The notes below the pieces were generated by a model, which saw only the letters and a program-made list of their open reading frames with translations, ran no database searches and was not told where the DNA came from. This document shows positions 1 through 64,000 of a stretch of 64,000 nucleotides of DNA, piece by piece (position 1 is the first letter of the stretch; the number at the start of each line of letters is the position of its first letter). Position numbers and translations under genes: made by a program. Source of the DNA: Takakia lepidozioides (taxonomy: Eukaryota > Plantae > Bryophyta); contig CM060731.1 of the NCBI GenBank assembly GCA_030704615.1, positions 37,696,001-37,760,000 of the forward strand, read 5' to 3'.

Positions 1-601
1 TTCAACTGGATTGGTAGACCCTCCTCAGACAAAATATACATTTATTATTAACACACTTTACTTCCACTTTACTTCCACAGTATCAACTAGCAAGATTTGA
101 ACACTAAACCACATGCTTATTATAAGTTGCTCTGTACCACCACACTACCCGTTGCTTTCTATAGTTTTCCCAAAAATTAATCTTTTATGATGTGTTTGCC
201 CCTGCAGACTGGCTTGCCCCTGCATGCTCAGTTGAGCATACTGCCCTCGGGTAGGGTGCACCCCACCCGTCGCAACCCCCTCTCCAACATGCAAGCCCCG
301 CCGCAACTGCACGTGCCCGCATTGAAGTCGCTAATATCAAAGAATGACCTCAAGGCCCCGGCCTGGTACTTGGTACCGTTGGAAAGCCCTCAATGAGGAG
401 GGGTGCAGCGGCTTGGTTTCATGATTTTTGGACCTGCGGTGGGAGATGTCGAATTTCAAGTACTTTGGGTCGTTGGAAATTCGCGAAAAATAGCAAAGTG
501 GGCTTTCCTGGGACAATGATTGGAGCCTCGATGGGAGAATTATCAATAATGATTGAATATATTACTACTCAATAAATTCACGGAATTTTATTTATTTATT
601 T

Positions 602-840
602 TTTGGCCTTGATATGGGAGACGTACTTGGATACATAGGAGATTGCACATGGGCTTAGATGACACTCGACACTTGGGCCTCTACATGTAGATGCACTTGG
701 ATACATGAATAGAAGATTGCACTGGGGCTAGATGGGAGATGCACTTGGATATTACATTAGTAGAAGATTGCACTTGGGCTCAGATGGGCCTCGACATAGG
801 AGACGCACTTGGATATATAGGAAATTGCACCTAGTCTTAC
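602..840. repeat. Degenerate tandem repeat (~45-60 bp units)
   Basis: Recurrent core 'gcacttggata...agattgcac' and 'ggcctcgacatag' motifs; the latter recurs near 1000. Confidence 0.6.
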
Positions 841-873
841 ATTTAAATTCTTCACACATGGGCCAACGGCACA

Positions 874-992
874 GGCTACACTAGAGGTCACTCTTGGGCC
901 TATAGGGCCCACCTCCGAAAGGGGCCAATAGCTGCAAGGCGAAGTGACTCGTAGTTACGCCGGTCCACCGACCGGAATCTTCTCTCTCTCAC
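874..992 (+). mobile_element. Short structured element homologous to the 3' UTR of the Dualen-like LINE (extreme 5' truncation or SINE-like)
   Basis: tatagggcccacctccgaaaggggccaatagctgcaaggcgaagtgactcgtagttacgc aligns to the minus strand of ~32018-32077; followed by a (TC)n tract. Confidence 0.65.
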
Positions 993-1339
993 TCTTTGGC
1001 CTCGACATAAGAGAGTCCATTTAGTTTATGTAAATACTACATATCTATTGAGAATTTGTTTTTAATATGTATACATATGTGTTTGTAGCCTGGGAGCTCA
1101 TAAAGGAAAACGTGAATTATCTTTTTGAGACAAATATATGTTGTTGAAGGTAATGTGATAGAAAATGGTTGAGCTAGGCGATATCTAAACCAAGCAAGGA
1201 TGCTCATGAATGAAGAAGAGATATAAATGGATGATAGTTGGGACCAAAAATTACCAAATGTTGGATGATGAATGGCGGTGCTAATAGCGAGGAAGCTGTC
1301 AAAGTTGGCAAAATTGAATTGATTGGCTAAACCTCATAT

Positions 1340-2552
1340 AAACAATCCCCAGTCCCCGGATATGCTCAAGCGGCTCGCTGTTGTTGTAATTGTGTGAGGT
1401 GACAGATCGACTCGGACAGCATGCGTAGCTGACCACAATTTTGCGAATTGAGCACTAGGTGTCTTTCAATTTACCCGATGCGCTCGGGTAATTCCACAAT
1501 GTCGCAAAATTGAGCACTTCAAGTTCCCAAATGCGCTCGGGCAGCTCTGTAAGCCTCTCACAACCAAATAATTCGAGCCTTTGTAATTGTGTGAGGCGAC
1601 AGATCGACTCGGGCAGCTTGCATAACTGACTGCAGAAATTCAAGTTGAGCACTAGTAGTCTCTCAAGTTCCCCAATATTCTAGGGCAGCTCCATAAGCCC
1701 CTCACAATCATTTAGGTCTAGCTCTTGTAATTGTGTGAGGTGGCAGATCGACTCGGGCAACTTCTGTAAGTGACCACACCCATTCAAGTTGAGCACTCAT
1801 AGTCTCTCAAGTCCCCTCATATTCTCGGGCAGCTCCATAAGCCCCCAACAATCACTAAGGTCCAGCTCTTATAATTGTGTGAGGTGGCAGATCGACTCGG
1901 GCAACTTGCGTAGCTAACCACACCCATTCAAGTCGAGCACTCGCAGTCTCTCAAGTTTCCCCATACGCTCGGGCAGCTTTGGAAGCCCCCAACAAAAATT
2001 TAGGTCGAGCTCTTGTAATTGTGTGAGGCGGCGGATCGACTCGGGTAGTTTGCGTAGCCCACCACAATGTCACAAATCGAGCACTCGCAGTCTCTCAAGT
2101 TCCCCGATGCGCTCGGGCAGCTCTGGAGCCCCACACAATAACTAAAGTTGAGCTCTTGTAATTGTGTGAGGCAGCAGATCGATTGCGGTAGATATTTCAA
2201 AGCAATGCACCCACATAGGCGTAGCTCCTGTAGAGATGCGAGCAATCCAATGCAGTCTGGTAGTCTGCGCAAGTCCAGACTATCATTCAAGTCAAGCACA
2301 CATAACAACGTGAGATATCCAAAGGATTTTGGCAGCTCTTTCAATTGGGTAGAACGGAGAAAGAGTACTCTCAATTGACTGGAGTGTTCCCCGAAACAAT
2401 ACTTCGGACTGCAACCGTCCAAGCTGAGCAAATGAAGGCTGGGCATTTTTGTGAACTCGCTCAGTGTAGACTTCCACCATTTGTATTTATGTCTTGTCGA
2501 GAGCTTCATTTTCGAGCCTGCCAATGAGAGGCCTTCCATACTGCTATCCACC
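1340..2552 (-). pseudogene. NLR-type (disease-resistance-like) leucine-rich-repeat exon, disrupted
   Basis: 24-aa plant LRRs (LQELNFSYCVGLQ.LP, LRRLPDCIGLLASL, LPESICRLTQLQRLEL) with ~144-bp DNA periodicity (~1581, 1725, 1869, 2013, 2156); stops and frameshifts; acceptor ttttgttttgtgcag at ~2553. Confidence 0.8.
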
Positions 2553-2765
2553 TGCACAAAACAAAATTGGTAGTAAGGTCTGGAATATGTGCTTTGTGCG
2601 AAACAAGGGAGCAGGGGGGGGGGGGACAGGGGATCGGCGGCGGGGGGATACAGGGGAGAGGATCGCGCCACGGGGGGAGGGAAACAGGGGAGCAGAGGTA
2701 GCAGAGGCACATGGGAGCGGAGAGCCCGGGGAGGGGGAGCGAAACAGGGAGCGGAGGCAGGGAGG

Positions 2766-4033
2766 GCCTTCACTTGGTTTCTTAAGTACCCCATGGCTGC
2801 TTTACAGTTTGACCCAGGGGAGTGGAGTTGGACAGATGACCACCACTCCCATTTCTTTGCGTACACAGTTAAGGTGGGTTATTCTCTGTTGAGGACTCCC
2901 ACCTCTTTCTTATCTAGGTGGTTTGAAAAGTGGAGCCACTTGAACCTGTCAGCAGCCAACTGGGACTCGGTATGGAAAGATATCTGGAAGAAACATAGGG
3001 CAGCTAAAATCTCAGTTTTCTTGTGGAAATTGGCTCATAGGATCTTATCAGTCAATGTCAAGACCTTGTTCAACAACTCCTCTTGCGGTTTATGCATGGC
3101 TCAGCCGGAGACCATTGAACACTGCCTGGCTGACTGCCCTTTTCCTGCCAGAGTTTGGAGAGCTATGATGTGTTTCTACTCTAATTGGGATACCTTCCCA
3201 TCCCCCATATCTTCTTCTTTGCTGCTCTTGAATTTCCAGCCTTCTTTTAGTCCTACTTCATGCCCAGTTTGGGCGAGTCTGAGGGCTCTAATCCTGTGGA
3301 GGCTAGGTGTTCTCAGATGTATGAGGGAAGACCCCCTAGGGGCAGGTCTATTTTGTTTAACGTATATCAAAATCTGCTTATTGAGGGGAGGAAGGCTTGG
3401 GGAACCTTGTGTGCAGCTGTTTCCAGGTCTCGGAAGAACGTGGCAGGCAGCTCATCAATGATTTTCACCAGTCCTGGGGGAAAAATGATACTCTCGGAAC
3501 CATGCTTCCCAACTTGCGATTCTACTAGAAAGTCACCACTCCAGCTCATTGGACTGTCCCCTGGTGAAGGAGACGACGCGGATTTTAATTGGAGACACAA
3601 GAAGCCTCGTGTGAGTTTAGGACCCAGTTGAGGTTTTAGCTTGTAGTGCTTGGCCCTCTTTCATCTTTTCTCCTGGCTTCCTGTTATGGAGGATACAACC
3701 TCCTTGAACTATCTGAAGTCTTCTTAATCTTCCCTGCCCGTCATCATTCTTAGGCTTGGTTTTATGTTACTTATCAGGCCTAGATTTCTGGTTCCAGTTT
3801 TCTCTTGGTGCACGGGATGAGACATCCCTGCTCCCTCCCCCCCTTCCCCCCCCTTTTTTTTTTCTGCTTGTAGCTCGAATGCTATGGTTACGTGGATGTT
3901 CCCCCTCAGTGAGCCTTCCGGCCTCCATGGTGGTTATTTTTTCCACCTTTTTGTGAACATTTATCTGATTTAATTTGATTAAAAGGGCCTCTGTCCCCCT
4001 TTTTAAAATTTAATAAAATAAAATAAAAGTAAA
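2766..4033 (+). mobile_element. 5'-truncated L1-type LINE (zf-RVT region, 3' UTR, A-rich tail)
   Basis: WKDIWK..KISVFLWKLAHRIL..CGLC..PETIEHCLADC..ARVW is the zinc-binding region of plant L1 ORF2; A-rich tail at ~4004-4033. Left boundary approximate. Confidence 0.8.
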
Positions 4034-4791
4034 ATAAAAATAAAAATAAAAAAACAATAGAAACGAGGTAAGAACTGAATTCACACGTGCAAACTCTGAC
4101 AAGATGGTACGCCGGTTTTCAGGTATGTCAAATCTCTTCCACCTTCTGGGAGTGACATGGAGGTGAAGGAGTGTAACTCCAGTTGGGGTTACACCAGGTT
4201 ACACTGTGGGAGTGGAGCTCATTGGAGCTCTCCCTTGCTAGTTCCGATTGCTGGTTCCGATCCTAAAGTAGCAACCGGAACCACCGGTTATGAAAAAACT
4301 CAAATAAACCGCCCAACACTGCTGCACACCACCCTCTGTATAAGGTTGAAGTAAAAATTTCAGACAGGGGAGAGATGTCATTGGCAATGAGAACCAAGCA
4401 TATTTCATGTACTTAGAACAAAAACAACAACTCCTGAACGTTACAAATTTGCAAACTCCAGTAGCAAAATTACAGATTGAACCCATCAATTGGAACTACA
4501 ATGGAGCCACAAGCAAAACAACTACAAAATCTCTGAAACGTGCAAGTGGCTACTGAGGAGATGAATCGGTAAGAAAGCCAAAAACTTCTCAGCCAAAAAT
4601 CTGCTGGGAACTAAATTTGTCCTCCACTAGATTGTTACAATCTCCGAACTGCAGTGTACGGTGGAAATTTATGATTGTTTCAGGAGGCAGCTCACCTTCT
4701 ATACACGGTGGGTTTTCATGGATCTGAATTGTCGGTAAGGCATGGGCTTTCCCTAGCGAGTGATTGACGCTCATATGGGTTACAGTATATA

Positions 4792-5295
4792 TCACAAAGC
4801 ATCTGCAGAGGGAGATGGGGTCTGCGGAGGCTGTGTCTGTGGACTTTCCACACCCGGCTCACGAGAAGACCCTCCCTCCCTGCCCCTACATTCTTCCGCA
4901 GCACTTGTACCCGTGGTAATTTGCTGGGCTTCGGACGAGAGTGGCGTAGGGCGGGCAAAGAAGAGTTGCTCCTGATTACCAGGCACCTGCACCAAAATCA
5001 GAGATTCGGATCGTCTAGAGTCCACTGAAGCACTTGGATTAGGATCAATGCCCGTGGAGGGCTCTCCACGACTACTTTCTGGGTGTACTGTGCGCTGACG
5101 ATTCCGGAAGTGGGAATAGAAGAGGAGAAAAATGGCTGTCGCAATGAGGAACACCATGCAAGCAACACCTGCAATCACAAAGGACATGATAGATGGCTGT
5201 TGACATCCTGCACTGAGCCCAGTTTTTGGGTTGATGCAGAGAACATGCGGGGGTGGTGCCCGTGCCGCCTCTTCTCTAAGTGGAATGAAGAGCAT
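4792..5295 (-). CDS. Single-pass membrane protein, divergent GLUTAMINE DUMPER / VIMAG-like family
   Basis: Hydrophobic segment FVIAGVACMVFLIATAIFLLFY followed by basic residues; C-terminal ILVQVPGNQEQLFFARPTP resembles the V(I/L)M(A/P)G...PTF(L/I)A.P motif; splice acceptor at ~5310 just upstream of the ATG. Confidence 0.65.
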   Translation of the reverse strand: MLFIPLREEAARAPPPHVLCINPKTGLSAGCQQPSIMSFVIAGVACMVFLIATAIFLLFYSHFRNRQRTVHPESSRGEPSTGIDPNPSASVDSRRSESLILVQVPGNQEQLFFARPTPLSSEAQQITTGTSAAEECRGREGGSSREPGVESPQTQPPQTPSPSADAL

Positions 5296-8200
5296 TCGTC
5301 GGCTTGGGCCTGCACAGAAAAATCACCGCTCAGCCATTTACTATGTGAGTTGGAGACTTGTGAAAAACATGAGTGGAAGGCATGATGAGTCCAAAGAAAT
5401 TGAGAGCTACGGAGAGAAAAGGACACTGGAAGCTCGACAGACCGTCGCTCCTACCATGATACGCTCTGTGATGCACGGTTGGACAATTTCGACGCATGAT
5501 TTGCGCCCGTTACGTTCAATTTCCAGGAACAACAAATGAGTGGCCACCGCCCACCTGAAGCCTGAGTCTCTGCCTAAATTTCTTTCACGTGGCTTCCTCA
5601 ACTTTATTGTACTGGATCCATGGAATTACGAGACTCGTCTCTGCATCTCTGATTCTGTACCTCAATTTCTTAAAACTCCAAAGAACTGTCACTCGAACTT
5701 CATAAAATTTCCAGCTTCTTGACTATAATCTCAGGTTCCATCTTCAGGAGAAATGGAGGAGGCCGACAGGGTTCACCTTAAACCGGTATTTGAACTATCA
5801 GTGCCAACGGTCAGAGGACCACCAGTTGTAGAGTTAAAATTCTTACACCTACAAATATCAGTATATGATCCACAAAAGCCCCAGCCTGCGCGGGATTCAG
5901 GACTCCAGCACTTGGGTTCCGAGCCTCTTACATGTCAGACATGAACTCTCATGAGCATAACATTCTTGTTATTGTGACTCGCATTCCTCTTATTTATGTG
6001 GTGCCTCTCATAGACTAGACTTTTATCAACCTTTTTACCCTCAAGCAAACCCAACTGATGAGTTCAAATTTCAGCAGACAGTTTCATTCCATATAAGCCA
6101 GCAAATTACTCGCGATAACTCTCTCCACCAATCACACAAAAGTAACCAGTGGCAGAGCAACAAACTGTAAAAATCTGCATTGGTTGAGAAAAAGCGCACC
6201 AGAAAGCAGCAAGGACGGTGGAAAGGGAATGAATGTGTTCTCCATCTCCAAAACCTCCCACGCAAAGAATGTTGACATTCTTTGAATGCTTCGAGTCTTC
6301 AAAGAGAACCGGGGCGTGGTGTTGCTGGGAGATGCGCCTGGCAGATGCAGCCGAATATGATTGTGTTGTGGAGGGGGACAATGGTCTACACCGTGCCTCC
6401 ATGCTTGATTTGTGTCACAAGGCCAATGTATCTACTAGACCCGCGTACTCAAATGTCCGGCCGAATGAGCTCATGGGCCAGAGTTCTCCTTCGATATACA
6501 GACTCCCGATAAACCAAGTCTGGAGTGGGAAGAAGAGACAGCAACGCCTACTGAACCTGCTTTATAAATATCCCACTGAAGCGCAGAGAGGACAGAACCA
6601 CCCCATGAGATCCACCCCACGGAGTACACTCACTAGAGCTCCTCTCTGCTCTGGAAGGACGAAAGCTGCACATGGCGATGATGGTGCAGAGCTGGGAGGT
6701 TACAGTACGTGATGCAGCCAGCACGTTACAAAGCTGCGCCTTGTCCTTCACCAGGCCTGCGAGACTGCCCCCTCCCCCCCACTCCCCTGCCCCTCACCGG
6801 GTCGACCGTCGGCCGCTGACCCGTAACGTACGACTGATAGATGAATGTTGGATGGACGGCCTAGCTTTTCTCTGACAGTATGGAAGGATGTGTCTACATA
6901 GCTCACAAGGGCGGCGGCGCCTTAACGCTTGCGTCACCTTTTTCATGTGTCAGCTCCAATTTATTTATTTTATTATTAATTTGCTTACAGATGCATCCAC
7001 CTACTACTTCATCCATCCGTTATCTGTTCATTCTCCAACTGGCGTGGCATCGACAGCGAGGGCCTGGCGACCGTCACGGTTTGCGTGACGAGAGCGTGGT
7101 GGGGCGCTGCCCCAGCACCCGCTTCTCGGATCACGCTCTCTCCGTGCTACTTCAGAGATCCGGGCACGAGTTTGTGGCTGCAGCATTGAGAGGAAGATCT
7201 GAGGTTTTGAACGTAAATCTATACCATACCGTCTGCCGATGGGATCGAATGAAACAATCCATATTCAAGTTTGGAAGTCTCTGAAATCATGGAAGTTTCG
7301 ACAGACAGTATGGAAGTTTCAGCTTCTGATGCTGAAGATCTCTATGCATAAGTTCAACTTTGCGGAAAGACATCGTAGTTTATTTTGGATTGAGGGTTTT
7401 AAAAAATCCTGGTCTTAAGTATAGTCAGTTTGAAGGATGTGAGAAGGATGTCCATTGCTAAAAAGTTGGTGCGAGGAGAAAACGTGTGGACCCACAATGT
7501 CGATATCATATCTACAGTGTTCTGCTAGCCTAAACATTGTGACTCTAGAGGTGGGTATGGAAAGGTTACCGAGGGCCCACCTACAAGCTCCCCTGGGGAG
7601 GTTCTGCGGCAGTTTCATGGCAGAGTATGGTAAGTACTTTTAGTAAGAACAGAGCCAGGCTGTGATAAACAACCCTATTGCTGATAGGGCTCTTCATATA
7701 GGGCTCTGAGAGCACACATTGTTGTCATAGTGAATGTACATGTATAACAACCTTCAATATTGTACGGTCGTGTTGTCATGACGTCTTACTGATATCTCTC
7801 CGTTGCAAAGGAGGAGTTAGTGAACTAACTAGTGTCAGGTGACGTTCAGCAAGAGGTGATCGTATGATTCATTGGCCAAAGTTGGAAGACACGGTCCAAT
7901 TTCAAATCATCTGGAGTCTGGAGTCTGGAGACTGGAGACCTTGACAAGGTATGCCAAACGGTAAAAAGATTGTACTTCGATCATCAATATAGGTACCTCC
8001 AGGTTTCCATTCCCCAGGCCTGAGAATTTATTGTAGAATAAAGCTGAAGTCATGCTCACATCAACTACAAAGGGGCTAAATAACCGACAATACGACTACA
8101 ACAGCCTGGGAAAATAACCGTGCAATACTGGGCCCTCTCTCTCATCTCTAAATGGGTGGGTCTGAATCATCTTCATGATCGAGCTGCATGCATGAGATGA

Positions 8201-8467
8201 ACGCAGCTGCAGCCACCTGGGGACAAAACTTAGCGAACCTGCACTCTAAGATTTGTGGCTCCATGCCTCCTACTTGTTTTCTTCCTCCTCGGAAGGTTCT
8301 TGGTTCTATTTAGTATATCTCGTCCTTTCCCCTGCGGGGCCCAAAAAAACAAAAAGATTTGTGGCTGCTTGCAAGTTCGCATGTGGATTATTGAGCTCAT
8401 TCCCGAGATTCGCAAAATAATGAGACATTTGATATACAGTGCTAGCTAAATTGTCCTGAACACTAAT

Positions 8468-9049
8468 CTATAGGTCCTCTGCTACCGATAAACACGACGT
8501 CGTGCGCTGGGCAAGAAACGTGGGCGTATCCTCACCCGCCATAATCACCACTGTTTTTTCAGACTTGAGGCTTTCGATCCCATTCTTTGCATTCATTCCC
8601 AACGTTTTCTCAGGATTGATAAGCTCCATCGCATTGATCGGTTGGCGAGAAGAACTGGAGGTTGCTCCGTGACTACCTGTACCAGACTCCCGTTGGCGGG
8701 AAGGCACACAGTCGTCGTGCTTGAGGAAGGAGTACACCATTATCGCCAACGCAATGATTATTAGAACTACCATAGCCACGAGGCCTGCTACTAGGAAAGG
8801 CCAAGCAGGCATTGCCTTTGAGTCGGTGGCACATTCGAGATCTGTTTGGTTCTCTGTAATCTCATCTTTGGACAAATTCGACATGATAATCAGACACTTT
8901 CCCTCGTATACCCGGGCTGGGTTATGTCTACGTACAGCCTTCAAGATCAACTGGTGCAGGCCTGCAATATCGGCAACCATGCAGGCACCAAGATTCAGAG
9001 AGAATTCATATCCAGGGTTCCTGTAGCCCACTATATTTTGTTCATGCAA
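8468..9049 (-). CDS. GDU: GLUTAMINE DUMPER-like membrane protein (start codon uncertain)
   Basis: TM WPFLVAGLVAMVVLIIIALAIMVYS plus canonical EKTVVIMAGEDTPTFLA motif; candidate acceptor at ~9061. Confidence 0.85.
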   Translation of the reverse strand: MHEQNIVGYRNPGYEFSLNLGACMVADIAGLHQLILKAVRRHNPARVYEGKCLIIMSNLSKDEITENQTDLECATDSKAMPAWPFLVAGLVAMVVLIIIALAIMVYSFLKHDDCVPSRQRESGTGSHGATSSSSRQPINAMELINPEKTLGMNAKNGIESLKSEKTVVIMAGEDTPTFLAQRTTSCLSVAEDL

Positions 9050-12032
9050 GCTTGCAGTCCCTGCTCAAGCAGTAAAAGTCTATTCCAGGAATTTGAACAA
9101 CCAACTGGTATAAAATGGACAAAAGTCAATTGATTTCTTCATCTGTGTACCTTTATCCTCCTCGATCCAATAGTTCCAACATGTACAGATACGTCCCTCC
9201 GTGAGGCCTGAGCCTGAGTCTTGTTGCTGATAGTTACCTGTACAATGCCCTCACATTCGTCTTAGAAACGACATTCACTGCAAGATGACTGGATGTCATG
9301 TTAATGGATACAGCAAGCCACTATTAGAACCAAGTTGAGGCCCGGCCCAGAGCTGTTTGAAGCCTAGCAGATCCATAACCTGATATAATTACGTGTCCAA
9401 AGCATTTCATGAGCATAGAGGACGTCGAGTCTGCAGGACTCAGAAGAGAGGGCCGCCTCACTTCAGAATCTGATTTCCCAGTTTGTCCTCTCCGAGTTAT
9501 GCCAGACCATATATATCTTCACTTGGCGCTCGTCAAGTTCTTACTCAAGATTTCCACATGTGCTAAACTCTAAACTCTATATAATCGCTCGATGCATGGA
9601 GAAAGCGGGGAAGAGAAAATAGCAAATCAGATCCGACCTGAGTATTAGAAGAGACGACCTCGCGAGAAGGGGTCATGGAGTTCACGACAGGTCCAGAATT
9701 CATACATGATCTGCAGTAAGCGAGCCAACACCCTACTGAGCAGTGAGCGCCTCACGTACAGACGATCGCCAATACATCAAAAGCACTGTAACAGCAAGCA
9801 ACCACAGCGCCCTCGCCGAGCAGATCCATGAAAAAATTCGAGCTCTAGACAAAGTGTGACGATCTCGAATGTCCGCTGCCGTTGTCAATTTTATGGGCAG
9901 TCAGCTAAAACACGTGATCAGTCCCACCTGTCGGAACTGGTCCCAACCTGAGCCGGAGGGATTCATGGTGAGCCAGCCACCACCAACCGTACACAGTTTC
10001 TAATACTACATACAGTAAGGGATGGGGGGGCCCCCTGATGGATGAGGATCTACACTCCTATCACTGACCCCGAATTGACCAGTCTACAAATACAAACCCC
10101 TTCGAGCAATTCGTTCGAGAATTGAAGGTGCCATCATTACCCATTTCGTGTGTGCAGCACTGAAAGTGATGAGCTGCTCACAGTACAAGAAAGCATGCAA
10201 TGTGTGAGGATGCAGCTCACAAGCTGCCATCCCTCCCAGTACCTCCTTCCATTCCAGTACCTCCTTCCACAAATCGAGAAGATGAATGCTTCAATCCCTC
10301 CCTACTTACACTCCACAACTTGGGTCCAACTCAGACTCGATTTCTGTAGCAAACACTGTCGAAAAAATTGAATCACAACCAACTCAAAACACTCACAAGG
10401 TCCTCCTGCTTTGCATGAATACTCCCAGGAAAACCAGTCATCCATTCTGTTTTGTCATTCATCTATGATGCACGAATATTCATCCATTTCTCATCATCCA
10501 TCCACTCTGCATAGGACTTGCATAGGACTGAAAGGGGAACATGGTTCACAGGGAGGGGACACGTTCTCTACGAGTTCCCGTGACGAGGCTGTATAAATAG
10601 TAAATAGCGGCAGCGCTGGATAAGCGTGCCACGGTAGCAGACAATTCCGCCACTTTGTCTGGCTCCCTTTCGGACCTGTCTTTTCCCCATTTTCTTGTTT
10701 CGCCATTAGTCGGGTTAGAGCAACGGGTAGCCAATAGCGAGGTTTCGCCAAGTATTAACCTAATAAGGAGGGGACGTAAATACGTAATACGTTAGGATGC
10801 CACAGGGTATATGCTACGTAGTCTCACCGTCAGGGCCAGGTGGCGATGAGCCCGGGCGAGGAATCGCCGGGTGCGCGAGGTGGGTAGCGCTCCTGGGCAG
10901 CTCCAGCTCCAGCTGCGGCCTCATCAGCAGCGGCCCAGTTTGTCAGAGCTTGGATTGTTGAGATCTGTCTCGCAAGTTTTGGCGCTGTCTTGTTCACCAG
11001 GGCTGGACAGCAGCGCAAGCCAAATACGGAGATGTCTCAACGAGAAGCTAGGATCCTTTAGCTTGCTTGGCGAGCACGATTGGCAGATGTGGGTTTTGCT
11101 TGGTCGATCTGAGCTCGGCTCGCTTGCAAGCTTGTGCACTCGTCTTCAGTGGCTGCATTCGTGATTGGGACCTTGTGAGAGAATGCGTAGAGACGATGGC
11201 AACGGACGTTGATGATCGCTAGGGAAGAGGGATTTGATAAATTCGCCAGCACGGGAGAGGGGGAAATGTAGCAGCTTAACCGAGGGCCAACTTTCACGCA
11301 CGAGTATCGATGGGATAAGAAGGTATGTGTTGCTTCTTTTCTGCAAGTGGGAGCGAGAGAGATGAAAGCGATCCGAGGGAGTGGTCTGAATGGGTCCACA
11401 ATCGGTGGCACCCATTTTCAGTCAAGCTGAGCACTGTCTCACACCTCCTCTTCCACATTTGAATGGTCACATTCTTGCAAGGGCTGTCTTTTTTGTATTT
11501 TGGAAGTACTGAACAGAGTTTGTATCTGAGCAAGTCGTCTTCTGGATATTTCGTTTCTTAGAGTTCACAGGAGATTCAAAGGTGATCCATCCGAATCTCA
11601 TATCTTCCAAACTGACCTGGTTGCTTTTGGGCACTTTCCAAGTTTGATTCACTAACATTCAATCGTTCTTGAAGAAGATTCTTCTATAAAATTTGGGTGG
11701 AATAATCTGGGAACCAAACATTTAAAAATCGGATTGAAAATTTCAGTTCTTTGGAAAGAGGGCGGCACTCTGGGGGAGAGGGAGAGGTGGGCAAAATTGT
11801 GGTCCAGATGAGGGAAGCGTATATAACAAAAAAATTCTTGTTTGAAGGGATACACATTTTCTGAAACAACACATTCTTGCTTCTAAGCATTTCGCCTGTC
11901 CACCCATGAGTGGATTGTGGTGTGTCAATTTTGGCCTGTACTCCTTACCGAGCTTGCGGTCTTTCTTCTTTGCAGATTTGGGAAGGAGACATTTGGACAA
12001 CTTTGCTAAGCCAAAGAGTAACAAAGATCACA

Positions 12033-12518
12033 ATGTCAGCAGAAATGGGGTACAATCAGTCATGCCGGTACTATAGGTCGGGAAATCGATGTGTACAGAA
12101 CAGCAGCTCCACGTCAGTATTCTACTTCATATCCAGCGTTGGTGCGCTGATTGTTATAGGATTAGTTCTTCTTCTCTTCTTTTGCTGCTTATATTACAAG
12201 ACTAGGCGGATTCGCACTCAAATCACAGGAGCGAGCATGAATCACCTTGAACCTCATATGGGTCAGACAGATGGAGGTAGACCGGACGGAGAGCATGCAG
12301 CTGGAGCACCTCCAGAATTTGCAGGTGCCGTTGCAGCCAGTGCAAATACGGAAGGTAAAGATCTCTCATATTCTTGTGTGATAATGGCTGGCGAACATCA
12401 ACCCACCTTCTTAGCTCACCCCTTGTCGGCCTCAGGAAGCAGAGATGCAATTAATTCAAACAGTGACCAGAAATTAGATAATCTAGAACAGGGGCTTAAC
12501 TCAAAGACTGGCGATTAA
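12033..12518 (+). CDS. GDU: GLUTAMINE DUMPER-like membrane protein
   Basis: TM VFYFISSVGALIVIGLVLLLFFCCLYY then KTRR; CVIMAGEHQPTFLAHP motif; acceptor ttcttctttgcag at ~11975 upstream of ATG 12033. Confidence 0.85.
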   Translation: MSAEMGYNQSCRYYRSGNRCVQNSSSTSVFYFISSVGALIVIGLVLLLFFCCLYYKTRRIRTQITGASMNHLEPHMGQTDGGRPDGEHAAGAPPEFAGAVAASANTEGKDLSYSCVIMAGEHQPTFLAHPLSASGSRDAINSNSDQKLDNLEQGLNSKTGD

Positions 12519-15214
12519 CACACTCTTGGGGAATAGGTGATCTCAAAGAATTTAGCCGAGTTGGAACTAGAACTGTAACTAGTTTGTTTGCTCCTTGGTC
12601 CCTCTTCACGCAAGGATGCCAGGGGATTTGGAAGTTTGGCCTTGGGCAGTCTTGTGCATGAATCGAGTTCCTGGAAAGTTTTGACAGCAAAGTGCATGTG
12701 TCATTGTAAGCCATCTCCTGGTTCGAATTTGGGAAGAGGAATCCGTGTGTACGAAACCAGTACAGGTTTTCCCAGTGATTGAAGATACAGACCGTACCGT
12801 GTAAGGAGCCCTCCAATTTGAAGTGTGTTTGAAATCGGAAGCTGGCACGGATTCAATGTAAAGAGACGTCCATCATTTAAGATGTAAGTGGTTGATAATA
12901 CGTCCAGACGTTTGCAGGACGGGTAAACGTTAAATAGTTTTCAACACTGATAGTCTTTTCTAAGCTGTCCCCATCGTTGACAACGGAAGGATTTGAGTTT
13001 TGATGGCCCATATGCTTGAGCACACATTATCTTCAACACTGCATCCAACAACATCTTGCAATTCATGTCTTCTCCAAGCACTGTTAGTGCTCCAATGGAT
13101 TGTGGTTTCGAGACACTGGCCTTTCCAAGAACAAGTTTAAATATTATGATAGGGGGTGCGTGGTTGATGAGGTTGATTTTGTTCCTGACTTTGCACAATT
13201 TCTGAGAGCTAATGATGGAGCACGACAGTATCTTGTCAACTTTCAGACCCTGCTTGAGCTATGGTGGAAGTGTCCATGTTGCTCACAAGGGTTAAGTGAT
13301 CAAGCTCTTATCTATGCATCTGGTAGTTGACAGATAGAACGAGAGCAGAGCCTCATGACTGACACGTTTCCTTGTGATGGAATTTGCCTACTCTGTATGG
13401 TGGACTTCAGACTTTCCAATTGTACATCCACTGTAATTGCTCCAGAGAGGGAGCTAGCACCCACCAGATCCCATTAAACATCATCGGCCTAGTTACTAAT
13501 CAGCAACTGTAATATCCAATTATCATCAGAAGTCCAGAAAAAGTCAAATCTCAAGTTGTTTGCATGTGCTCACATTCAGAAGGCTCAAGGGAGATGGTGT
13601 ACCCTGAGGATCTCATCCACTGCCCTGTGAAGTTGGTTGAAGTTGTATTCTACATTGCATTCGAATGTCCATCTTTATCTGCTACATTCAAGGTGTTTCA
13701 CATGCAAGGATTGTGCTTGCAAAACTCTAAACCCAATGCAATCTAATGATAAGTACCTGGCCTGGTAACATCTTAGACATCACAAACAAAAGCCATGTCA
13801 ACCAGAAACAGATAATAAAAGAAAGGTCCAAGACCTGGCTTATGACTAAAACCTTTACTTAATGGGGGGGTCAGGAGTCGAGAGATCTGTGGATAACATA
13901 TGAGAGTGATGGCTGGCAGTTCTAGCATGAATGAAGGAATGCACAAAGAGGAAAATATATAGATGAACATATCTACTAAGAAGCTAGCATCTTTATCCCG
14001 TCAGACAGATGCTCTAGCCTCCTTCATACAGACCCAATCATTCCAAATGGTTCTCAGCAGAAACTAACGGGATTGGACCACTCAACTCTAAAGGAAGCAG
14101 AATGATGGAAGTTGAAGCGCACAGAACAAGCAGAGAGGCGCATGTGACAATCTCATCATGTGTGCATGTTTATCCCTCAAGACAGATGCCTAAGACTCCC
14201 CAGTATAGACCCCATGGGATACAGTCCTGATTGGGATGCCTCAATCTAAAGTAAGTAGAATGATGGAAGTTGAAGCACACAGAATAAGGAAAGGGAATAT
14301 TATGGTCTTCGCCACCACAGCGTCATCATGTGTGTGCACAAAAGTGTATTTTTACACATAACCATTTGCACATCTCTTGTGGAGGTTCCTGCTCAATAGC
14401 TGTTGGAACCCGAAAGGCCCATGATCAATGGCTTTTCCCTGGTAGGTGTAACCTACTACTCTTCTCTAGATTTTATACAAAATTACAGAGGCAGAGGGGT
14501 TTCCAGATTGTAGAAACAGCCAATCACAGGGTACCTAACAATGGATAAAATACTGGTGCTGGATGATTGAAAGAAAACTTGTGTATGCACTGAGATCAAA
14601 CTACAATCACATACGGTTTCCAAAGTAGAGGGACAGTAGTCAAGGGAGTAACAAAGGATATTACCTTTATGTATTGCAAATTTCTTTCAGCAACAACCCA
14701 GAATCTCTGGCACATAATATATCAAGTCAGATATGGACTTGTGTGAATTCATCACTCTCTGTAGGTGAGTAAAGATAATAGAAGTGAAACAGGAATTCTT
14801 CAACCTTCTAGCTTGAGAGGACACAGCATTGCTGGAATCGAATCCAGAATCAGAATCCTCAACAGTTTCGTAGCTTGATGTGAGGGAGGGTGCCAATGCC
14901 AGCAATGCCTCCCTGGGTGGTGCCCCTGTGAAAAACTCATCAAACAACCATGCTTGCGCCATGGATGGGAAGTATGCCACCCAATGAACTAGGAGCCTGA
15001 TGTTTGCACCCAAACAAACTTGGGGTACGCACTGACAAAGTGCACAATTACCTGCTTATCCACTACTGCTTTTCGCATAGTTAGTAATGCCATTTTAAAA
15101 CTTGCGTAGGTGATATAATCCCTGTGTAATGCCATGTAAGAAAACTGCTTAGACTTGTACAAAGAGATCACCCTCCAAGAGGCAGAAACCACATCCATCT
15201 TCTTCTCTCTTTTG

Positions 15215-15484
15215 CTAAACTGGTGGGATGCCGTCAGCCGTGGTTATAGGATTGGGTGATTTGAACATGGTCCTTCCATGTCTAAGAATCTCTCGTGCCT
15301 CTGTAAGATCGCGCCTCTCCTCCCTTATTTGCAAACACTTAGACACCGCAAACCACATCCCCACACACACCATTACCCCGCCTAAGACAATACCTACTGT
15401 AGCAACAGGGGTCCATACCCGAACCCCTGCCATACACTTTGAGGCATCAGTACGATCGCACCATGAAAATTTCACCTTCTTCAC
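15215..15484 (-). CDS. Small single-pass membrane protein, unknown family
   Basis: Hydrophobic TPVATVGIVLGGVMVCVGMWFAV followed by charged QIREERRDL; frame open from an acceptor at ~15528; start uncertain. Confidence 0.4.
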   Translation of the reverse strand: MKKVKFSWCDRTDASKCMAGVRVWTPVATVGIVLGGVMVCVGMWFAVSKCLQIREERRDLTEAREILRHGRTMFKSPNPITTADGIPPV

Positions 15485-16759
15485 AAGGTCACTCCTGTCC
15501 TTTGATATTTCCAGTAGTGAAACCCACCTGGGAAACTGTCAGAGATATCCGATGTGTAAGCGCTGCTCCCACCGATCCCCGGTAAAAGTTTCAGAGCTTG
15601 ACAGTGCAGAAACTCCAGTACTCCCGACTCATATCAAGACAAGCAGATGGACGTCCGTAACGCACGGTTGTCATGTGCCATGAATATCCTTGAGTAGGAA
15701 GCGTCTTCAGACCACCAGGAAATTTGGCCACGCTCGCGCGGTCATGGCTGCCCATTCGTCCACTTCAAATCTAAGAAAAAACCCATCTAGGAGATTTTTC
15801 AAACTTTGAATTCCCTCTCATGCGCACCTCTGCCTCCTTCGAACTCGATCCAGCATCTTAGATCTTTTCCACCCTAAATTCTTCCCTTGAGGATGACCAT
15901 TTGCCTCCATCTCCAATTCCTCCCGCTTTCTCTTCTGTCACACTCTCTTGGCATCTTTTGAGTTCTCTTTCCCTACATGGCTCTTACGAAAGCTTTCATC
16001 GCCTCAACGTTCTCTTGTCCCTCTCCTCTAATCACTTTTCTCTCTCCTCTCCCTCACCACACACTATAGCTCGATGTGCTACCGATCATCTCTCTAGGGA
16101 CCTTCGGAAGTATCATCCACAATATCTTTCATCCACAATCGGCTTTGCACCTTGTCTGTCTGCCTCTCACCTTCACAATCAACAACCAGCATCAAATATA
16201 AACCAACGTTAAAATGCGAAAAATCATGCTGGTTTCTGGGAACTTGGGCAGAGAGTAGCTCATGCAAAGACCCAATTTGTTGCTAAGCCCTTGAAACGCA
16301 TCTACTTCAATACTCATTGACTCCCTTCCATTGCTTTCCTGGGCCACATGCATTTGCCATTTATCGCCTGCATCGATGCTGCCACACCATTTTTAGAACC
16401 TTTCTCATCTGGGGAAAGACTACCCATTAGGTAGCTTTTCGGCTGCCTCCTTGGCCAGCTTTGGCACCCACTCAATGAGAATAAGGAATGTGCAAGACAT
16501 GCGGAGATGATTGTCGCTCACGAATGTGCAGGCAAATGTGTGACCAAAGTCTCACACACTGCTTGCTACCTATCCAGACTTACTGTGAAAGTGGTTTGGG
16601 CTACATCCAATTGGTAGGTAGGTGAGTAGGTATGTTCTGGTGATGAGGGAAGTGGCTTCTCAAACGCAGAGAGGGAGAGATTGTACTCATAAGACGTTGT
16701 TTGCCGTAGCCTTGTGGCCATTGACCCCGCGCCCAGTTTGAGCGGGAACAAAAGGGACA

Positions 16760-18890
16760 GAACCTACCTCTGTCAGGGGCTGACGTTGGTAGTAAGACTT
16801 ACCTTCATATATAGAATTAATCCAGGTTTTCCAGATATCCTCTAGAAATCCCTTCACACAAGCATCAATCTGCTGTGTGTGATTTGCCCAAAAACTAGGG
16901 CTCAGGAGGCCTGGGATTTTGGCTCAGCCTCGAGACTTTCAAAGTTGGTAAACAGGGGTACCGGCACAATTCCCTTGATAGATTTGAAGAGAGCGTCTCT
17001 TTGGTGAGAGAACCCCGGACAGTGTATCAGAAAATGAATACTGTCTTCAGATTGCCCACACAACGGGCAATTGCACTCTCCCTTTCCTCTCTGCTTCTGT
17101 TTGCTGTTCAAAGGTAGGCTTCCTGCCCTGAGTTTAAATTTCAGTCCAGTGCCGAGAGTCGGTAGACCCTTGAGGTCATCCAAGATGTCCGCCCCCATGT
17201 CACTGACTGGAAACAAGTTCAGGGAAGTTTTCTGCCTAACTTCATTTTCATCGGACAATCTCATGGCAACAGACATGGCTTTGGACACTACAGCCTCTAA
17301 GTCAGATTTATCCAGCAGGGTCAAGCCTTGCGGATCGAGGTCCAGGTCTAGAGAGGGAGAGAGAGAGAAATGAAATGAAATGGTGCTTTATAACGTCCGC
17401 GGAAAGCTCGTAGAGCTTATGGGACAAAATGGAAGAAAACATGAGAGGAACAAATCCAGAAACCACAATTAATGTTCTAGCGATTGTCTAAGGGTGAAGG
17501 CCTCGTGTAGGTAGGCTGCCACGCATTTTTTATCCTCATAGTGAAAGACATCGTGAGAGTTTGGGTTCCACTGAATAAACAGTGAAATCTCCCACGGATC
17601 TCGTAGTATAGAGGGCAGTAGAAGAAGAAGTGTTCTTCAGTTTCAATTTCCTTGCTGCGCCCTATGCAAGCTGGACATAGGCGGTCCTCCCGTTGCAGGT
17701 TTTCCCATCTGCCAGTCTCTATCCGTAGGTTGTGGGAACCCACCCTGAACCGCCCCAATGCCCTCAAGAGGGAAGGAGATAAGGGTGCTGAAAGGTAATT
17801 TGGTCTCAAGATTCTATCATCGCGGAGCACCAAGAATGTCTCTCGATAGAAGTGGAGCTTTGTCGTGAGATTGGATAGCATCCAAGTTCTCTTGACATGT
17901 AATTCCATAAGCTCTCTCCGAATGAGTCTGTTGCGGTCATGTCTGGATGTGATGTCCACCTCATCTGGGTTCATTGGTAATAGGAAAGCAGTAGAAAGTC
18001 CGTTACGTTGAAATAAACTGTCCACTCGAGCATACCGGGAGTTCCTGAAACCTGCAGCTTTGAGCCTCATAGATGTTGTGAGGGCCCTTGCCACTAGCTC
18101 TTTGGGTGGAAGGGCCTGCAATCTATGGAGAAAGATTGTAAGCCTGAAGAGGGCCTCGGATTGCAATGGTACACATGCGAACTCCGCACCTAGGATCTGA
18201 GATGGAGTTGTGCTCCTGGCGCCAAGCATTGCTTGGAGAAAAGATGACTGTAATGGTTCCAAATTCTTTTCCCACCAGGAGACAGGGACACCAGGTGCCC
18301 AGAACTCACAACCATAGATGGTAGCAGGGCTGACGACGGTGTCAAACAGCCACTTTTTGGTCGGGGGATGCCGCAGATGTATTTGCTTGCATTTGGCCTG
18401 AAGGCGGACGGAGGCCGCCTTACCTTTAGTCAACCTGTCCAAGGCATTGGCTGCAAAGTGAAACTTGGGGGAGTGGATAACCCGACCTAGGTACCGGTAT
18501 GATTTCACAATCTCAATTTCCTGCTGGTTGAAGATGAATCTACGATCAGCCTGGCCATTGAAGACCATGATCTTGGTCTTGCTAAGATTGACCTGCAGAG
18601 GGAGAGAGAGAGTTGAGTTGGCGATGTGAGGGAGCGAGCGATGGATGCCTGCTCGCTGCATGCTGCAAAGCGGAAAGTACACGAGTGCTGGAAATATGTG
18701 AGAGAAGAGCGCGATGAGAGGATAGTCTTGAACGTCGGTGGACAGTGATTCCAGACATCGCGGCAGACTGCGTGTAGGGATGCGCATTCCATGCTGCCCG
18801 CACTCCTTCGGCACCACTCTCGCGACACCATCCTTCGGATTGATCGCGATGGACACAGATTCACGCACGTCCTCAATTATCTTCGGCGGA
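16760..18890 (-). mobile_element. Degenerate LINE 3' region (host element), interrupted by a younger LINE
   Basis: KFKLRAGSLPLN..CPLCGQSEDSIHFLIHCPGFSHQR, a C-terminal CCHC zinc finger typical of LINE ORF2; boundaries approximate. Confidence 0.6.
17368..18596 (-). mobile_element. 5'-truncated RTE-X-like LINE with (CATTT)n tail and ~16-bp TSD
   Basis: VNLSKTKIMVF..YRYLG (end of RT), YGCEFW, FRVGSHNLRIETGRW..CPAC..ETEEHFFFYCPLY; flanked by agagggagagagagag at 17352-17367 and 18597-18612. Clade assignment tentative. Confidence 0.8.
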
Positions 18891-19320
18891 ATTTCTTTTG
18901 TCTGTCTGATTTGCAGGAGTTATGTGAGTAGAATATCCAAGAGTTAGAAACGAATGAAGTTGAAATATGGAAGACAAGATATGATGAGTGACAAGCGATG
19001 TGAAAAATGCTGAAATCTAGAGATGGCTATGGAATCAGCACTCCCAAGGTAGAACTTGGAAGAGCTCTTTCAAAGGGCACTCCCTGGGACCCGCTAGTTC
19101 TCGCTTCCCGAGCAGAAGTTGTAGGGCACTCACTCAACTGCATTCTCCTCTCTACATTAGAATCGTTACAGGAATTGTTGTTTGGGGAACTAGAAACAAG
19201 TAAAGGGTGGATCCCACTTCCAACTGTTGAATGTCAACTATCACTATCTGCGCAATGTTACCAAGACGTGCAATGTTTGCGAACAGGACCGTTACATGTG
19301 AGCTCTAATCTTGTTCTGTT
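18885..19320 (+). repeat. Dispersed repeat, paralogous to ~57039-57545
   Basis: Shared ggcggaatt(t)cttttgtctgtctg...ccaagagttagaaacgaa...aaaatgctgaaatctagaga...cactcaactg...caatgtttgcgaacaggacc. Confidence 0.75.
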
Positions 19321-19528
19321 ATCTTCAGGTTTGCTTTCTTGGATGCCAGGGGTGACAGTCTAGAGAGGTGTCACCGGCAAGTCCACTCGTCTTTGGTAAG
19401 TCTGTCTTCTGCAAGTTTCTTGGAGACAAGGGGTGACAGCCTAGACCGGCAAGACCTTTAAAATGCGTTCACGCAAACCCTTTTCCCTGTGGACATTGCA
19501 GACCCATCTAATTTGAGGACCGTCGCTG

Positions 19529-22500
19529 CTACTTTGCGTATGATGGACTGCTCAAACCAAATGTCTCCCCTATATTTTTAATTCCTTTCAAGAATTCCAC
19601 AAGCCACTGCTCAGCAGCCTTCACGTGCCATTGCAGCCTCCTCATTGCACTCAGTCTGCACTTGTTTGAGCGTAGAGCTCCAGTTTCCTGGCAAATATTC
19701 AGCGAGACTTTGAGTGTCAAGTGCTAATGCAGATCCCTTCCCAAAGTTTGGGACCATATCACCAATTCCTGCTGCAATATGGGCACCCACCTTTAGGAGA
19801 AGACTGAAAATCGTGAGACCACCAATGATGAGTGGACGAATCTTCAGCCCATTCACAATCTGAACCTCTGCAACTTTTTGATCGGGGATTACATGGATAC
19901 CATCCCGGTGTTCACACAATAAATGGAGTTGAACAACAGAATGCCCAGGCAGCACGGATATGAGCTTGCGCTACTGGGGGATGCCTTTAGTAGTGAAGAA
20001 AACATTGCAAGGAACTTGCCGTTGTTGCAGCTGTAAGGATAGATTTATGATTGCGTCAAATTTCAGATACAGTTTTTCCTGCAATCTCCTTTCCATGTTT
20101 TCGATAGTGTGTCTCATCACCTCGCACACGTCATTTACAGTTCTTCTTCCAGTCTCCTCGATTTTGTGCTCCAGTTTTTCAGCCAATCTATCCAATTTTG
20201 CTGACAGACTTCTAAAGGAAGTCACAGTGTGCAGAGGGGGTTGAGGTTCAAGTCCGGTTGATTGTGTACCAGCTTCATGCTCACTGACGCATATTTCAGT
20301 TGCCTTGAATATTTGCTGGTCAAAATCAGCATCAAGTTTTCCAAGCTCTAATAGCCGTATGTTGAACAATTTCTCTGTATCCTTTTCACCCAGTAGATCC
20401 ACAGATAAGTCACTGTTGCCCACCCCCAGAATAGTTTGCCTTTCCTGGGCATCATCCACTTGTTCCCAATTATGCACATGTGCCGGGTCTAGGTTTGCTG
20501 CCAGCAACTCTTCTTTTAGTGTCTCCACCAACACTGCTTGGTTCTTTCTGTGTTTGCATAATAGCAACATCTTCACACACTCAGGCCTCAAAATACCTTC
20601 CACAAGTACAACTCCCATGCACTCCTGACGCGAATTACAGAGATCTTGAATTTGACTCACCACATGATTATGGACATGGTTGAGGATATCCGTGTAACTC
20701 AATGATGACTGTACTAAGACATCAATGAAGAGAGGGCCCATCATGTCGCCACTTAACTCCACCAAGATTTCGATGCCACCAAAGATAACTCTTACAAGAT
20801 TTTTCTCGTTCGTGTAGTCTGGAGAGAGCTTCTGCAATTGTTTTAGGAGTCGGTGGAAGTGATTGTGTAGTTTCACCTGCACACTTAGATGAATTCAGAT
20901 TGAGAAGAAGAACGTTGTAGAGACCAACTAAGCACATCCTCAGCTCTTCAGGCTTTGGCAATGTGTACATATGTACAGAGAATCATAGCTCACAAGATCG
21001 CCAGGTGTAATGGGAAAATGAAGAGGGGGCCTTTCTATCATGGGCAATTGGTCAGATCCACATGGTCTCACATGAAGTGGTGTCTTCCACGGCTTCTGCA
21101 AGTATAAGACAACACGTTGAGCAATGTGACTATGTGACAACTCCAAAATGCATGGAAGCAAACATTAAACTCTATAACTATCACTGGTTACCTGAAGCTT
21201 GGGAAAGAAGCCTGGGTCAGAGTGGTCAGGTCTGGATCTCTACATTGTAGTCTCCGACCCACATATAAGGCTTCTGGCGGGCAGTCTACCCACTTCCACT
21301 CCAATCTCCGTTCACCCTTTGAAACATGGTCATCGTAATTTTTCAACGTTGTTGGGATGAACAATCTTGTCGACTGTGATGTCAAGTTAGACTCTCCAGC
21401 AAGTTTTCAGCTCCTAGATTCTCCTCATAGCAAAGGCCTAACTTTAGCATCAGTCCAATGAGACTTGCAGCTTCCACGCCAAGTGGCATCGAACTTGGCC
21501 TTCTGAAGAACTGAAAGACACTTCTGCAAGGACTTTTCAAGGAGAAGCTCTAGTCCTCCCTTGTCTGCAAAACCATTCTCAAAACTTGATTTCAAGTTGC
21601 TTTCCTCCTCAAAGTTCCTCAACTTGATTATTTGACCCATCACCCCCTTACAGAACCAGTGGGGATTCACAACCACAAAATTCTCTAGATCTATCTCTGC
21701 CTCCGGCTCAAAATATATTATTTCACCCACCTCATGTAAATACTTGGCCACTGCATTGCGCACCTTCACAACAGCTTGCAAACTGGGTAGCTGCAAGGTT
21801 GTTATCTTCTTTTGGATGATTTCACAATAAAAAAAATTCATACTGACCATAGGCCGATCAGGATGCTCTTTGTGTCAATTCTGACAAAGCACTACGCATT
21901 TCCACACATGCTTTATAAACCTGTGGCAGCTTTCCAAAGATCTCCGCACATATCTTTATGAACTCTTTGGCCAAAGGTTTGACCTCCCGAGAAGAGTGAG
22001 CATTAACTTGAAACATCATTGGTAACAAATTAACGTAATCGCGGAAATTATTTGATAACATCTGGACATGTTTCCTCACCAATCCTGTGGCATCAAATGG
22101 CTTGTCGAAGTTGGTGAGAACAACAATCACTTGTGGTCGAAGGTCATATGATCTTATTGTGTTTGAGGCGATAAACCTCAACCAATAAGAAAGTTCAATT
22201 TTTATCGCTTCAGATTGTGTGTGTCCCGTCCCGTTTTTCTATCAAATCGGTTGCATAGCAAAAGAAAACAGCAAGGGCTCCCTTTACTGCTTATATCTGG
22301 AATCATGAAATCGTGAAAAGCATGATACTCCTCTTGGCCTGCAAGATCCCAGATCAAAATTTTACTCTCACCATCATCGATAAAAGGTGTAATTTCTATC
22401 CCTCGTGTCCTTGTTGACCATTCATTAGGGTCTGTGATGCAACCCCTGAAAGGCTTGTGGAGCTCAATCACATCCAGCAAGGGACGCACCATTTTCATAC

Positions 22501-25429
22501 CCACATTAGTCAATGTCAAGCTCCGGGCCATTGACCTCCTTAAAGTAGTCTTGCCTGCAAGGCATAGTAATTTCCACAAATGGTTAACTTCAGATTTAGG
22601 GCTGCGTAACTTAGCATCTTCATGTATTCGCATGTAAAATCCAGTATTGATATAAGCTAGAAGCTTAGAAAGTCATGATTGGCATGCAACTCCAGTCTGA
22701 CCCCAGTGAATACGTGGAATTCTCTCTCAAATTCGTTAGCAGGGTCCACCATTCCAACAGCATGCAAAAATTTGTTATTCAACCATGGACACAAGATTTG
22801 TGAAGAACGAAAGTGCCTAGGGAAAGACTATAACCTCAAACAATGAATTGACATCCAACCATCCATTGCTTTCAATTAGCATTAGTCATGTCTACTGTCA
22901 AAGACTGTATCTGACTGATGGTTCCACTCAGTTTTCTACTGGGCAGAGGAAGCTTATTGGTCTATGTTGAATTTTGAAGGCTGGAGGATACACCCTCCAA
23001 ATTGATGTAGAATGGAGGTGCAGTGAGTAAGTCTTCACAAGAGTTTTCAAGCAAGTTGCGTGCACGACACGCGGACTCCCCATCCATTTAGTTACTCACT
23101 CGTCAAGGGCTAACGCACATGCTATCTGAGATAGGTGTGGCAAATGATCACTTGCCTGAAAATGCATCCCCACAGAGGAAGATCCGTGCAGACGTCTCGG
23201 GCTGCGTGACAGGCAGATCCCGCATCACTGACATGTACTCCTGTGCGCTCCTTTTTAATTGGGCTTTGACAGCTTCATGAAAACCTGCACGCTTCAATGG
23301 CGTGCCTCCCAGCTCTATTACTTTCAACCACACGTTGACTTGTAGAAGATCCATGATTGTCGCAAAAACATGATCCCCTGCCACACCATCACACTCTGAC
23401 AGATCAAGCACCTCAAGAGATTGATTGTTGTGGAGAGATTTCAGTATCGTACACACATTCTCTGCCGACATAGAGGATTCACCGTTGATTCGTAGTTCAA
23501 TAAGGGTCCTGTTAGTGCGCAAAGTCTCGGCGATAGATTGTGCCTCGCTTGTTCCTATCTTGTTGCTCACCCCACCGATGTGGAGGTAAGTAGCGAGTTA
23601 TTGGCCTGCACTCCTTCATCATTGGGTATGAGGGGCCTAAGCAAACATTCCATTCCCTTTGGACCCAATGGATTATTCCATAGATCCAGTCGCTCAAGAG
23701 TTGAATTTTCGGTCAACGTTGTCTCAAAGAAAGCAGCTCCATCCTCTCCCAGATTCGAACACTCCATATGTAAATGCCTTATAGTGGAGTTCTTCTTCAA
23801 CATTTCGCATACGAGTTTTGCTCCTTCGTCCCCGCACCCAAGGCGTCACGAATGGTCAATCCCAAGGTCAATTCCTTCAAGACTGTGTTTTCCCCTAGAC
23901 TTTCGCACAATGCATGAAGCTCATCAATCCACCTCCATCGTATTTTCACAATGATCAAGCTCTTGGCGCTCCCGATGGCATGCATGAGTCTAAGACGAAG
24001 GTATATCCTTTCTCGAAATCCTTTCACATCTTCATAGACATTCTCAAAGTCCAGACATGTTAGTTCAGACCCTTTCAGTGCAGAGATCAGCTTGTCAAAA
24101 CTTTCTCGGAATCCTTGCACATGTTCATTCTCCAAGTCCAGAGATGTTAGCTCAGACCCGTTCAGCGCAGAGATCAGCCTGTCAAAACCTTCCATCACCC
24201 GCATATCCAGTCGTTCGACGTCTTGGCCCCAACGCTCATCCCACCAACGCTCATCCAATTTCGAACTGTCATCCAACCCTACATGGTCATCCAATTTCGA
24301 ACTCTCAGCCGAGACCACATGGTCGTCCAGTTTCCAACTCTCATCTGACCCCACATGGTCATCCAATTTCGAACTCTCAGCCGAGACCACATGGTCGTCC
24401 ACACGCTCTTCCAGCTCCGAACTTTCATCCAACTCCGGATTGTCCTGCTGAGTGACAGGCAGCTGCCACATCACTGACATGGCCTCTTGTGCGTTTCTTT
24501 GTAATCGGGCTTTGACAGCTTATCAAGACCGGAATGCAGTGGAGTGCGTTCCAGACGAATTTCCTTCAACCACGGATTAACTTGAAGAAGATCCATGATT
24601 GCTGCAGACACAAGATCCCCTCCCACACCTATACATTTTGAGAGATTGAGCACTTGAAGAGATCGATTGTTGTGGAGAGATTTGAGTATCGTACAAACAA
24701 TGTTCTCTGGCGACAGAGAGGTTTCACTGGGGATTCCGAGTTCGATAAGGGTCCCGTTTGTGCTCAAAGTACGGGCAGTAGATTGTGCCCCGCTTGCTTC
24801 CATCCTGTTGTAAGACCCACCGATCTTGAGGTAAGTAAGCGAGTTATTGGCTTGGACTTCATCATTGGGTGTGAGGGGGTTAAGCAGACACTCCATCCCC
24901 TTTGGGCCCAATGGATTATCCCATAGACTCAGTCGCTCAAGAGTTGAATTTTGAGTCAACATTGTCTCAAAGAATGCAGCTCCATCCGCTCCCACATTTG
25001 AACCCCACATATTTAAATGTCTTATAGTGCAGTTATTCTTCAACATTTCGCATATAACTTCTGCTCCTTCCTCCCCGCAGCCCACCGCATCACTAACAGT
25101 CAGATACTCCAAGACTGTGTTTGTCCACAGACTACTGCACAACGCATGAAGCTCATCAATCTCCATCCATCGTATTTTTGCATTGATCAAGCTCTTGGGC
25201 TCCCGATGGCGCTCATGAGTCTAACACGAAGGTCTTTCCTGTTTCGAAATCCTTTCACATGTTTATAGTCATTCTCCAAATCCAGGTATCTTAGTTGAGA
25301 CCCTTTCAGGGCGGATATTAGCTTTTCAGAACTTTCCATCACCCGCATATCCATCCGCCTGTCCTTTTCCGTATGGTCATCGAACTCCAGAATCCGACTC
25401 CCATTGTCCTCCAAAATATTATCATCCAT
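19529..25429 (-). pseudogene. TRN1-like: TORNADO1-like Roco protein (RI-like LRRs, Roc GTPase, COR, TRN1 C-terminal region) with many frameshifts
   Basis: RI-type LRRs (NSTLERLDLWNNPLGPKG); P-loop IFLCGDAFSG|KTTL; RTRGIEI; IWDLAGQEEYHAFHDFM; VVVNPHWFC; LHLLCEHRDGIH; LLLKVGAHIAAGIGDMVP; AAEQWLVEFL. Roughly ten frame breaks; intron 22555-23155. Confidence 0.9.
24250..24430 (-). repeat. 36-bp (12-aa) tandem repeat inside the Roco gene
   Basis: DDHVVSAESSKL / DDHVGSDESWKL / DDHVVSAESSKL / DDHVGLDDSSKL. Confidence 0.85.
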
Positions 25430-26039
25430 GTGTCGGAGCCGCAGTACTCAAGAGAACCCAAGTGACAAGCTTTGTTTTCAGGGCTTGCCTCACTATGACT
25501 TCGAGAATAGTAGTACCGCTAACATTGGTGGCCGTAAAGTAATATGAAAACAAAGGATAGACCTCACTTGCGAAGGCTTGTTTTCCTGTCAGAGTCACTT
25601 GTATCACGACACCGCTCTGATTATGTCATATTATGTCTCAAACCGATAAAACCACCTCTTGTCAGCCTAGACAGCGAGCCATGCCCTGAAAGCAACTCTT
25701 CCCCCGACTGCACGTTCACATGTCGCATAGCAACTTGTCTAACTTCAACTTCATCCGTGGCCATAACCTCTTTCAAGCTGGAAAACAAGTTTACACAGCT
25801 GCTCCAGCAGTACCCTCAGATCACTCATCTACTGGTCCAGACCTGCCAGACAGTCAGGAGTACTGTTGCAACAGGAATCTCCAGCAGCCCATGGTGATCA
25901 GAAGCCCCTCACTTGAACTACAGTCAAGCAATTGCTACCACCAACGATTTGGTAAACCTGGCACCCTCGACAAATTTGCTGCATTGCTTTGCTACTAAAT
26001 GACAAATAAGCCGCTTGAGGACTCGCTAGTCCTCGTCCT

Positions 26040-26890
26040 TGTTGAATGGGATGTTTTCTGCAACTCCAACACACTATATCAGCTCTCTAGATCAGTGCCA
26101 GCTTTGTAGGATGTCACCGCTGCACCACCGCACCTTCTAGCGGTGACTTAACTAGGGCTCCTACAAATTAGCAATACTATCATGCCACTGCAGCTCTATA
26201 TATACCTCAGCTGGTATGGAGCGAACTCTCTCTCCAGATTGTTATATGCAATTAGCCTAGTGATGTTTTTTTTGGCAAAAAGACACTTTCAAGGTTAATC
26301 TAGCTTTGTCTGCAAAGTGTGTAGTGGTGTGTAGTACCGGTTCTTGATTGCACTAGTTATTCATTGTTTGCTATGTAGAGTTTGTGTCATGTATGTCTTC
26401 TTTTTAGTGAACTTGCAACCACTACATTTAACAAGTTATGGGCCCACGCTTCTAGTTGGGTGCTTTGTTTTGTTCTATTGTATTCTTTCTTTTTCTTGAG
26501 CTGACATTCTCTTTAATAGTTTTTGCCTTTTGCTTTCCTTCGAGTCTTCAAGCACAGTCTCATAGTGCAGTAGGTGAATCGCTTAAGATATTTATAAACA
26601 AAACGAATCTGAGATAGCAGCACCATGGAGGTGGCAAAAGAGTTAAGTAATATCGAGAGATTCAATGGTGAGGGTTTTGTCATGTGGAAGTATCAGATGA
26701 AAGCAATTTTTAGAGGAAAAGAACTTATGTCCGTTGTTGATGGGACTGAGCCAAAGCCAGCCAAAGTGCATGGAGTCAACGGAGCACCGGACGTAAATCC
26801 TGACCCAGTAGCACTGACTACAGGGTGAAGCGTGACAATCAAGCGATTGGTCTTCTATGCCAGGCAGTGGATCGAAGACAACTGAAGCGG
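26040..26890 (+). mobile_element. Ty1/Copia 5' part: 5' LTR (26040-26433), PBS, gag start
   Basis: TG...CA LTR followed by agttatgggccca (copia-type PBS); gag ERFNGEGFVMWKYQMKAIFRGKELMSVVDG and KRDNQAIGLLCQAVD. Confidence 0.9.
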
Positions 26891-28475
26891 GCGTATGCCC
26901 ATGAGTTAGACCGTGCCAGACAGATCATTTGGAGGGCAATGGAAAAGGGGGCCATACCCAAACCACCTTATGGAATTACACAGGTTGGCAAATCCTGAAT
27001 CATGTCACCTTCCATTTGTCGCATGTGCATTAATGAGGTGGATTCGATGCAACGTATGTGTGTAATTCACTAATTGTTTGGGGGGGGTATCGTGGGATGC
27101 ACTCATTGCGGGAGAGACTGATGCCGCAAACAAGGCCAAATTTAACCGGGCACGCGAAGCAACAACAGTCCGCCTTGACAAGCACGAATCCGGATCCAAG
27201 GGTTTTATCTTGCAATTTGTTAGTCGTACTTCCATATGGATTTTGTTATGACTTCTTTCTGGCTCCATCATCGCGAAGAACTGACTTTAATTTGTGGCAT
27301 GTGTAACAACGCGCGTTTGAGAGGAAGCCATCTCCGGTAGAGTACAACTACGCCAAGGAGCATGGTTGGCAATCCCTCATGAAGAACATGGCCAACACGG
27401 AGGGGATGAGTGCACTACAGGGCACTAGTATGGATGAGGTCGGGGTCATGGCCAGGGATTGGATGAGAGCTCTGTGGGACATAGGGGAACGCCGCCTCAT
27501 TTAGGTGCTCTGGCAAAGGGCGCGGAGTCATCAGGCTCATCAGATAACTCTGAGTCCTCCACTGAGGATGAGGATGAGGATGACTAGTCATAGTCCATGT
27601 AGGTCCCAGGGTCAGCCTACTGAACCCTTGTGAGCTTTTCAGCTCATTTCCTGTAAATATATTTCCATCTTTTCATTCCATCATTCATGTGTCGCACCGT
27701 CCTCACCCTCGATTCATGCTTGCTCAATTGTGTACCTGCTAAATCAGAGAAATGGAACTATAAGGTCTCTCATCCCCAAAAACAAAACCAGGCAAAAAAC
27801 AAAAACCCGCCCCCAATTCACCCCCAAAATCAACCCCCAACCCCCCCCCTCCACCAGGCTGCCCTCGCGACTGCATGACATCGTCAATGGCGACATGTTT
27901 TTTTGGCGGGGGTCGCAAGTCGCGACGCCCTGGCGTCGCGGAGCCCACCACCCTGCCTGCACCACGTCTATTTTTTTATTAAATATAAAAAAAAACGACG
28001 CCAAAGCGTCGCAAAAATCCACGCCCGAGCGTGGCAGAGCCCGTATCCTGCTCCTGCTGTTTTTTTTGCCACGCCCAATAGTCGCTTGGCGTACCACCCG
28101 GCTTACGCCACGTGTTTTTGGGTTTTAGGATGGGACTCCCAGGTAGGTTAGAAAAAAAAAGGGATGCGACGCCGCGCCGGCGCTCCACCAACGCCGTCGG
28201 CTGGAGGGCCGCGACGGTGAGACGTCGCTCGATGGAGGCCCCTGCATCGGCGCGGACGGCCTGAAAAGCGACATCCGGCAGTCGCGGGAGTTGGGGCGGG
28301 GGCTCGCGACCCCCATACGTCGCATGTTTGCGACGTCATTTTGGCAACGCCCATGCGACTACCGGGCGACGGTCGGGCGTCGCAAATTCTACACCTGTCG
28401 CGTGTCCGAAAAGGGCGTTTTCCCGACGCTGCGGCGTGGCTCGGGCGTCGCAAAGGCCCCCCTTTTCCTGTAGTG
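26891..28475 (+). mobile_element. Truncated CACTA DNA transposon arm
   Basis: Terminal ...ttttcctgtagtg (reverse complement CACTACAGGAAAA) ending at 28475; dense gtcgc/gcgac subterminal repeats at ~27860-28460. Left boundary inferred from the end of gag homology. Confidence 0.7.
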
Positions 28476-29231
28476 AACCAGGAATAGATGTCTTGGTGGA
28501 AGATGTCCACTTGGCACCAATCAGTCCCAGAGTGGAGAACATGATGAGCGTGTCAAGTTTGGGGTTTGATGTGCGACGAGTAGCCTCAGCAAGTCAGCCG
28601 CCAGACTTGGTCCCAAGATGTGTTGACTGACCACCCAAGACCATCTCACCAACAGTTGTGGTCGATGAAGATACAACCGAGCTGGAGCCAAGAACCAGGT
28701 TTAAGGACAACTAGATTTGCTTTCACCCAAGGCGGGGTGGACCAACTTTCCATCCAAAGGGGTTCTTTTATTAGCGTATGTCTGAAGTCTGGTGATCTCG
28801 GACTTTTCTGTGAAAAGCACTGGTGTTAGCCGAACAGCCATATCTTACAGAATAGCCCTCTATTCACCAGGCTAAGCTCCACAAGTATCTATTTTAACCA
28901 GACTCACGAGTTTGAACAAGTTGCTGTCACAGATGTGACAGACAAAGATTCATTTTCATTATGAAAAGCAACTGAAACCCTTGTCAAAATTTTCATCATA
29001 GCAGACAACAATCAATCTTATTGTATGATTGAATACAGAACATAGATAGCCTCACCTTACTAGACCTATTGTCCCCCCACAATGAAGGATCCAATATAAA
29101 TTCTAGCCCCAAAGCCAATCTGTGCTCATAGCTAAAATAAGCTCTCTTAGCTAACCTTCACATGTGAGTTAGAGCTCTTCAGACAGGTATGAAAACTTAG
29201 ACCTTTCTATCGAATCTCTGTTAGACAGGAC

Positions 29232-31380
29232 TATTAAATGTAGTGGTTGCAAGTTCACTAAAAATGAGACATACATGACACAAACTCTCCATAGCAAACA
29301 GTGAATAACTAGTGCAATCAAGAACCAGTACTACACACCACTACACATTTTGCAGACAAAGCTAGATTAACCTTGAAAGTGCCTTTTTGCCAAAAAGCAT
29401 CACGAGGCTAATTGCATATAACAATCTGGAGAGAGAGTTCGCTCCATACCAGCTGAGGTATATATAGAGCTGCAGTATTGCTAATTTGTAGGAGCCCTAA
29501 GTCACCGCTAGAAGGTGCGGTGGTGTAGCGGTGACATCCTACAAAGCTGGCACTGATCTAGAGAGCTGATCTAGTGTGTTGGAGTTGCAGAAAACATCCC
29601 ATTCAACACTCCCACTCAACGATAACACACTCATTTTAAGTAACGTAGGCGTGTAGCTTTCAAAAAAATAAAATCTCAAGCTGCTAGCTGTAGTCCAAGT
29701 AGACTGCACATTTGCTGAAATTTATCAGTTGCTAGTGGTTTGGTAAGCACATCAGCAACTTGATTGACTGTAGGCACATAACGAATGTCGATATGGCCCT
29801 CTTCCTGATGCTCTCTGATGATGTGGAAAGCCACATCTATGTGCTTCGTCCTCCGGTGAAATTCCGGATTGTGTACCAACCATATGGCTGATTGGTTGTC
29901 ACTGTAGAGAGGGGTGGGGTGAGGCTGGGGGCATCCAATGCTTTGGAGAAGCCTGCAATGCCATATGAACTCCTTCGTGGCCATTGCCCCTACAATGTAC
30001 TAAGTCTCCATAGTGCTCCCAGAGGTGCATGGTTGCTTTCGACTTATCCATGCAACATGACCTCCGTTGAGAAGTAGCACAATCCCTGATCGAGATTTCC
30101 TGTCATCAATATCTCCATCATAATCTGAATCACAGTAAGCAATAAGAATGTTTGGCTCTTTTGTGACTGAGTAGGTGAGGGCCAGGTTTGGTGAACCTCT
30201 CAAGTACTTCATCACCCTTGATACGGCATTGCAGTGAGCCTGCTTTGGTCGTTCGCTATATTTGGCCACGTTGCTCACCGAGAAAGAAATGTCTGGTCGA
30301 GTGCCCATAGATGCAAACATTTGGCTGCCTACAATTTCCTTGTAGGGGTAGGTGGTGATCGTGTCTTCATCTTGTCTGGTGATGTTGTCAAGGCGACTGT
30401 TTGGATCAGCAGGCACAGAGACTGAATGGGCATAAAAAAATCCAAACTTTTGAAGCATACGTAGGACGTACCTTGTCTGATCGACATGCATTACACGATT
30501 GGCACGGTTCCTCGTGATGTGACGACCAACATATATCTCTGGCACTCCTTGTGTAATTTTGAACGTCTTCCCCAATGTGTAGCCTAAAATATCATTGACA
30601 TTGTCTGATCTGTGACTGCAAATCAGATCATCATCAACAAATATCGCCAAAATGAGCTTGGGTTCTGTTGTGCTATAATACACACAAGGATCGGCTGGGC
30701 TTGGAATTAAGCCATAGGTCTGAACGAAGCTGTTGAATTTTCGATTCCATGCCCTAGAAGCTTGCCGCAACCCGTACAAGGATTTCTTGAGTCGGCATAC
30801 AGCTGTAGGTTGGTTGGGATCAACAAAACCACGCGGTTGCTCCATATAGATTTCCTCGGTGATTTTTCCATAGAGGAACGCAGTCTTTACATCGAATATC
30901 TAAATCCAACACTGTCGCAACTAACAATATCGTACGAATGGAATCAAATTTCGCAACAGATGAAAACGTTTCAGTGTAATCAACGCCGACTCACTGGGTG
31001 TAACCTCTGGCGCACAGATGTGCCTTGAAGCGATCAATGCCTCCATCAACGTTAAGCTTAAGCTTATATATCCATTTGCATGTAATTTTCTTTCTCCCAG
31101 GTGGCAGAGGCTCGAGCTGCCAAGTCTCATTCTCCAAGAGTGATCGATACTCCTCCACCATAGCCTTTTCCCACTCATTGCTTTCGCTATAATTTAGCGC
31201 TGCGTCATAGCTGTCTGGCTCCTCAGATAGATGGCCATCATAGTTGGCAACACAAGCATGATGCCGACCAGGGTAAAACTAGTCTCTGGGAGGGTGGGGG
31301 CTGAATGATAGTACTAGAACCCTCCCCGACTTGCTATCAACCGGCTGAGCTGGGGATTATGGACGTACCTCTAAGTGGAG
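29232..31380 (-). mobile_element. Ty1/Copia 3' part: RT, RNase H, PPT and 3' LTR (29232-29608), inverted relative to the 5' LTR
   Basis: [65 protein letters not shown]; PPT gagtgggag; LTR is the reverse complement of 26040-26433; TSD gtcct. Confidence 0.9.
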
Positions 31381-31994
31381 GTGCATGGTACAGTGTAGGC
31401 AAGTGCCTCTATGCCTTTCTCATTCAAAACCACATGCGTGCATTAAAAAAAGCCACACCATGCCTTGCCTTGCACATCAACCTTGAAGGCTCCCGCAAGT
31501 CTTGAAACTAGTGTGACTTCAGAGTATATATCAAGAAGGCTTATTATTGAAGCATGAGCAAGGGAGTGGATCATGCATCTTGTGACAAAGCATTCCATGA
31601 GAGACAAAGTGGTGCACTTACAATGTCAGAAAGGGTGGGAGTGCAGTGAATGCACGAGAGAACGAGCCAGCAGCCAACACACAAATAGTTGTTGCGTAAG
31701 GCTCACCCAACACTGAGGCTCACCCAAGCTGACTTGAGAGGTCACAGATATGTGCATAATGGGAAGCAACTCCGAATGGACTTGTGTGGCCTTGTTGTAA
31801 TGAGGCCGCACGGGGCAGAGGCGACAGTGACCGACAGCGGGCCCACTACATTTAAACTCTCTATACATACGGCTCTGTTTTTGTTATATTTTCAATAAAC
31901 GAGTGGAGTGTCGGGTTTACCGACACTCGCCCTACCACTCGCGGAGGGTTACCCCACACGTAAAGACCCGGCCAGGAGTTTTTAGTTATATAAA

Positions 31995-34900
31995 TATATG
32001 ACGCCAACTAAAGCTAGCGTAAGTAAGAGCCTCTTCCCCTTGCAGGTACTGCCCCCTTTCAGGGGTGGGCTCTATCCGAACCGTCACCTGTCACAGAGTG
32101 GCTAGCTGGCCACTTTCAATCTTACGTTTAAGGGATGTGAGTGATGAAATAGCCGTGAAATGCAACGCTCGTAGTAGAGGTGTAGTGTATTTGGGTGGTA
32201 GGTTAAGATTATCAAACCTTGGATATTATGGGTATGCGCATCGCCCCTGACACCCGCAGTGATGACGATCAGAGGTGCCGTGTTCGTTTCAGCCTCTTTG
32301 ACGGAGGGCATGTATGATTGGGTCATATTTTTCATGTTTGTACATAATTGATTGATCTGGATTTCGATCATGGCAGAATGCAAATTCCAAAAAATGTATT
32401 TGAGAGATGGAAGTGGTTCTGTCGGTGGCAATGCCAGTATAGGAAGTCCTTGTACTAGCAAAATATCTGGGCATAGTCTTGCTAGACAAAGGCACGGGTG
32501 CCCTTGGGAGCATATACACGGTAGCAGCCATGGGGGTATGGTGTGGTCCGGTGGGCAACTTTGGAATGTGCCTGCATTGATGAGGTTAAACCATCTGGAT
32601 TTTGGATGTGAAGTGAGAATTTTGTGGAGTTGTCTAACCCCTTGGTTATGTCTAGTTACCCGCAACCCATGTATTATGATGTGGTTGCAATGGAGAAGTA
32701 AGTGTGGCCATGTATCTATTTGGGGATTTTGGGATGAACATAACACGGAGTGTTTATTGGGGTATAATAATGGCCAGAACAAGTTCCGTCGTTGATTGCC
32801 CATGTATTGACCATACCGAAATTTCAAAGTTTGTTTGATTTGTGCATTGGTAACCCTAGGGGATGTCCAAAAATGATTGGACATACTATGTAGCAGGTAT
32901 GGGGACGAGACCCACTTAGATATGTACGAATTTCTATAGGTGCAGGATTCTTGTATGAGTAGTTTGGTCTCGCCTTGAATGTGTGTATGCAGATTCCGTA
33001 TAGGTGCTATGGTCGGGAATCTAGCCCTTGTTGATATGAGCCAAAACGGGTATGTGTGCGACCGGTGGATAAAGCTGGTCAAGGGGTTGATGATTGGCTG
33101 AATAGCACCAAGTTGGGCAAGATGGTCTGCTATGTCATTACCTATTATGTCTGTGTGAGAACCAACATTTAGTTTATGGATTTGCAGCGGTAAAGATGAT
33201 ACAACATCGACGATTCCTTATAAGTGTAATATCAGGATGGTGAATTTGTGATGATGGCATGCAAATTTGGTTGGTGAGAAGGTATAGGGAGACCAAGCTG
33301 TCTGTAAATAAATAGTATGTTGAAGTAGGTTGGTAGGGGAGAGACTTGAGAGCATCATGTATAGCCATAAGCTCCGCTCGTAGGATATTCTGGCGACCAG
33401 GGAGACGGCTAGATATATTTTGGTATTGGTGCCAACCAAATATATACCATAACCCGCTTGGGCATCTTTTAAGGAGCCATCATTATATATGCATTTTTGT
33501 GGTTGGAATTTTAAGGTTGTGGGTTCCATGAAATCTGGGAGTGGTATAGCAAAGGTTTTTGGTCTTGCTGCCCAAAGAGGCCTAGGGGTCACATGTCTCC
33601 ATGGTTTGTCCAGATTGATTTGGGGATATTTGTTGGGTATTTGCATAGGCAAGTGAACCGTGGCTGTGTGACCAAATAAATGTTTTAGAATCCGGTCCAG
33701 TTGATGGTAGAAAGTGATAGGTATTTGCAGGTCTTGTGAGTGGTGTACACCTACCAGTTTAGTTAATAATGGTTCTGGATATTTCATGTAATTGCGCCAT
33801 GGCGGGGGGGGGTTGATAAATGATTGAGCGAGGCTCAAATGTAGCTAACGTGAATACTCTAGGGGGGTCGCTTAGTATTGGGTGTTTAGAGTTGGTATGG
33901 TTAGTATTAGGAATAATAAGATGGTGAATGATTCTGGTGACATATGTGCAGCAATGCGCGCCCAATGAAGCGCTTCACTGGCAGAAGCGGCATTAGGGGG
34001 GTGTGCAAACCCTCGCCCTTGCCATTGGTAGGACCTTGCAGGCCCCAGGGATCCAAAGTGCTGATCAATGTTGTGTAAGCTCGAGTAAGTAGATAACCCA
34101 ATGGGCATGTGAGAGGGTTAGAGTAGTATGAGTGAGTGAGTTGCAGTTCCGTGGTGAGGAAGTCTAAAAGGAGTGCGGGGAGGGTCGAGTGGAAGTGTGC
34201 AAGTGAAAGCTTGTTTGTTGTTGTGGGTGTTTTGGGTGGTAGGTCTTGGGCGTAGCGCTGGAGGAGTCTGGAGACTTGTACTGCAAATGTTGATGGCGTA
34301 TGCAGGTCTGTGAGGTGGAGTGGGTTGGAATGAGATCTTTTCCATAACCACTCCAATCTTTGGAGTGTTATGTTACTAATGTAGTACCCTAATGGTCCAT
34401 ATATGCGTGCCAAGTTATTGTGAATGTGAATGTGGGCCTGGGACTTCATGATGTCTCTATCTAGGTTACATTCAGCTATAGAGATGTGTAGATTTGGGAT
34501 AAGTAGTGGGTGTTGGTTCGTCGGTGGTGTTCGGTAACCATTTGAATATTATGGTGTAGATTTAGGTTATCATGGGTGCTAAAAAGTTGGTCATTATTTT
34601 CCCAGGTGTTACGCTTGGGGGTTGATCCCTTCCATTGACAATTGTATACAGTTTTGACACATGTAGCTCCATATTGATCCAAGGACATTTTTTGAGTTAT
34701 GCTTTGTATTTCCTCTAATGTGTGGGCGGGTGTTACGAGGTGTCATGTGGGCTGAATAGCAAGTGGGGACGATATAGTATTTGGTTGTGGTGGCTGTGGT
34801 TGGGGTGTTTGAGCTGGATGTGTGGGGCGGACGCTTGTTGGGTTTAAGGCGGAGCCATGGAATAGTGATTGGATTTGGTTTTGCGCCGGGCTCGATGAAT

Positions 34901-35295
34901 AGCGAGGGAGTAGCTCCCATGGGTGATGGGGCGAAGAGTTTCATTGTCTTGGACATGTGTGGGTTAGACAAGCAGGAGTGGGAAAACATAGTAGTGTTTG
35001 GAGGTGTTGCAAATGAATATGTTGGGAGCGCGATGATGGTTTAGGGTGTCTTAGTCGAAAAACATGTGGGTCGATAAGTCTGGTGCCATTAGCATCTGTA
35101 AGTTGTCTGACTGTGGTGATGTTAAATTGCATAAAGAATTTTAGAGTGGTTTGTTTACGAGGTATGTTGTCTGGGTTGAAGAGATGAATTTGTGGGCTTG
35201 TGTCCCAAGCATTTTCTAGGGATGTGTAATGAAGTTGGATTGTGGGCATAGTAGTGTCCAAAGTAATGTGCATATGTTTGAGTAATATTTGTGGA
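31995..35295 (-). mobile_element. 5'-truncated Dualen/RandI-like non-LTR retrotransposon (chromo-like, PCIF1-like MTase, RNase H, CCHC zinc finger, restriction-like endonuclease)
   Basis: RNase H (IYNDGS, RAELMAI, FTDSLVSL, GNDIADHLA); zinc finger then RHN, PDILLV, EFAFCHD, KHEKY, ITAGVRG (RLE); frameshifted. RNase H together with a C-terminal RLE is the Dualen/RandI layout; the RT core and APE are lost by truncation. Confidence 0.75.
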
Positions 35296-35316
35296 GTCTA
35301 GCTTCTCTGTCATCAC

Positions 35317-36036
35317 TCATGTCCCATATCTTTCATATCTTTGATGAGGCAATAACCAAAACTCTCTTCTATAGTATCTCTCGTATATGCTTGGATTTCT
35401 TTCAAGCTTTAATGCACCCTTGGCTATACTAGAAAACTCCGTTACCATATAACCATATGGCAAGCACGTCTGAAAGGCTGTTCTTGGTGTGAGTTTGATC
35501 CACGGGATATCCTTAGGAATCCAATTCTTTACCAGTTCAAGTTCTTCATGTATGTGAGTGTAAACATTCACTTTTCGTTCCTCCCAGCTTTCAAACTCCA
35601 CTCATTTTATGGATAACAATGCTATCACATAAACCAGTGTTGGTAACCAACTTGCTCTCCCTCTACATGCCACTCGATAAATCTTTATCACTTCTTTCTC
35701 CAGACCCCACTCTGGATCAGCATCATGCACTCTCTTAAGAATGTTTTCCTTGCAACCATCTGGCAATTCCAAGAACCTCTGAAAGAATTGTTTGGACACT
35801 CTTTCTTTCTTAGTTTCACAAGGAATTTGATTCACATCAAATTCCTTGATTCTCCATCCACCATGATCCCACCAGAGGCCTGTCACATCTGGTTGTTCTT
35901 GACTCAGTTCCCCAGTATGGTCGCCAAATGTCGAGCAGCTTTTACTCACCCATCCCTTCGCTATCTGAGGTGGGAACTCCAAGATAAAAGAGTTGGAAAT
36001 CTCTAAGCACTCAGCCCGCTCAGAACCATCAGTCAT
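35317..36036 (-). pseudogene. Uncharacterised ORF (one in-frame stop) downstream of Gypsy integrase; possible accessory ORF
   Basis: Two adjacent same-frame ORFs (35602-36036 and 35317-35601) with globular-protein composition; no recognisable motif. Confidence 0.4.
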
Positions 36037-36559
36037 GACCTACAGCTAGTGTATCATGGGGGTGCTTCCTATTTGTATTCCTTCTCGCATTCATGTTAGC
36101 AAGTTACCTTACTGTCTATAATTAAATATCAGATTGTTTCAGCAATCTACCAGGTTCCATCCACTCATCCATTCTTTCCACAGCTTCATTCAGGTCTCTC
36201 TACACAGTGTGAGTATGAAATGTGTATCAGATTAATATCTATCAAATATCAGGCCGTAGCCATGGTGTCTCTAATCTACTCTACAGTACATCTCTACAGC
36301 TTGCATGAATCAAGCATCAACAAATCGTCTCTCCTCCTTCACCGTGCTCTCCATCCTTGCGCTCAAGTTCGAGCTCCCTTCCCCCGATGACCAAGTCGTG
36401 ATCCAAGAAGTGTCCTCCTCCCTGTTACTACTCTGCCTATTCTACCTACAAGCTGTTCTAACCGCCTAACTAACTAACTATCATTCAAGACAGACTGCAC
36501 GTTCCCTCTCCAGATGTCGTTCCCACACAATCGTTCCCTGCCAATAAACCGTTCCCTAT

Positions 36560-36820
36560 GAATGCTGTGACGGGCTATGCCAAACTGTGTCATGCTGTGA
36601 TTGGCTGTGTCGGACTATGTCGGGCTGTGACTGGCTGTGTGAAGCCGTGTCGGACTGTGACTGTGTTGGCTGTGATTGGCTGTGTGAGGCTGTGTCTGGC
36701 TGTGATTGACTGTGTGAGGATGTGTCGGGCTGTAATAGGCTGTGTTAATTATGTAAGGCTGTGACAAATTGTGTCAAGCTGTGTCTAACTGTGTAAGGCT
36801 GTGATTGACTGTGTAAGCCT
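36560..36820. repeat. ~20-bp minisatellite in the Gypsy 3' region
   Basis: Units like gctgtgattggctgtgtcgg. Confidence 0.8.
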
Positions 36821-37056
36821 GTCTACCACCCCTAAGGCCTGTGTCTGTCATCCCTAAGGCCTCGGTTGGTCTAAGTCTATCATCCGTAAGTCTGCGCAAA
36901 ATTAAGGGTACCCCACAGAACCCGTTAAACTGTCTAAGTCCTAGACAGCCCTCTAACATGGCCATACACATTTGGTTTTCTGACAAGTGCTTCATGATCT
37001 GCTGGTACCACCGGTGTAGTCTATGACTGCATCTGTATTTCAAGATGTAAATCATG

Positions 37057-39668
37057 CTACAATGGTCTATCAGGGATACCACGGTATCCCTTCAACTTAT
37101 TGGCATTGACTCTACCAAACATCTCTTTGTTAATGGTTTGTAACATAGCTGTGTTATTATCATACATCTTCTGTATGACATAAGGTCTTTTCGATGGTGA
37201 TTTAAGCTTAGAAGCTTTAATCTTTCCTTTCTTCTGCAACCATAGTACCAAATCACCTGTCTTAAGAGTCTTCAATTTACCTTCATCAAACTGATCCTTC
37301 CTCTTCATCTGAATTCTGGTCATATTATCTACTGCATCAGCACGTACTTCTTCCACATGATATAGTTCATGTTTCCTTACTTAAATTGAATCCTCCAATT
37401 CCATTCTCCTTCCCCATTCAGTTCTCATAGTAGGTAATAAGAACTCCACTGGAAGTAAAGCTTCCATGCCATAAACTAATTGGAATGGTGTATACTTGGT
37501 AGTGACCTTATATGAAGTCATATATGACCACAAAGCTGTCAACAAGTTTGTATCCCAATCTGTCATGTTCGCATTGACTATCTTAGCAAAGATAGTGCAT
37601 AGTATTTTGTTGGTGGCCTCTGCCTGCCCATTGCCCTGTGGGTAATAGGTTGTACTCTTCCGGTGCACAATCATGAACTCCTTAGTCAATAGTTCAATGG
37701 TCTCATTAATGAAATGACTTCCCTGGGGGGGGGGGGGGGGTGCTAGTCCGTGAGCGGCTCACGTGAACGGAAAGATGCGTGAGCGGGAAAATGCCAATCC
37801 GTGAGCGGAAAGATACTCACGTAATAGGGTGTATGGGCCTACAATCGCGGATGAGGAAGCCCCAGGAGACCTATTTCCGCGGGAATGAGTGTACATATCA
37901 TGCGTACTTGGATGAAAGATGGATGAATAATTCATGAATGGTTGAATGCGAGATGGCTGATGGATAGACATATGCTTTGCAATGCATGAACAATGGATAA
38001 GTGGATGGTTAAAGACTGGATGTATTATCGAGGGTCATCGCTCAGGTGCTTCCCCGGAATGAGGATATAGTAGATGTTCCTGAACCATACATTCAGAAAA
38101 CACAGATGCAGCAGGTGCTTGTTAATTCCCATTAAACCCCCTTGTAATCAATGTCGCGTTGATGCAAGGTTGATCCCTGAACTTCCCAAAAGACTAGAAG
38201 ACACGAAACACTAAGCAAGACAAAGATTTATTTCCCGAAAGAGGCGATTGAAATCCATAGCATGATCAAGGTTGCATTAACGCAACCTTGATTGTGTCCC
38301 ATACAAAATGCAACATTTCTCAAATCAAGGTTGCGTCAACGCAACGTTGTTTTGCATCCTGCGACTTCATTTTTTATTTATTTATTTATTTATTTTTAGG
38401 AAAAATGATGCTTTCATTTCTCAAATCAACCTTGCGTCAATGCAAGGTTGATTTGCCCATACAAAATGCAAAAAACAGTGCAAAAAGGATGCTTTTATTT
38501 CTCAAATCAAGGTTGCGTCAACGCAAGGTTGATTTGCATCCTGCGACTTCAATTGTTTTTTTTGTTTTTTTTGTTTTTTTGGGAAAAAAGATGCTTTCAT
38601 TCCTCAAACCAACCTTGCGTCAACGCAAGGTTGATTTGCATCCCGCGTTGTTTGTTTGTTTTATTTTATTTTATTTTTATTTTTATTCAGAAAAAAAATG
38701 CTTTCATTTCTCAAATCAACCTTGCGTTGACGTAAGGTTGATTTACATGACCAAAAAATAAAACAAAAAAAACAACGCAAAAAAAAAAAATTCGCGGGAT
38801 GCAAATCAACCCTGCATTGACGCAACCTTGATTTGAGAAATAAAAGCATTTTTTTTCAAAATAATAAAATAAAATACCGTAATCATCCAGTTCCACTCGG
38901 AAATCAACCTCGCGTTGATACAAGGTTGATTTCAAGTCCTCGGAAATCAACCTCGTGTTGACACAAGGTTGATTTCAAGTTCTCCGAAATTAACCTCGTC
39001 ATCCATGCTTCATTCATCCATCTTTTGTCATCCTGCATTCATCCTACATTCATCCATTCCACATAGCCATTAATCCTTAAGAATTTCGCCACACATTTCT
39101 CTCAAATTGAACTCGACGTCTTAGGTCCCAGGCATCGTATGTTACCCTCCGTTCCACTCAACATTGCCCCCACGACAATAGGTCCTGCTTTTCCCACGGC
39201 TATAGGCTCCGCTTCCCTTATGTGCTCACACTTAAGAAATCTGCTTACGCTTAAGAGATCTGCTCACGCTTATCAAAATCTGCTCACGCTTAGTGCGCTA
39301 AGCGTGAGCGCGCTCACACGCTAGCTTCCCTCCTTCCCTGGTCACTGAAATATCAAAGGAGTGTACAGCCAAATCTTGTGAGAATGTTCTCATATAATAA
39401 CCTTGCTGTGGACTTAGCTGTGTTGTCCCTCAAAGCCTCAGCTTCCACCCATTTTGTGGTATAATCAGTGGCTGTGATTATATACTTGTTCTGTGTATTC
39501 TAGGTTGGTGGATTAATTGGTCCAACAAAGTCTAATCCCCATTTCTGGAATGGTTCAGTAGGCATCGTAGGATGCAAAGCCATCTTCCCAGATCTTTTGC
39601 AAAGGTCCTAGCCTCTGACACTCGTCATAACTCTTGCAATACTTGTGTACATCTCTAAACAAAGTATA
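37057..39668 (-). mobile_element. Ty3/Gypsy integrase remnant split by a MULE insertion
   Basis: [45 protein letters not shown]|SHF, STTYYPQGNGQAEATNK, TPFQLVYG. Confidence 0.85.
37727..39332. mobile_element. Non-autonomous Mutator-like (MULE) element with internal palindrome array
   Basis: 9-bp TSD cttccctgg (37718-37726, 39333-39341); removing the insert restores integrase SDQGSHF; G-initiated imperfect TIRs (gctagtccgtgagcggctcacg / cgtgagcgcgctcacacgctagc). Confidence 0.8.
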
Positions 39669-39715
39669 CAGTTATTTCACATTGAGAGGAATTCATTAAT
39701 TGTAGCTTCTTGCAT

Positions 39716-41170
39716 CTACTTTCGCTCTGGTGCATACAGTTCAGGGCTAACATACACAGTCACCTCCCATCCATTGTTACGATATTGGCACCCAATGTGG
39801 GTGTGCATGCCAACTCGATCCTGCAGTGACCGATGAGCACAGAGTGATTGAACTGATCTTAAGTAACAATTTGCTTCCACTTCCATGTTTTTCGATTTCA
39901 GAAACCGAGTCACCTTGGTCACTATGTCCATATCACTTGCATAGTAGTGCTCCACTCGAAGATAGAATTTTGCTGTTGGCTCACTTGAGCTTGCTCTGAA
40001 GTCGTAGTAAACTAGAACATCATTTTCGCGTTTACGATCTGTGTTTGCATCAGTCGTGAATACTTTCCAGATTTCACGAGAGAATTTGTGATCAACGTCT
40101 TTGGAAATGGCACCGCCCAGTGTGAGATGTTGTACCAGCAGATCTTCGTGATCGATTGCAAAATGAGTGTAAACCTTCATCCTTGGCCCAACTGATGGGT
40201 CTTCACAATCAATTCCTATAAAACTGACCCTACGGCTGACATTTTCTGGCAGCACATTAAGGTATGTTGTCACCTTTCTCCATGGCAATTCCAATCCAAT
40301 GGCACGACATGCATTAGTTACCAGCTCCTGGCGGCCTACCCCATGGAGTATGCACTTTGCATCTATTCCTCTCATGTAGCACTTCAGCCTAGGTAACACA
40401 ACGTTGAAATCGAAAGCAAAGAAGAACTGCGACATCCTCGTTGCGTATCCAGGACCAACAATGAGAACAGAACGAAGACGCCAAAACCACTCCAATGACA
40501 CCCCTGGAATCACTTGCTCCATGAGCACTGCGAATTGAGTTGGGAAGGAAGATGTGATTTCGAAGTTGGACTTTGATGCAGCAATGGGAAACGGATCAAT
40601 AGTAAACCGCACAGTGGTCTGTGCAGCAGAGAGGTTTAGACTAAAACAAAGAGGTGACCAATCATTTGTTAAGGGGCACGGCCATTGAGCATTGCCAGTG
40701 GCGTCTGGCTGGGGTCCCAAAGCGATTGCAATATATTTGTCAAAGAAGTATGAGTACCTCTTCACATTCTCCTCAGAATATTGGGCTATCTCCAGGAGCT
40801 GCCGGAAATGATTGCCCGCAACGCCTCTCCAGTAATGTGCAGCTTCCGTGGAAGTTTGTGCCACCGGGTCGTACACGAGGTCTGAGAGTTCTGGGTTGCG
40901 GATCTTGGTGAGATTCATGTACACAGGGGCCTGAGCACTAAATCCCCACTCGTCAAACTCCCACCCTCCATCAGCAGAGAAGATCGGGCGGCTGTTGCCC
41001 AGATTACCTAGTGCCCCTAGCTTTCTGGTATCCTTAAGTGAACAGAGTCTCCAATGATTTGGCATCTTACTCTTGGTGCTTTGAGTATCCGGTAATTGAT
41101 AGCTCAAATCCCCCATATTGACAGTCTTGAATACCTCCTTTAGCCATGGCAGAGTTGATAATGACTCCAT
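39716..41170 (-). CDS. DMATS-superfamily (ABBA-fold) aromatic prenyltransferase, fungal type, 484 aa, intact
   Basis: Ordered DMATS motifs: YW..AG..F..LL..A.Y, LGP.P, LT.D.SP..FSLN, VRFTIDP, GVSLEWF, FFAFDF, LKCY, IDCEDP..RMKVY, LTLGG, YYDF, PTAKFY, HR.L, VTVYVSPELY. Uninterrupted ORF. Confidence 0.92.
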   Translation of the reverse strand: MESLSTLPWLKEVFKTVNMGDLSYQLPDTQSTKSKMPNHWRLCSLKDTRKLGALGNLGNSRPIFSADGGWEFDEWGFSAQAPVYMNLTKIRNPELSDLVYDPVAQTSTEAAHYWRGVAGNHFRQLLEIAQYSEENVKRYSYFFDKYIAIALGPQPDATGNAQWPCPLTNDWSPLCFSLNLSAAQTTVRFTIDPFPIAASKSNFEITSSFPTQFAVLMEQVIPGVSLEWFWRLRSVLIVGPGYATRMSQFFFAFDFNVVLPRLKCYMRGIDAKCILHGVGRQELVTNACRAIGLELPWRKVTTYLNVLPENVSRRVSFIGIDCEDPSVGPRMKVYTHFAIDHEDLLVQHLTLGGAISKDVDHKFSREIWKVFTTDANTDRKRENDVLVYYDFRASSSEPTAKFYLRVEHYYASDMDIVTKVTRFLKSKNMEVEANCYLRSVQSLCAHRSLQDRVGMHTHIGCQYRNNGWEVTVYVSPELYAPERK

Positions 41171-41964
41171 TTAATGCCAACCTGCATGTGGAGGTGAGTC
41201 AGAATAAGATAGAACTGCGGTTTCATATTTGTCAGAGAGCCATGGCCCTCCACATGAAAAAGATCGATGGACGTGATTCATGCAATATGAAGCTAGAAGA
41301 AATGTTACATATTTCGGCCACATTCTAGCTTATGTTGCCTAGGCCATAGTTTATCACAAGTCACAACATGATTTAGGCATCTGGAACCGTAAAGAGATAC
41401 ATCTATGCAACATCATCTATGCACTGGAACTAGAGTGCTACATTCCGATTGCAAGAACCCGGTCACAAACACTAGGAACACATTAGCCCTCAAAATCAGA
41501 TATAACAAAAAAATACACATGAAAAACTTACACTTGTCTTGGTCTTTGAAACAAAATCAACACTGCTCACATAAACTCTGTGGATCTCAAGCAGGTTGAT
41601 ATGAGCACCACAATAGAGTCAATAGATTGCTGAAAATGAGCACTCGTATGAAGGTGGAAACTTAAAATAGAAATCGTCGCTCTCAAAGATGCAGCTCGGA
41701 ATCACCTTAGTCACTCCTACAGTAACATGGTAAATGCAAGAAGTTTCAATACGTAGAATCATGTGAAACTTCAAAAGTTGGTGGACGGTGGACCGCCATT
41801 AGTGATGGTCACAAAGTCTTTTCTAATTAAGAGATAAATTGGGATCCGGTTTCGTTTTATTTTAATTTACAAAACTGACAAACGCCATGGCTGGCGGTCC
41901 CAATTACATTTCAATTTTCTTAAAAAAATCTGGACCGCCAAGGTTGGTGGTCCCAATTTTTAAT

Positions 41965-42235
41965 CGGACTGTATTTGTTTGGAAGTATATGGATCTCCGA
42001 GATGTTCCCCCAAAGATTTGTCAATACCACATTGTCTTGGAGAACGGAGCACTCCTAGTACGACAATGTCAACATTGATTGAATCCGAAATATTCCTTGT
42101 TGGTAAATGAAGAACTTGATAAATTGTTTGCACCTGATTTTATTTATCAATATTCCCGTTTGTGACTGGGTTTCGACAATTGTTGTCGTTCCCAAGAAAT
42201 TGTCTAGGAAAGTGCGGATTTGCCTTAATGCCTAT
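41965..42235 (+). mobile_element. Ty3/Gypsy RT N-terminal fragment
   Basis: VFVWKYMDLRDVPPKICQYHI..LNPKYSLLVNEELDKL..WVSTIVVVPKK..KVRIC with stop and frameshift. Confidence 0.75.
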
Positions 42236-43678
42236 GAGAAGTTGCAGCCACGTCCAACGCAATGCCAAGTGGATTTTGGAAAAGATCTGTAGCAATATTG
42301 TATCACGAAATCACTGACGTCTTTCGGGAGATTCAAGAAATTGGGACGTTAGAAGGTGTACAGTAGCAGTACATGAATTCTTTCATCAAAATAGACTACA
42401 CAAAAAAGCAATTAACGCCTCACAGAAATATTAAAGGACAGACTCGCAAGCAGCCAATATTTACAATGTCACTGCCATAAGCATCAAGCAACACAGTAGA
42501 ATAATGTGACTTCCTACGTCGAGCAAGTGCATGCAGAACCCAAATGCACTATATCAGGCATCGAGTATCCATCAAAATCCATTGACATTCGCTCCCTTCC
42601 ATTTTGTTTTATCATGGAAATAGATGTGAGGAAATAATGAATGGACTAAGCACATCTTTCTTTTTTAGTCATCTTGACCAACTTCCTTGCATTGTAACAG
42701 TTCATTTTGCAAGATGGAGAGTCGGGGCTGCACACGTCACGTCACGCCACGTCAGGTTACGTCACACCTAACACAGATGTAACAGGGTAGAATCTAGAAG
42801 GTTCTAGATGGAGGAGGAAAGTTCCCTACAAGTTTCCAAAATAACTAGGAAAGTTCATAGAAAGTTTGACTTAAGGAAGTTTGACTTGAGGCTCTCAAGT
42901 CAAACCTATAAGATATTTATATTATGGAGAGTAGGTCAAATGTTTGATAAAGTCATATTGTGGAGAATATGTCAAACCTAATAAGGTTGACTTTAAGAAA
43001 TTTTAAAATAATATATAAAACACTATTTTAACTAATTCTGGACTTTTGTTTGGTCTAGAAATAATATGAGAAATATGAATAAATAAAATTTATTATTGAA
43101 ATAAAGCGATATATATGATTATTTTGGTTATTTTATGCACAATATAACCATGAACAATAATCCTCCAAACATTTTTTGGAGACAATATAAGTATGTATTG
43201 TGGTTTTAGAAGAACATCCACTGCCAAGTTGACGTTCACGAAAAAAAATGGGAGAATGCAATAAATTACACCGTGATGTGAGGTCAGATATGTAAAATTT
43301 TTTGCACAAAATGGTTGCCATATCAGATGACATACAAAACCAAACATAGAACAATCGTGGCATGCGATGAAGAGGATGACATGAAAGAATGTGTCCACAT
43401 ACATTGATGATAAACATTCATATTTTATTAGAGATAGCAACTTTGACGTTGCAGTCAGACATAATGTAACGTCAACTGTACATCCGTTGGACTTAATGTT
43501 ATACAGCGGCTTCAAGCCATACAACGGCTTACACTAACCCATTAATATTACAGAGCCTCCTCCCAAACGGCTCGCAGTCAAGGCATGTGTTCGAAGACGC
43601 CTCCGGTTACCACAACCACTTGCAACGGTCTCTACACCAGAGGAAACGGAAATACTTTCGGAGAAATCGAACCTTGTA

Positions 43679-46600
43679 TGTCGCGCACCTCACTTCGGTA
43701 AGCTGGCTGCTCATCGGGACATAACGGTCTCCATTTGCTCCTCCAAAAGACCCTCCACCAATTTGGGCCTAGTGGAAATTCCCTTTGGTAGATGGCAGTC
43801 CGGAATAGCTCCCCACTCCTTGGTCGCTTTCCGGCTCGTTCGTTTTCTCACTCACTCACTAGTTTTTGGTCACCAACGGGCTTGCACCGTTCTCGGGGTT
43901 ACTACTCCCTATATATACTTCTGTGACTGTCCGTGGGGGTTTCACAAACAACACCATCCTTTTATGGCGAACCACCACGAAGACCCTCGACTCCCGGTGA
44001 TGAGTCGCGGTGAGTCTTGGCCCACCCACCACGGCCCCATTGGACCGTGATGAGTCCCAAGACTCCCTACGACTCCCACCACAAGGTCTCCGCCCCATGG
44101 TGAGTCTTATGCCACCCCCACTAAGACCCACCAAGCTACCACCACCCCTCGTGGAACCACCCCCACCGCAACCCGTTGTGTGGGGCTCCACCTAGTGAGC
44201 ACCTCCGCCTCCGCCTCCTTGAGTGCCTTGGGCACTCAAGGGTGTTTCAGCCCCCGTACCTATTGTTGCCACTGCCCCCACCACAGGGGCAGCCCCTCTT
44301 GTGCCTCGACCCCCCGCCCTCAAGACAAATGGCCGCGACACACACCCCTACTAACAGGGAGTCGATGTCCTCATCGACTTGTCCATTTTGTAGAAACGAA
44401 CATCCAAGTTGTGGCGTCCCACATCAAGGAGTTTGTTCCCGTACCATGGCGTCCCATGGCAAAGAACCAAAGCCCCACTTGACTCTATTCTCCACTAGCT
44501 AGTTCGGCCGACTTCCTCCAAGTCCCGGCCAAGGGTGGAGCCTCTCAAGCTCCTCCCAGTGCACTCTTCTTGGCCCACTTCAAGGCCAAGGAACGATCCT
44601 CCCCGAGGATCGAATCGCCTTACTACAAGTAGCTTACTACAAGGCAACCCCCTCAGTAGCGCAGTTATAGTACGCGCACGCGCCAGGTGCGCACTAGCAC
44701 GTGAACTCCCAAAAAAGGCGCAAGTTTCCTTGCCCCTTGGATGGGAGTCACCCGATCGGCACCAGAGGTGCTTTTCCATAGACCAATACGAAAAGGAAAA
44801 CTCCCGTTGCGGAGTATTTTGTGTTATTATAACAGAACTCTACTGCATCCAAGTGCTCCACCCAGTCCGATTGGTCTGCCGACACGTAATTCCACAAGAT
44901 CTGCTTCACCACGGAATTCACCCTTTCCATTTGGCCGTCCGTCGTAGGTCGGAAGGCGGTGCTCATCTTGAGCCTCGTCCCCATGTTCTTCCAAAGTGTC
45001 CTCTAAAATTTACTTGTAAACTTTGGATCGCGGTCCGAGACAATATCCTTCGGGAGTCCATGATGCTTGAAGATGTGGCGAAGTAAAGTCGCCCCGTCTC
45101 CTGCGCCGTTGCGGTTTCTTTGGTGGGGATGAAATGGCCCATTTTACTGAACCTATCCACCACCACCATGATTGCATCGAATCCTTTCCACAGCGGCATA
45201 GCAGTCATGAAATCCATTGAGACACTTTCCCAAGACCCCTCTGGAATCGGCAGGGGTTGTACCAGCCCCGCTTGCTTTTTGTACTCGCTCCGGTTTTGTT
45301 GGCATGTGGTGCATGTCTTGACATACTCCTCGGCCTCCTCCCTCAGTTTGGGCTAGAAGTACTCTTTCTTCAAGAGTGCCACGGTGCGCTTGGCTCCGCC
45401 GTGGCCCGCAAGCGGGCCATTGTGACATTCCCTCAGGAGACTATCTCTGATCCCTCCTTTCGGCACGTAGATACGCTTTTGCTTGTACCGAAGCAGTCCA
45501 TTTGCAAGTGGAACTGCGATTTAACCCCCATCCTCAAGTCCCGCATCACGGACTTCGCCATCTCATCCTTCCGGTAAGCCTTCCGGATCTTGCTTTGGAG
45601 CGCCGTCTCGCCCCTGTACACCAACATGAGCTGCTGCTTTCTACTTAAAGCATCGGCCACCACATTGTCTCGTCCCGGTTTATACTAGATATCTACGTCG
45701 AACACTGCCAAAGTGTCTTGTCATCTAAGTTATTTTGGGGACAGCTTGGGCTGCGTGGCAAAATACTTCATCGTGACATTGTCTGTGAACATCTTCACCG
45801 GGTTGGAACCAACATAGTGGCGCCAAAGCTCAAAGCAATGCACTATCGCCTTCATTTATTTCTTGTGCGTAGGCCACCGTCGCTCCACTTCATTCAGTTT
45901 CTTACTTTCGTAAGCCACTGGACCACTGGACGTCCATCCTGCATGAGTACACCCCCAATTGCGAAATCCGATGCATCTGTATGAATCTCAAATGGACGGT
46001 CGAACTTCGGGATTTTGAGGACTGGAGCTTCCGCCATCCGCTGCTTCAACTCGGCAAAAGCTTGGCTACAAAAAGTCATATCTTGGATTTACACAGAAGG
46101 TCTGACAACGGCCCCGCGATCTTGGCGAAATTTCTCACATATTTTCGGTAATATAGGAGGCGAGTCCTAGGAAGGATCGCACTCCCGGGACCGAAGTCGG
46201 AGGCTCCTAGTCCAAGATCGCCCTCACATTTCTATCATCCATTTTGATCCCATCCCGTGTAATCACATGTCCTAGGAACTCCACTTTTGTGACCCCGAGT
46301 TTGCACTTTGAAGCTTTGGCATACAGCTTCCCTTCCCGCAATTTCTGCCACACCCTTTTTAGGTGCTCCAGGTGCTCTAACTTTGTTTTCGAGTACACCA
46401 AGATGTCGTCGATGTACACGATCACAAAGTCATCCAACCACTCCTGACAAAGGCTGTTCATTAGCATACTAAAGGTTGCGGGTGCGTTGGTGAGCCCAAA
46501 AGGCATCACCAAGAACTCATATGAACCATATCTTGTCCTGCACGCGGTCTTCTCCTCATCTCCTTCCGCCACTCGGATTTGATGGTAGCCGGAGCGCAAA

Positions 46601-49471
46601 TCGATCCGGCTGAAATACTTCGCTCCTGCCAACCGATCGAAGAGGTCGTCGATCCTTGGCAAAGGGTACTGGTTCTTGATAGTCATCTTATTCAGAGCCC
46701 TGTAATCGACATACATCCGCAGCGTCCCATCTTTCTTATCAGCGAATAGCACCGGGGCTCCGTAAGGTGACTTACTCGGCCGGATGTACCCCTTTGACAT
46801 TAGATCCTTGAGCTGAGTCTTCAGCTCGACCAACTCTCTGTGGCTCAACCGGTAGGGCACCTTGGCAGGCGGCTCCGATCCCGGTATCACCTCAATCTTG
46901 TGGTCCACTCCTCTTCGTAGTGGCAAGCCGCTTGGTAAATCCTCCGGCATCACATTATGGTATTTCTCTGAGATCTCTTTGATCCAATCTGGGCTCGGCT
47001 CCCTATCGCCTTTTCCCTCCACTTGTCTTACGTAAAGCAAATGCCAAAAATTGGGGCTCGTGCGGCTCCTCCACGGCCCACTTCTTTGCTGACAGCAGGT
47101 TTATTCGCCCTCCCACTGGGTTGGGCGTTTCCGACACTCGTAAAACTTCACCACCATTCCCACATGGTAGCGTGACTACTCTCTTGCGGCCATTTATGAC
47201 CGCTCCTGATTTGCTCAAAAATGTCATCCCCAAAATGAGATCCACTCCATCGATCTCGCAAATGGTGAAGTTCTCACGTCCCTCCCAACTCCCCAGCTGA
47301 AGAGGAACATCGAACGCCAACCTCGTCGTCAATTGTGGAATAGAGGCCTCCACACCACTTGTCGGGAGCCCCAGTTTTCGTGCCGTTGCCAGTGTCATGA
47401 AGGAGTGCGACGCTCCTGTGTCCACCAACAACGACATATTAGTTCCGAAAATTATCCCACTCACGAACAGTAACTGACTCCCTTGACGCAGGGGGCCAGT
47501 TTCCTGATACAACTCACAAGAGTAGTTGCCTACCTTGCAAGTCTTGGCAACCACCGCTTCCACCAAGCGGCTGATGGAATCTTCGGACAGCTCCGTGGTT
47601 GCCCGAGTCATGTTCAATTGTCAGGGTTTCGTACACTTCTTGGCCATGTGCCCGGGCTCCCCGCAATTAAAGCACACCCTATCGAAGGTCGCCTTCTGTC
47701 CACCATAAGCCGGCGCACCTGATTTTCTTTTCGGAGCACCGGGTGTCGCCTTGACGTATGAAGGCCCTCCCTTCGATTTCCATGTGTCATTGTCGCCGCG
47801 TGGCCTATCCCACTTCTTTTCCGGTCGGAAGGAGTCACCCTCCCGCCGAGTCTTCTTGTGGTTCAGCTCCGTACGGCCTTGTCTTTCGCCCCTAGGGACA
47901 TCCGAGAAACATTCAGCCCTTTCAATTGCCTCGTTCAAAGTCTTAGGTGGCTTCTCCTCCAACTTCCGCCTGGCCCATGGGGCTAGTCCCACCACAAAGT
48001 TGAAGACCATTTATGGTTCCGCCATATCCGCGACTTCGAGCAACATCACAAGGAAAGACTAAACATATCCCCGAATGTCATCCATTTGCTTCAAGTTCCT
48101 TATCTTGTCCCGGGCGAGCCAGGACGCATTGAGAGGAGCAAACTGTCTTTTCATAAGTTCCTTGAACCCACTCCAGTCCAAGGTTTCCGGGTTTGGACCT
48201 CGGTCATGAAGGCGTTTTTGCCACCATTGTTGAACATAGCCCCTCAAATGGGTGGGAGCCACTTCCACCCAATCCTCGTCACTCAACTTGGCCACCCGGA
48301 AATACTGCTCCAGCTCCAAGAGCCAGGTGTTGAGTGCCTTCCGATTTCGGACGCCCTCGAAGGAGCCGGGTTCCTTATGCTTCATCTTAAACTTTGCCTT
48401 AGTGGAAGTGGCATTAGCCGCCTTCAACACGTCTTTCAACGTCCCACCAAATTGCGCCAACACCCCTTCCCAAAAAGCTGCTGGCATGGGAGACATCTGT
48501 TGGTCTGGCGGAGCCTCCAGGAGGACCTCGGGCTCCGACTCCCCAGATTCATCCCGTTCTTGCGCGGCCTCGCTTTCAAAAGCATGCATCGCCTCCTCAA
48601 ATTGCCGCTTCGGTGACACGTCGCCCCCATCGGGCTCACTAGGATCATCATCTTTCGGGCCATTCCGCTTTCGCTTTGCCTTGCCCGACCCCATGATGAG
48701 GCTGATCTCAAGGACGATCGCGTACTGAACTCTAAGCTCTGATACCAAGTGTCGTGCACCTCACTTCGGTAAGCTCCCCTTCAAGTCATAGTTACTCGCC
48801 TAACTCCCAAACTGGCCGTCAGGCCAACTCGGAGCTTCGGCTACTCACCGGGACATAAAGGTCCCCCTTTGCTCCTCCAAAAGACCCTCCACCAATTTGG
48901 GCCTAGTGGAAATTCCCTTTGGTAGATGGCAGTCCGGAATAGCTCCCCACTCCTTGGTCGCTTTCCGGCTCGTTCGTTCGCTCGCTCACTCACTCACTAG
49001 TTTTTGGTCACCAAAGGGCTTGCACCGTTCTCGGGGTTACTACTCCCTATATATACTTCTGTGACTGTCCGCGGGGGTTTCACAAACAACACCATCCTTT
49101 TATGGCGAACCACCACGAAGACCCTCGACTCCCGGTGATGAGTCGCGGTGAGTCTTGGCCTACCCACCACGGCCCCATTGGACCGTGATGAGTCCCAAGA
49201 CTCCCCACGACTCCCACCACAAGATCTCCGCCCCATGGTGAGTCCTATGCCACCCCCACTAAGACCCACTGAGCTACCACCACCCCTCGTGGAACCACCC
49301 CACCGCAACTCGGCGTGTGGGGCTCCACCTAGTGAGCGCCTCCGCCTCCTTGAGTGCCTTGGGCACTCAAGGGTGCTTCAGCCCCCGTACCTATTGTTGC
49401 CACTGCCCCCACCACAAGGGCAGCCCCTCTTGTGTCCCGACCTCTCGCCCTCAAGGCAAAAGGCCGCGACA
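43679..49471 (-). mobile_element. Ty3/Gypsy LTR retrotransposon with two LTRs (5' LTR 48750-49471; 3' LTR 43679-44340), degenerate gag-PR-RT-RH-INT
   Basis: TG..CA LTRs; PBS tggtatcagagc (tRNA-Met); gag zinc knuckle CFNCGEPGHMAKKC; protease LVDTGASHSF; [11 protein letters not shown]; RNase H TDASDFAIGGVL; integrase MDFMTAMP..VVVDRFSK..TDGQMERVN. Confidence 0.95.
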
Positions 49472-49799
49472 CAGTAGTAACATTATCATCCGAAATGTTA
49501 CTTGGAACTCTACTTGTTGAATCTCTTGATGCCCTTGAAGCCTGCCGGGAAGCCCCGCATTTTTGCCAATCACGAAGCTCTTCTTCTACTTTTTGAATTC
49601 GCTCCTTGAATGTGACTGGGCAAAACAATTTTTCATATGACAAATGTCAGCTGAAATGTCGAACATTTGTAGAAAAAATGATAAAGTAAAAGTGCAAGTG
49701 GAAGACACTTTCAAGATCAAATTCTCCATAAACAACAAACAGTGGGATAAGTACACACCAAGATAATCAGGTTCCTTTTGTTGTGATAGGTTTTAGGCT

Positions 49800-50885
49800 C
49801 ATCAGGTAAAGAAGCCATGTCTGAAGAGTATCGATCATTGCTGCAAAACAGAACATGGGTTCTAGGCAAATTGCCCCCAGGGAGAACAGCCATAAAGTGC
49901 AAATGGGTGTTTAAGGTCAAACAAAAATCGGATGGAACAATTGAGAGGTTCAAGGCAAGAGTAGTTGCTAAAGGATATTCACAGCAGCAGGGCATAGACT
50001 ATGATGAGACTGTTGCCCCAGTTGTCAAATTTGATTCGATCAGGACGATCTTGAGCATAGTTGCAGTCAAGGACATGAACATAGTCCAGTTTGATGTGAA
50101 GACAGCTTTCCTGAATGGAGATTTGGATGAAGAGCTGTATATGATGGGGGGAGGGGGAAGAGGACATGAAGATGAAGTCTGGGTATCTGAAGAAGAGTTT
50201 ATATGGGCTTAAACAAGCATCCCGGGCATGGAACGAGAAGTTCAATAATTTTCTTGTGAAGTATGACCTAAAGCCAAGCTAGGCTGACTGTTGTGTGTAT
50301 TACAATGATGGTGCATCAGAGACGATAACAGCAATCTTTGTAGATGATGGAATTGTTTGCAGCCGTGATAAATCAAAATTGGATGAGATCATCGGATACT
50401 TGAATCTGCATTTTGATGTGAAAGCAGGAGAAGTCGAATGTTACGTGGGATTGCGAATAACGAGAGACAGGGACAAAAGAACGATATACCTAGATCAGAA
50501 GAGGTATATTGCTCATATCATCAAACGTTTTGGATTTGATGACGCAAGTCCTGCGATTGTTCCAGCTGACCCTAATGCAAGGTTAAGCTTGTGGCTGAAC
50601 AATACAAAGATAACGAAGGAGAGAATAGTGAGTACCTACCCTACAGAGAAGCAGTTGGCTCACTTATGTTTGCGATGTTGGGCACACGACTTGACATTGC
50701 CTATGCTGTCAGTTGTGCAGCAAAATATTCGCACTGTCCAAGAAGAGCTCACTGGAATGTCTTGAAACGGATATTTAAATATCTAAAGGGCACACTAAAC
50801 TATGGGATTTGTTTTAGTGGGAGCAGTGAACGGGCTGAGAATACCTTGACGGGTTATTGTGATGCGGACTATGGGGGAGATATGT
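49800..50885 (+). mobile_element. Ty1/Copia reverse transcriptase fragment
   Basis: [59 protein letters not shown]. Confidence 0.9.
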
Positions 50886-51333
50886 ACAAACTGTTCCCAA
50901 ACTTTCATGATGAGCATTTCCTTCGTGCACTTAGGTCAGTGAAAGAAGGTCGACAAAGTGTGAAGAGTAGCATGCTCGATCATGGGTGTTACTGATGCCC
51001 CTTTAGTGGAGGTAGAAGGCCTCTGATGAGAATCATAGAATCGGAGTTCAGAGTAAAAGGAGATGTTAGTTTAAAATGCAAGAAGCAATCATGAACTTCA
51101 AACCATGTGTCCAGACAAAATGCTGTCAAGACTGAGCTTGGATTGCTTGATATCTCCTCCCCTGCAGCAGTCTCTCTGTTGGACTGGCAGACTTAATCTG
51201 CATATAAAAGATCTGCACAGTGCTGGAATTTTGTGGAGAAGTTGCAGCAGTCATTGATGTGCTGAAAGGCCTTTTTACGATCCAGTTGAACATTGACTTA
51301 GAGGACAATGAGGGTGTTGTACTGACATCCCCC

Positions 51334-52630
51334 TGTGAAATATTCTACACATTGAGAACCTAGATCTTTTATAACAACAATTACATACTTTTATTGATCA
51401 TGTAGAAAGTCTCTCATACTTAATATATATCCATCTCTCTCTGTCTCTGTATGTTCTTGTTGTGAGAGACGCAACTCTCCTTTATAGTTACACAACTGAG
51501 TAGGTAATCCAATGGTTACACAACCGATTTATGTGACTTCTGGAATCACACCCGAAGAGTTGTGTCTGTTAGAATGTTGAAGCTGCAACTGTAACGACAA
51601 CTTTCCAACATTCTCCCTGCAGCGAAACATTTAAGAATTTTTAAGTCTAACTTGTAAATTTGAATCTGCTTGAAATTTTTCTAATTTCATGGTCCGAGTC
51701 TCAAGGAAATCGATATCGCAAGCTCCTTCTCGTGGTCCGTATCTCTTGTACCTTCACGAGGTCCAAACTTCATATCTTCATTCTCTGACTCCTTCAAGAA
51801 ATTCTTAATCTCACTTCGTAGTCTTCAATACAACGCAAGACTCCCTTCTTCTCCCCTTTTTGGTTTCCAACAGTCTCTAGCGAAATGTCCCTTTTTCCCA
51901 CATTCCATGCATTTATATGTGCTGGCTGTGCATTCAAAGCAGGTTTGGGTATGCTTCCATCCACTATGCCCCATACCTCCCTTTCTTCTAGAATATGTTT
52001 ACATCTAATGCTCCACTCTTCATAGTTAGAACCATTAAATCTATCATTTTCTCTCAAGTCAGGAGTATAGTGACTATATGTAATGGCTTGAGCATTCAAA
52101 CCACCAGTGGTAGTACTAGAAGCACTACTTGTACTTGCGCTAACTGTTGACATTATGTCAACGCTTCTCTTAATTTCAATTTCTTCTTAGTCGACTCTCA
52201 TGTGTCTCAATGTGACAACCTTGTCAACGTGGCTCTGATACCATGTGAAATATTCTACACATTGAGAACCTAGATCTTTTATAACAACAATTACATATTT
52301 TTTTGCTAATGTAGAAAGTCTCTCGTACTTAATATATATCCATCTCTCTCTTGTGAAATATTCTACACATTGAGAACCTAGATCTTTTATAACAACAATT
52401 ACATACTTTTATTGATCATGTAGAAAGTCTCTCATACTTAATATATATCCATCTCTCTCTCTCTCTCTCTCTCTTCTTGTTGTGAGAGACGCAACTCTCC
52501 TTTATAGTTACACAACTGAGTAGGTAATCCAATGGTTACACAGCCGATATATGTGACTTCTGGAATCGCACCCGAAGAGTTGTGTATGTTAGAATGTTGA
52601 AGCTGCACCTGTAACGACAACTTTCCAACA
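51334..52630 (-). mobile_element. Internally deleted Copia element (1.3 kb) with both LTRs and 5-bp TSD
   Basis: LTRs 52352-52630 and 51334-51610, plus an extra partial LTR copy at 52244-52351; PBS tggtatcagagc at 52232-52243; gag start RFNGSNYEEWS..VWGIVDG; PPT gcagggagaa; TSD ccccc. Confidence 0.9.
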
Positions 52631-54052
52631 CCCCCCAGGGTATTGCTGAATTTACAGAGTTGGAGACATTGCGCTTGTATGCTGGGGACTCTGGGTAGTG
52701 AGATGATGGTGAGCTTAGCAGATTGTATGGGCAAAGCTTACGCAGTTGACAGGGCTGCAAGCAAGTAACTAAGCTCAAATAAATATTGACAAAACCCTCA
52801 AACAAAGGCATGCATGAAAGGATGAGTTTGTCTGTGCAAGACCCACCATGGTGCACGCCTTCTGGAGTGAGGACATTGTACAAGGCTTGTTGAAGTTATA
52901 GTCAACAAAACTGTTGTTGGATTCTTCTTTTGACGAATGTTCTGATGTGAGCAGGTGTTTGGTTGGATTTTGAGCAAAATTGGTCAAAGATCTATTTCAA
53001 TCTGAGCTGCCCACCAAAAGTTATGGCAGTTTTAAAAGGTAACCAGAGAATAACCTGGATGGCTAAGCAAGTAAGGGTTCTAATTTGATGGTGATCTCAA
53101 GAAAAGACCTCTGTACATATGTCATGTTGGTGGTATAATAAATGGGAGAAGTACATACTGTCACCAAACTTTCCAGAATAAAACTGCTTGAGCACTTCGC
53201 TTGTCATGCTTTGTAACAAGTAGCAGCGTGCACCCCAGGTATCCAAGCGCAGAAGTATGCAGTGGTTCCGGAGTATATGGATAATCTTTTCATGCATGCT
53301 CTCCATATGTCGTGTTGTCTTCTTATGCCTCACACATCTGACTGAAAATTCAAGAAACTGCAACCCCTTTTGTGTAGCTATGCAGTGGCAGGGTACTAAG
53401 AGTGAGGGCAGCAGTACAACCAGATGGGCCAGACTTGAGCGCGACAGTGAATGCGTTGCAACTACCAAACCCTTTTGTCACCCTTGGTTCAAGGTCTTTC
53501 GGAACATCTGTGTATAGCCAGGTGTTCGAGGAGGTATTCAACAGTGTTCATTAAAGGTCTACGTGGTGCTCTTCTGGCGGGTCTTGAGGGTGTAGACAAT
53601 AAGAGTGGAAGCTGAAGGTGGAATGCCACAGTGTTGCCGCAACTGCCCCTGCCTACTGGCTTTCAAGTCCCGAAGTATTTCGACAACCCAAAACTGGCAC
53701 ATCCCTAGTCTAAAACTGTCACAAAATTGAGACAAATCTACCAACGGAATTACCAACATTTATTGTGTTGAGCTCAGTCACAATTTTCTTGGTAGCAGGC
53801 CATTGTCTTGGACTAAGTCCCATCTATGATCTAAAGTCTTGCTGGCTTTCTTCATATCAGCATCAGCTTGAGTTTTGGGGTGAGACTCGAGCACCATTTC
53901 ATTTCATTTCATTTCATGTTGTAATTAGGCGCAGATAGCCAACCTGTGATGAAATGTTTAAGAGCAGCCCTTTGTATAGCCTCATCGCACTCTTATGAAC
54001 ATGGTTCCGGCTTTCCTCTGGTCCCAAATATACACCAGCTATCCGCTTTCTG

Positions 54053-55674
54053 TTACTGGGCTCCTTCAGAGACCTCCAATGGTGGGCTTGGCTTGGACTT
54101 TCTTTTTCTTTTTCTTTGTCTCTTTGGTTTGATTTGGACTTCTGTTTCCGTCTCAGTGAGCCCCTTGGGAACGTCCTTCGTGGTTCTTCCTTCACTTGGT
54201 CCTGGTTGTCCTGCTGCTTGGACTGCGCCGCCATGTCCAAATTCCACAGTTGCTGCTGGTGTAGCATGTGACTCTCCTCCCAATTGCTCCTGTTGCATGC
54301 CAGCGTTAGCTAGCTCGTTGTAATACACGATATTCGTACCAACGCTTTGTTCAAAAATTATGTAACATATCTGTCCGATCCAATGATCCTAAGGCTGAAC
54401 CCGCGTGGTGGGATGAATTCTACCTAGGAATAGGAACAAAAGTGTCCTAGTTCCGGCAATGTATACGCTAGGGCGAGGTACAAGAGTTCGAGGTACAAGT
54501 GTTCAAAGAAATTCGTACTTACTGCTTGATTGATTTGTTCATGGTCATAGTTGATTGCGTGGGGTTGGTCTTGTCCCATCAGCGAGAGTTGCTGTAACTC
54601 GTCTGCCAGTCCACCATTCGCATAAACAGGATCAGAACCCGTAAACATGGGCGGTTCGCACCAGGTTAATATGGGTGATACTGCGCGTTCCAGAGGATGG
54701 GCTTGCCCCATCAGCGAGAGTTGCTCTAACTCGTCTGCCAGTCCACCATTCGAATAAACAGGATCAGAACCCGTAAACATGGGCGGTTCGCACCAGGTTA
54801 ATATAGGTGATACTGCGCGTTCCAGAGGATGGTCTTGCCCCATCAGCGAGAGTTGCTGTAACTCGGCTGCCAGTCCACGATTCGCATAAACAGGATCAGA
54901 ATTTCGACTTGTACACATTGGCGGTTCGCACCAGATAGGTGCAGGAGGATATGGATGGTTGGGAGGAACGTAGCCAGTCTGATTTAAGGATGCTGGGCGT
55001 TCCAGAGGATGGTGTTGCCCCATCAGCGAGAGTGGGCGTTCCAGAGGATGCGCTTGCCCCATCAGTGAGAGTAGCTGTAACTCGTATGCCAGTCCGTGAT
55101 TCGCATAAATAGGATCAGAATTTCGCCTCGTAAACATGGGCGGTTCGCACCAGGTTAATATACGTGCAGGAGGATATGGATGGTTGGGAGGAACGTAGCC
55201 AGTCTGATTTAAGGATGCTGGGCGTTCCAGAGGATGGTGTTGCCCCATCAGCGAGAGTGGGCGTTCCAGAGGATGGGCTTGCCCCATCAGCGAGAGTTGC
55301 TGTAACTCGTATGCCAGTCCGCGATTCGCATAAACAGGATCAGAATTTCGCCTCGTAAACATGAGCGGTTCGCACCAGGTTAATATAGGTGCAGGAGGAT
55401 ATGGATGGTTGGGAGGAACGTAGCCAGTCTGATTTAAGGCCGATACTGCGCGTTCCATCGGAGGATGGTCTTGCCCCATCAGCGAGAGTTGCTGTAACTC
55501 GTCTGCCAGTCCACGATTCGCATAAACAGGATCAGAAAATGGATAATAACGTTGACTGCTAGGGCGACAATACGGACAATACGGACATAACGACAATACG
55601 GACACTCGGTGCCTCGATTGGAATAGCCTTGCTGGAAATACCGACATGATACGTCTTCATGATCCTGGTCCATC
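54053..55674 (-). CDS. Tandem-repeat protein with degenerate N-terminal CCCH-like finger and basic NLS-like tail; two exons, frameshift near the 5' end (possible pseudogene)
   Basis: CRYFQQGYSNRGTECPYC; six copies of SDP(V/I)Y(A/S)N.GLA.EL(Q/E).LSLMGQ; phase-0 GT-AG intron 54371-54522 joins to an exon ending KPKRQRKRKRKSK..GAQ*. Confidence 0.6.
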
Positions 55675-57038
55675 TCTCGTGTTGCCTTTAAATCGTGCAA
55701 TTAGCCCAAGTAAACTGAGGAAACTCGGTACGTCGTAGATCGAAGAAAAGCTGATATCAAACTCGCCGGTAGAATCTGCTGTGATATTCAACATGTAATA
55801 TTTCAATGACCCTTCAATAAGTGAATATGAACAGTCTAGATAACGAGTTCAGAGAAATACAAAGAGGCCTCGGAGGCCAAAACTACTGAGGGTGTGCTGT
55901 CCAGAACTATGTGTATTGGAGAGAGCTTCTGCATAGAAAAAGAGGCACAGAGAAAGGTACGCAGTTAGCGTCAGAGTAGATATAGAAGTCTGCTCTAGTC
56001 AATAAAAAATTGGCTTCATGTTCTTTCAAGTGAAGTTCCGTCGATTTTCAACAGAATCTCTGCTACAGGTAGATGAGTTGCGAAGGGCCATTTTGGATCT
56101 CTAAACTCTGCATTGAGATTCCCAAACTCTTCCCAACGCCCTTGCATCCTCTTCCTACACTGTACCTGCAGCCTACATCCAAAAGATCTCGGTCTAATTA
56201 GTGGAACATGACTCTGACATCGCCATCTCGAACAAGCATTGCGTCGATCCAGTTGGGGTTCTCTCCATCTAAACGCTTTCTCTCAGGCTTCCATCCCTCC
56301 TTCCAGAAATCTGTCTCCCCGCCGTCCCTCCCTCTCAGCGCCCACTCATCCCGATCGCCTTTGCTACATCACACTACACTCCCCTCCATGCACTGGAATC
56401 CCATCAGGCGAGATCCGAGACACCACCCACTGAACAGGTTACTGATCTTTATTCCGATCGCTCTCTCTCCCTTGCGCTCGCCGTCTGTGTACCGTTTAAA
56501 CGGTAATATTCCATTTTGAATATTACACCTCCAATCACCTGACACGTCATATTCCCAAAAATTCAAATTCAAACAATTCTGTAAAATAGATACATGTCGG
56601 AAGGCGGGGTTACATTGGCACGTGGATACATTAAATAGGTACATGCTTCCAAGTTCCATGTGTTTGTTTTCATAATAGATACATGATAGTATAGAGAACA
56701 AGAATATACAGAGATACATGAGTAGATGCATGAAGTGGAAGGGTACATTGAACATTGTTACCTTGTTTCGAAAATATTACCTATAGCGGAGTTGCTTGTC
56801 ATGGTTGTTCAGATTCCATTGTGGGGCACGAGGAAGGATTTGCAGCGGGTTGCTGATCGACGGGTGCAACAAGCCTGGGTGGAGGCTTTTGTACCATCGG
56901 GAGAGGAGTAGAATGCGGGGATTGCACCAAGACCACCTCAGTTGTCTCCATTGGACACCACACCTATTGTGTGGCAGTATCCGGATGAAGACATTTGTCT
57001 TCTGGACTTGGCAGTTTGTTGAGAGCCGTCGAAGAAGA

Positions 57039-57545
57039 GGCGGAATTCTTTTGTCTGTCTGGTATGTAAGAATTATGTGAGGAGAAGATCCAAGAGTTAG
57101 AAACGAAAGAAACTGAAATATCGAAGGCAAAATGTGATGAGTTACAAGCCATGTGGAAAATGCTGAAATCTAGAGACGGTTGTGGAATTAGCACTCCAAC
57201 AGCAATTGGTTTAAAGGGCACTCCTGCACAGCCGTTAGTTCTTGCTTGGAATGAGCGTGTGTTCCAAACAGATGATTATTTCTAGAATGTGTGATTTGGT
57301 TGCATCTTTTGGTCAATTTGCTGCCCGATCATAAGTTTTGGGGTGCTCACTCAACTGTATTTTGCTCTGTACTACATTTAATCTTCACCGGAAGTGCTGC
57401 TTGGGAGACATTGATATAAATAAAGGTCGTCCATTCCAACTGTTGAATGTCACTCGAATGTCAACAATTACTATCTTGCGCAATGTTACCAAGATGTGCA
57501 ATGTTTGCGAACAGGACCATTCCATGGAAGCTCTAATATGTTCAT
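57039..57545 (+). repeat. Dispersed repeat, paralogous to ~18885-19320
   Basis: Direct sequence similarity with an internal indel. Confidence 0.75.
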
Positions 57546-60500
57546 TTTCCTTCAGAATGAGTTCAGAATAGGTCCACGGAGGAAGGATTTTTAGGGACGC
57601 TGTAAATCCGCCTCCATGTCAGGGATGATTGGGAAATTCAAAAGGTGCTCTAAGCTTATTACTTAAGAATAGTTTGAATTTGTAATTTTAGTTGTAAAGT
57701 AAACATCTATGTTTCTTTCTTTGCTTCAACCAACGGTGTAGAGGAAAAGGGTCAAATGTTTAGTGTCCATAAGCAGTCCAAGGATTTGACTTCCGGGCAT
57801 TGGGTTGGCTCAATCTGTATGTGACATATCCGTCAACATCTCAGCTTTTCGGTGAATGGTTAATATCTTCCCTCCATCCCTCCTTCTCTTGCTATTGGTC
57901 TCTTTCTCTATGCGGTCTTGGAGCAAATGTGTGGTATTATAGGAATGGGAAGTGACATTCTTTTGCTGTTCTCTTTATGATTCTGGTGTCGACTACCAAT
58001 TCTCTAAATTCGTTTGGCCTTTTTCAGGGTTTCAGTAAGATGCAGAGTGGGGTTTTGCTGGTGGGATAATCGTATATGGAAATTAGAGCAAACGAATGGT
58101 TTTGGGTTTGTATGGTCATCTGTGGACTTATATCACGTGTGCAATTTCACATCCCTTTCTTCCTGCATGGAAACATTCTGGCCATCCTTGTATGCAACGG
58201 GTGTTGCGTGCGTCCATCTTCTTGTCAAGGAACCTGATGTCTTTAGGTTGTCCGTGTCGATAGCTGTGCTGGTTTGGTCCTTGTTCGGGTACAATCTCAG
58301 CTTCTGCACTTGGCCTTCAAGCAGTGAGGGGCTTGGGTTCTGCTGCCATGGTGGCATCTGGATTTGCTTTTCATGCTGCCCCAAAATAGGGTATCCGATT
58401 AGAATTAAAGTCAATTGGCAAGACATGGTCTATATAATCTTATTTCTTATATGCCATATGAATCATATACTCTGATTGAAGTAAACCCGAAACCCGCATA
58501 AATTGATAGCTCTTAACTATTGCAGTTTTTAAACTGCAAATACTCAACACCTGCCTGAGTTTATGTTCTCTATTTGTGGAAAGATTGATAGAGTTGCGGA
58601 ACATTTCAGTTTCTACAGTAGCCCAGAGGTGGCATTACATGGATAACTGACCTGAAATTGTTTTTAAGCCTTTCAGAATTTGGGTCAGGCAGGTCACTGG
58701 GAGAGACTAGGGGTTGCGCAGGACTCACAGGGGTTATGATGCATAGTGTGGATCGTTCGTGACCGGTTGGTCTGGTGGTGACGTTTCCCACCTGTGTGCC
58801 TAATGGCTTCTCTGAAAGGTCAAGACATTGTGCATGGAGCTGCAAGTCTTATGGCCAAGCGTACCTTTCACCTCCATGAAAACTTTGGTGGGTACTGGAC
58901 TAACCTGTAACCTGGTACTCCAGACTGTATTGTCCCTAAAGTTGTGATGGACGCTGTGACGGCTGTGCATCCTTCAGTGGCTTTCCTTTTCTATGCTTAA
59001 ACTGGATGTCTTAAAGACAACTGCTATTACCAGACAAAGGGCTGCAGGGTTGTGATAGAGGAGAAAAGGATTCAAGATTCTGCTCATGTACGTATTTGTA
59101 TGCAATGGAGCTCTATCCAGGTGTGGGGTATGCTTAGGATGGTAAACCCGACGCTGATGGCTGGTTGGCTGCTATCGCTTCCTCTGCGGAGCTCATGACC
59201 AGTAGAGCACCCTCAACCTTACCGAATTCCTCACATGTCTTCCTCCGCTGAGCCTCTGCCCCCTCCTGCATGACCACGACACATCAATGGACCTGTCCAC
59301 TACGGAAGAATCTAATGTGCTTGATATTTAATGCGTTGGTCTTCTGGCTTGGCAGAAGCAGCCTGGGGGAAGCATCCGGGCCATGGACTATTATTCGCTG
59401 CTGGTCCCCGCTCACGGCTGTCCAGTCGCTGATATTTCTCAAGTGTTGTTGACCAAAGGACTTGTCGTAAGCTCTCTCGCCTGCTCATTCCCCAATACCC
59501 CAGGTCACACGCTTTCAGTTCAATGAAAAACTGAGCGTGAGCTTCCACTGAGGTATGTACGTATGTACCACGTATCCCATATCCCACCCCTTTCAGCACA
59601 TCAAGATTTACGATCATTTTTGGGTAATCGACGAGTTCACCAAGTTTTACGAGCTAAAATTTGTGAGACCCAGATTACTACCTGCAGCCCCTAGCTGGGT
59701 ACTGGGTGAATCCACTGAACACATAAGCACACACTACATCTGAGTCATCCTCAACCTATATATGCATCTCTCTCCAGATACTCAGCTGGCAGTACTCCTT
59801 CCCTGCGTATATCTGGAATTTCAACCCTGCCCTGAGTCACGAGTAGAACAGATCCTGGTGGGGCTATAATGGATCTTGACTTCCAGAAACAACTTATTTC
59901 CCAGAAGAAAGAAGCGCGCTCGACGCTGAGGCTCGAGGTGTAGTATATTGACGAAACTGAAAGATTACAAAATTTTATATGTATATGTACATGCTCACAA
60001 CTATCTCTGCTCTTGTCGGGATGACAAAGCAAAGCGCGCTTACGATATTATGCTGTACGGATGGTTGCTTGCAAAACCTCGCGTCCGCCTCCCTCCATCC
60101 CCAGCAGTCGGTACACCCTTTCTGAGCCTCGAATCTCAACTGAAATCTTCACAACGCAATCGCTAGCAACCTTCTTGAGGCTGCTGCGGGCCTCTATCAT
60201 TGTGTCTTCTACTTTGTGCAACGACCTTTACAAATGAGGTTCTGAGTTTGAATAGTTTGAGCACTATCTTTTGAACCCTCAAGTGATTGTTCTTGAGACC
60301 GTTGAATACATGCCGAACGTGACGCCCAGCTAATATGTCTAAAAAGAAGATAAGTGTCGACCGGAAAGAAGCGTGTTCTAGGTGGGTAGAAACATGGAAT
60401 ATTCTTCCCTTATTCGTCTCTCTCCCAATTCTTCTTGAAGACCTCCCTGTGATATTAGCAAAACGTACCTCCTCGAGGCAAGCTCTAGTGACTAGAGTGC

Positions 60501-61893
60501 GCACTGTTACATAGAAAGGGGGTAAAAATGAGAGCTTTGTGGAGGGGATTGTGATAAATCTAACTACGTATAACCTAGGCCACAGATGTCATATTTCCAG
60601 CAATCCATGGACAACCCTAGTATTTGGAGTTTCATGGACAGTTTTCACTCTTTTGAATATGTACAAGATTCCGTAACTGCTTTTGAACAACTAAATTGGT
60701 TCTAAGAGATTCATAAAGTGGTACAGGAAAAGTGGCTGGCACCAGGTAGTTTACCAAGCTCTACTGACATGTTACCCAGCTGATCAGGATTGAGTGACCC
60801 AGAAACGAAAAGTATCTAGACTAGCCAAGAAGAATTAGTTGTTCACATAACGGATTCATGAGCAGCTAGATGGAGGCCGAGAAGCAAGTCGTTTACTTTG
60901 GAATGCCTTAAAAGTTGACTCTTCCCTTACTGTGGAAAGTATTCATGAACTAAATATTTAGCTATTAGTTCATGAATAAAAGATGGCGGAAATTCGCCCA
61001 AGCCTATGAACGGCTGAGATTGATTGAGCGAGGTTGATCCAGATCAACTGGTATGAGATGTGGTGGGCAGCTTGTCTAAGACTATTGCAGTAAAATCATG
61101 TACAGACCTTCTGCACATGATTGCACAGGAGCTCCAAACACGTTAGCAATGATATATTCAGATATTCTTCCCTGAGCAGCTTGCCAGAAGATTGAACTAA
61201 TAACCTTGCATTACACGTTGTCTGAAGGTAGGGAAATGTCTTATGCCTGACTTCTCACGTTATATGGAGAGACATATGTCAGTTCAACGAGTCCCTCCAA
61301 TCCAGCCTATCTGTTCTAGTGGGTTCAAGGATATCTGTGCGCGCTAACATACACCTGTACACTACGGGTACCAAGAAACGAAGATTTTGTACATACGGAG
61401 AGGAAATTCAGAATTAGGGCCACCTAGAAGTCAATATAGATTAGCTTGCAGATCACAAAGTAAGTGTTTCAGACTAGTTCTCCCTAACACCCTATTATAA
61501 CTTTTCCTTCTCCCCTTCTCTTACGCGGGATCCCATATACTCCCTTCCTTTCTCTAATCCCCTCATATCCATCCTAGTCACTAGACATCCTCCAAAGCCC
61601 CTACTAAGTTTTGACAAGCCAATTGATGCCAGAAACATTCACAATAGAGTCGCAACAGAGAGATAACAAAAGAGTGATCAATCATCTGCCATTGAATTTC
61701 CAACTTCGTGGACAAAGTGTGAGGGTACTTCCAATTCTAGATTCGCGTCTATACATGTAGCCTGGCAAATGTAATTGAGCCTTAAAAAAGTATTGTCCTC
61801 AAAGTTGCTGGTACGCAACAGAAGTGTGTGTCGCCAATAGATAGATCTACACAATAATTACATACGAAGGCCTACTAGGCCGAATTATGATGA

Positions 61894-62390
61894 CTATCTT
61901 TTGCCAGAACCGAATATCCGTCTCCACCCCTTTGACATCCTACACACAGTCTTCCCATGAGGGCGTCTGGCCTCTAATTTCTCTGCTATCTTGGAATCCA
62001 GAATTCTATGGGTCTTCCTGTACACTCGACTCTCCCCATCAGGATCTCCCTGTTTCATTACCACCTTGGAATCCAAGATTATGCTCTTATGCTTGAGTTG
62101 GAGATGGTGCTGGTAGCCCTTCTTGAGCTTAATCGCACTTGCCCTCATTTTCTCCTCGACCGAAGTCACATCCACCTTGTTGGGCTCCTTATCGTTCAAA
62201 TCCACCCCCATCTCCTGCACCCTCCTGGGCTTCTTGAAATTTCTGATATGGAGATTCCCGTCTGCAGTAACCACTGCGGAAATAGACACAAAACTCGAAG
62301 CCATCCTCATCAACCACCTCGCTCTCCAAGCCAAAGAGTTAAGACCAACAGCTTCCTCAACCTCTGATTTCCACCCTCCTTGTTCTATGC
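61894..62390 (-). CDS. Possible terminal exon resembling the C-terminus of plant MED26/TFIIS-N-domain proteins
   Basis: ADGN..SVEEKMRASAIKLKKGYQHHLQLKHKSIILDSKVVMKQG resembles the recalled KLEA.KRKL.E.YQ...N.K.QR.IQV motif; weak. Confidence 0.35.
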
Positions 62391-64000
62391 AAACCAAAGA
62401 CACGAGCAACCACCAAACGCACACCAGCAGATAGCAGTAGAGAGCTTTAGAGCAAAGCATAGCATGAACAGAAGCCAGAACATAACATTGGTATCTATTT
62501 ATCTTTCGCACTCCGCAAGTGTGACTCAACTTTTATCCAAAATTAAATCTCCCATATGTTTAACTTTCTGTCAAGATTATTCACTTTTATGTATTTTTAG
62601 ATCTCTGAATAGGCTGCACGAAAAGTAAAAGACATCGTAAGAAAAAAATAGGAATGAGCAGCCTCGTGGACTTTGCTTCCTCCAAATGCAGAAATGAGTC
62701 TACGCACGCATGAATGACAGGCTTGAGAAAAACTTTTCACTGACCCGAAAATAGGTTATGCATTTACTCAACTGCTCTTCATCTTACGACGGCCACCTTG
62801 TACACCACCTTACGACGGCCAGATAGGAAACCATACTGCATCCACGATTGCTTGAACAGGGCGCTTAAAGACAAAGACTGCTCTCAATTAAAAGCGTCTG
62901 TAGCCTTGGTCAAGAATACTAAGATGTGGAGCCCTGGTAGCCATCAGCCTCTGTCCTCACATTCTGCATTGAGAGATGCAGCATGTCAAATGGCATCTTC
63001 TGCAGTGCTGCTGGGAGCTGATCATTATCAAAATTCAATAAGTTTATTAGCTTCTCACCACCTGGATGCCTGCCAATATGAGATTCAAGTCCCTGGAGAA
63101 GAAAGTTGCGAATGTTACATGCATGTCTAAGTCACGGAAGAAATTAGCAATTCAGAGCTGGCCTTTCATGAGAGCAACCGAGGTAGGATACAACGTTATG
63201 AAGCACCAGCTTAAATGGTCGGACATCCACTGCAACATGCAATCTTGTGGCAGACTGGGCAAAGTCAGGTACCGTAGTATATTTGCACTTCTAATTAGAC
63301 AAAAGTATGTACTCAGAGTGGTGGTGGCCAATTTCAAGGCGGATAACCAAAAGTTGGACATCTGGTTCAAACATTAAGCATGTGCATGTGCTGGCCAGAA
63401 GAGTCAAAGCTTAACAAAGAGCCGTTGCACAATGAGCAACATGTGAGGCTTCAGACTGCGCCCCAACATCCATCTACTTATCTGTCACGGCTTTCCTTCT
63501 TTTTGGCTTCCCTCTCCCTCTCCGCCGGATGTAAATATAAGTTTCCTTCAGGACTCCGATTTTCTCTCTCTTTCACCCTCTCTTTGTTATCTTAGGGTTC
63601 ATATGAAGACAAGTCACTCTACTGGAGTGAGCCGCTCCCAAAGGCAGTGCCTATTCCTTATGTTTCCGTCCAAACTGGGCTCTATGGCTACTACAAGCAA
63701 GTCTTATGACTACCTTCTTCGTGAAAAGGGAACACCGAACAAACTTGATGAAGCAAAATGTGAAAGGAAGTGTCATTGACAAGAATGCAGCTCAGCAGAC
63801 TGCAGATCAATTTTGTAGGTTGAAACTGTGGCGCAACGTGGGATTCTGTTTTTCCTTGGCGTTGGGGCTCAAGTTTGCTACCACCAAGGTACGAATTTTC
63901 CATCTCTTCGCTTCCCAGTAACTCAGATCAATTTCTTCTCAGGGTTCAAAGTGCTTGAACGCATTTGGCGGTAAGTTCACATGTAAAAAAGGTGAATATA

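Follow-up and report, generated by a model that had tools for sequence, protein, structure and literature searches.

A non-canonical DMATS-family prenyltransferase gene in Takakia lepidozioides and its probable transfer from a fungus

A 64,000-nucleotide stretch of the Takakia lepidozioides genome assembly (the window) holds an uninterrupted reading frame whose product, judged by its profile matches and modelled fold, is a genuine member of the fungal-type DMATS/ABBA family with a globular barrel. The locus probably records the passage of a non-canonical DMATS from a fungus into the plant. We put at roughly 0.55 the probability that this is a nuclear plant gene of fungal DMATS descent, transferred horizontally and kept by selection, with its donor pocket intact and its acceptor side remodelled. 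Given the residues that it carries, the Takakia protein is unlikely to be an ordinary tryptophan prenyltransferase.

The reading frame and its fold

The 484-codon ORF lies exactly where the original prediction placed it, starts with ATG and has an in-frame TAA immediately 5' of this start. A second copy was not found within the 64-kb window. The features of the locus are listed below, with the basis of each assignment in parentheses where one applies.

39716..41170, minus strand: CDS of the DMATS-family (ABBA) aromatic prenyltransferase homologue, single exon, 484 aa (ORF and profile matches)
39716-39718, minus strand: stop codon of this ORF
40874..41170, minus strand: N-terminal extension, residues 1-99, without family match (profile search and AlphaFold2 model)
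39719..40873, minus strand: predicted ABBA barrel, residues 100-484, ten beta-strands in five alpha-beta-beta-alpha units (AlphaFold2 and Foldseek)
40646..40648, minus strand: codon TGT of Cys175, in the catalytic-Glu column (FgaPT2 E89) (alignments; short-read unitig with 0 differences)
39741..40030, minus strand: 3' segment of the ORF, codons 381-477, present in ~2 copies in short reads (depth, variants and junction)
41182..41531, minus strand: putative intron in the 5' UTR (seen in the DNA sequence only)
39667..42780, no strand assigned: single-copy block comprising the ORF, ~50 bp on its 3' side and ~1.6 kb upstream that is non-coding (GC 0.40) (short-read unitigs)
37060..39666, minus strand: 5'-truncated, degraded Gypsy integrase fragment, starting ~50 bp past the stop codon
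43705..49473, minus strand: Gypsy LTR element, GC-rich, coding for gag, protease and RT, LTRs 94-96% identical

The putative intron would run from a GTAAGT donor at 41531 to an AG acceptor with a pyrimidine-rich tract at 41183-41182, 11 nt 5' of the ATG. Residues 18-97 of the N-terminal extension are predicted to be disordered, and extensions of 50-90 residues are present in fungal relatives too.

In agreement with the family originally proposed, an HMM search placed the product above the curated cut-offs of both PF11991 Trp_DMAT (E 1e-50, 173.6 bits where the cut-off is 25, with profile positions 3-356 of 357 covered) and NCBIfam TIGR03429 (201.2 bits against 163.85). Trp_DMAT was the sole Pfam match at E up to 1, with no match to the UbiA membrane domain, and the (N/D)DxxD metal motif is absent from the ORF translation. 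The AlphaFold2 model contains ten strands, with a mean pLDDT of 82 and values above 90 over most of residues 110-484. Its best Foldseek matches were DMATS1, AnaPT, FunA, AtaPT and FgaPT2 (E 1e-23 to 1e-20), with a target-normalised TM-score of ~0.8 against DMATS1, AnaPT and FgaPT2, and sequence identity to the solved structures is 17-21%.

A retained donor site and an altered catalytic site

Residue conservation was scored in alignment columns across 134 relatives. The diphosphate-binding residues R188, K263, R330, K332 and K401 are all kept, in columns that are 96-98% conserved among these relatives; their counterparts in FgaPT2 are R100, K187, R257, K259 and the Q343/K position. The tyrosine shield is also complete (Y265, Y334, Y403, Y473 and Y479), and 9/9 of the diphosphate and Tyr-shield columns are kept. 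The "full motif set" of the original prediction thus stood for these sites, as its motifs map to near-invariant columns: VRF to R188, LKCY to K263/Y265, RMKVY to R330/K332/Y334, AKFY to K401/Y403 and TVY..ELY to Y473/Y479. With the diphosphate pocket and tyrosine shield retained, the protein should remain able to bind DMAPP or a longer prenyl diphosphate and to ionise it.

The motif set did not hold at the catalytic glutamate, which corresponds to E89 in FgaPT2, E104 in AuraA and E91 in AtaPT. Among the 134 relatives this column holds Glu in 126, Asp in 5, Gln in 2 and Cys in none, and the placement of Cys175 in it agrees in two phmmer and two MAFFT alignments. Eight more near-invariant residues are altered in the Takakia gene only (S165C, D169N, E192D, D203F, N206T, R336H, G384D and P405R), six of which sit beside Cys175. 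We believe that the acceptor side may have been remodelled in the Takakia lineage alone, by the Glu-to-Cys175 exchange together with these eight changes.

Selection or decay of the frame

The open frame exceeds what chance would leave. At the ORF's own base composition the probability that 484 codons stay open is ~2e-12, and 0/20000 shuffled versions of the ORF did so. The 84 codons 5' of Met85, within the N-terminal extension, are open as well (chance P ~0.01). In simulated neutral drift that changed 7 of 22 near-invariant codons, the frame stayed free of stops in 4 of 1500 runs (0.3%), with indels not counted. The original claim that the gene is under purifying selection therefore has the open frame and the drift simulation behind it; its basis is inference and not dN/dS, which was impossible because no orthologue of at least 50% identity was found. 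We consider that the frame of the transferred gene may have been kept open by selection.

These numbers also bear on a silent relic, that is, a horizontally transferred gene which is now unexpressed or catalytically dead and whose frame is not yet broken. This outcome deserves real weight, although we would not bet on it. The replacement of the catalytic Glu by Cys and the eight lineage-specific changes at clade-conserved sites are also expected of relaxed constraint, and at the 22 columns conserved to at least 85% the Takakia gene carries 7 substitutions against a family mean of 1.15, with 3 of the 134 relatives equally deviant. Its surroundings are transposon-rich and CpG-depleted, and CpG depletion at such a gene-poor locus suggests methylation. 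Among 1.84 billion cluster representatives no orthologue or paralogue at 50% identity or more was found, and the two ORF pieces recovered from an independent sample (X6, see below) are not firm RNA. Against a relic stand the improbably open frame, including the extension codons, and the drift simulation. The nine intact diphosphate and Tyr-shield residues weigh on the same side, as the changes cluster on the acceptor side in a pattern that looks directional.

Decay would also fit a duplication near the ORF's 3' end that may shift the frame. Unitigs from the same species contain a diverged second copy of 39741-40030, two variants of 39784-39893 and a junction from 40030 to 39741. The doubled segment is either a tandem duplication at this locus or a permuted partial copy elsewhere. 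If it lies in this locus, the duplication, at 290 bp not a multiple of 3, would replace the last 7 residues including Y479. The same-species unitigs also have TT for the window's GG at 39917-39918, a Thr418 to Lys missense difference.

Likely acceptors

For the selected, remodelled gene that we prefer to a relic, the barrel with its full prenyl-diphosphate pocket and tyrosine shield would accept DMAPP or a longer prenyl diphosphate as donor and ionise it. The likely acceptor would be one that needs no Glu, for example a phenolic or bulky hydrophobic compound, or the reaction would proceed at much lower efficiency. The more specific proposal of a domesticated fungal ABBA prenyltransferase with a rebuilt acceptor pocket, prenylating a plant phenolic, bibenzyl or other non-indole acceptor, is a tentative one in which we place low confidence.

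The original prediction, a soluble route to prenylated aromatics, can be read as a canonical DMATS of full competence whose substrates are tryptophan or indoles (or tyrosine), so that the plant would make prenylated indoles. The complete fold and intact donor site agree with such an enzyme, and the closest PDB sequences are amino-acid prenyltransferases, namely FunA/GliD1 (histidine) and DMATS1 (Trp and Tyr). The acceptor side does not: the Glu that forms a hydrogen bond with the indole NH or amino group is replaced by Cys175, and the nearby S165, D169, D203 and N206 are altered too. In fungal enzymes Glu89 touches the substrate and is missing only in some indole-diterpene and naphthacenedione prenyltransferases (PMC11443524), and in AuraA the E104A and E104Q exchanges lower activity >1000-fold (PMC11696170). 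The product also failed the tryptophan-DMAT equivalog TIGR03430, scoring 45.3 bits against a cut-off of 740.75. Cys175, the eight further changes and this failure together make Trp/indole prenylation unlikely, and a canonical enzyme as a whole is improbable.

Probable residence in the host chromosome

A fungal contaminant or chimeric assembly, in which the assembler fused fungal DNA, from an endophyte for example, with plant repeats, would account for named relatives that are all fungal and for the gene missing from protein collections under this host. The single-copy block is edged by repeats on both sides, where assemblers err, and these start at its very edges at depths of 1e3 to 6e5. Short-read unitigs do not bridge them; the Logan unitigs reach at most 30 bp into the repeats, and long-range linkage rests on the assembly.

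Several observations nevertheless make contamination unlikely as the source of the ORF, and we regard such a join as very improbable. A single 2811-bp unitig (39992-42802) matches the window with 0 differences across codons 1-393 and 1.6 kb upstream, at a flat depth of 30.1 in library X1 and 66.6 in X3. Neighboring unique repeat variants have depths of 24-47 compared to 30 for this unitig, with the same X1/X3 library ratio, and the unitig ends run up to k-1 bases into host repeats, again with 0 differences. The GC content of the ORF (0.468) and its CpG o/e (0.58) lie at the host-window median (CpG o/e 0.60 +/- 0.16), far from the fungal clade-mates, whose CDS have CpG o/e of 0.86-1.04. The gene would have been resident for long enough to acquire the host's base composition and CpG depletion. 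At 35% identity at best, the ORF matches no sequenced fungus, and neither the block nor its flanks yielded other fungal coding sequence. When 34-46 kb was compared by tblastx with the clade-mate contigs, a weak test with three loci only, the ORF alone matched, with no co-transferred fungal neighbors.

The independent sample X6, from another study, contains two low-depth pieces at 98-99% identity, both within the ORF only. Two pieces would both fall in the ORF with a chance of ~0.2 even if X6 is DNA, and its reading as RNA is a guess. In run X5, a plant metagenome, the flanking repeats are present and the ORF is absent. This absence is uninformative because multi-thousand-copy repeats reach only tens to hundreds in depth there, too low to show single-copy DNA.

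Plant-type sequence nearby also speaks for the host: for a neighboring ORF at 19971-20882 (ROCO-like), the named relatives all come from the land plants Diphasiastrum and Sphagnum, and a plant NLR-type LRR_14 match is also present. An Rfam search of the whole 64-kb window returned nothing. The ORF is flanked by degraded Gypsy and Copia retroelements and a LINE. The Gypsy and Copia sequence originally described around the gene is thus there; the MULE named with it was not found among the scanned window ORFs of at least 130 aa. The Gypsy integrase fragment next to the stop codon is broken by ~100-bp tandem repeats at 38300-38950 and belongs to a family of thousands of genomic copies, the others of which depart from the window at 39666. 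As this fragment begins only ~50 bp past the stop, the gene would have to draw its 3' UTR and polyadenylation signals from transposon sequence. The GC-rich Gypsy element at 43705..49473 is separate from the ORF block and unlinked to it.

Carriage of the gene as transposon cargo was considered and rejected: no LTR pair or terminal repeats surround the 3.1-kb block, which is single-copy, and the upstream repeat (42650-43760) is unlike the downstream Gypsy fragment. Insertion into, and splitting of, a single Gypsy element was likewise rejected, as RT/RNase H coding sequence is absent from 41171-43750.

Probable fungal origin

An exhaustive phmmer search of 1.84 billion representative proteins gave 356 matches, the closest 35% identical, and no plant DMATS was recognised among them. 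Of 30 hit clusters checked, 16 carry organism names and 16/16 are fungal; Atlas clusters of relatives are likewise fungal. A word-indexed protein search gave no scoring match, and an exact-sequence look-up returned no record. In the published literature that we searched, no plant or bryophyte DMATS was found.

In the IQ-TREE phylogeny, the query falls within a 7-row clade (UFBoot 100, SH-aLRT 98) whose named members are basidiomycetes, and it branches inside P0004 (support 96/86). Each clade-mate is one unbroken ORF on a contig that looks fungal. This tree is unrooted because the suspected bacterial DMATS, short matches considered as a root, proved to come from clusters of fungal appearance that also contain P450 and split PKS genes. 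An ancient plant family, inherited vertically and lost almost everywhere, would suit the lack of a root and the long terminal branch of the query (1.56 compared to a median of 0.82), and is barely credible given its nesting among basidiomycete sequences with P0004 outside it and the absence of plant homologues from both the 356 matches and the literature.

The horizontal transfer put forward in the original prediction is the best reading of the tree, base composition and read depth, and the Takakia gene was most likely acquired from a fungus. The donor would have been a fungus with the rare intronless subclade that is also seen in Rhodocollybia and Ceraceosorus.

Comparison with known systems

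The Takakia protein has in common with FgaPT2, DMATS1, AnaPT, AtaPT, FunA and AuraA the Pfam/TIGR03429 family and the ten-strand ABBA barrel, and with fungal DMATS in general the Arg/Lys diphosphate set, the tyrosine shield and the absence of the (N/D)DxxD metal motif. It differs from the fungal enzymes in its plant host, Cys175, the changed acceptor-side residues and a ~100-residue N-terminal extension predicted to be disordered.

Its nearest clade comprises Rhodocollybia butyracea KAF9078537.1, Ceraceosorus guamensis, C. bombacis and three metagenome/Logan proteins, at 31-35% identity; we found no biochemical characterisation of members of this basidiomycete subclade. Like the Takakia gene, they are intronless single ORFs with Leu/Ile for the family's Trp at position 178. 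Unlike it, 5/5 keep Glu175, S165, D169, D203, N206, R336, P405 and E192, and their CDS are not CpG-depleted. Position 384 is Gly in four and Ala in P0004, compared to Asp in the Takakia gene.

Indole-diterpene and naphthacenedione prenyltransferases are the only described DMATS without Glu89, which has been attributed to their large substrates (PMC11443524). These enzymes demonstrate that a DMATS can function in the absence of this Glu; since the nearest relatives of the Takakia gene all have Glu, the loss in Takakia appears independent. The Glu-to-Cys site beside an untouched donor site is a natural experiment on acceptor specificity or Glu-free catalysis. If the domestication reading is true, the gene would represent a DMATS catalytic arrangement unseen in 134 relatives.

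Soluble ABBA/DMATS enzymes are known in fungi and bacteria and are prized as biocatalysts. To our knowledge, every plant aromatic prenyltransferase characterised so far is a membrane-bound member of the UbiA family. The UbiA family catalyses the same class of reaction as DMATS, prenyl transfer to aromatic acceptors, but is Mg-dependent and has an unrelated fold. Domestication of the Takakia gene would give plants their first route to prenylated aromatics through a soluble, metal-independent enzyme. Even a silent gene would provide a dated example of foreign DNA landing and persisting in transposon-rich plant DNA.

Fungi-derived regions in mosses have reportedly been described by Sun and colleagues in 2020. 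A DMATS fixed in a plant chromosome would be the second enzyme class, after microbial-type terpene synthases, of fungal specialised-metabolism genes in non-seed plants. The MTPSL genes encode fungal or bacterial specialised-metabolism enzymes that moved into bryophytes, lycophytes and ferns and were then used (PMC12448838). They belong to another enzyme family and are multi-copy, widespread and expressed, whereas the Takakia DMATS is a single-copy gene for which no orthologue was found.

The ORF encodes a DMATS-family protein

The open reading frame lay exactly where the original prediction had put it (39716..41170, minus strand, 484 codons from an ATG), with an in-frame TAA directly upstream. 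From base composition, 484 open codons would arise by chance with P ~2e-12, and none of 20000 shuffles of the ORF bases stayed open. The HMM search proposed with that prediction bore out the family assignment: Pfam Trp_DMAT matched at E 1e-50, the alignment spanning positions 3-356 of the 357-position profile. NCBIfam TIGR03429 (DMATS family) scored 201 bits, above its cut-off of 164. An AlphaFold2 model built from 56 sequences (mean pLDDT 82) had a disordered N-terminus (residues 18-97) and ten strands in five alpha-beta-beta-alpha units (residues ~100-484), and Foldseek matched DMATS1, AnaPT, FunA, AtaPT, FgaPT2, CdpNPT and FtmPT1 at E 1e-23 to 1e-18. The ORF is a genuine member of the DMATS/ABBA family.

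A word-indexed protein search with the ORF translation returned 0 matches, and identical-sequence look-up found no database record of the exact protein. An exhaustive phmmer search of 1.84 billion cluster representatives produced 356 matches, the top two only 35% and 34% identical. In an unrooted 38-row IQ-TREE phylogeny (LG+C20+F+G4), the query fell in a seven-row clade (UFBoot 100, SH-aLRT 98) with Rhodocollybia, two Ceraceosorus proteins, one Logan-run protein and two ENA-metagenome proteins. Inside this clade, one relative (P0004) branched outside the query (96/86) and the remaining five rows formed the query's sister group (98/94); a quick 56-row tree agreed. The tree has no bacterial outgroup because the short matches considered for rooting proved to be fungal too. 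The Logan and metagenome clade-mates are uninterrupted ORFs, so the intronless state of the plant gene needs no special explanation; their contigs, on which there are split glycosidase genes or a neighbouring P450, appear fungal-looking. Another phmmer-matched relative, Mycena sanguinolenta KAF7371204.1 (949 aa), is annotated as a Pyr-redox-2 domain protein, and its residues 16-375 form a complete DMATS domain; natural fusion and the merging of gene models are both possible explanations.

The donor site is kept and the acceptor side deviates

Active-site columns were scored against 134 aligned relatives. The residues that the original prediction had listed for diphosphate binding were all present (R188, K263, Y265, R330, K332, Y334, K401, Y403 and Y473), as was Y479. 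The columns holding the diphosphate or shielding the cation were each 93-99% conserved among these relatives, the Y473 column excepted (Y in 98 of 134, gapped in 29), which was invariant in a separate 56-row alignment. At the catalytic Glu (FgaPT2 E89, AuraA E104) the query has Cys175. Among the 134 relatives this column held E 126 times, D 5 times and Q twice, and never C. When the query was aligned to 9iia and 8day by phmmer, and also in the 56-row alignment, Cys175 again paired with Glu; its codon, TGT, is at least two changes from every Glu codon and lies inside a short-read unitig with 0 differences. Glu89 touches the NH of the indole or the amino group of the substrate and is missing only in some indole-diterpene and naphthacenedione prenyltransferases (PMC11443524), and in AuraA both E104A and E104Q lowered efficiency more than 1000-fold (PMC11696170).

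Compared with five clade-mates, nine replacements were specific to the plant gene: S165C, D169N, E175C, E192D, D203F, N206T, R336H, G384D and P405R. All five clade-mates kept the family consensus at every one of these positions except G384, where P0004 has Ala. Residues 165-206, which form the strands and loop surrounding the Glu, contain seven of the replacements (E175C counted). At columns at least 85% conserved, the query was off-consensus in 7 of 22 against a family mean of 1.15, and only 3 of the 134 relatives were as deviant.

There was no orthologue for dN/dS. A neutral-drift simulation on the ORF (ts:tv 2:1, no indels) was stopped once changes had hit 7 of the 22 near-invariant codons, which on average entailed 0.17 substitutions per site and 7.5 stop codons; the frame was still open in only 4 of 1500 runs, which indicates that the deviations accrued under a maintained frame. 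They left the donor site wholly untouched and gathered on the acceptor side. Both points count against the main rival explanation, a silent relic, which we regard as unlikely though a serious contender; a functional shift fits the pattern better than decay. Part of the deviations could predate the transfer, coming from an unsampled donor lineage.

Our preferred reading, to which we give a probability of roughly 0.55, is a fungus-to-plant transfer of long standing. The source would have been an intronless DMATS from a rare subclade of basidiomycete type, resident long enough to gain host composition; selection would have kept the ORF open, and the acceptor site would have been remodelled in the query's lineage with the prenyl-diphosphate site left intact. 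Judged from these residues, the protein probably still ionises a prenyl diphosphate and is probably not a tryptophan/indole DMATS. The canonical DMATS of the original prediction, for which the intact donor motifs had spoken, is improbable: TIGR03430 (tryptophan dimethylallyltransferase equivalog) gave 45 bits against a cut-off of 741, and Cys175 replaces the catalytic Glu.

The 3' end of the ORF was less uniform in the short reads. Unitig depth over 39741-40030 (codons 381-477) was ~2.4 times single-copy, and 39784-39893 occurred in two versions of equal depth, with 0 and 4 differences. The unitigs point to a second copy of this 290-bp segment, roughly 4% diverged, with a head-to-tail junction (40030 back to 39741, at single-copy depth); none was found within the window. 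At 39917-39918 all unitigs had TT against GG in the window (Thr418 to Lys). One reading is a diverged tandem duplication in the locus, collapsed by the assembly, in which case the frame would continue through codon 477 and then shift, so that the final seven residues, Y479 among them, would be lost. Alternatively, a permuted partial copy may lie elsewhere in the genome; depth does not discriminate between the two readings.

The ORF probably lies in a repeat-rich plant chromosome

The window contains degraded Gypsy, Copia and LINE sequence, and its LRR_14 match is a plant NLR-type LRR.

Features around the ORF
19971-25190, minus: ROCO-like gene pieces (LRR_6, 24471-25190; weak COR-A, 21425-21850; 303-aa C-terminal ORF, 19971-20882)
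~50 bp past the stop codon down to ~37060, minus (the ORF strand): 5'-truncated Gypsy integrase fragment
42780-43700: unclassified repeat, upstream of the unique block
43705-49473, minus: separate GC-rich LTR Gypsy beyond that repeat, LTRs 94-96% identical

The only named relatives of ORF 19971-20882 were from the lycophyte Diphasiastrum complanatum (52%) and the moss Sphagnum fallax (39%); many further metagenome relatives are ~490 aa long. Other genomic copies of the downstream integrase stop matching the window at 39666, which puts the ends of the unique block at 39667 and ~42780. In four DNA runs of one sample, 74-79% of the words of 38200-43200 were present, and 39992-42802 was a single 2811-bp unitig with 0 differences and flat depth (30.1 and 66.6 in short-read runs X1 and X3). 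Depth climbed to 1e3-6e5 on both sides of the block; unique variants of the neighbouring repeats had depth 24-47 in X1, near the block's 30. Logan unitigs reach at most k-1 bases into repeats, and therefore agree with the assembly without bridging it independently. In X6, from another sample and study with the same species label, contigs of 169 bp (40043-40211, 3 differences) and 217 bp (40890-41106, 2 differences) matched the ORF and nothing matched the block's 1.6-kb non-coding part. This would fit a transcript, although what kind of run it is can only be guessed, and for DNA the chance of two random pieces both landing in the ORF is about 1 in 5.

Composition was the strongest independent argument for an ORF in the plant genome. 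Its GC of 0.468 and CpG o/e of 0.58 are at the 62nd and 47th percentiles of host 1455-bp windows (CpG o/e 0.60 +/- 0.16), unlike the CDS of three clade-mates (CpG o/e 0.86-1.04, GC 0.29 or 0.57). A contaminant or chimeric assembly is very unlikely.

Summed over unitigs, depth at the Gypsy integrase segment 39369-39702 was 6e4 to 6e5, compared with 30-67 for single-copy sequence, so this family is present in thousands of copies; it was also found in X5, an unrelated 'plant metagenome' run. Tandem repeats of ~100 bp interrupt the fragment at 38300-38950, in direct and inverted copies 70-89% alike, each with a short palindrome-like core (GCGTCAACGCAA) and then a T-rich tract; parts of the array are high-copy in genome reads. 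Gypsy 43705-49473 has ~4.5 kb between its LTRs, with gag, protease and RT; no integrase was matched among the scanned ORFs, and the copy may therefore be internally deleted. The block is not flanked by paired repeats, and retroelement coding sequence does not resume on its upstream side, so the ORF is neither visible transposon cargo nor a simple insertion into one element. In tblastx against three clade-mate contigs, no other fungal-like coding sequence was found near the ORF. A candidate 5'-UTR intron could run from a GTAAGT donor at 41531 to a pyrimidine tract with AG at 41183-41182, the ATG following 11 nt later. Farther off (54424-55647, minus), a 407-aa open frame without a Pfam match is a tandem array in which a unit of 60-70 residues repeats about six times, with the recurring motifs SDPVYANRGLA..ELQQLSLMGQ..HPLER and YVPPNHPYPPAP.

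Origin and precedent

Among the phmmer hit clusters looked up, all those bearing organism names were fungal, from Basidiomycota (Rhodocollybia, Ceraceosorus, Mycena, Crassisporium, Sparassis, Exidia) and Ascomycota (Agyrium, Botrytis, Bipolaris, Microthyrium, Pleomassaria, Lophiostoma, Paramyrothecium), and the closest ESM Atlas clusters were fungal too. No plant DMATS was described in the literature searched, including a 2025 review listing functional plant HGTs. Vertical inheritance is extremely improbable. For the transfer that we favour, non-seed plants offer the nearest precedent in their microbial-type terpene synthases.
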